Shown: positions 1 to 64,000, numbered from the stretch's first letter. The stretch: DNA of 64,000 bases from Pocillopora damicornis (GCF_003704095.1 NW_020843402.1:1054001-1118000); one strand, 5' to 3'. Numbers and translations are program-made. Notes: generated from the letters alone by a model not told the origin.

Positions 1-25
1 TGTTTCATCATGTAACAACTATTAC

Positions 26-3000
26 CATATGGACTTGATGTTTGCCCCATCCCTCGAAGATCTGGGGCAATGACTCTGTATCCAGCAAGGGCCAGAGCTG
101 TGATCTAACATACACAAAATAACACCTTAAAACAGGCCACAACCCTGGACAAGTTATTGTAGAAACATCCCACTCAGTCTCTCTCACTATTCAGTTTTTT
201 TCAGGTGGTGTGATTTTTCCATTAATACGATAGACAAGGGGGAAGGGCAAATTTTTTCTAGACAATCGCAACAAGGAGAGTACATTGTAAAGTCTTAAAG
301 ATTGAAGATTTTAGCCATGATCAAGAATATAATAAAAGTATTGGACTGTACAGATATCAAGAATAAATCATAAATTAAAACTAATAATTAATAAATATTA
401 GGTAAGTAAAAGTAACTGTTCCAATTTCTGGTAAGGCTTACCTGATATTTCCAAATATACCACAATTCAGGGAAACCATGAAGCAAAATAACAACAGGTC
501 CATGTCCCATTTCCACATAATGCATCCTGATACCTGTCTACAAATACCAAAATCTTTATTAGTGACTCTGGTTATGGCTTTAGTGCTTCTTCTAAGTTGG
601 TTAAGAAGATTCCTGAAAATGCACTAAACAGTCTTTATGTAAGCTGTGTTTAGACAATCAGGTGGCATTTCCTGAAAAATTTGGGCTGGGCTAGACAAGA
701 AAAGAAACAAGTATTATTACTAATGTCTATGGTAACTGTTTTTTTTCTGGTTTCCTACAGTTGTTTTAAAGTTTTATAACATTATCTGCATAAAATATAC
801 TCCATGCATCCAGTAAAAAAGTCTACAAACAGTGATTTAGTAATTTGGGTCCTGAAGAAATCAAGTGTTACTCTTCAATTTAAAGGGTAATTGTAAAAAG
901 TAGCTCAACCTTAAGATTGATGTAGCAGTGAACAGCATCATGAGGAGCACAAGGTTCCACTGCATACTGCTGAAAAACCTACAGTGCACAGAGAAAACAA
1001 CATAAAGGTCAGTATAGTAATCTTGATTGAAAAGAGTCAGAGTCACTGATAAGTCTGTCCACCAATTGTACTGACTGTATCAGTTCTCATGCTTTGCACC
1101 AAGTTAAATCTGATCTTTCCTAACACATCAAACTTACATCAATTCCTGTTATCTTTTTAAGATCACTGAGAGCTGTAACAGGATTTTTCACAAGAATGGT
1201 TAACATTCCCATTCCTTTTGCTGGTTTGAGATTTTGAGGGGAATCATCCAGAAATATCACCTAGGACAGAAATAACAAATTAACATCATTTCACCCACTA
1301 CACTCTAGCATCAGAGTGTATATTCTCCAGACCATTCTCTATACATTTCCTAAATTGCTGATGAGGAGAATTTAGTCAACAATCATGAGCTTCTCTAGTT
1401 GAAGATCATAATTTTCTTTATTCTCATGACCTTTATATATGATTCAGTGATGATATTGCAGGGAGAAATTAGATGCTAGTCACTCTTAGGGTCAAAAGGT
1501 CGACACTCAGCAGTGAAAGGTAATATTGTCAACCCTCTCTAGCAAGAAGTCTTGAAAAAGTATAATTCCACATTCTTCCTCAAAACAGTCCAGCAAAAGG
1601 CTTAAAACGTGTTTGAGTTCAAGTCAAATCCTGCTATGCAGCAAGTTAACATGACAATGTTTGTCTTTGATAGCCAGAGCTGATACCTAAATGGCTTCTA
1701 TTGGCAATTTTCATTACTAAAAGTTGATTGAACAACATCAGACTTCATGGTATAATTTAGATGGAATACCACAAATATATGGCAGTTATATTGTAATATC
1801 TACAGGTATCATTAACCTTTACACTTTGTAAGAATCCCTTATATTCTCAACAGTAAATAAATATACACCTCTGAAGGTTGCACTCCCATCTTTGAGCAGA
1901 CATGTGTATAAATATCTGGGTCAGGTTTACTGAGACCAATTTTACATGATTCAAACACCTCATCAAAGTAGTGAAGTAATTGTGGAAAAGGCAATGATCT
2001 GAAGTTCTTCACTAAGTCGTTGGTCCAATTATTTGTCAGGATACAAGTCTTGATACCTGAAAATATGAGCACCATAATTAGTCAGATAAAAGTTCCTGTA
2101 ATTTAATCAAAATTATATGAATTCCTTTGTATATTAAAAGGCAACTTGAACCCTATGTCTTTGTAGGCCTTACCTCTGCCAAGTTCCAAAAGCCTAAATT
2201 CTCCTCATGAATGACAACAGATTTCTTTTTTAGCTGGTCCAGGGAATTTAATTCAACATTATTTGTTAATATCAATTGATTAGTTATTTATTTCAATCCT
2301 CACTACCTGTCTGATTGAGAGTGTGTTAAAATGTGAGAGGAATGTGCGTTATCTAACAAATCACTGCTATGAGTCAACTGTGCTAGGGAGTATAACAATC
2401 CAGATCAAAAAAAAATTGTCTTAATAGTTCAAGTAGGCCATTGCCACCTTTCTAAAAATCATTTTTACTAACCGTGCTTCCTCAGAGCTGTTGCAGCATT
2501 AAGCATTTCTGGAATTACTTTTGCTGATGAGGAGTACTCATCTATAATGTCTTGGAAGCTTATAGACTTGTAGAGATCACTCCCTTGTTTTGAAGCATAC
2601 TCTGCATACATTGCATCCATTTCAGAGCAGAACTTTAAAAAAAAATAATAATAAAACAAAAAAAGAAAAAAAAAAAGCAAAACAAAAATTTTGAACGGTA
2701 AATTATATATTCATATCCTATGAAGGAACACTAGTTTCAGTGTTTAAGGGGAGGCAGAGGGGAGGGTGTATGTACAAAAAGTATTTTCTTTCCCATTCCA
2801 TTCCCTCTCATTCCTCTTGTCTATCAGTTATCCCTTGGTAGACACTTATTTCTCACTTTGGCCTTCCTTTGCAGAAAACTCATGATGGCTGCAAAACTTT
2901 TCATACACTGAGTTCTACAGATAGAAATGATTATACACACCTGAGAAAGGGAAACTTGACCTGTTTCAAGTCTTTTTGCATTGTCAATGAAGCTTTTTAT

Positions 3001-3303
3001 TATCACCTCTCTGAAATTAAATAAGAAAGTTCGTCAAAGAATATTAACTTTAAGAAACAGTCAAGTCCAGGACTTTCGAGGCAATATTATGAAAGAGAAA
3101 CGACTATGCGGAAATTTGCTTTGATACTTTGTCTGTTTTTGTTTGTTTGTTTGTTGGTTTGTTTAAGACAACTTTCAAATCTAGAATGTACACAAAATTC
3201 CTAGCTACCTCGCAATTCCTTTTTCCCACGCATATTTCTGAAATGCAAAGATAGGACTTGTAATGATGACACCCCCGAGATCAAACATAACAAGCTTCAC
3301 CAT
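26..3303 (-). CDS. EPHX2: Soluble epoxide hydrolase (EPHX2-like; N-terminal HAD domain + alpha/beta hydrolase), 5' eight exons; gene continues off the left edge
   Basis: GT-AG exons 3303-3209, 3010-2941, 2632-2473, 2056-1869, 1260-1138, 978-910, 537-442 and 104-26 join in frame. They give MVKLVMFDLGGV..., LTNNW, ESCKIGLSKPDPDIY and VIFLDD (HAD motifs), then MHYVEMGHGPVVILLHGFPELWYIWKYQ and YRVIAPDLRGMG (epoxide hydrolase HGFP motif). Confidence 0.9.
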
Positions 3304-3541
3304 TTTTCAGCTGAGAGAATCCCCGTGACGTAATTTGCAAAACCTTACACTGTTCCTCACATTCATCTCAGCTGATGAGCCCAGCTGAAAGCTTTCATGA
3401 ACCTAATTCATTTGTAGAGAATATTAGCTGACTGCGGAATCAGGCCTCCTCGGGATCATAAATCTAAACCTCAATTTGATTGGATAAAAGAAATATAACC
3501 AATCAGCTACCCTTTGATATGTGTCATTGATAATACCCAAA
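3304..3541. promoter_or_regulatory. Compact bidirectional promoter between EPHX2 and CHM
   Basis: Divergent ATGs at 3303 (-) and 3542 (+) are 238 bp apart. CCAAT boxes occur in both orientations (gattgg ~3478, ccaatc ~3499), with a CRE-like gtgacgtaa at ~3325. Confidence 0.65.
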
Positions 3542-6500
3542 ATGGCGGAGGATAACCTTCCTGATGATTTCGATGTGATTGTACTTGGAACGGGTAGGAT
3601 CTGTAGTAAAATAATGGTGTAGATAAATTTTGACGGAAAAACAGTCTGAAAAGCTTTTTTTGTGTGTTACTGCAGTTATGGGGCCACTAAGGCGAAATTT
3701 CGATGAATTTTCTCGGAGATGAGGAAAGGGGTGTGCTTATCAACTTTGACCTCGAATTCCACATTGTAGTGTTAGTGCATCAGAAAGCGTATTTCGTAGC
3801 CAGTCTTATTTTTTTTACAAGGTTTCCCGGAGTCTGTGGTGGCAGCTTCTCTGTCAAGAGTGGGTCTGAAGGTTCTTCATTTAGACAGGTCAGTGACAGA
3901 TACACAAACATGTTTTCTCGATCCCAATACAGAGTTAAATTTAGTGCTCAGTTGATGATCCACATGCGTCGGTAATTAAACGTAGGGTGAAATTTCAGCA
4001 CAGCCCCATACTTCATTATGTATTCAGTTCTTGGATAGAGAAAACAATGACAAAAATAATACATTACCATTGGGAAAACAGATTTGTTTTACAATAGTAT
4101 GAGGCTGTGCGGAAATTTTACAAAACGTAGTTTTGTTCCTATGGTTTAGCTGAAGAACATCATGAAGTACCAAAGAACTTGTGTCTTTGGGTTAGTTGTG
4201 TAATTATAAATCAAGAAATTGTTCAGAGCCAGATCCTGTAGTGTAGTCTTAGGGTTCATAATTTACTACTCGAATCATACTTTTCTGGGTTTCAGTAGTA
4301 AGGACCAACAAGCTTGATTGCTTCTCCTCGTAGATATGATGCTAATTTTTCACAGATTAACTTCCTCTTGGGGTTTTCCCTAAGTTTCTTGTCCACTTTG
4401 CTGCCTACTCTGTCATAGAGGGAGGTACTCTGAGAATAAAGTTTTCATGAACACAAAACAATTTCCTCATCAGGGTCTAAACAAGGACATGGGAACCAGG
4501 ATTACACCAAACGTACATCATGCCACAAAATCTTCCATGTTACTAATAGCATGGATAGAGGTTGCATACAATTATAGTAAATGTAAAATTTGCTCATTAT
4601 TTGATCTAGGAAATTGTTTTTTTCCAGGAATGATTATTATTCTGGACAGTGGGCCACATTTACCTTTGACAGTTTGTTAAAGTGGATTGAACTCAACCAG
4701 GTAATTAAAAGGATTCTAAAATATATATTCCTTTATGCAGTATGCCTAATTGATTTGGAAAGTGTTTGATATAGCGATGATGATGCATGTAAATTAATTT
4801 GCAAAAAAATGTTTTTGATTGTAGGGTGAAACTCATGGAGGTGCATCAGATGAATCTGGTGCCCACAACAAGGAACCACCAAGCTTGGAGTCTGGTACCT
4901 TCTCAGTCCCAGTTCCCAGCCACTCTAACACAGTGAGCAATATAGTGGTTAGATCTTATTTTAGGTGAGTAAGGTATGTATTTGTTCTTTAGTGAGATAT
5001 TTTATTAATTAATAAATTGAAATTATGGAGAAAATATGAGTTCACAACTTAATGTAGTGCCAGTACTTAGCTTAAACTTTATCACATGAATATGGGGAAG
5101 GATCACCCAAAAAGATGGATGCCTCTTTTCAAACAGCTGTTTCTCTCCTTGTTCCCTGGAAAAGAGAAATCTTCAGTTCAAGTTTGGCTCAAACGCTATA
5201 TTTGCCATGACATTTGATGATAACATTTTCTTATTGCCTTGCTTACACTGAACTCTTTAAAACAATCAAAAATGATCAAAATTAAACTACTACTAAACTA
5301 CCTAGCAAATAGGTAATAAATCTGAAGAAGACAAACATATCATCCAATGGCTCTTATTTTGCTTAATTATTAATCTTTAAAATTAATGGTAGTCAGAAGG
5401 AAGAATTACTAAATAAATCTGATACTGGCAATCAGAAGGTTACAGTAGCCTTTTTTGAGACTATTAACTGTGACTTTCTATTAATTTTGTGCTTTGTTGC
5501 TTTAGTGAGAAAAAACAAGAGCAAGAGTTTGGTCTCTCTGAATCAAAGGAGGACTCAACACTTGAAACAGCAGCAAGCTTCAGTGAAGCTTGGAAATCTG
5601 TCGAGACCAAAGAGGTTAAACCAGTTCCATCTGGTGAAAATGACCCCTCAAAAGTAATTGCAGGTGCAGAAGGATCAGGAAATGAAGCTGAAGGTTTTGT
5701 AGATAGGCCATCAGATGATAGCCATGAGAAGTTGGATACATCTGACTTAAACAGTACTAGCAGTCCTACTCAGTTAGAAGAGAGTAATGAAACTCCACTC
5801 AGTGAAGAAAAAGTTTCTGATAAAGATTTTAAGGAGAATCATGATGAAGAGCTACCAACAGTAACAGATTCCAGAGATGGTCAAGAACTTTCCTCTTTGT
5901 CACAACCAAGGCATAGAAGTGAAAAGAAGCCTGCTATATGTCCTGACATGACATATGATGATCTGAAGCCATACTGGAGAAGATTCAACATTGATATATC
6001 TCCTAAACTTCTGTTCTCCAGAGGACCCTTAGTGGAGGCACTGATCTCGGCAAATATTAGTCATTATGCAGAGTTCAAAACTGTAACCAGAATATTGACA
6101 TACATGAATGGACAAGTAGAAGAGGTACCATGTTCAAGAGCTGATGTATTCAGCAGCAATGCAATATCTGTGGTGGAGAAACGAATGCTCATGAAATTTC
6201 TGACTTTCTGCCTTGATTTTGAACAACAGCAAGAGCAGTATGAAGGACATGAAAACAAACCATATGTTGAATTCCTCCAGTCACGCAGACTGACACCCAA
6301 TTTGCAGCATTTCATAATTCATGCCATAGCCATGGTCAAGCCTGAAACTGCAACAGTCATTGGACTTAAGGCTACGCAAAGCTTTTTACAATCACTTGGA
6401 CGCTATGGAAACACCCCTTTTATTTGGCCCCTCTATGGTGCTGGTGAGTTACCACAGGCATTTTGCAGAATGTGTGCGGTGTTTGGTGGTTTATATTGCC

Positions 6501-8020
6501 TTCGAAGAAGTGCATCAGAAATAACAATCAGCAAGGAAAATGGCAAGTGTACAGGAGTAATTTCTGAGAATCAGCTCCTGAAGTGTAAATGGCTGATAAT
6601 GGAGCATTCATATGTCCCAAACATTTACAAAAAGGAGTGCTGTCAGTTTGTTTCCAGAGGAGTTTTCATAACATCTAGTTCCTTGAAGATTTCAAAGGAG
6701 GAGTGCGTATCAGTTCTGTCTGTTCCTCCATCATTAGAAGGAGAAGAACCAGTGAGAGTCATTCAATTAGGGTCAGCCTCTATGGCCAGCCCTAATGGCC
6801 TCTATGTGGTCCACTTAGTCAGTAAAGGTGTGACATCAGCTAAGGATGATTTGGAAGCAACAGCAAACAAGTTGTTTCATTTTCCTTCTGAAGGTCAGTT
6901 TTATCATTTCTGTTGAGCAGTGAGCAGTGACATATGAATTCAGACCTGAAAGGAAAATTAGCCAAGTCCTTATTTGCAATTGGTAGTAATATTTTCCATC
7001 CTTGAATCTTAATTCTTTGAGCCCTAAGAGTGACTGGCATCTAATTCCTCCTTAAAATATCACCCCTGAATGACACACTAAGGTCACAACAATAAAGGAA
7101 ATGATCACCGACAAAAGAAGCTCTTGATTGATACACAAATTCTTCTTGTCACCGCCTTAGCAAATGTATGGAGAACAGTATGGAGAATATGCATAATGAT
7201 GTTAGGGTGTAAAGGGCTGAAGGCTTAATCTCACCTCTTCATTGTTGATCGACAGTACAGAACCCTTATAAATTTCCTTTTTATTTAAGGCAGTTACCTG
7301 TGATACGTTAAAATACACTAGAGGAGACTTATTATTTTATTAAATTATTGTTCTTTGCCATTTGTCTCAAAGCAGGAAACCTTCACAGCGACAAGCCAAC
7401 AGTTCTGTGGTCTTTGTATTTCAACCAATTTATTCCTGATTCCTCATGTGTTGTTGACTTGCCATCAAATGTACATGCTCTCTCGCTGCCTGGATTGAGC
7501 TTAGGATTTGGAGAGGCATTGCAGCAGGTACTGATAGCTTTCAGCTAAAGATATTGTCACTGCATTGTCTAAGGGATAGGTGAAACAATGTACAGAGAAC
7601 GATCAACTGGGAAACTCTGAATTGGACAAAAATTTGTGAGAGGGAACATAGAGCTGAAAATATTTAGGTAGGAGTTACTGGAACTATATCGAGGACATTT
7701 AAAAAGTTAGGATGTTTTTCTTTTTACAGGCTAAGGAAGTGTTCGAAAAAATCTGCCCTGATGAAGAATTCTTGCAGCCTGTTCCTAACCCAGAAGATAT
7801 TATATTGGATGACTTTCTACAGGATCCAAATCACAACACCCCACAAACAGACTTGGCAAATCCTCAGAACGATGATATCATAGACGGTGGAGAGGGGAGA
7901 GCGTTACATGAGCAAGCTGAGGGTGGGGATGGTGGGGACAGCCAATCAGTAGAAGAGAAAAATGAGAGCGGAACTGGAGCGACTTCTTCTGAACCGCAGG
8001 AACATTTGGCAAATGAATGA
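3542..8020 (+). CDS. CHM: Rab escort protein (REP/choroideremia; Rab geranylgeranyltransferase component A), 7 exons
   Basis: Exons 3542-3593, 3822-3888, 4628-4700, 4825-4964, 5506-6893, 7373/7376-7527 and 7730-8020 are in frame. Motifs: MAEDNLPDDFDVIVLGTG, VLHLDRNDYYSGQWATF, RRFNIDISPKLLFSRG, PCSRADVF, YGNTPFIWPLYGAGELPQAFCRMCAVFGG, VLWSLYFN, FLQPVPNPEDIIL. The long acidic insert and these motifs indicate REP rather than GDI. Confidence 0.93.
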
Positions 8021-8654
8021 AAGTAAATACATATGTTTTTGCAAAGGCTAAAAGAGACAGTGACATTCCTGAGGCCACATGGGGCTAGCTATCGGCGTTC
8101 CACTCTCCTCCACTGACCCGAGCTGGCGTTTTCAAAATGGAAGCTCTCTCGAAAGTTTCTTTAGGAAAATTTTGTTTTCGGTGACCGAATGATCAAAATA
8201 AGTTGGACGATGAGGCAAACCGATAAAAATAGGCCCCAGATTTATCCGAATGGTTGTGGACAGTGCTCAAACAAAAGCGTAAAAGGAAACCTTAGAAATC
8301 TGGAGAGTAGGATCTTTTCGAAATCGACTAGCTCTGGAAACGAGGATGATATTTTCTTATTATTATTTCATTAATGTGCCAACGTTCATATCTCTCTTCT
8401 TGTTTGGGAATCAAGCCATGAAATGGACTCAAGCAAGGAACATTTGACTTCAGTGCGAGACATTTCCTACAAGATTGTAATTTTTCTAATGAAATAAAAA
8501 CAGTTAAAACAACAACTAGTGAATAACCAGAAATTTGCAAAATCTGTAGGGTAATTTTTATCGCATACCCTCTTTACTGGACTCTTTCTAAGATTAATGA
8601 ATCCACTTTGCGGAATGTTTCAAAGTTTTGTTTTACGTTTCCGGTGTGTGCACG

Positions 8655-8733
8655 TGTCGGCGGAAGTGACCGAGACTGTCGGCGAAGTCACTATTATGTC
8701 GGCGCGTTGACCATTAGTGTCGGCGAAGTGACC
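8655..8733 (+). repeat. Four degenerate copies of TGTCGGCGAAGTGACC at ~21-bp period
   Basis: Copies start at 8655, 8677, 8697 and 8718. Confidence 0.75.
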
Positions 8734-9854
8734 GGGTACTTATAAATCTATTGGGAGTTATTATGCGGGCTAAAAAGAATACGAAACTCTGGGAACCTTT
8801 ACACAGTTTCTTCATTAAATCTGTTATCTCAAGTTAATTGCAAGTTTCCTTTGTTTGAAAATGAGACGTTTACTTTACTACAGCGCAAAATTTACATCCA
8901 CTCGAATGACTATGGTTCCATAGTTTCACTGTCCTTAGCTTTTTTCATGCTTGTTCATTTTAGTAAATGAGGAAACTCTGTAACTTAACCTCCCCGAGAT
9001 TCCTAACTAAATAGGCCATAAAGCAAGTCGAAAACAAGTATGTTTTATTTTTGTCTGTTGCCCACATCACATGGTATCCACGTGAATTTCACGAGCCATC
9101 ATAGGAAATCAGGGCTTTTCTAGGAAAACAGCTCAAAATAGATAAACTTATTATAAATGGTAAAGGCGGTTCAACGAATAACCGATCCTCAGGCAATGTC
9201 TTTTGTTTTCTTTCCTTCGAAAATAAGATCACGTATTAAAGTGGATGATGAAACCTTTTGCGTGGTTGGTTGCGACTGTAAACTCACTCTTTCATTCCTA
9301 CGCATTTTGCCCGATATCACGCACAGGTGATCGTATGATGTATAAAAGCATGTGACTTGAGGTCAATCCTCAATTATGCAATACGTGTATTACATAACAA
9401 AAAGTTTTTGTAAACTTGGATCCAAAACAATTTTATGGGATAGCATCGTAGTAGAAAAAAACATGCCAGAATCAACAAACGTCAAACTTATCTGAGATTT
9501 TGATGAACAATGAATATTATTTTTCATAAAAGTTGATTTAATTTGAGTTGTTTGTTGTTTATTTTGATTGGTAAAGAATTTTTACAAAGTCATATTTGTG
9601 GCATAAACATTCGTAGTGAGCAAAGTGTCCCCACAAGTTGCAAAAAAAGAAGAGTTTACATAAGCAATCCTTATTTGGTAAGGATGAGGGTGTTGTCCTT
9701 ACGTCATTCTGCAGAACAACTTAAACGACGTACCATATTTTTGTTCTATCAAACTTTTTCAGCCGGTGATGCCGGTTATCAATTACTCTCCCTCCAGCTT
9801 TAAAATCACCGCCGTTATCTTCCAGCTCTGTTTCTTAGTCATTTTATTTCGATC

Positions 9855-10844
9855 ATGAGTCAAACAAAGAAACAGCACTCTGCCATGGTACATTTCGTCG
9901 CTGGTGGTTTAGGCGGCTCGTTTGGTGCCTTCGTAACATGTCCTCTCGAGGTGATTCAGACGAGACTTCAATCTTCTGCGTTTCGGCTTCAACGAACAGC
10001 AAATCTACGCGTTTCTCGCAATATTTCGTCCAGTGGCCAAGCCGCAAATTTAAGTACAGCTAGTGTGGCTAACTCGAAGCTTAATGTTGCGGCGAATCGC
10101 TTCAAAGGAGTATTTTCTTATGGAAGGTACATGGTTCAGCACGAAGGGTTCTTTTCGTTGTACAAAGGATTGGGGCCCACATTACTCGGTGTCACCCCAT
10201 CAAGAGCAATTTATTTTGCCCTCTATTCCACAACAAAGGAGATACTGAACAAATCTGGCAAGCTAGTTGCCGATTCTTCACTTGTTTATATGACATCCGC
10301 GGCTATAGCTTCGTTTGTAAATCACACGGTTACAAATCCTTTGTGGTTCGTCAAAACGCGACTACAGTTGGACAACAGGGAAGCGCGGAGAGTAAATGCT
10401 TTCCATATAGTAAGAGATGCTTACAAGAGCGAAGGAATCAGAGCTTTTTACCGAGGACTTTCAGCTTCCTACGTAGGAATCTCAGAAACAGTAGTGCATT
10501 TTACGATCTACGAGAAAGTGAAAGCGAGATTGCTAAAGTTTCAACAGAAGACGCAAAGAGACCTGAATGTGATCGAGTGCATGCTGTCAGCCGGCGTTTC
10601 CAAATCCATCGCTGCAACTCTTTGCTATCCTCACGAAGTTGCACGAACTCGGCTACGTCAACAAGAAAGTGATTTCCTCGGAAAACAAAAATACAATTCG
10701 TTTCTTCAAACGCTGAAAACAGTTGTGAAAGAGGAAGGATGGAGAGGTCTCTATGGAGGTTTAGGAACCCACTTAATTCGACAAGTTCCAAATACAGTGA
10801 TAATGTTTTTCACTTACGAAGGAGTCGTGTACCTTTTGGAGTAG
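9855..10844 (+). CDS. SLC25A36: Mitochondrial carrier, SLC25A33/SLC25A36 (Rim2-like pyrimidine nucleotide carrier), intronless CDS, 329 aa
   Basis: Three carrier signature repeats: CPLEVIQTRLQ, NPLWFVKTRLQLD, YPHEVARTRLRQ. Family-typical LGVTPSRAIYF, SYVGISETVVHF and HLIRQVPNT are also present. Single uninterrupted ORF. Confidence 0.88.
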   Translation: MSQTKKQHSAMVHFVAGGLGGSFGAFVTCPLEVIQTRLQSSAFRLQRTANLRVSRNISSSGQAANLSTASVANSKLNVAANRFKGVFSYGRYMVQHEGFFSLYKGLGPTLLGVTPSRAIYFALYSTTKEILNKSGKLVADSSLVYMTSAAIASFVNHTVTNPLWFVKTRLQLDNREARRVNAFHIVRDAYKSEGIRAFYRGLSASYVGISETVVHFTIYEKVKARLLKFQQKTQRDLNVIECMLSAGVSKSIAATLCYPHEVARTRLRQQESDFLGKQKYNSFLQTLKTVVKEEGWRGLYGGLGTHLIRQVPNTVIMFFTYEGVVYLLE

Positions 10845-11023
10845 TTAATGCGTTCGCTTTAAATTGATCAGTAGTTCTTTATCAACAACAATCGTTGTTA
10901 AAACCAAATTAGTGCACCCAATTTGTGTAAGCTGATGTAGTATGATACTAGCGCGTAAGTAGATTAAATTTTTGTCAATTATCATCATTTAAAATTTCAA
11001 GTTCAAGGAAATTTCCTGGGGGG

Positions 11024-11143
11024 NNNNNNNNNNNNNNNNNNNNNNNNNNNNNNNNNNNNNNNNNNNNNNNNNNNNNNNNNNNNNNNNNNNNNNNNNNNNN
11101 NNNNNNNNNNNNNNNNNNNNNNNNNNNNNNNNNNNNNNNNNNN
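11024..11143. other. Assembly gap (120 N)
   Basis: Run of N. Confidence 1.
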
Positions 11144-12856
11144 AGGTGATAAATATTTAAATAAATTAGATTGTTCTTTTAGTTCAGGAGTTGCTATGGG
11201 TTGCAACTGAAGTCTTGGGAATGATATTGATCAAAAGTAACCATTTGTTTATTCAAGATTACATAGCTCAGGTCAGTAAATGCCAAGAATGATATATCAA
11301 ATAGGTAGATGTGTTCTAAATCTTAATTCTTGAAAAAAGACTCACTCAAAAAAATAAACTTGGTGAGAGTGTTCTTTCAGAAAGAGCATATGAAATAATT
11401 TTGTTTTCTCCTCTCAGGAAAGGTATCAGCAAAGCATTAATCATTTCGGTTTGCCCTTTTTTTTCATTCTTTTATTTTTCTTTTAAAAAAATGTGAAGTG
11501 AATGGTTTATTTGGAAAGATGCATGAATTAGCTTCCTCGCTTAATTACTGCGTAATCATGTATGTTTTCTTAGAAAACCCTATTCATCTGATTTTTCTCT
11601 TGACCTTTGCTAAGTGCAATTGATTCTTCCCAGATGTACGCAAATGGTTCAGTGTAAATATTTATATTTCGTGTTGTGGTCTACATGAAATTATGTCTCA
11701 TGTAAATATAAGGTCAAGGTAATGAGGTGTTTGGAAGAAGTTGCATTTTGATATTTTCTAAATAAATATCAATAAAATATTTTCTCAATAAATATTTTGT
11801 AGACAGGGTGGGTAGGTAATGTTGAGTACTGGTCAGGGGAGTGGGAAGGGTGAAAGAGTTGAACTGAACTATTATTGGCAGAAGAAACTATTTATACTGT
11901 TGCAGGTGAGAGTAGCCCTGGAAAGAGTTTTGCTTATTAATTACTGCTAAGAATTTATATTTCATGAGGACTTTTGTTATTAAAGTGAATAAATACCTTT
12001 CACAACTGCTTAGTTGATGAATATATTTCTAATGTATGGATTGGTTACAGACAAAAATATTTGGAAACCTCACAAAAGTGTTTTCTGAATCATGACTGTT
12101 ATTACTGACTCCAGCAAGCTATGAAATAGCCAAAAACCATTTGTCCATTCCTCAGCTTGAAGTTCTTCCCAAGTTGTTTTCAAGTAAAGAATTCCTTTTA
12201 TTATTTTTCACAATCACTTATTACTGTCAAAGGGAATTATTTCTACTCTTGCCTTCTATGGCTCTGATTACATTCACATTCTTAAATGTAAACCAGTATT
12301 AATGATTTTTTCTTTATAGCTTTTTCCTTTCCTCACGTTCACTGCTCATCTGAGAACTGCAACTTAGTTTAAGGGAATCACAGTGTGCATGTCTACATTT
12401 CAACCTATTATTATAGTATACTAAGTGACAGCTGGGTGACACAGTCAACCTCGTATCCAGGTCCTTTTTCCGTTCGCCCCAAACGAAGGGGCTGGGGACG
12501 AGTTTTTGACACGGTTTGATCCTCCTCCCCTTGAAAAATCCAAGCCACACCCCTGCTTTTTGTGTTCATAGGCCTTAGTTATGATGTTACAGAGGACGTA
12601 AAATCCCAAAAAGGCTTGGTGACTTCTCTTTATTGATATCGGGGGTGCAAAATCAACTTCGTTCTCAAGGTCCCCTTTCCTTCAAGTTCCTCGCGGAAGG
12701 AGGAGGAGGGGGAGGAGAGAGGACGATGTTGGGATGTAAAAACCCACTTGCAGACAATAACCGCTCAAACACTGTCACATGATCTGTCCGAGGAAATTGA
12801 AACAAGGCAGCTAAGATCTTTTGTTTAAAAAAATGTCGTTGGAAAACTTTCTTTAG

Positions 12857-13023
12857 AATGGAGAGGGTAAGTTTCCAGAAAAAATGTGGTGCTGCGTCGA
12901 TAGGAGAGTATAACGGGGTAATCTGGTATTATCAACTGAAATGATAACTGAATTGCCACCTTAGTTTCAAAGCCCTTCCTCAGAGCGAATAGCTCTTAGT
13001 GTTAGCCCTTCGTGCATTTGCTC

Positions 13024-13056
<33 letters not shown>

Positions 13057-13119
13057 AAAACCGTCTTTACGGTGGCTAACTTACGTTATCAACTGAGTTG
13101 ACAATACTAAATTACCCAG
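12857..13119. mobile_element. Penelope-like element remnant (partial inverted pLTR) with minimal hammerhead ribozyme
   Basis: Shares the tail gggtaagtttc..tgtggtgctgcgtcg..ggagagtata and the inverted arms of the 14364 copy. HHR motif gctCTGACGAagggctaacgcttGAAACGTCagc at 13020-13053. Short flanking repeat tctttag at 12850 and 13120. Confidence 0.75.
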
Positions 13120-13644
13120 TCTTTAGGATGAGTTTTGAGTTGCCGACGTTTCTGGTAATTGTGGGGTATATGTTGATCTTCATTCATTTCATACGTAAAT
13201 AAATTATTCAAAACAGAGCCTATAATCCATCGTATCGTATTCTTCTAAGATTGTGCTTTTGAATTGTAGCGTTACGTGTATTAGAGGCAATCTTTTAGGA
13301 AGATATCGCCTCTCCTTAAGTCTCCTTCATAGGCGTTATTAGGGATGTCACTCAACCTACCCACAGAGTAAAAGAGCTTTCGCTCAATCAGCATCATAAG
13401 GGTCTTAAGGGTCAAACAAGCCTATGGCGTGTCTCCTTTTCCCCAGTCCTGCAGAGAGAAAAAATTCCTTGAGATGAGGAGACAAACTTCACTAAGAGGA
13501 GGGATTCCCACCCAAAGAAAAAAATGGAGAAAAAAATGGAGAAAGGTGAAGAACGAGCAGATATATAAATATACATATTTATATACATACATATAGATTT
13601 TCTCAATCGTATCATCCTCCCCATTCCCGCTTACATGGTTCGCG

Positions 13645-13990
13645 NNNNNNNNNNNNNNNNNNNNNNNNNNNNNNNNNNNNNNNNNNNNNNNNNNNNNNNN
13701 NNNNNNNNNNNNNNNNNNNNNNNNNNNNNNNNNNNNNNNNNNNNNNNNNNNNNNNNNNNNNNNNNNNNNNNNNNNNNNNNNNNNNNNNNNNNNNNNNNNN
13801 NNNNNNNNNNNNNNNNNNNNNNNNNNNNNNNNNNNNNNNNNNNNNNNNNNNNNNNNNNNNNNNNNNNNNNNNNNNNNNNNNNNNNNNNNNNNNNNNNNNN
13901 NNNNNNNNNNNNNNNNNNNNNNNNNNNNNNNNNNNNNNNNNNNNNNNNNNNNNNNNNNNNNNNNNNNNNNNNNNNNNNNNNNNNNNNNNN
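13645..13990. other. Assembly gap (346 N)
   Basis: Run of N. Confidence 1.
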
Positions 13991-14370
13991 AAATAGTGAA
14001 GAAAATACCTATGAATTTATTCCCTTTTACTCGTTCTAACCGGAATAACCACACGGTACCATGCATATGAATCATACCAGAAGCTCAGTCAATGTTCCTA
14101 TATGAATTACGCGGTGCAGAATTTTGTTTGCGATAGAGAAAGGGGGCTTGAGTCGGGTCGCATAACGAAAGTTTCAATCTCGAACCCAATGTCATTTTGG
14201 CTCCTTGTTAACGGTATGGTCACTAAATAATGAATGTCTGTTTGGCCAAGGTAGGTCATGTATGAGGAACTATTATGGACATTACTTACGCTATTTGGCG
14301 ACCACACCGCTGACTAGGAGCCAAAATGACCCTGGGCTCTAGATTGCGAAAGTTATTCCATTCGAATAAA

Positions 14371-14415
<45 letters not shown>

Positions 14416-14483
14416 TATAGCAGGTAATTTAATGTTAACAACTGGGTTGAAAACGTAAATTAGCCACCGTAAAGGGTAAAAAA

Positions 14484-14517
14484 GCTGACGTTTCGAGCGT
14501 TAGCCCTTCGTCAGAGC
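14484..14517 (-). ncRNA. Minimal hammerhead ribozyme motif (mirror copy)
   Basis: Exact reverse complement of 14663-14696. Confidence 0.8.
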
Positions 14518-14662
14518 GATTAGAGGAATTGTGGGTTGTGTGTGGATTTATATGTAGGAAGTGGAGCTACGCCATTGGTGGGAATCGTCACCACATTCCC
14601 ACCAATGGCGTAGCTCCACTTCCTACATATAAATCCACACACAACCCACAATTCCTCTAATC

Positions 14663-14696
14663 GCTCTGACGAAGGGCTAACGCTCGAAACGTCAGC
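14663..14696 (+). ncRNA. Minimal type-I hammerhead ribozyme motif
   Basis: gct-CTGACGA-a-gggc(taac)gctc-GAAAC-GTC-agc: conserved CUGANGA/GAAA core, 4-bp stem II, 3-bp stem I, palindromic ACGT minimal stem III and GUC cleavage triplet. Confidence 0.8.
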
Positions 14697-15816
14697 TTTT
14701 TTACCCTTTACGGTGGCTAATTTACGTTTTCAACCCAGTTGTTAACATTAAATTACCTGCCTTATTCCATTCGACCCAAGCCTCTCTCCAATCCATCCGT
14801 GTTTTGTTTTTGTCAACGTTTGTTGTATTTATTTCCCTTTCTTTTTGAGTGTGCCCTTGTCTAAACACCGAGATTACTACCACGTCTTTAATAGTTCAGT
14901 TAAATCACCTACACCCTGATGAGCCGAAAAGGGTTCTGAAAACTTACCCACGAACAACAAGGAAAGCCACTTGAAGGGCTGAAGCTTCCAGAAAATAGCC
15001 CAGGAAACCCTATTTCGAAAAGTCGGATGTATCGGCCTCAGAGAGTAAATGTTGAGTAAGAATATGATAACGCAGAAGGATTCTACGACTTCTACTGTGT
15101 CTAAATCAGGTCTTACTATGGCCTTAGTCGATGCCAGCACACCAAGATTTTCTGACGCAGAAAATTTCTTCACTCCTCTTTCAAACCGAACTTAACTGAA
15201 ACGGCACAGATATGATCATGAGTTTGTGAGTAAAATCTAAGTTGCATACATTATCTACTGACAGAGGGGGTCGGTGTAATGGACATCTTCGAGTCCAAAC
15301 TCAGCCTCTAGGCTTTTATTTTACGACAGACTTGATTGTTTCTTCCCATTCTCAAACTTGGTGACATTTTCCCCAAACACCACCCTGGGAATATAGTTAC
15401 CTTCGACATACCACATATCTCAAAAAAGAAGCCTTTTCTAACTGGATATTTTTCCCTACTCTTGAATAGTAGCAATCTGTTTTGAAATAAGTTTTTGCTC
15501 TACAGCGTAATGTATGTAGTTCGTTGCAAAAAACCTGACGCTTTACCTCAGCCGCGGGCAGAGATTAGTCAATTCCGAACTGAGCTTACAACTAAACAGA
15601 TTGCTACAACAATGTTATTCTGCGGGGTCCCACCATCTTAGTAGTTCGGAAATCCGCAGAACTCTAGAACAAAATTTATCTTTAAATCGGAACTTTTAAT
15701 CCCCATGCCCCAAGGTATCAACGGACGCCATTCATTTAACTTATTTATCATTGTGTTTTCACTTTACCATGTTCCTACCAATAACTTAGCCCTATTTTTT
15801 TGTACTTAAATCTCTA

Positions 15817-15911
15817 TTTGCTGTGACGAAGGGCCAACACTCGAAACGTCACGTTAAAAACTCTTTTCGGTGGTCATTTGACATTATAAACTCCACTGAT
15901 AAAACCAAATT
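15817..15911 (+). mobile_element. Degenerate copy of the same Penelope-like/HHR repeat
   Basis: gctGTGACGAagggccaacactcGAAACGTC followed by a diverged cggtgg...ttat..aact arm. Core C3 is mutated. Confidence 0.6.
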
Positions 15912-16431
15912 AGATACTGTGTACCTACTTATGAAAAAAGTATTTTAATATTCTTGGCTACTTTGAGCCCGGAAAATAACGAAGGAAATTTGTTGCATGT
16001 CTTGCATGGCGTATACGTGTGTTGTAAAACCCGGGATATTGCGTGTATAAGTGAGTTAACGCATTTTAAATGCGTCATTGGTACAGTAGAACACATTCTT
16101 TATTGTCTTCGATTATTCAACGATACTGTACGTGACCCGAATATGGTACTCCCAACCCCTCCCCTCAGGAAAACCTGGAACAAATACTGCATGTTGTTTT
16201 AACCCAATCCCACCCTTCCTCCTCCCCAGCCCCACCTCTTTACACACCTCTTTACATGCGCCAGCTTGCTTTCCGCGCGTCTTATTTTTGTTCTCATTTC
16301 ATGATTCTGCCGCTCATCTGGCTCTTTACTCCTGAACTTTAGCCTTCTATATCCACTCGTAGAAGTTGAATCATTTCCAACATTGCAATTATTTGTCGCA
16401 AAAAGGGGAAAAAAAGTGTTCATGTCTATTA

Positions 16432-16575
16432 CACGTGTGGTAATTCACGAGTCAGCTCAGTCGCGCACTTAAAGCCCTCCCCCTAGGGGAAAAATTGTCA
16501 CATGTTCACGTGAGAAGTGGACCTTGATGTAAGTTTGTGAATGAAGACCACGTGAAAGTGATTGAGTGACCAATC
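16432..16575 (+). promoter_or_regulatory. E-box cluster and CCAAT box upstream of the second carrier gene
   Basis: CACGTG at 16432, 16507 and 16549, and ccaatc at ~16570, 165-310 bp before the ATG. Confidence 0.55.
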
Positions 16576-16738
16576 AAATTAAGTCAAGCAACTGTCTACA
16601 GCCATGGCCATGTGATTCCTGCGGAGTTTGTAGTAAACAGAGTACAAGGTTCGTTATGTCATACTATTCAGGATTAGTTACCTAAATACTCGGGGTGAGA
16701 AGAAAACGAACCTTTTTCACTGCGAGATCCATCCAGAT

Positions 16739-19700
16739 ATGAGTAAAGGAAGATCCCCGTACGTCCATTTAGTGGCTGGAGGGTATGTTAGTTTGAAAAG
16801 AGATGTGTTTTCCTTTATTTGATCGTTTTAAATACACATGCCATAACATCCCGCCAACCGTTGTTTTGCTTGAACGAATCCGCAATTTTGTGTGAGTGAA
16901 TTCGTGCCTCACAGAGTGTGCGATTTTCCATCTCTCCGTGAAAGTAAGCCATGTGTTATCGAGAAATGTAGTACTGTGAAGTAAGAGTCTAAGATTCCTT
17001 ACGAAAATATGAGAAATTGGGAAACGTGTGCCTATGATTACACAAGCGCTTTTAAAGTATTGTGTCTGATACAATGGAGCTTTTTTTTTTAACGCATCCG
17101 TTAATGTTATATGTTTGATGTTAGTAGAAATCCACCTTAAATAACGCTTCCCCTTGATAAGTCCCCGTCACTTCATCCATCATGGGTGAATTTCCGAATG
17201 TAAACTCTATTTTAACCTGCGATACTGTTGTTGAAGGGTGCGTTCCTACTAGTGGATACTACTAGTATACTACTTCTGAAAGTGCAAGAAAAAACAAGCT
17301 TAACTAATTTTGCTTTTTACTCTTTTCAGTATTGGAGGCACCGTCGGTGCTACATTGACGTGTCCTCTGGAGGTCGTAAAGACGAGATTGCAGGTACGAT
17401 TATCCAAAACTATCAAAAACTCCTATAAGACATAAAATATATGTCAAAGCTTTTTTAACCAAGAGTCACATTCGCCTGTTTGCAATATTTATTTTGCAAT
17501 TTGTTTATGAATTTTCATAGCCTGCTTTCCATGCTATCTTCAATTCTTGCGAAAGCGCGCTATTGTGAATGGGACGAAATCGAGCTCACATTACCATTTG
17601 AAGTAATAACTTGTCTGGATATGATTGAAACTCTTTTGCAATCAAAGTTGTTAAGTTTGTTCTCAAGCAGACCTTCTCAAAGTAAAATTACTGGCTACCT
17701 TCTTTACTTTGTGGGATTGCATTACTATCATGGGTGCGAGTCTGACTCGGATGACAAGCACGTTTTTTGGGACTGACCTGGTTTACGCATTTTAAGAATG
17801 ACTTGAGTCGTGACTTGTTAAGAATCCTGTCCTATGTAGAGTCCTTTTCACTGGGCTGGTTTGGTTTTCAGAATGTTACCTTGCCACTTTTCCCTCTTTC
17901 AGAATTTCAATTTGTTACTGTGAGAAAAAAGGCAAGTGGGCCATTAGGCTGCAATAGGTCACGTTTTTAACACCCAAGGCTGGTGTCAAAGCCCTGTCTG
18001 TGTGTTAGTTGAGGTAGCCAAGCTTTAACTTCCATACATGAATAAATTTGGTTGACCTGAATATCAGCTCTGTGACTGTTCCGATGTAAAGTATACACAA
18101 AATATAATATCTCAAGTAGGCAACATTGATTTCTGGTCTGTTTATGCAATAGGTCACGTTTTTAACACCCAAGGCTGGTGTTAAAGCCCTGTCTGTGTGT
18201 TAGTTGGGGAAGCCAAGCTTTAACTTCCATACATGAATAAATTTGGTTGACCTGAATATCAGCTCTGTGACTGTTCCGATGTAAATTATACACAAAATAT
18301 AGTATCTCGAGTATGCAGCCTTGATTTCTGGTCTGTTTAGAAGAGGCCTTGAGATTGCAGCTATAAAACCTAACAGAAACTTTTAATGACAAACTGTGTG
18401 CTACAAATGACGTGCTGTTACTAGTCTCATCATTGAGAACAGTCTTTCTTGTTCAGTCCTCAGTTCCAACTTTTAGACATGTTCTGTACCCATCAGCAAC
18501 CGGTCCTGGTGGTATTTGGAGTATTCCAGTGGAGATCAGTTACTCAAGACCTGTTGGTATTCTGTCCTGTTTAAAACATATCACCCAAACAGAAGGTTTG
18601 GCAGCCCTGTTTAAGGGCCTTGGGCCTACATTAGTGGGAGTAGCTCCTTCTAGGGCATTGTACTTCACAGTGTATGCTAAAGCTAAACAAGTGCTCAACA
18701 GAAGCGGCTTTGTGTTTCCAGAAAGCAAACTTGTACATATTGGATCTGCTTGTTCGGCAGGTATGTTCTAACAAAATTTCGTAAAGTAGTATCTTGTTAG
18801 GCTTGGGTCTTTCCTCTCATGGCATGGAAAACTTTGTCAACTGAAGTATAAGGCTTTACAGTTGATAAATGCATTATCCATTGTGCAGCATTTGATTTTA
18901 TCAAAAGTTTTATTCTATTTCTTTTTTGAAAATGCTGTTTGTACTTGCATTATACTAAGTGACTTAATCCTTTCTTTCTATACAGGGATTGTGACCTCAA
19001 CTTTAACAAGTCCAATCTGGGTCATCAAGACAAGACTACAATTAGACAATAGGTAAAAAACTGAATTATATTTTCAAACAGGTCCCACTCATTGTAAGGG
19101 GAAATAAGGAGCATGCATGCTGTACGCAGTGATTTTGAAAATTATAATTCTTCCTTGGAATCTTACTAGTAAAATAAGGAGCTGGAGCAGGTTGTTAAAA
19201 GCTGGTTTACGATAACCCAGGGTTGGTGTGGAATTTGATTTCAGATCTAAAAGAAAATTCATTAAAAGTCCGTTTGAGCACAATTTGATGATTGAATGCT
19301 CTAAAATGAATTAAGAAAAGTATCCCAAAACAGCTTTTTAACAGAGAAAAATAGAAACCTGGATTAAAATAAAACCCTGGGCCAGGTTGTTTGAAGCTGG
19401 GTTAAGATAACCCAGGGTTAGTGTAAAATCTGATTTCAGGTCTGAAAGCTTAAAAAAAATTCAGTTGAATTTCTTTTTGTTTAGAGTATGACTACTTGAT
19501 GCCCTAAAAAGTACACAGAAAATTAATCCAAAAGGACTTTTGAATAAAGGAATAAAGAAACCCAGATTACAATTTAACCTTGGGTCAGTGCTAATCAGCC
19601 TTTGGTCAACTGAGTCCTGGGCTTCATTGTAATTTGTTTGTTTCTATTTCAGGGCTTCCAAGGGTCAAGTATTGAAACTTATCCAGAATATATGGAAGGC

Positions 19701-20139
19701 TGATGGAATAAAAGGTTTCTATAGAGGACTCACTGCAACTTATGTTGGTGTTACAGAAACTGTTATTCACTTTGTAATTTATGAACACATTAAAGCTGAA
19801 GTACAAAGACATCGTTTTAAATTGAGAGGCACTCATGACAAGAACATAGTGGACTTTTTGCAATTTATGATGGCTGCTGCAATGTCAAAGTGCATTGCAT
19901 CTGTTATAGCATATCCACATGAGGTTATCAGAACTCGACTTCGACAGAAAGAAATAGATGGAAAAAGAAGATATCACTCATTCTTCCAGGCTTTCAGGAA
20001 AATACTGCGAGAGGAAGGAAGAGTAGGACTTTATGGTGGACTTGGAACTCACCTTCTTCGTCAAGTTCCAAACACTGCATTAATGTTTCTGACTTATGAG
20101 GCTGTCGTAAATTTTTTCTCTAAAGAAGATTCTTTATAA
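16739..20139 (+). CDS. SLC25A36: Second SLC25A33/SLC25A36-type mitochondrial carrier, 5 coding exons, 321 aa
   Basis: Exons 16739-16782, 17330-17393, 18457-18760, 18986-19052 and 19653-20139 are in frame. Motifs: [72 protein letters not shown]. Confidence 0.9.
17950..18339 (+). repeat. Tandem duplication, 2 x 195 bp, in intron 2
   Basis: gcaataggtcacgtttttaacacccaaggctggtg starts at 17951 and again at 18146. The copies are near-identical. Confidence 0.95.
19185..19620. repeat. Two adjacent degenerate copies of an interspersed MITE-like repeat in intron 4
   Basis: The block aagctggtt..gataacccagggtt.gtg..aa.t.tgatttcag.tct.aaag recurs at ~19200 and ~19395. Confidence 0.6.
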
Positions 20140-21695
20140 ATGGTTATTTATTGTTTGATATTCTGGTTAAGTTAGGTTAATTTATTAATTCTAAGAGCAC
20201 TCAGTAAAGAGGGGCAAAAAAATCAAGGAAAGTGTGGTTTTAATTTTTCTTGTAAACTGGGTTGCCAACAGTTAATGCCTATTCTTACTGCTGTTCTAAA
20301 ACCTATGTAGTTATTGTACATGTAGTTATTGTACAGAATACAGGTGGAATAATGAATCTGTACAATCTTGAGTGACTTGTTTACTATAATTTCGGCAAAT
20401 GAATTTGATTGCACAAGTATTTTATGAGTTTCAAAGCAATCCATTTAATAAGTAGACTGAAAGTTTACTTTAAAAAATTGTAAATACTGATTTTATACAT
20501 TTGTAAAGAAGAGACTACCTGAATATGTTTGTTTTACTGAAAATAATTTTATCTTTTCAAAGTCATATTTAAAATTGTAACTGTTGACAAATAAGAGCAA
20601 ACAAACCTATGAACTAACTTAAATAAAGGTCAACCAACTTCAATGGAATCTCTCTTTTATTGCTAGTCGTAAGATAGTGACATGAATCTCTAGGTTAATC
20701 TCAAGCCATCCAATTTGTTTGGTGTTCAAGTGCCTGGCAAATGTCTTAATATCTTCTTTTTCTCATCAATGTTTACTCCAAATGGGGATTCTAAGCATAA
20801 CTGTTTTTGAGATGTAAATAGCAAGGGCAAGTTTAAAGTTCTCCATTCTTGGTGCTTATTGCACTGGTTTTAGAACGTGAAAATGATGACCTCACATTAG
20901 ATTTACAGGTGTCAAAGTGTACCAGGAGCAGTGTCCTAAGTCCTTATATGACTGCAAAGGATACCAACTGTACCCCTGAATTCATTTGTGAAGTAATGGA
21001 GTTATTTCCCCATGGGAATTGAAAATAAAATCAGAATATTCCTAAACACAAAGGCACGAAGACCAATTTGATACCAGAACTAGAAACTTATAGCTAAATG
21101 AAATGGTTATGTGGTCATGGTTAGTGTGATCAATGGGATATCACAGTTATCTGGGCAATGGGTCTATTTTACTCCTACACAGTCTACTTGTCTGATATCT
21201 TACTTGGACAAAGAGGCACAGCGTTAAGGTGAAAGAAGTTAACTACGTGCACAAGCCAATTACATTGAGACACTGCATCTGAGAAAACATGGGGCTCCCT
21301 CAGGCATGTAAAAGGATGCTGGAATGATGTCACTTATCAGGCTTAATCCACACCATTTAAGATAATTCTGACACTTCTTGAAAAGTTCAAGTCAAACCCA
21401 ACATTATACAGCAGAGTTAAACCATGAACTTGTATCAATAGGGTCTGAATGACAAACATTGAAAACATACAATATAAGTATCACTTTATTTAACAAACAT
21501 GCCAAAAGCCTTCTGTTGCAGTTCTAGAAAAATTTGGAAGATAACATCTGCAACTATCTTGAATGACCCAAGTAAGACCTATCCCTAAATTTACAGCAGC
21601 CAACACCAAGAATATAGAATTGTGAACAAGCTTGTCATTTTTTTTGACAAAGTCATCTACTGTCTATCCACTTTGAGGCAAGCCCACACTAGGTT

Positions 21696-23235
21696 TCAAC
21701 TCCCACGATAGGTTGAGTAAGAGAATGGACTGAGAAGAAGAGGAACATGATAATGCTGGGATGGGTCGCTGACAAGAAACACGATCTGAAAAAGAATAGT
21801 AACAAATTGACAATATTACACCACCATAGGACAAACTTGAGCAGATCATTTATTTGCTGAGGTTATTGATGCCTGTGATTTGAAATTAAACTTTTACTAA
21901 ATACTTGCTTTATTTTTAAAACACCCATAACAGACCAAACTGCTCTCCACTCAGTTCAACTACCATAATGATTATGAAGCTGAATGCAAGTCATTGTCTC
22001 ACAAGACACTGACATTCCTTGATATTTCAGGTAATTTTTCTGCATCAACTTAGGGAAGCAATTTGCCATGTTTGGTGGAAGAGCTTATGTACAACTAATA
22101 AGCAGAAATCTCTCTGCAGCACAACCAACTGAAACAGTATTTACTTCAGCAGACTCTCATTTTTTGGCAGTCATTTGCAGTTCATGTGGTGGGTTCTTGG
22201 CTAATGAATGGGGAGGAAAAATTACATCCAATAATAATAAGTATTTTTTAAATATGCAAACTTCCCCCCAAAAATCTTCCATTGGATTTTCCTCTACAAT
22301 TAGCTCTCCCACATCTTGCAAAAACACCCTTGCAGTCTGACCTGGAATCAAGTTAAGACTTTAAACTTGAAGTATGCTAGACCTTGTAACCTATCTCAGG
22401 TTGCTTTATGGGTTGTAACTATAGTACCTCTAGATAAAGGGAATAAGTATAGGTTGTGCAATGCCTTGAATCAGCGTTGATGTTAAATTTTTTAAATGAC
22501 TATATTTTAAACTTTCATTACCTCTACATATGGATAGAAAAATGAAGAAACCCCAATGTCCTTGAAGTATGCCTCTGTCTCAAATCTGATCATGTATTTG
22601 CCAGGTATAAACTGTTCTTGATTTAGTAAGTTGGCTACTCTACCATCAGCATTAGTTACCCTAAAAGAAATGGATGAAATAAAATAAAACATCCCAAGTT
22701 AGTTTACTTGCAAAATGGAAGTTAAAAAGAAAACAAAAAATGGTTCATAACTATTTCACTCACTTTAGGTATGTACAGCTATATCTTGATGGGTCTAATC
22801 TTTAGTTGATGTCTAAGAGTGCATTTTAATTGATTGTTGTAAAACCCAATCTAATTTAATACTAATTACAAGGTTAACCAGAACAAAAGAAAATAATAAA
22901 AAGTGCAATTGAAAACTCAAAGCAAAAACAAGCAAGTGTGCAAAAGACAAGTAACCAAGTGCTGATTAGACTTTGAGTTGTGCATCTGATGGCTGTGAGG
23001 GCAATGCAAGTTTCTAAAACAAAATCAATTTAATATTAGTTTCAGCTCTAAATTGAACAACTGAACTAAGTCTGTCCTACCCTGAGGCAATATGTTTCCA
23101 CATTCTACTGTCAGGACGCATTTCTTCAAAGTACAACTGAATCGGCAAGTTCTTAGCTGGTGAGCCTCTAGCTGTGTCCAGCACGTGAGTGGTCAGAGGA
23201 CTTCCAGTCATTGGACTACTATCACTGGTGGGATG
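21696..23235 (-). CDS. URAH: 5-hydroxyisourate hydrolase (transthyretin-related protein), three exons
   Basis: Exons 23235-23081, 22660-22522 and 21785-21696 give (HPTSDSSP)[19 protein letters not shown]...TNADGR...FFYPYVEIVF...[19 protein letters not shown]. The catalytic His/Arg/His and the C-terminal YRGS signature are intact. Confidence 0.95.
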
Positions 23236-23454
23236 CTGTCAGACACAGAAACAACCAGTCATCTACATATCACTTTCAAAATAGGTTGCAAGGAATTCAA
23301 GTAAAAAGTATGTGTAGCTAAGTCAAGGCCAGATTGAAAAAAAAAAAAAGCAACTTTGGGAAGCTAACTAATTTGGTCTTACCAACATGTTTAAAAAGTA
23401 CCCACATTTTAAATGTTAATATTCACTTTAAATTGCAATATGATTTTGGGGGAA

Positions 23455-23653
23455 AGATGTTTTTTGTCTTGTCATGAGTATGTGACAAAGAAAAAATTTT
23501 GAGTCCCCATGAGGAATTCAACCTCAGACCTTTGGATTTCATGCTTTGATGCTCTACCACTGAGCCACAAAGACTCTATGGTGAGCGAGGTCTTTTGTGA
23601 AGTTCATGACATGCATCCTACATACTGCTAGAATCATTAATGTCAATAGCATC
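23455..23653 (-). mobile_element. tRNA-derived SINE-like repeat
   Basis: Minus strand gtggctcagtggtagagcatc...ggttgaattcc (A and B boxes, 23568-23511). A homologous copy lies at 49425-49570. Confidence 0.7.
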
Positions 23654-23737
23654 ATTTTATTTGCATTTGTATGTTTGTGATTCTCACTTATGCTGCTGTT
23701 AACATAAAAGTATATGTTTTAAAGTTCAGAATACAAC

Positions 23738-26607
23738 TCAGAGACCCCCCTTTGTAAGGCTGTGGCTTAAGATATTACCCATTTGTAACCTTCCATACAC
23801 TGAAGTAAGAGCCCAGTAATGGTTTGTATTACTGACAGAGGAAGAGTGTCTTTTGTAGCCACTTACCCCCGTGACTGACAATGTTGATGATGAGGCCATT
23901 GCTGGCACAGTTTGACAATAAACAACTCTTGAATTTGCAAGCCCTGAGTGGTTACTTCCAGCACGGGTTACTGATCCATGAGATAAACTTAGAGAAGTCT
24001 TAAGTGATGGCTGGTGAGGATTGCGCAGGTTATTTTGGGAAGCTGCATGAAGCTGAGAAAATCTGTAAGCAACAAAAGGACTATGGAGACTTCTGTGACT
24101 GGATTGGTATGGAAGGCCAAGAACAGGTTCTGTTGGACTGGTTGGACTTCTATCTCTTTGCTTTTCACTATGATCAATCCCATTACTCTCCTGAGGAGAA
24201 CTTCTGGTCTTGCCACTGTGGTGTTGAGGATGAGAGTGATTGCCTGGAACCATAATCTTTGTGAGTTGAGCCTGTTCTCTATTGGACTCTGCATTAAATG
24301 GTGGGGTTCCTACAGTGGTTCTTGGGGATGTTGTCCCCTCTGAACTTGAGATATACTTTCCAGTAACAGGCACCATGGTTGGGCGTTCATCACAAGGATC
24401 TCTTGGGAGAATATGTTGAAATCTCTGGGAGCTGGGTATGGATACTAAAGTAGTGATGAGAGGGTAGTCTTCAACCAAGCTGTTGAGAATTGCCACATAA
24501 GTACCTCTGATACAATTATTTGTGTAAATCCTGGATAACCGTGCAAGCTTGGACATATTTGTCATCATCTCCCCCAAGGAATTATGCCCAACTGCGGCAT
24601 TTTCATACCAGATGGGGTCATCTTCGCAAGCATGATGTTTGAAGGATGCTTTGGGCCTTTGCCACAGGTACAAGTTCATCGGGTTCAGCTTCGACAAGTA
24701 CTTCAGAAATGACGCCACCGGACATCTCGGATTTCCTGAAGAAGGGTGTAGTAAAAGCAATATTTCTGTTTCCTTCATTTTAAACTCAATATATCAACAT
24801 ACAAGAAGTATTCTCCTAACAAGCACCTCCAAGAGTTTTGCATAATATCAGAGACAATACATATATTCTAGGTCTCATAAGCTTATGCTTCATTGTGTAA
24901 AATTATCAGTTGCATGAAAATCAGATGAAAAAGCACTCTACACTATGAAGGCCCAAAACCTTGATCACCAACTTGTGATTATGGATGACAGATTAAATAA
25001 CTCCAATTACCAGACACAAATCATGCTCCCTCACATCACAGTGTACCACTATTGAACAGCTTTCAAGGGATCTTTTTTAGAAGGGGGGGGAGGGTGGAGG
25101 GAAAAATCCACAGTACTTCGGTCACCGTTTACAAAACAACAAGGCTTTCTCTCTAATTCACCTAAACCCTTTGGCAAATTTGGTTTCTTCAAGCTTGTTT
25201 TGTATTTTATATTGTTACTATGTGTGTAGTGAATTTGAGTTTGAAGTGTTTTGAACTAGACTCAAAATCCTTTGAAAATATCAGACCATTCTTTTTGTCA
25301 GAACAAAACTTTCCTTATGCAACCCGACATAAATAGCCACAATTCCTTCCCTTTTTGCCTTTCACCAAACGGTGAAAAGCGTTTGGAGTCACAAAACTTT
25401 GACTAGTCAGGTATACCATTTTGGAGGTTAACTTTGTGTCACTTTCTCAGACGCAACCCAGTAAAATATAAAAGCTTACACAAACTTCACTTGGAGAGGC
25501 AAACGTCAATTAACGTGGAAAATTTCAATATAGATGTGTTTGAGAGAACTTGTTCTAACGGCAAGAAAAAACTTGTTTCAACGCCGAACTGCATTTAAAC
25601 ACTATTCGCATTAGAGATATTTGCTGGTAAAACTTCGCTTTTAAACAACAACCTTGTATGCTGTTAGGAAATTGTTGGCCTTGCAAGGCCATGCACTTTC
25701 TCTTCAAAATTTTTTTTACTGATATCGTTTTCAAGGTCCCACAACAAGATTTGCTTCGACCGACGAAAAGCTTTTATGAGGTTTTGAATACTCTCGCTTG
25801 TTTTCTGACAAAAAGCTTACCTGGTTTTTCATTCATTCGAGGACATTTTCCATCGGTAAAAACGTTTTCACAATGCGCCGGATTAGGATAAATATACTTC
25901 AAGCCAGTAGAAGAATCATAGCCCACGAGAAACGTGTCTCGGGTTTGTTCCCTGACGTTACTGCGATTCCGTTTTCCAGGCAAATACATCAGCAGATCAA
26001 AGAACACTTTCCTTTGCAAGCCATCGGCGCTGAATGGCGACAAGACATCACTTAGATAAAGTTTCTTTAAGTCATCTGGGCCAATGTCGGAACGATTTAC
26101 CTCGCCTTTGCCTTGCTTTTTAAGCTTCTCCACCTGCGCTTTAAAAATTTTGTTTGATTCGGTAAACTCGGGGTCGTTTTTTATGTCTATATTGCTCTGT
26201 TGTGACTGTAAGTACCGCAGGATACCAAACCGTATACTTCCCAGAGCAGAGGACTTGTAGTAATCGCCGTTCTTTTTGCGGGCTTCAACGTAAAATTTAC
26301 GCAAAAGATCATTCAACGCTGCCTTATCCAAGTTCTCGAAGTTCACATCCATACTTTTTTCCTCCATGTAGTCGCGGAGAATTTTCACAGCATTTTTTGT
26401 AGACCTCCATGTATTTTCACTGCAAGAGCGATGCTCCAACAATCTCTGAATGTCTTCCTCTGAACTTTCACCAAAACGCGGGAGCGAGTTTTCGTCTGTT
26501 GGACTTCCAACCGAGCTTTCTTCACTGTCACCGTTATTTTCGGCGTTTTCCATAGGTTCTACTTTCACTTCGGGAAGGAGAACAACTGAGCTTGTTTCTT
26601 CGTCCAT
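23738..26607 (-). CDS. Crypton/tyrosine-recombinase-derived (DUF3504-like; KCTD1/QRICH1/ZMYM-type) protein, 2 coding exons; 594 aa if it ends at TGA 23738, or spliced at 23867 into URAH
   Basis: Exons 26607-25821 and 24735-23738 (CCAG|gtaagc ... ttcag|GAAAT). SAM-like core-binding part NTWRSTKNAVKILRDY, LLRKFYVEARKKNGDYYKSSALGSIRFGILRYL. Catalytic-domain part LQRKVFFDLLMY, RCPVASFLKYLSKLNP, LWQRPK, WYENAAVGHNSLGEMM, YTNNCIR. The C-terminal part is Ser/Pro/His-rich low complexity. Confidence 0.85.
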
Positions 26608-26701
26608 TATCGCGCGGAGATTGAAGTTGTCGCGTATTCGCGCTGGTAAGACTTCAACACGATTTGATGCCGGGCAATATATAGTGATGTCACACACTCA
26701 C

Positions 26702-27139
26702 CAGAAAGCGTAGACACTTATGATGGTTATTTATAACGCACAAACCCCTATCCACCGCTATAACATGATTATCCACCAGAGAAAAAGATGCGGATGACTA
26801 AGGCAAACCTGAAACTGTTTTCCACCTTCATAACGGCAAAAACATTTTCCGATTCTTTGGCATGGTTTACTGTAAAGGTTTGGTAACAACTGGTCCAATA
26901 TAACTTAATCTTCATTCTTCACTTGAAGAGACTTATTTCTGTGGTGCCAAAAAGCTTGCATCATATACCTGCTCTTTTTTAAAGGTCGAGTGCAAAGTCA
27001 TCGATATTAGGCCCTTTCCGGAGAATATCTCCAGTATGGTTGACTTGTGATATCATCACTTGATGACCTCGAATAAAATTCGGTGTCAGTTCAAACGCAG
27101 ACACGGGTCTAAAAAAACCTTTTCCCTGGCAGCCATCTT
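26702..27139 (-). promoter_or_regulatory. Probable 5' exon(s)/TSS region of the Crypton-URAH locus
   Basis: YY1-like aagatggctgc (27139-27129), donor CAG|gtatat at 26968, acceptor tttcag at 26809 and donor CTG|gtgagt at 26701. Confidence 0.4.
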
Positions 27140-29849
27140 AACAGCTCTCTCTCACATCCAGACCATTATAACCAACGTTTTTAAAGACAATTGCGAGGTA
27201 ATTTTCCAAAAGATAACACTCAGTTAATATTGATTACTTTTCGTCATATCTATTATGACTCCAAGTTATATTACCACACAGAGAACTGTCGTATCATATC
27301 TTTATGTAATTAATCGAAAAATAGACAAGCGGCTATGAACAGTATGTTGACATGTATAACAATTAACAATATGGTTGAACTTTTTTTAAGAAAAGATATT
27401 GGCCACGCAAAAAGTAAACGTCAGTTTTCACAATTTGGACAATATATTAAACGAGACGCTCGAACAAAAACTAAAATTAAATAAAAATATAGTTTTCAAT
27501 AGCCCCCTTAAATGCCAGGCATACGTAAACAGTTGATTTCACGTCAAAACACGAAAGCTGTCAATCCTTAATATCTTTAAAGTTCAGTTTCCGCTTGATA
27601 CGACATGACACTTTTGCCAGCCATTCGACAAATACGGCTTTTTAACGTTCGGACAAGGGGAGGTCAAATAATACTATTGTCCAAAAAGCAATTACGGGCT
27701 AATACAGCGACGATGCGTTTCAGAGAAATATTACTTTCCGAGTGCACAGGTCAAGATATTGCCTTTAGAAAATGCTGCTATTTATAATAAAAATACAACT
27801 ATAAGAAAAAAGCTTGAAGCGTAACCGCATCAATGACGATTCCTCTTTCGATTCAACCGTACCAGTAGAATCAGTTCTGTATGTTTTAAATTTGCAAAGC
27901 ACCGTGACAGTGTAGATTTATATATGGGCAGTTGTTTCGAAACATTTACTGATCGCTCCGAGTGGTTTGTGCACGCCCTCGAAAAACGTTTTAAAATGAT
28001 GCCATAATGTAGGCGCCTACTTATTACAAACTAAATCCGATAAAAGCCAATACTGGAACAACGTTTTTAAATATCATTGCTTCATGCATAGAGTAAATTA
28101 TTCATGCATTTACCATATCACTCGTATATTTTTACTCCCGGCTAAAAACAGAGCTCCACAATATTTCCACAGAGACTGAAGATCTAGACATTGTGAACTC
28201 AATCGAGTGGAAATTATCAGTATTAGTTAAAAAAATGCTTTTTGTGGTATCATGTAAGATTACGTGTAAACCTTTTGAAATACCGTCATCCTATAGTTTG
28301 ACGAGTATATCATGAGTTTAAATCGTACCCGATGACTCTCAACAAAGAGTGGAGAAAGTTTTTTTTTTCTTTTAATACGGCAGGAGAAAAAAGTGTGGGT
28401 GTTTTTAATTTCTCTCTTTTTTTTCGGTCACCGATTATTTTGATGTTCGTGTTTTGCAATACTATAAATAGAATTTTACTAAATTAGATTGATTGATGTG
28501 GGCGATTTCATTTTCGCGGTTTTTAAGTAAAGCTTTCTAATGGGATCACATTGCACTCATAGTTACCTGGAATTGCAACAACCGGGAACAACTCTTCAGT
28601 TTGAAAGATAACCCTTAAAAAAGTGAGGTTCTTGAAAAGTTTCTGTCGTGTCACTTCTAATATCATGTTCTAGTGAAATGTTTTTACCAAAACTGCAGTG
28701 TAATGCAATTCCTCGAGTTAACTTAATTATCCTCGAGTCCAGTTTACTTTCTAAAAACATAGATACTATAGCAGTAATCTATGTTATCCCAACCGCAAGT
28801 ATTTACGTCCCTCTAAATTGAACTAATCTATCGACATAAAAAAAAGATAACATCACCGCTTTTTACCAACAAGAGCCCAATATAGAAAAATGAAGAAATT
28901 ATTCGGATGCTTACCAAATCGCCTTACGTTTTTGTTCCGCTATATATAGTTATTTCCTATTTCGCAGACTTGACTTTCGGAAACAAGCTTCTTCAACGCT
29001 GAGTGACCTCAAACGCCCAATAAACAGGAAAATTTCTCGCATATTTTTACTACACATTGACACAAATTGGTGAGAGCGCTGGGAGAGAAAAGTGTGTCTT
29101 GACGATTCAAATAATTCATAAAATAAAAGCATACTTGAAAAAAACAGTTCACGGCTGGTACGACAAAGCAATTCGTCTCGGCTACAACTCTGAGCATTTT
29201 AAAGCGAACTTTTTATGCATTCCGTTCGGAAAATCAAACAGTGGCAATCTACTTTCGCAGACAGATTTCCAACCACGCTTTCATAGGCTAAATTTATCAG
29301 AATTTTAGGTTCCACTTGGAAGCGCTACTCATATCTGCTTCTACAACACCAGTTGTGTTGCATAATCCGTCTAATGGAATATTCGAGATAGTTACGAAAG
29401 TCACGAACAACTTCTTCTTCTGACCTGATTGGAAGTTCTTCCCTCTACTTTTTGTACTTTCCTCAAAGATCGTGAAAAAGAATTTGGTGTTATACCAAAA
29501 TGAAACCCTCTAACTGATAGTTTGTCAATTCTAGTCATGTTTTTGCTGGATGTGTTGGTATTTAATGGAGAAGCTGCAAGTTTATCACCTTTTGCCTTTA
29601 CTGTCGAAAGGAGAAAATTATAGCATCTTGAGCATTTCATTTAAGCTCTATAAATCAGAATAATGTGCCGAGGAAAATCTGAGCAACTCGTGCTAAAAGA
29701 AAGCTGCAGTTTAGTTCAATATAAGGTTAGTTTCATTAGTAGCACTGCAGCACGAGGGGCCTGAAAGGGTCTAGCACTAGTGCCAGACCCCTTGCAGACC
29801 TCTTACCGCACACCTTGCTTCCAAAAGTGAGTGCCTGCTCACAGTCTAA

Positions 29850-30015
29850 TAGGCCATTTCCAAATTACCTTTGGCCCTTTTTTTTTCAAAACGAGGCCTA
29901 GTGCTCAAACCATTTGTTTGAAAATGAGATTGATTTACATGTGAATGAAAACTTGTTATCACATGGGAGGATAAGCACTAGGCATCACTTTGAAAGAGGC
30001 CATAGGTAATTTAGA
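29850..30015. repeat. Short imperfect-palindromic MITE-like repeat
   Basis: ccaaattacctttggcc..tttcaaa..agtgct at the left end pairs with agcact..ttgaaagaggccataggtaattt at the right end. Confidence 0.55.
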
Positions 30016-32305
30016 AAAGAGCTACTCTTGACTATTCTTTATTTACATAAATTTCAGCTTTCTTTTAGCTGAAAATGCCCAAAGTTTCCTCAGGACATTT
30101 TATCCTGAAACAATCACTTTAGATCATTTCACTCAACTCACATCAACCCTCTCTGGGTGAACTGAGCGATAAACATTTATTTCATTTATTTGTTATTCGT
30201 ACACAAGGGCATAGGCACTTTCAGGTTTAAATCCAAACTGTGGATGAATTAAACTACTTTAAAATGCCTTTCACTGTATTCACTGGAAAAGCAGTTGCAA
30301 ATCCTAGCTCCCTCAGCAGATAATTTGAATAGTTGGTCACATAATCTGAATGTGTGAGTGAGGAGAGTCAGGGGAAGATATATACATAGTCAAGCAACTT
30401 CACTCAAGTGACTTGACTCTGGTAATGACATCACATGATTCATTCCTGTTGTCAGAGTATCAGTAACTGTTTACCATTAAAGTCCTACTCAGAGCTACTC
30501 TCACTTGCTTGATCAGACAACACAACTTACTGTCACTGCTGACCTCAAAACCATTAACTGTGTGAAAAGAAATTACTCATTTTGGAGTAATTATATTTCT
30601 CTTCTAATAAAAACTTTTTCTTGCTTAGTTGCAAGTCGACCAGAGAACTATAGTGACTCTTTTGCAACCACACTGTACTTTACAGAGAAACTGGATAATA
30701 TCTAATTCAAATCCTACATTCATCTCAATGATAATCTAGTTGTGGTTAAGAAGGGAACATATTTAGATTTGTTGCCCCTCAGAAAGGCATATCATACCTG
30801 TGATCTGGCTCACGGAAAAAAGAAACAGGTTTAACCCATTAACCCAATTGACATCATGGCATTATATCACTCAGTTATAGCATAAGATTAACTTACATTA
30901 ACTTTAGCTCCAATCAATCCTTAAACCCCTGAGACTGACAAGTATCTAATTTCTCCCAACAGTATCCCCCCTGAATCTTAAATAAAGGAAATGATTGTGA
31001 GGTCAAGATACTCTGGATCATTAAGCAAATTCTCCTTGTGAGTAAATTTGTATAATAGGAAATGTACAGAGAGAAGTGTGGAGAACTTGGAAACTGATGT
31101 TAGGGTGCAAAGTGTTAACAGACAGATTTACCTAAATATCTAAATGAAGTTGTGTGTGTTTCGAAAGAGTAGTGAAAATTGCCCATGATGTAAGCTGGTG
31201 TTCAAGACAGAGAGATTGGCATGAAAATATAAAAGAAATGTATTTGTCCAGAATGGATAATGCAAACTGCCCATTAAACAGGCTTATATTCAAAACACTT
31301 GGGTTCTAATTTACAGCCATAGAATCATTTCCCTCTGTCTCTCAACCTTAAGTTTGAACGAGAGACAAGATTACACTTTGTAGATAAGGCACAATGCAGT
31401 GAAGTTATGGTGGATTTACCACTCTCTACAAGATATGGTACTACAGCACAACTGAAATTATCATATAATTTTAAGATTGGATGGACACGAACATTCCCCT
31501 CGGCATACCTTGAGTGTTTTACTAATCCCTCAGAAGATAGGAATAAGATGTAAATGACAGTTTTTTAAGTAGGAACGAAGGGGTAAGTGACTCGAGTACA
31601 TCACCTTTCAGATTTCAAATGAAACAAAAGGCTACATTTGAAAAGATATAATGGACAGCTGAACACTTTGTGTGGATTATCATGATTAAGCCTTTTTTTC
31701 GCTATTTCCACGAAACATTTGCGTAACAATGAGGAAAGTAAGAAGGAGACATTTTAAAACGGTCTGGACGTATGATGCAGAGGAGGGGAGGGGGAGCAGG
31801 GGCTTCCCTTGCACGGGCGAGTACGATCGCATGCACGGGACGACCCTGTTACAAAAGACCTCACCCAGCCGCTGATATTTTCCCCACAAAATCGTTTTCT
31901 CTTGCATTTTATTTTCACAAACCCCGTGTTAGGAATAGGTCATTGAAGCGTTTTCTACAATTGTGAGATATGTTGCTCATCTGATGCGTAAACTAACTGG
32001 TCTCTAGCGCATTAGTAACTTATGGCATACAGCGTAGTTGCATTTTAAAAGCCAAGTAGGAACAGTATGTAGTGCGCAGATCAACTAACCTTTTCTGGGC
32101 TTATGTGGTTCCGTATGCTATATAATCTTGCGTTACACTGCATAAGTGTCAATTGTCCACCACCAAACCACAAGATATCCGATCAATTATCCAGGAAACA
32201 AAAAGTTGTTTACGTGTCCCGCCTACAAGCCGAGACCGAACTCCAAGCTCAGAGAGCCAGCGACTATTTGGGTCTGAGGTTTTCTCGCTAAATTTAAAAT
32301 CCAAG

Positions 32306-35300
32306 ATGGCGACATCGAATGCAATGAAATCGTGCGCTACAAAATTGACCAAAGCAGAAAAAAAGGCCCTAAGAAAGCAAACGAGACTAATTAATAGTCT
32401 TCGCAGAAATAATGCCGATCTTGCAACAGTTTCAGAATTGCCCACTCGTCATCTGATGGTTGGAAATGGAGGGTTCATGTGTGGCATAGACCGAAGGCAA
32501 ATTTTCAGTTTGTTCCAGAAGTTTGGAAACATAGAACGGCTTCTAATGTTCCCTGGTAGATCCTTCTCGTTTATCACCTTTGAGCATGTCAGTGAATCAG
32601 TTAAGGCAATGGAAAAAGTGCACGGGCGAGTTTTAGACTGTCCTTCGGAGTTTCCGAGACCCGACGTTAGATTTTACTTGTCTTTTCTCACGAACGTACC
32701 CGATAATGTTTCCTTTGAAAAACAGGCCACACCATCAGGTCTTGTGTTAGTGGATGATTTTGTGACGGAGGTAGAAGAGGCGCAGTTAATTCAAGCGTTA
32801 GGATGGAGAAGTGGAGGGAGGGAGAATGAAATTCAAGGCACAGGTAGTTATGGTTTGATCAAGTTCACTAGCACCCTTTTATATTTCTGGGTGTAAGACG
32901 GCGCTGTGAGAATTTTTTTCGAAAGATATGACTCTGACCCCGGTTAGAGCTCAAGTCCTTACCTTCTAATGAATAGTCCACTCTATCAGGCCACAGCTTA
33001 CCAACCCTCACTGATGGGGAAGGATAAAAACATACATCATATAAAATATTCCTACATATGTGTAGTTTACCTTCTCCACCTGTCCCTTTCTGTGCACCAA
33101 ATTGGATGATAGCATCATAAGTTATGAAGAACTATCCCAGATTAGAAGCAAACTGTTTGTAATAAGATGTGATTGTTTAGTGCTTTTTCCATAGACACCT
33201 TTTGATGTTGATATGATTTACTTGTTCCCTTTTTGCTATTAGTACTGTTTGTGAAGAGACTGGCTTTATTTGTTTAAGTAGAAGTTTATAATTCTGCATT
33301 CTGAATGAGTTATACTAACTGCACATTTTTTTTTTGTGGGGACCAAATCAGTTGCAGATAGGATTGCCTGTATAGTCATAACCTTTCTTCTTCCTTCACA
33401 GCAAACCAACAACTTCGTCACAGAAGAGTCAAACATTTTGGGTATGAGTTCCTGTATGGATCAAGTAATGTCGACAAATCAAATCCTTTACCTGACGGAA
33501 TTCCTAGTGTTTGTGATGAACTGTTGGATCGTGTTCAGGAGAAAGTTATTTGGAAACCAGATCAAATGACAGTTAATGAATACAAACCTGGCCATGGTAT
33601 TCCACCTCACATTGACACTCACTCAGCTTTTGAGGATGGAATAGTTTCACTCAGCCTTGGATCACAGGTATTTGTTTGATAGCAGGTTTTCAATAAGATG
33701 GTTTGCAATAAGAGGCATGGCTCCTAATAGTTAATCTCTATGTTAATCATTTCTTTTTTCCAACCTTGTTTCCAGGCTGTCTCTTCTTCTTTGCCCCCAA
33801 CCCCTCTCCCCTTAGGAATGAGGTTGTTGGTGGAGAAAGGATAGTGCAATAGTGTGAGTGCATGTCCTCTGACATTGTGGCCTGGGTTCTATTTCAAGGC
33901 CAAACATCACATGGGGGTAGTTTATTGTTTTTTTCCTATTCTTGCTGCAAGGATACTCGACATACTAATTCAACCTGGTCAGCACTTGATGAGGGGTTAC
34001 CCTATTAGAGCTCCATGGCTAAATCCATTTGTTTGTTACATTTCATATTTGAATTTCTAAAATTTTGTGTACTCAAAATCCTGATTTGACTCGGAAGCAT
34101 TGAATACAAAGCCACCCCATGAAAGTTTTTGGGTAAAAGTTTGGGGTATTTTATTTCAAATAATTTTTTTCAGGTCACAATGGAATTTCGTCATCCGGAT
34201 GGTAGACACGTATCAGTTGTTTTGCCGAGGAGGAGTTTACTTATAATGACTGGTGAAAGCAGATATCTTTGGAGTCATGGGTAAGATTTGAATGGATTAC
34301 TTTTTAATCAGGGAAAGGAAAGAACCAGAAGTAATACAAAGTCGATTGCAATTGAGTTCGTGATTTCGCTATGTCTAATTCGCGTCAATCTTCGGTATTC
34401 TTAGCCATCCGCTGTCTTTTTGGCTAACTCTTGCCATTTCTATATTCTCTCTCTTACCAGACCAATACTTAGTGGTTTCCTTCACGCTGGCGCTAATTTT
34501 TCTCGCGTCGGCACACGACTCAAAGATGTAGCGTAGTTCTGTTACAGAAGGGGAAAATCAAGGAAGAACGTGCATATCTTTCATCTGAACTTGGAGTACA
34601 CCTAGATGAAATTGCCTTCCATTTTTTAAAAACTTTGTGAAATAAAGTAAAATTCTAATCTTAACCCGTTTTTCTTTTACTTCTCATCATATGTTCGTAA
34701 CTTTTGCGAACTATATTTTCTTATCTTCAAATTGCAGTATAACGCCACGAAAATACGATATCATACATGATGTTAAAAGCACGTCAAACGAGGGGACTGG
34801 TTACGAAGAAAATTCCAAGAAACCTGAAACAAATAGCGCACAGGGCACCTCCAATATAACAGCCGAAGAGGGAATGACTCTGTTTGAAAGAGAAACAAGG
34901 ATATCACTGACACTCCGCAAAGTCCGTCAAACTCCATGTAACTGCGCCTTCCCAGCTCAGTGTGATTCGCAAACTGGAAACAAGACTTCAGCTGCAATCC
35001 CGCCTTCGTCCGATGTTCCAACAACGATTGGAGAAGCGCAAAAGCTGGAAAAGCTGCACGTGCATGAAGTGTACGAGAAGATTGCGCCACATTTCAGTGG
35101 AACACGGCACAGCCCTTGGCCAAAAGTGGCTGAGTTTCTGCGAAATCAACCAGTCGGGAGTCTGGTAGCTGATGTAGGATGTGGAAACGGCAAATATCTC
35201 GGGATCAATGATAATCTATTCAAAACAGGTTCTGATAGAAGTTTCAACCTGGCTTCCATCTGCCGGGAGCGGGGACATTCTGTGATTGTGTGTGATATCT

Positions 35301-36342
35301 TGTCATTGCCATACAGGTAAAGAGAGCAGCCAAAGTATAATCATTAATATCATTAAAATAATTTTAATGTATTTCCACATGTAACCTGGGACTGCACTGG
35401 TTGTGAATCTGCGCGCCTTGTAATTGGCTTTCAAGAAACTTGCGTCACCAATCAAAAATGCAAAACCAAAACCGATCCTATAATAGTCACATGTGTTTTC
35501 GCGCGCTTTAGTTCTCATCACTTCTTGTGTTCTACAGTGATCTGATTGGCCAGTGTGTTTACTTTGAATTTGGTAATACTGAGTATTCAAATGGTTGGAA
35601 AGGTGTTCACGTAGTGTTTGTCTCGTTACTTTTTGTCGTTGACAGAGATAAACTTGTCGTTAGCGAGGGAACAGGCCAAGGGATTTAAAAGTCGTGAAAC
35701 TGAATTTCGTCGTTTTTGCTTTCGTCTTTCAGGTCTGATGTGTTTGATGTAACTCTCTGCATCGCAGTTCTTCACCACCTCGCTACGGCCGAGCGACGTC
35801 TGGAAGGTCTGAAGGAACTGGTGCGAATAACACGTCCAGGGGGACTGGTGCTCGTTTACGTATGGGCTTTAGAACAGGAAGTGAAAAAGGTTAAAAAGAA
35901 ACAGCTAAAGGAAGTGGAATTCAGGGAACGTAATGATCACCACACCGGACCGGAAGACGTAAGCAACAAAAACGAGACTTCGGAAAAGAGCAAAGCGGTC
36001 GGAAACTTCTCCGCAAATAACGAACCATTCCCAAATAAATCCAAACCTTTAGATGATAATTGTTCCACAAGATTGATGGTTAATGCTAGTCGGGAATCTT
36101 TTGAGCAACAAGATTTGTTTGTGCCGTGGAAATACAGCGGCTCTGGAAAACAACACGAGAAACAGGAAAAAGACACTGAAGAGTCAGGGGAAGGCACAGA
36201 TGGTCACGTGTACCACAGGTATTATCACGTGTTTCAAGATGGCGAGCTCCGAGAACTTTGTAGCCGCCTCAGTAACGTGACAGTGGAGGAGCATTATTAC
36301 GACAGAGGGAATTGGTGCGTGGTACTCAGGAAAAAGAAATAA
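32306..36342 (+). CDS. ALKBH8: ALKBH8 tRNA wobble-uridine methyltransferase/hydroxylase (RRM + AlkB + Zn motif + Trm9-like MTase), 5 exons, 699 aa
   Basis: Exons 32306-32843, 33402-33667, 34174-34280, 34738-35316 and 35733-36342 are in frame. Motifs: LMVGNGG (RRM), [80 protein letters not shown]. Confidence 0.95.
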
Positions 36343-37181
36343 TGCCGGCGTGGGAGTGGGTGGGGAGAATCTTAGCAACTGATTAACTTGATTATGTTAC
36401 CATTTACCACACGCGAATAAACGACGTAAGTGAAAGAATGGCTCTATTCTGTAAATTAAATTTTCCTCTTGCAGTTCTGATGCTCATTCCGTACACACTG
36501 CACTCTTTCGTTCCCTCAGTGCCTTTAAACCATCAAATGGGCCCGTGAGAGAATTTAATAAAGAAAGATGGAATTCTCGTCCTTGGAAGCTCAGAAGCAG
36601 CCATTGGGAAAGAAAAAGTTCTGATTTGAAGACTTTCCCTTTGTTTCCTCTTGTTTTGAATTGTTCTCACACTCACGATCGGCCCCCTGATGTACGACTA
36701 TGCGGAATCGTCATACATCTAGCCCACAGACACAACAGAGGAAATGTCTTATTTATTATATTTTATTACACTTGTTTTATTTTACATGTAACATGTCAAA
36801 TGTAAATTTACATACCATGCGCTTTGGCTGGCCTTCTCGTACAGTTACCTTTGATTTACTATGTTGTTCTTTGTTGGTTATGAACAGCCAGCGAAATTGT
36901 CCTTCTGTGTGTCCGATTAAAATGACGTCCCTCTCAGGGAATCCAGTTGAAATAGAAACAGCCCATGTTAAATGACATCAACACTAGAGAGCACGATTAT
37001 TGATAACTGGCAAACTATAAACAACACAGGAATCCCTCATTCAGAGATTTTTTTACCATGCAACTGCACGTGACGTTTGAAGCCAGGCTGACGTCATAGC
37101 GTCGATAGCAGGAAAAACAAACCCGATTCACAGGTCAACGAAAAACACGAACGAAGTTCTTTGAACTAACTGAATTGAACC

Positions 37182-40100
37182 TCAAAGATCTTCCGTTAAT
37201 TCTTCCTTTATTGCTTCATTGCTCTCATCTCCTCCGGGAGAAAAGCTTATCTGTTCTTCCTCTTCAATATCTTCCTCGTCCTCGTCATCTCCATCACCGA
37301 ACGGGAAATCATCCTCTTCGCTTTCGCTCTCACTGTGTTGAAGATCTAGTAGGATGCTTTCAAACTGCGACATTTCCTGCGAATCTTGCTCGCTTCCGAG
37401 CAGTTGTTGCGATCCGAAGCTCTCCTTCTTTGTGTAGCTTTGTGAGGTGCTTTCATCGTCGTCGTATCCCTCAATATCGACGTCTTCTTCCTCATCGAAA
37501 TCAGCGTCAATTCGAGTTGCTAATGATAAAAAGAAGACTACAGATGGGTGATCAGTGGTTCCTGACCTCAGCTTTCTGCTCAGTAATTTATTTTTTGTTG
37601 ATTTTGAAAGTGTTAGCGTTTTATTTAGCTTAGATTTCTTAACCAAGTAGGAGCAAATATTCGATAATTTTTAAGGATTTTCCATCGAATATAACCTTCC
37701 AAATTGTGATGGGAAGGGAAGTGTGTACTTTTGAACAAAGAAAACACTTACAATTGGAAGGTGACGGAGGAAACTTAAATTTTGAAGAAAATAATGATAT
37801 CGCTATCTCCCTTATTTTAAACTCCCTGCTTTATCCAACCCCATGTCCCCTTTTTAATCAATGCACCCTCTTTAGAGCTCTCCCTGGAATGAAAACGGAA
37901 ATCAGCATCTCTCCATACCACTGAATAAAGGGGGTAAGTTTCTTAAGAAACTGTGGTGCTGCGTCAGTGGGAGAGTATAACAGGGTAATTCAATATTATC
38001 AACTAAGTTGATAACGTAAATTGGCCTCCGTAAAGAGTTTCAAAGGTGACGTTTCGAGCGTTAGCCCTTCGTCAGAGCGAATTGACGGTGGCTAATTTAC
38101 GTTATCAACTCAGTAGATCATGCTAAGTTACCCTCTCCATACCACTGTTGTGCCCAGACAAATAAACAGAAATTTAACTAACATTGGTCTAGTGATGAAA
38201 CAGGAGTACTAAGTTGTGCTCTGAAGTCGTTAAACTCCTCGCCAGTAGTGTCCAGTTCCTCTGATTCCATCATGTCCATCATGCTATCCTCTTCCTTTAC
38301 TAAGCTTTCTGGGAAATCCTCCATGCTGTTCTCCGCTGACCACTCGGGTCCCGCTACCGAAGGCGGTTGGCTAGCGGCATATGATGAGGTGTCGTCGCCT
38401 GGAGTGAGTAAGATGTCATTCTCCCACTTGGACAATTGATCGTCATTCTGTGAAATAGCAAGGAACAGGAGTGAAAATGAAGAAAGGTGTCAAATTCATT
38501 TTTAAAAGATAAGGAAGAGAAAAAATAAAGATAGCACAGTGTAATCGACCGGGTGAGGGTAATCTCGGAGAGTAATGGAACTGATATTTGGACCATTGGG
38601 CAAAGTCCTCGACAACGTCACGTGAAGAGTTGTCTGCCAATGGAGGACTTCAAGACCTAACTCAAGACAGATTTTACGTAACACGTCGAGTCTACAGAAA
38701 CTTAAGACAAATTAAACGAAAATTAACCACACATTTGTTTGCAAATAATTTTTCTGGCTAAATCAAAAAATTCACGTAAGAAGGGCTCAGATTTTTTTGC
38801 GCCAAGCCTTGGAATATCTCTAGGGTAAAATAAATGGAAAAAGAACTAATAATTTCTCGGCATAATATAACTGACTTGCTTACCTCTTTAAGGGCTTCAT
38901 CACAAAACTGGACCAGTCTTTCGGCCATCTTTGAAAAGTCATGATGCTCTCCTGTCATAAAATTGCCAAATTTCAGTTGAAGTTACGCGTAGAGATGATC
39001 TCAATTACTTTTTATCACTTCCTATCTAGGACTATTCTCTCCCGAACTCTACACCGAAACAAGTTCTCGTGAGTGGCTATACGACCTACCGTTATAAACG
39101 ACACTGTTCCTGTGCATCATTCGCATGTGTTCCATAAACTCTTCTCTATTTTGATAGGCGTGTATCTGCACTTGCTGTGAATCAAGAGAGCTGGTTAGTC
39201 GTGCGAAGTTTTGCGAATCCTCATCAGCACTATGCCGCTGACTCAGTGTTAGAGCTAATCGCACCCAAGGTGACAATGTAAGTGGTGAGAGATAAAGGTT
39301 GTTGTTGTTGTTGTTGTTTGTGGCTTAACTGGTTAACCCTTTACATCCTAACATCAGTATGCATATTCTCCTTACTGTTCACTATACATTTACTAAGGTG
39401 CTGACTAGGAGAATTTGTTTAACAATCAAGAGCTTCTTTTGTTATAAATTAGATCCTTTAGTTATAAATTAGATCCTTTAGTTATAAATTAGATCCTTTA
39501 GTTATAAATTAGATCCTTTAGTTATAAATTAGATCCTTTAGTTATAAATTAGATCCTTTAGTTATAAATTAGATCCTTTAGTTATAAATTAGATCCTTTA
39601 GTTATAAATTAGATCCTTTAGTTATAAATTAGATCCTTTAGTTATAAATTAGATCCTTTAGTTATAAATTAGACTCTCATGACCTCAATGTTTGATTGAG
39701 GGGTCGATGGATTAACAAAGGCAACTAACTGATCTGCAGTATAGGCTAAGGAACAAACGGAAGGCGAGGAATATTATCAATAACGACGGAAAATTATGTG
39801 TTACCTGTTTAATTGTGAGAAGATCGATCGGTGTTTTTACCACTTCGTAGTAATCTGGCACCTGCTTAGCGCTGACAGGCTTTTGAAAAGGCAAACTCTG
39901 AGAAAAAAATATACGAAAGAGGTAAAGTCTTCCATTAGGCCTGGAGACTCAAAGCTAGTTTTAATTAATGGAAAATCTCATCGAGTCAGACCTTATGAAG
40001 ATCTAACTCTCCTATATTTATAAAATATAACTTACATCTGGTAATGTTTTCAACTGCACAAGGAGATTTTCCAGAATGAACGAAAAGGCAATCTGAGAAG

Positions 40101-43100
40101 TTGAATAAATACAAAGTTACGATGGACATCAGAAAGAAGTAAAACCAGATATTTCCAAGCGTACTTAATTACATCTTCTTTTGAATTGTTACCTGCGGAT
40201 CGTCACTAAGCATGGGATTTATTTCTTTCTCCAACTGAAGAATTTCCTCCTCTTTCTGAGAAAAAAAGTAATTAACACAAATATGTTGTTATCAATCCGC
40301 ATGCAACACAGAAATGCAGGAGTTCATAAACTTAATTAATTAATCACATCTTAAAATAATTCAATTTTCAGCAAAGCACCAAATCACCGCAACCCTGCAC
40401 AGATGTCGTGGGTGTTACACTTACATCCACCAAAGACTTTCTACAAACTTCCAACATCCTCTCAGCTGCAGCAGTAAAATCGTGAGTAGGTCCTGATAGG
40501 ACAAGAAAAAAATTATCAAAATTCTGGAGCAAGAAAACGTACGAGTAGAGAATTACAGTCGAACCTGTAAACGATTATAACTCTCTTTTTAAATAATGAC
40601 ATTATTTTTCTACTCACCATTATATAACACACTGTTTGCTTTGATTAAGGACACGTGCTCGAGGAAATCCTCCCTTGACAGATATTTACTCTTTCGGAGA
40701 TTCTGACAATAAAAAATAAATAAGATATGACCAAAGGAAAAAGCTATAGAAAGAGGCCGGCAGTTTCAATCAAATCAAAGTTCTTGAAAAGATTTTTCAA
40801 AATCACGCACCTCTCGCATGGTTTGTAGATCCATGGGATTTTTAACAACTTTGTGATAATCAGGAACAGTTTTTGCTGAAACAGGCTGATGAAAAGGCCA
40901 CGTCTATGAGGTAAAAGAAGGCAAGTTATATGACCTTATAGAAGCATTCAAATTGACTTTTAAATAACGAAAAGTGTTCCGGCATGCTCTCAGTTTAGCG
41001 AAGACACATTGAGTGACAAAAGTAGTTGGCACGCGTCCCCTTCCCTAACTGGGTGTGGACGACAAACCAACATAATAAAAAGAAATAATGTACTTCATCT
41101 CTAATAAGTTACTTGGAAGTTCCTCTTTTCCCCAAAACAATGCTGCCTGAGATTGGAGAACAATTTGTTAACACCTGGCAACGTCAAAATGGCGAAGAGG
41201 CAGAGGCAAATAAAGGTTAAAGAAAAAATTTAAAAAGGAGTATAGAGTGTCAAGACTTCAGCCACTCTTTGTGAGTTTCTTTTGCTTAGAAGTAGTTCTT
41301 GCCTGCCTGTACTTTGATCAGGTTTGTCTTTCTTTACAACAACGATTGTTAGTGTAAATGCTTTGGTTGAACTCACCGAAGGATAAATGAAACTAAGACT
41401 ATTGATAATAACAACAATGATAATAATAATATTATAATTATTATTAAGAATAAGAATAAATAAGAACTGCAATAATAATCCAAATCCTGCAGACACAGTC
41501 TTGCCAAAAAAGGTCTTCCTGACATAATATACATGAAAAAAATCATCATCGTTGTTTCTCTTGATAAATCTTGATTGTAAAAAAGGGGAAACGATAAAAT
41601 GCTGAAAAACAAGTGACTTATTTACAAACAAATCAAAAGTATTAAAATAATAATAATAATAAAGTTAATAAATAACCAGAAAAAATATACTCACATCCTC
41701 CATTTCCTTCATTTTATTGATAATTAACTCAAAGAGAGCTTGCAGAGCCACCTAACATTGACGAGCACAAGAGTAAGGCAGAAGTTACAAAGGGAAGACA
41801 AGTAACAAATTGCCTCGTTAATCCAAATTTCAAGACCAATCATTGACCGAAGATTAGCATGACCAGCGCATCGCGGAATAAGTTCGATTCTCAATCGAAC
41901 CTGAAATTGCTGAAGGAATAAATAAGTAATTACCTCAGGATTGGCCCTTCGACGGTTAATTGATTTGCGTGGTTTCTAAAACAAAACAAAAAACAAACAA
42001 AATATTCAATTTTAGCAGGCGAAGATAAGAACAATTCTTCCGATGGTTAATTGAAATACTTCACTAAACAATCGTACCTTAAGATAATCACAATGCATGA
42101 CTCCTGAACGTCTTTTTTTGCGCACTAAAAATGATTAAAACAAATCAAAACAAATATATATATATATGTGTGTGTGTGTGTGTATGTATATATAGAAATA
42201 AAGAAACTGGAATTTGATAATACTCATTGCATAATTATCGCATACGATAGATCGATTAACATTCTCTCACCAGATTCTTTCGGGAAGCGTAAAACAAGTG
42301 CTTTCCTTTTCAATTCGTTCGTTCTGGAGGAAAACAGCACATGACAATGAACAAATTTTGTCAAAAGTGAGGTTCGATCGGTCTTACTCCTGAATTACTT
42401 CGAGTGACTGGCTGAGCACCCGTCGGCGAAAACTATCAGACGCAGAACCTGAACCCAGTCGACATGCTTCAAGTACTGATGCGAGTTTCATCTGCTCAGT
42501 ACTCTTTCAAATGAAACTTAAAAGAAAAGGACTCAATTCTTTGAATGTCTCACTAAACTTAAAGTCCTTTAAAATAACTTTATAACTATGGTAAAAAGAT
42601 CTTTTGCACAGCATGCAAGGCCGTGTATCTACCAGCAGACGATCGTGCTTAAAATTGTTTGATACACTTACTGATCAAGAAAAGCTTTTCCCAAAGTAAT
42701 TTTCGTTCCTTCAACTTTCACCAAATCATCCTGTGGCATGTTGAGTTCCTCTTCAGCCACCTGTTCATCAGTCATGGCCACCACTACAGAAGCTGGATTC
42801 GCTTCTTGGTAGTTCGGACAATTCTTGTTCGTGCGCATGTGTCCTATTGCTCCACAAGCGCCACATTTCAACTGATGAAAATAGAAAGGAAAATAACTTT
42901 TGAAAAAATGAGTTGCAATTTAAGGTTCTTGTTAATCCCTTCTCGATTTTCATGTTCAATGGTCGTCACTGTTTTGAGAGTTTTGTTTCCTCAAAAATTT
43001 TCGTCTGTTATCAATGTTAGAGTCATATTTGTGAGTGCTTTCTGATTACGAATGTGATCTCTGTTTTCAAACCTTCTGTCCTTTAGTTTTCTGTCACGGT

Positions 43101-46100
43101 GTTTTATTGAAAGCTATCTCAGATAGAGTACAAGTGTCAAGTGTTTCGATAACTTTTCCCATAAGCAGCTGTTAAAGATGTAATAGGCGGCATTGCTCAA
43201 AAAGGGGTCGTAAGGCAAAACCCAAACAAGACAGACACAAGGTAAACAGATGGCGGTAAGAGGTTTCGTACTTCGAGCAGCGGTAGATCGCTGGTATCCG
43301 GCTTTCAGGGAAACATTATGAGTGCGGCGTCAACTTCCAAAGTTAGAAACATCATTGTGACCAACAAGCGGGAATGTAAGCACGTAGCTTTTTAGTTATT
43401 AGAAAATGAAGCAGCAAATAAAGCGGTGACAAATTAAAGGAGAAGATTTTGGGATTCAAGAATCTTGGTCCTTCCGCCCAGCGAGGTTGCTCCACTGTTA
43501 TCCCTGAAACTTTACAACAATATAAGTGTATAAGTGTACTTACGTTATTTGGAGGTTTTTCTTTCTTCTTTTTGACCGGCTGTAGTTTTTCTTTTTCTTG
43601 GTTTCGCTTTATCCTTCGCAACTGTTCTTGAATTCTGGAATTTCATATAAAACTTGTGTTATCTTTATTCCTTTGATTACTAAAAAACCAAAGGCAATGA
43701 GAGATATTTCAATTGTTGGAAGAGTCATCCAACTTATCCCACGAAACGTAAAGTGACCTTCTCTTTTCCCGTCGGATTTCCTCCTTATGTACCTCATCAA
43801 CACTCGCAAACTGAGCTCTGCAAGAGGTCAACAAAAACGACGAAGGTTGAGTGAAGAAGTAAAATGTTTCTACAACATCATAACCTTGTTTGAACAAATT
43901 AAAACCACAGAAACAATCAACAACTGAAGTACTTGACACTCTTGTCCTTGTTCAGCTTCAAGTACGCATCAATAACGGCCTGGTTTTTGACGACTTCAAT
44001 GCGAACAAATTCCTTTCCGTCCGGCGTTTTAAACGTGCGTCTGATACGAAGGCGACGACCAACCTGGAAGAAATGATAAAAAGAAAAATTGATAAAAACA
44101 ACAAACGTCTCAGTAAAAAAAAAAGGAGAAGGAAGAAAGAACTTTTATATCAGATAGAATTTAACTAAATTTATACAAATGTTAACATAATACAAATAAC
44201 AATTTTCAGTAGAGCGCTGAAGATGATCCGGGATTGCTTTGGTATTTCTTACGTTGCTCTGTGATTGGTCCAGAAAACTCGCTCCACTGTCTCAACCAAT
44301 CAGATGCAAAACTAACACCAATCACGACTTGGTTGCCAGCGTTTTCCCGCGCTTTCGGCGGTTTGCTTGTTTTTCTTTGAGTTCTCATTGGCTCTTCAGG
44401 ATATCCTCCTTTCTTATTTATAAATTCCAGTACTGACAGTCATTGCATTCTACTCACCATCGATGATTCGTAACTCGTAACTGAAGCTGTTTCATCCTCG
44501 TCTCCTTTGCTATCTTTCTTGGCGCCTTCCTTTCCGCCCTTTTCGCCTGCGAGTTTATTTTCAAACAACAAATTAGCCAAGCTCTCTTTTTGGAGTCGCG
44601 AGGGAACTTTATTTCGCGTAAATAAATTCAATTCAGTTTTCCTGCAAATAAGTGACATTCCCTTTAAGAAATATAATTAATCTCGCAGGAGGGAACTGTA
44701 TATGGGAGATTGGCGAGGAAGCTAATCTCTTCACTCCGACACAGGTTGTTTTGAGTTTCAGGAAACTACTGTCAACTCATAAACCCCTGAGAGCGACTGG
44801 CACGTTATTTCTCCGTACAATATCACCCCTGAATGTTAAAAGAATAAAGGAAATTATCAACAACTAAAGAAGCTCAAGATTGCTGGAAAAATTCTCTTTG
44901 TCAGCACATTTGGAAATGTATAGAGACCAGTATGGAGAATATGCATACCGCTATTTGGGTGTAGAGGGTAAAGAGATTAAGATACGATCGATGGAAACAA
45001 AAGTACATTCAAATGTAGGCAAATAAAATGGAAGCCTTACCTGCAGACTTGCCGTTCTGTTTGCATGGAAAAAAGAGGAGAGAATGTTAGAAATTAATGT
45101 CATGCTTTTAATAAGCATCGAAGGAATCAAAGGAAAGGGATAACTGCAATGCATTGATAATGCTTTGCTTTCAAATTATACGTTGTAACAGCATCTCGAT
45201 GTTCTATTGTAAAACAGATCCACTAAGTTGCTAACAGGGCGAATCGTATTAACAATACGATCCATAAAATGAAGAGAAAATGAATATAATAATAGAGATG
45301 TTGACGAATGTTTCTTACAGATTCTTTGCTGGGTTTATCATCGCTCAGTAGCTTCTGAAGTTCTCTTCTCTCGGCCTCTTCCTCTTCATGAGTGAGCTGA
45401 GGCAAAAAAAAAAACAATCACGTGAAAATTTTTCACAGACTCATGAAAATTTCACAAGTTCCTTCAATCATAGGAGAACGATTGACTTCAGATCACAATA
45501 CGTTCTGTTTAGGCAATGAAGGTCTTTGTTAGATGAAAATTATCTTCCAACATGACAATTAGTCTCCATTTTAAAGGTACATTCCTGCATATGGAACAAA
45601 CTAAATTAAAGGACCAACTGTAGAAATAGTTTTAAACACACCTGCATACTGGTTTTCTTGTTGGCCAACATACTTTCCAGATTTTTCCCAAGCTCATCGA
45701 TATCGCTTCCCTCATCACTGCTACTCTCCTCGTCTGTAGAAAGGACCTCAGTTGATGATAAAACTCTACACGTAAAAAAGGGATTAAAAACATACTTATT
45801 TTATCCAGACCAGTTCTTACTAGGCTTGTGCTTTATTCTACAAGAGTTTATCCTTGTTTCTGTAACATGAGACCACTACAATTATCGTTACTCCCCTCGG
45901 ATGTAATTTAAGTCCATCGCAGGCAAACCGCTGACAGCTCACCACGCTCAGAAATAACTTTCAGGGTTTACAGGAATTTAGTAGCCAAAGGTCTTGTTGC
46001 TAACCTGTTTTGTAGATCAAATATCCGCTGACATTCTTCTTTATAGCGTTCCTGATGTTCAGCAATTGTGAATCTTGATCCTCTGGCGAACTTGCTCATA

Positions 46101-49100
46101 CCTGTACACAAAAGATATAAAAATCACCCAAACGTACATGACCTTTATGTTACTTACCATTTCATATAGCGTGACCTCACTGATTGACAGTAACGTGTCA
46201 CTAGCGTGACCTACCTCCTTCTCCAGACTTAGCCGCCTCTGTAGACATTGTGCGCACGACATGAATAACTTCCCATCTTGACAATTTTCGAATCTACACA
46301 AAGAAACAAAGAAACTATCTGCTAAATAAGACATTGGGAAAGTGCGTCTTGAGCAGCTTACCACAGAGGTCAGCGAGGCAACGGTGTGGTTTAGTTACGT
46401 GTTACAACCTTTATGGTCGTCTGTTACCGGAGCATATCCGGCTTCGTGTAGCGTAAAGTAACTGAAAATACTTCTACACCTCCTAGAAGGAATGCCAGTC
46501 CATCACAGGAAACCCAGTCCCAATCTATCAAGAGAGTACTGTCTTGCCCGGGAATACCATACAATGACCCAGCCAGGTCTCGCACCAGGACTTTTCGATC
46601 CAGAGTTTAGCGAGTTAACCACTAAAATACCATAAAAGGAGAAAGCATCACCGGGACACAAGCTGGTAATATAACGGTACAACACTGAGTCAGTTACCTC
46701 TTCATCTGATACTCCAAAGTTTCTGAGTACTTGTCGTGCTTGTTTCAAAGACAATCTCCTTAGATCAGCATCAGTCCCCGTCACTGTCTTTTGTTTTCGT
46801 ATCTGAGGAGAGTTGGTGCTGGAATCATCCTGATCAAACCAGAAAGAAAGACAACAGTGTGTTTAGCACTTTTGCTAAATCTTCGAAAACCATCGTGACG
46901 TTGGCAAGTTTAACGAGTCGTTTACAAAACAGAGCTCGAATACCAAGTAAATTAGCAATTCAGGTTGGCACACAAGTGTCACGTTACATTTCAAAAACCT
47001 TGAGAAGTGTTTCTAGAGAGAAATAATCAAAAATAGAACCACGAATTTTTTCCTCTACCACTCTCTTCCTTCCCGCCATGCAACAGAGCAAAAAACAGTT
47101 TAATGGTCATTACACTACCTTATTTGCCATAGGCTTGTTAGGCACTCTAACGTATGAAAATCCCTCCCCACACCCAGTGGGGTCCGCAGATCCTGTCACA
47201 GCCAGCTGACACTTTCCTCTCATGGCTGAGATAAATGCTCTTGTGGTATTCCATGGGGCTGTGCGAACCTAGGAAAAAAGGCGAGTCGCACGTTTAGACT
47301 GACTCATAAATAAGATATTCCACACTTGAAATGAATTTTCCATCTCATTAAAACCTACCTCGTCATCAATATTTTTGCTCTCTGGATCATCGTTATCGTC
47401 GTCGCAGGAGAACAGAGATTTCTCGCCATAACCAGCATCCTTTGAAAAGTTAAAAAAAAACATGAATGGGAAACTAATTCAGTAATGCTCAAGAAGTAAA
47501 TTATCAGGATTTCTCCTAACATAGACAAACAAAAATAAATGACAAAAATAATCTGTAATGCACAATTTGTACGAGTAAGACCTATTTCAGCTGCACAGGG
47601 AGCAAGAAAATTGACTAGAGCCTTCTTTCTCTTCAGTCGCACATGGCTGTCTGATGAACAAAGGATTAAGACTCACCTTGAGTCTCTGTTCTGCAGCCAA
47701 CATGCTGTAATATGCACAACACTGCTCGGGTGACACTAGGGCACGCATCTCCTCCTCCGTTGGCAAACGGAAATCATTCTTCAGTACCCACCAATTACAG
47801 TCAGTACCTAAGGTTACATCAGGATGGATCAATCAGCTTCCACACCAAGCATGCGCTAGCTGTTCAATCCGCTAAATTTTTTCCTTCGTTCATTAAAGCT
47901 TTCATAACCATAACGCTATGCTATACTGTGTAATGTAATAATCTTCTTCAATACTTAACGCTATGCTGCTTTATCTAACACTGTTTTTCTTCACTTCATT
48001 TATTAAAAAATAAAATAAACAGTTGTATAAACTGCAACACAGTGTATCACGCCATGTTGTGCTTTATTACTATATGCTCAATATAACTAACATAGGCTAA
48101 ACTACTCTACTCATGACTGCCCTATACTCACTGTCAAAGGTAAAATTTCTGAACTCCATTTCCTGTGAATCTAAAATAATTGATCTCGTTAAGGCAATTT
48201 GCTCACCTTGCTAATTGCTGTTGTTTAATTTGGTTTCACAAACCAATTCAACATCTACACTGCACTGAACTATAGTGCAGTTGTAACGCATCACTAACTC
48301 GCGCCAGTTACATTGACACCTACGTAAGACTGAGTCAAACACGTCCGACTTATTAATTTACGCATCGCTCACTCACGCAAATAATATTCACTCTCCCTTA
48401 AGACTAGGTCACATTCATTCACCCACGTACTCACTGGATGTATAAAGAAGTATCTTTGCTACAAACGCGAACGGAAAAAAAGGTTCCTCTGGTTTTGCTC
48501 GGTTTTTTCTTCTCACACCAACACAGACTTAGCAAAAATACAGGAAAATTTCTTTTTATCAAAATGAATGTAAATATCTTCCCGTGAATGCCCAAACGGC
48601 TCAATGGTAGTCAGCAAATGTTTGACCCTTGCATTTGCCGTTAGTCTCCGACAAGATTCTTAATCGCCAAAGCTTGCGAAATTGCACGTGCTCAATTACC
48701 ACACTGGTGGATAATTTCAACTACATAAATCGACCAACCTGTTCTCTTAAAGTCGGCACAAAGTTTGAGTCGTTTTCTGATGCTGCTCTCGGAGTGCATT
48801 GGAAATGCTCGCTTGATGTCGTCCATCTTGATTCTCCTTGGTGTGTCTGGACTTTTCCAAAACAATCGATAGATGAAAATCTATGGAAAGATAAAAAAAA
48901 AAAACACCATGCTATTTCCCACAATTCACAAATAACCTTCACAACAAGTCAGTCCGCCATCATGATGTCGTCTCCTAGGAGGTCAGGCCTACGGGTTAGG
49001 TTCTCCCAGTCCAACAGCATTACCCAACGAGAGGTATTGCTACTCCAGTTCACCGCAGGGGGCCGAAAGGATCATACGATAAGGCACTTTAATGTATCTT

Positions 49101-62900: not shown

Positions 62901-64000
62901 TTTTTATTTGCGAGGCAAGCATTATCTGAATTCATAGCTTGGAAATATTTCATCACGCAGAGCAGGTTAGTATTTGATTATCAGTGGAGTTGTCGCTTCA
63001 CCAAAGGCAAGCGGCGTGTGTATTTACACCTCCTCACGACAGATTGAATTTGAAATTTTGTGACACGTTTTGAATCTTAAAAGATTTCAGCTAAACATCT
63101 TGGGTCTGTTTTATAACAATCCGTGTTTGTCGTCTGTATCCTTATTCACCTTAGGTTGGTTAGTGCCACTCTTAACTGTTTTTCTATTCTGCCTAACTGA
63201 TCATGATTTTGTTTTTCTTGTTTACTTAAACTTCCTATAAGTTGAGAGCAGTACTATAAATCGCTCAACTCTGTAAATCGTAATTTAGAAGCTCAGGTAT
63301 TTGGGTAATTTGCCAACCAAGAGTCTGACCCAATGACTCATTTTTTTTATTATCATTATTTTTTTCCGTGTCGTTGTTAGGTTTAAGAGATCCACTTACA
63401 GAGACTGCAATATTCAAGACGTTTTGTCTTTTGCACTGCTCAGTTAGAAAACAGTTGCTTAGTTTCGGTATGAGCTATGTAGAGACGTAGAAGCCCGAAT
63501 TTCTTGCCGAATCTCTTTGTGAACTACTGAGTGAGGAGCAGGAGGATTTATTTTAGACTTTACGACATAACATGATACGAACGATTTTGAAATACTAAGG
63601 AAGGAAGGACGCCCTCGATCCTGCTTGAAAGATTGAAATAACTGACCTTTTCTCAAAGTTATTATTTTTTTATCAAAACAAATCAAATTTAGTGACTAAT
63701 ATTGAAAGCTCACAGTCACTGAGGTTTTTGAAAACTTTTAATTTTTTATCGCAACAAACTCAGCAAGGATTTTCCTAACTGACCTAGCTTTCTAAATAAA
63801 GCGTATGATAGCAGTCTAATAAGCTACTTGAATTGATTACGAAGGATTCAGAAAACATGTAAAACAATCTATAGTTATCGTTAATTGATTTTTTACCTGT
63901 ATCAAAACAATTTAATTCAAATCGAGCCATTTCAGTTCATCTTACCGCCAGATTCCTTCAATAACGAGGCTATGATCTAAATCTTAATAGACAATTTCCA

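Follow-up and report, generated by a model that had tools for sequence, protein, structure and literature searches.

Does the Crypton-derived open reading frame next to the gene for 5-hydroxyisourate hydrolase (HIUase; gene URAH) in Pocillopora damicornis stand on its own, or is it spliced in frame to the enzyme? The question arises on the minus strand of a 64,000-nucleotide stretch of genomic DNA (NW_020843402.1:1054001-1118000; hereafter the window), for which a sequence-only reading had predicted a splice from 23867 to 23235 that joins the two. The predicted fusion transcript is confirmed as real, well beyond chance, since the junction was predicted blind and was then found both in RNA and in orthologues.

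Exons of the fusion and the splice joint in RNA

On recomputing the coordinates, the five exons, all on the minus strand, sum to 2040 nt (787 + 869 + 155 + 139 + 90 nt), that is 679 codons and a stop, and each is open in the frame demanded by its phases; the predicted exon coordinates, phases and uninterrupted 679-aa frame all check out. Exon 1 (25821..26607, 787 nt), delimited by sequence, Pfam and orthologue alignment, encodes an acidic N-terminus with a conserved VVLLP-VKVE motif, a QRICH1-type domain that resembles the core-binding domain of recombinases, and the first half of a dead recombinase catalytic domain in which the box I Arg is retained. The VKVE motif, proposed earlier as a SUMO consensus, is present, with V14-K15-x-E17 invariant in seven orthologues. 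A 1085-nt phase-1 intron (24736..25820), the joint of which is seen in RNA and the position of which is the same in Nematostella (exon boundaries in L016), separates exon 1 from exon 2 (23867..24735, 869 nt; sequence, Pfam, alignment and structure model). Exon 2 carries the remainder of the dead catalytic domain and then an open linker of ~200 aa up to the donor GGG/gtaagt; this linker is predicted to be disordered, in agreement with the earlier proposal, with pLDDT <50 for residues 354-549 of the structure model.

The donor ACGGGG/gtaagt at 23867 and the acceptor ctgacag/CAT at 23235 are both phase 0, and bound the 631-nt intron (23236..23866) removed in the fusion mRNA. Its retention would give a stop at 23738, with an AATAAA ~80 nt further downstream. 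The claim that a SINE fills much of this gap stands in part: a SINE-like repeat with many genomic copies (at least 1254 first-look candidates) is present at ~23440-23620, but it fills only ~28% of the intron, and ARAGORN detected no tRNA in it. Beyond the intron lie URAH exon 2 (23081..23235, 155 nt), which starts the HIUase domain and is common to both isoforms of the locus, URAH exon 3 (22522..22660, 139 nt), which encodes the middle of the domain, and the last coding exon (21696..21785, 90 nt), which ends in YRGS and the stop; the 3' UTR extends below 21400 in RNA contigs. At the other end, RNA contigs and sequence point to a putative internal promoter region and 5' UTR of the fusion transcript at 26608..26970 (minus strand), with TATAAATA at 26735-26728. 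The contigs reach 26941-26969 in two runs and beyond 27000 in two others, and if transcripts begin at 26941 or further up, several upstream ATGs fall within the 5' UTR and could reduce translation of the fusion.

The RNA evidence consists of assembled contigs rather than raw or long reads. The joint 23235->23867 (631 nt skipped, GT..AG, minus strand) was seen in all four runs, drawn from four studies, which bears out the predicted splice. Single contigs bridge it in two of the four runs, the shorter side of the joint being 156 nt; the X6 contig (2356 nt) contains exon 1, exon 2 and URAH exon 2, and the X9 contig (1282 nt) contains exon 2, the three URAH exons and 3' UTR. Contigs of X1 and X5 span the joint by only 29 nt, under the 31-nt bridging rule, which is consistent with the assembly graph branching between the two isoforms. 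Read depth was 0-4.4 in the 631-nt intron as against 30-135 in exon 2, and the joint between exons 1 and 2 (24734/5->25820/1) was found in all four runs. The nested gene lacks a terminal exon, and almost all of its RNA is spliced on to the URAH exons.

A distal first exon for the canonical isoform

The sequence-only reading had seen scant room for a separate HIUase promoter; URAH does have its own promoter and first exon, which were missed earlier and lie far upstream rather than in the 631-nt gap. Located from RNA contig ends and sequence at 32090..32252 (minus strand; the 5' limit of ~32252 is a minimum, set by contig extent), it has 18 codons (32143-32090), which encode a PTS2-like motif, RLYSIRNHI, and ends in a phase-0 donor, AAAAG/gttagt, at 32090/32089. 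Its coding part lies 8.9 kb upstream of the exon 2 acceptor at 23235, to which it splices. At that acceptor, X1 and X5 show loose contig ends of 114-161 nt, and the 30-nt consensus of these ends matches window positions 32092-32121 exactly and nowhere else. An equivalent PTS2-like exon is present in four other species. The joint from this exon to 23235 defines URAH intron 1 (23236..32089, minus strand, 8854 nt), and the DUF3504 gene is nested within this intron in the same orientation; both the PTS2 exon and DUF3504 exon 2 splice to the phase-0 acceptor of URAH exon 2. The frame is open ahead of the internal Met, and the acceptor is phase 0, because the upstream PTS2 exon joins there. Among the RNA contigs, no joint or loose end connects the 26608..26970 region with the PTS2 exon.

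The PTS2 exon stands head-to-head with an ALKBH8-like gene, whose first coding exon (32306..32896, plus strand) encodes an RRM domain and whose methyltransferase exons follow at 35716-36342. Since the two genes are in this orientation with their ATGs 163 nt apart, the promoter between them is probably bidirectional; the ALKBH8 neighbour has the same orientation in the four other loci compared (L009, L016, L017 and L018).

The strict PTS2 consensus is R-[LVIQ]-x-x-[LVIHQ]-[LSGAK]-x-[HQ]-[LAF]. In RLYSIRNHI the R, L, I and H fit and positions 6 (R) and 9 (I) deviate; the Actinia motif, RLAKISSHL, fully fits R-L-x5-H-L, and that of Nematostella is RTEKFSQHL. Metazoan HIUases in general carry a PTS2 (PMC4324301, PMC8919083), and in zebrafish Uraha may fail to reach peroxisomes even with its putative PTS2 (PMC8919083). 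Going by its motif, the canonical isoform is presumably the ordinary peroxisomal HIUase. A genome search found this to be the sole HIUase locus, and the presence of OHCU decarboxylase together with a weak uricase match indicates that the urate pathway exists in the genome.

A dead recombinase joined to an intact HIUase domain

Pfam places the QRICH1 domain in exon 1 and the end of DUF3504 at the start of exon 2, each with a score slightly below the curated cut-off. A near-identical protein, P0151, likewise scores under cut-off for DUF3504 (23.6 bits) and QRICH1 (26.4 bits); the QRICH1 cut-off is just reached in P0165, P0174 and P0171, and PF12012 matches are on record for anemone orthologues. 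Exon 1 also matches P0007 (E = 1.2e-38), which passes the Pfam cut-offs for Phage_integrase and DUF3504. On alignment with Phage_integrase-positive Crypton-like paralogues, it was found that the box I Arg is kept, the box II His is changed to Asn with its Arg kept, the GH motif is gone and the Tyr nucleophile is replaced by an invariant Ile371. With the Tyr nucleophile and a complete R-H-R-Y absent, an active tyrosine recombinase or Crypton transposon was rejected, and recombinase activity of the fusion is not expected from these residues.

The N-terminal half is predicted to be a two-domain tyrosine-recombinase fold, modelled with confidence over residues 45-350 and closest to the QRICH1 chain of Zincore (9hjt_H, Z 13.3, rmsd 14.4 A, 246 aligned, 18% identity; model residues 65-342 against QRICH1 471-770). 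Cre is the next match (1kbu, Z 11.4, rmsd 7.4, 265 aligned, model residues 53-383), followed by XerA, XerH and XerD (Z 9.6-10.3); the hinge between the two lobes accounts for the high rmsd values. A single-sequence search against solved structures (PDB) did not return QRICH1. Both halves of the fusion are single copy in the genome search, the closest paralogue of the recombinase-derived part being at most 39% identical. The nested gene behaves as a host gene (single copy, conserved synteny in four other genomes, purifying selection, introns), and its assignment as a catalytically dead, Crypton-derived domesticated DUF3504 gene is supported.

The HIUase half is intact, as had been read from the sequence. 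Fusion exons 3-5 score 26.6, 36.8 and 45.3 bits for PF00576 (HIUase/Transthyretin) against a curated cut-off of 25.3, and P0151 reaches 127 bits across positions 1-109 of the profile. The model has the transthyretin-like beta-sandwich fold, with Foldseek matches to zebrafish HIUase (2h1x, 2h6u) at TM ~0.91-0.92 (target-normalised), rmsd 1.7-2.0 and VIA Z 15.9-18.3. An HIUase-type signature differs from that of the hormone carrier in a conserved His close to the N-terminus, the Arg of DGR, the His-x-His region and a C-terminal Tyr-Arg-Gly-Ser; here H569, D609-G610-R611, H661, H663 and Y676-R677-G678-S679, which we take to be the catalytic residues, are invariant in seven orthologues. Conservation of these exons is uninformative on the fusion, since the canonical isoform constrains them anyway. 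As its C-terminal YRGS is free, the fusion may keep enzyme or ligand-binding activity.

Conservation, rival readings and possible role

Fused models were found in Pocillopora verrucosa, Acropora muricata, Montipora foliosa, Porites lutea and Porites evermanni, and also in the anemones Actinia tenebrosa, Actinostola sp. and Nematostella vectensis. The domain pair DUF3504/QRICH1 plus Transthyretin recurs in other predicted proteomes, in proteins of 586-698 aa from at least eight named hexacoral species; most of them bear the database name "uncharacterized", and RefSeq XP_058948757.2 of P. verrucosa is the same 679-aa protein. A JGI metatranscriptome contig from a further species also carries the fusion. 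The fused hexacoral proteins form one group (SH-aLRT 92) in a 78-member family tree that contains no QRICH1. Conservation of adjacency, donor and phase, proposed earlier as a check, is borne out: the order ALKBH8(-), PTS2-like exon, DUF3504 exons and URAH exons recurs in L009, L016, L017 and L018, and the splice sites, donors as well as acceptors, have phase 0 in three loci, namely the window, L009 and L016. With synonymous sites saturated, dN/dS is 0.012 in exon 1 (against L009), 0.021 in the domain part of exon 2 and 0.49 in the linker; the N-terminal part evolves very slowly, under strong purifying selection, and the recombinase-derived domain is 94% identical between Pocillopora and Acropora over 326 columns. 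The linker, ~180-230 codons long, stays open in every species compared despite its poor conservation, the chance of a random 180-codon run staying open being ~2 in 10,000. On sequence comparison, the fusion has persisted in both stony corals and sea anemones and is older than their split. Its occurrence in the non-symbiotic Nematostella undoes the suggested tie to coral symbiosis. That the fusion was undescribed is true only of papers, none of which was found to describe it in the searchable literature; it is new to the literature found, though already present in databases as predicted proteins.

Several known systems share parts of this arrangement. DUF3504 genes domesticated from Crypton tyrosine recombinases include the KCTD1 long isoform, KIAA1958, ZMYM2-4, QRICH1 and WOC (Kojima and Jurka 2011, PMC3212892), and like them the coral gene is recombinase-derived, with a broken tetrad (Tyr lost), single copy, conserved, with introns and with an unrelated module attached. 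KCTD1 and the amphioxus protein P0084, which falls beside the cnidarian clade on a long branch of unsure placement, have a C-terminal BTB oligomerisation domain where the coral fusion has HIUase. Unlike those genes, the fusion has as its partner a metabolic enzyme whose exons are common to a second, stand-alone isoform, keeps the second tetrad Arg in corals, and belongs to a cnidarian lineage, whereas the 2011 survey confined WOC/ZMYM/QRICH1 to bilaterians (PMC3212892). An N-terminal fusion to HIUase leaves the tetrameric core in allantoin synthase (PMC13751858; structure 5z5m), and in Arabidopsis the plant TTL gene gives several isoforms of different localisation (PMC4324301). These too combine an N-terminal partner with a C-terminal HIUase and a free YRGS end; the partner in allantoin synthase, however, is OHCU decarboxylase, the next pathway enzyme, and here it is a dead recombinase. 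The automatic name "TTL-like" given to the Actinia fused protein is wrong, the protein having no OHCU decarboxylase domain. In bird ATF7IP, Crypton-derived recombinase sequence lies in an intron and a fusion transcript is predicted only (PMC3212892). As there and in SETMAR, the transposon-derived frame sits within a host intron and is spliced to host exons; unlike ATF7IP, the coral fusion is seen in RNA, its captured frame precedes the host exons instead of following them, and the arrangement predates the coral-anemone split. SETMAR is an exon-capture fusion.

Taken together, we favour, with a probability of about 0.6, a two-promoter, two-protein URAH locus whose fusion product is likeliest a tetrameric nuclear co-regulator that binds DNA or zinc-finger factors. 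Hexacoral URAH would be one compound gene, with three HIUase exons in common. From the distal promoter, head-to-head with ALKBH8, the PTS2-like first exon is spliced over the 8.9-kb intron to give what is presumably ordinary peroxisomal HIUase; the nested two-exon Crypton-derived gene, with its own upstream start region, is joined through the phase-0 donor of its exon 2 to the URAH exon 2 acceptor. The encoded 679-aa product comprises an acidic N-terminus with a SUMO site, the dead-recombinase fold, the disordered linker and HIUase lacking a PTS2. We infer that the protein is made in cells and has an extraperoxisomal role, the nucleus being the likeliest site, and by analogy with other HIUases its HIUase domain would tetramerise it.

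A less probable reading, which we regard as unlikely, is that of a relocalised enzyme, with HIUase catalysis in the cytosol or nucleus and the dead recombinase serving only to anchor, regulate or stabilise the enzyme. In its favour, the PTS2 exon is missing from the fusion while every HIUase exon and a free YRGS are present, the locus is the sole source of HIUase in a genome with the pathway (OHCU decarboxylase, weak uricase match), and in plants a single gene yields HIUase-containing isoforms for both cytosol and peroxisome (PMC4324301); skipping of the PTS2 exon would, however, suffice for this and leave a 550-aa N-terminal partner superfluous, and the recombinase-derived domain is the most conserved part (dN/dS 0.01-0.02; 94% identity), which argues for a function of its own. 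It is improbable that the nested gene only borrows the terminal exons and poly(A) site of URAH, the HIUase tail being a tolerated passenger. Such borrowing would accord with its want of a terminal exon and the onward splicing of nearly all its RNA, with an intron-retaining DUF3504-only frame in another species (P0171, 571 aa) and with the AATAAA after the retained-intron stop in the window; however, stops in the linker would then have been neutral, the tail being irrelevant, and in every lineage from anemones to corals, with synonymous sites saturated, this poorly conserved linker is stop-free and both splice sites are phase 0. Still harder to credit is regulatory or non-productive transcription, in which the internal promoter and spliced RNA tune URAH output, through competing promoters or transcriptional interference, and yield little fusion protein: one exon set fed by two promoters and a possibly long 5' UTR with upstream ATGs would fit, but codon-level purifying selection over 370 N-terminal codons and orthologues kept since the coral-anemone split are left unexplained. 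An artefact (chimeric assembly, gene-model read-through error or genomic DNA contamination of RNA libraries) is already contradicted by the data in hand, for although the RNA contigs are assemblies and automatic annotation does yield read-through chimeras such as cadherin-1/HIUase models, the joint removes an exact GT..AG intron in frame in four independent studies and recurs in the JGI contig and in genomes whose sequencing and annotation were independent.

On the two-promoter, two-protein reading, the nuclear fusion would be a multivalent co-regulator of the kind formed by DUF3504 proteins paired with an oligomeric module, KCTD1 with BTB and QRICH1 with SEPHS1 being the analogues. In Zincore (PDB 9hjt), QRICH1 and SEPHS1 are reportedly assembled on DNA and the zinc-finger factor ZFP91. 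There, as in the coral, a DUF3504 protein is teamed with a member of an enzyme family, the likeness being one of modelled fold only; the Zincore partners are two separate chains, whereas the coral fusion is one polypeptide. PMC13538652 cites Bianchi et al. (Science 2025) on Zincore. More speculatively, and with doubt outweighing confidence by a wide measure, the hexacoral fusion might be a covalent DUF3504-plus-enzyme partnership as in Zincore, in which the ligand pocket of the tetrameric HIUase would let urate or HIU act on gene regulation, and mixed tetramers with the PTS2 isoform would, because the tetramer interface is shared, partition the protein between peroxisome and nucleus.

The fused gene and its transcript

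The sequence-only reading had assembled a 679-aa frame from five minus-strand pieces, and this frame holds: the pieces of 787, 869, 155, 139 and 90 nt add up to 2040 nt, that is 679 codons and a stop, and every piece is open in the frame that its phase demands. The splice sites proposed for the fusion are likewise canonical and in phase 0, with the donor ACGGGG/gtaagt (last exon base 23867) and the acceptor ctgacag/CAT (first exon base 23235). Searched one by one against Pfam, exons 3-5 match the HIUase/Transthyretin family above the curated cut-off, and exon 1 together with the start of exon 2 matches the QRICH1 and DUF3504 families at scores slightly under it. Full-length work was carried out on the database protein P0151 and its orthologues. 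RefSeq has a 679-aa 'uncharacterized protein' of Pocillopora verrucosa (XP_058948757.2) that is 99-100% identical to the window exons and has identical exon joints.

For the transcript, Logan contigs (contigs, not reads) of four RNA runs from four studies, X1, X5, X6 and X9, were aligned to 21400-27000. All four runs skip exactly 23236-23866, with GT..AG ends on the minus strand, which is the predicted joint, and the joined DUF3504-HIUase transcript form exists. In X6 a single 2356-nt contig comprises exon 1, exon 2 and URAH exon 2, and in X9 a single 1282-nt contig comprises exon 2, all three URAH exons and the 3' UTR; each bridges the joint by 156 nt. Contigs of X1 and X5 end 29 nt beyond the joint, as is expected where the assembly graph branches. 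The depth in the intron bin 23644-23830 is 0-4.4 as against 30-135 in exon 2, and RNA of the nested gene is thus almost always spliced onward. Signs of a product that retains this intron, or that is polyadenylated within it, are weak. In X1 the depth of the shared exon's contig is roughly double that of the fusion-joint contig, which gives no more than a rough isoform ratio.

Several further features of the contigs were observed. The contig of exon 1 (25821-26607) has about half the depth of the exon 2 (23867-24735) contig, or less, in three of the four runs; given the unreliability of contig depths, this could reflect the 3' bias of poly(A) libraries or extra starts within the gene. Contigs with the last URAH exon run 1.1-1.8 kb past 21400, and the RNA below this position is either a long 3' UTR or an overlapping transcript of a neighbour. 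Minor joints within 21785-22551 (21785 to 22096 and 22323 to 22375) mark a cryptic exon in the last URAH intron in X1 only. Another joint, 24747 to 25821, occurs in X5 only and, unlike the main joints, has end letters GT..AC that do not fit a minus-strand GT..AG intron.

In the assembly of 234,350,878 bases (4393 contigs), the HIUase locus of the window is the only one found, and the recombinase-derived exon is single-copy, its nearest relative being at most 39% identical. The recombinase-derived gene is nested in URAH intron 1 (8854 nt), on the same strand. A SINE-like repeat of ~170 nt lies at 23440-23620, with 1254 or more first-look candidates across the genome, whose identities span 81-95% (83-89% for most), and an RNA depth of up to ~1200, presumably due to copies within other transcripts. 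ARAGORN found no tRNA in this repeat, so the label 'SINE' is based on copy number and RNA depth only.

A second first exon and two probable promoters

The actual first exon of URAH was missed by the sequence-only reading, which had seen little room for a separate HIUase promoter. Contigs of X1 and X5 at the 23235 acceptor extend 114-161 nt into sequence absent from 21400-27000, and the consensus of these extensions matches the window once, at 32092-32121. The exon lies on the minus strand, with its ATG at 32143 and its end, AAAAG/gttagt, at 32090; its 18 codons run in frame into URAH exon 2, which explains both the open frame before the internal Met of that exon and the phase-0 acceptor. It encodes RLYSIRNHI, a PTS2-like nonapeptide of the form R-L-x5-H-I that departs from the strict PTS2 consensus at two positions in Pocillopora. 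Metazoan HIUases generally bear a PTS2 peroxisomal signal (PMC4324301, PMC8919083).

On the opposite strand, an ALKBH8-like gene (32306-36342, plus strand; RRM, then methyltransferase exons) begins only 163 nt away, ATG to ATG, and this head-to-head spacing makes a bidirectional promoter likely. The same pairing is kept in Porites, Actinia, Nematostella and the coral locus L009/L010, which suggests a bidirectional promoter of ancient origin. In the four RNA runs neither a joint nor a loose end links the PTS2 exon to the 5' region of the nested gene, where contigs stop at 26941-26969 or extend beyond 27000; the nested gene therefore appears to have its own start region. The motif TATAAATA occurs at 26735-26728 (minus strand), ~125 nt upstream of the fusion ATG. 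RNA that reaches 26941-27000 or farther covers several upstream ATGs. The fusion may have two start regions, with this motif close to the ATG and yet RNA extending to 26941-27000 and beyond. One locus, apparently with two promoters, gives rise to an HIUase with a PTS2-like signal and to a protein composed of a dead recombinase, a linker and HIUase, without PTS2.

Age and conservation of the arrangement

Fused proteins were searched for among long proteins only, using the HIUase part of the Pocillopora verrucosa protein as query, along with a profile search. They were recovered from Acropora muricata (683 aa), Montipora foliosa (685 aa), Actinostola sp. (619 aa), Actinia tenebrosa (586 aa, automatically named 'TTL-like') and Nematostella vectensis (LOC5504541, 591 aa), and all five carry DUF3504 or QRICH1 together with Transthyretin domains. 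Further fused proteins, from cluster look-ups, are those of Porites lutea and Porites evermanni (693-698 aa) and of another coral on a JGI contig (690 aa). No octocoral or medusozoan fused protein was among the matches of the HIUase-part and profile searches, which cannot show absence in these groups. Other long HIUase models (P0183-P0187, P0201/P0206) include cadherin-1 joined to HIUase in coelacanth, axolotl and echidna, likely a read-through of adjoining genes, and ant proteins, 556-560 aa in length, whose long extensions are unexplained.

A maximum-likelihood tree was built on the recombinase-derived region of 78 family members. The seven fused proteins fall together in it (SH-aLRT 92) and divide into a clade of corals (100) and one of anemones (99); the corals have branches 10-100 times shorter than the Crypton-like paralogues do. 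The nearest non-cnidarian neighbour of the fused clade is the amphioxus protein P0084, on a long branch and of unsure placement. This protein (XP_078579137.1, 686 aa) carries DUF3504 and BTB in the layout of KCTD1.

Adjacency is also kept in relatives. A common order, with ALKBH8 on the opposite strand, a PTS2-like short ORF, two recombinase-derived exons and the URAH exons, is found in four loci, those of a coral (L009/L010), Porites lutea (L017), Actinia tenebrosa (L018) and Nematostella (L016). In each, the short ORF adjoins the 5' end of ALKBH8 and ends in a phase-0 donor; its PTS2-like motif is RLSSIRNHI in both L009/L010 and Porites lutea, RLAKISSHL in Actinia and RTEKFSQHL in Nematostella. 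Outside Pocillopora these are putative PTS2 exons, recognised by their sequence. For Nematostella the strict PTS2 pattern gave no match upstream, and a relaxed pattern with a donor requirement gave one candidate exon, adjoining ALKBH8. The fusion intron has canonical phase-0 splice sites in the window, L009 and L016, and the position of the intron between exons 1 and 2 is identical in the three. A further DUF3504 gene lies directly upstream of URAH exons in a cnidarian sequence from an ENA metagenome (L012:4079-5600; 57-61% identity), in which an N gap and GT-rich simple repeats interrupt exon 2, so that the adjacency, though not the donor, can be read there. The fusion is old and kept, predating the split between corals and anemones.

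A dead recombinase tethered to HIUase

Exon 1 has 3061 relatives at E <= 0.001, many of them Crypton-like and passing Pfam Phage_integrase and DUF3504. Compared with the integrase-passing relatives, the fused proteins retain the box I Arg; at the box II His position corals have Asn, and the next Arg is retained in corals and replaced by Lys in anemones. The GH motif is missing from the fused proteins, and the position of the Tyr nucleophile is an invariant Ile. With these changes, recombinase activity is excluded. The AlphaFold model computed from the 78-sequence alignment has a confident fold at residues 45-350, a disordered segment at 354-549, in agreement with the claimed ~200-aa disordered linker, and a confident HIUase domain. 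Among PDB representatives, residues 65-342 match QRICH1 in the Zincore complex with SEPHS1, ZFP91 and DNA (9hjt_H; Z 13.3, rmsd 14.4, 246 aligned), and residues 53-383 match Cre (Z 11.4, rmsd 7.4, 265 aligned), followed by XerA, XerH, XerD and integron/transposon integrases. These matches emerged only from the all-against-all structural search; the profile search and Foldseek were dominated by transthyretins, and phmmer with exon 1 against solved structures returned noise only. The claimed SUMO consensus VKVE falls in an N-terminal VVLLP-x-VK[VI]E that is invariant in the aligned orthologues, a motif that may represent a SUMO consensus after a hydrophobic SIM-like core.

HIUase is a homotetramer throughout its family. 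In the fusion it would render the protein tetrameric, resulting in four recombinase-like DNA- or protein-binding modules, each on a flexible tether of 200 residues. Allantoin synthase is an example in which an N-terminal fusion is compatible with the tetramer and the C-terminal YRGS is free (PMC13751858; 5z5m), and the present protein resembles it in having an N-terminal partner and a free YRGS. In KCTD1 and amphioxus P0084, DUF3504 carries a C-terminal BTB oligomerisation domain (PMC3212892), and here HIUase takes that place. QRICH1 and SEPHS1, an enzyme-family protein, are described as working together (9hjt; Bianchi et al. 2025, cited in PMC13538652). In view of these parallels, we favour a role for the fusion as a nuclear, multivalent co-regulator. 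Enzymatic or ligand-binding activity might persist as well, and the fusion might assemble jointly with the PTS2 isoform.

The principal rival is a relocalised enzyme, in which HIUase would be carried by the fusion away from its PTS2-directed place. As regards the pathway itself, OHCU decarboxylase occurs at two loci elsewhere in the assembly and uricase gives a single weak exon match (C1689:316016-316477, C3164:73751-74149, C1291:547928-548059), and the remaining urate-to-allantoin pathway appears to be present. Another rival regards the HIUase tail as a mere passenger, the nested gene piggy-backing on the 3' end of its host. In the comparison of the window with L009, dS is 0.9-4.4 (saturated synonymous sites); exon 1 has a dN/dS of 0.012, the folded part of exon 2 one of 0.021, the URAH exons 0.04-0.06 and the linker 0.49. 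Despite its poor conservation and variable length, the linker is open and in frame in seven of seven aligned orthologues, and the chance of a random 180-codon stretch staying open is ~2 in 10,000; this constitutes the chief reason to regard the HIUase tail as a wanted part of the protein, not as a passenger. Regulatory transcription and an artefact are both poorly compatible with the data.

The sequence-only reading knew of no such fusion. This stands for the literature searched, in which no paper links DUF3504 or Crypton to HIUase and none names LOC5504541 or the Pocillopora accession; predictions of the protein were, however, already in databases, unnamed or mis-named. A 2026 review of gene fusions in urate catabolism has Urah-Urad fusions only and no cnidarian, and the 2011 survey of Crypton domestication (PMC3212892) has no gene of this kind and assigns WOC/ZMYM/QRICH1 to bilaterians. 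The novelty lies in the new partner of a domesticated Crypton/DUF3504 gene and in its unusual architecture of shared exons. The gene constitutes a cnidarian addition, older than the coral/anemone split, to the small set of Crypton-domesticated genes, with a urate-pathway enzyme as an unprecedented domain partner, and it provides a clean natural case of a nested gene captured by the exons of its host, in frame across deep time. It also accounts in concrete terms for the two very different protein products of the URAH locus in corals and anemones, so that coral 'URAH' read counts sum a presumably peroxisomal enzyme with a protein that is probably nuclear. The parallels with KCTD1 (DUF3504 and BTB) and Zincore (QRICH1 and SEPHS1) suggest that dead recombinase domains may, as a general rule, multimerise via a separate oligomeric module, a rule open to direct test in Nematostella, a species in which the editing of single isoforms is routine.
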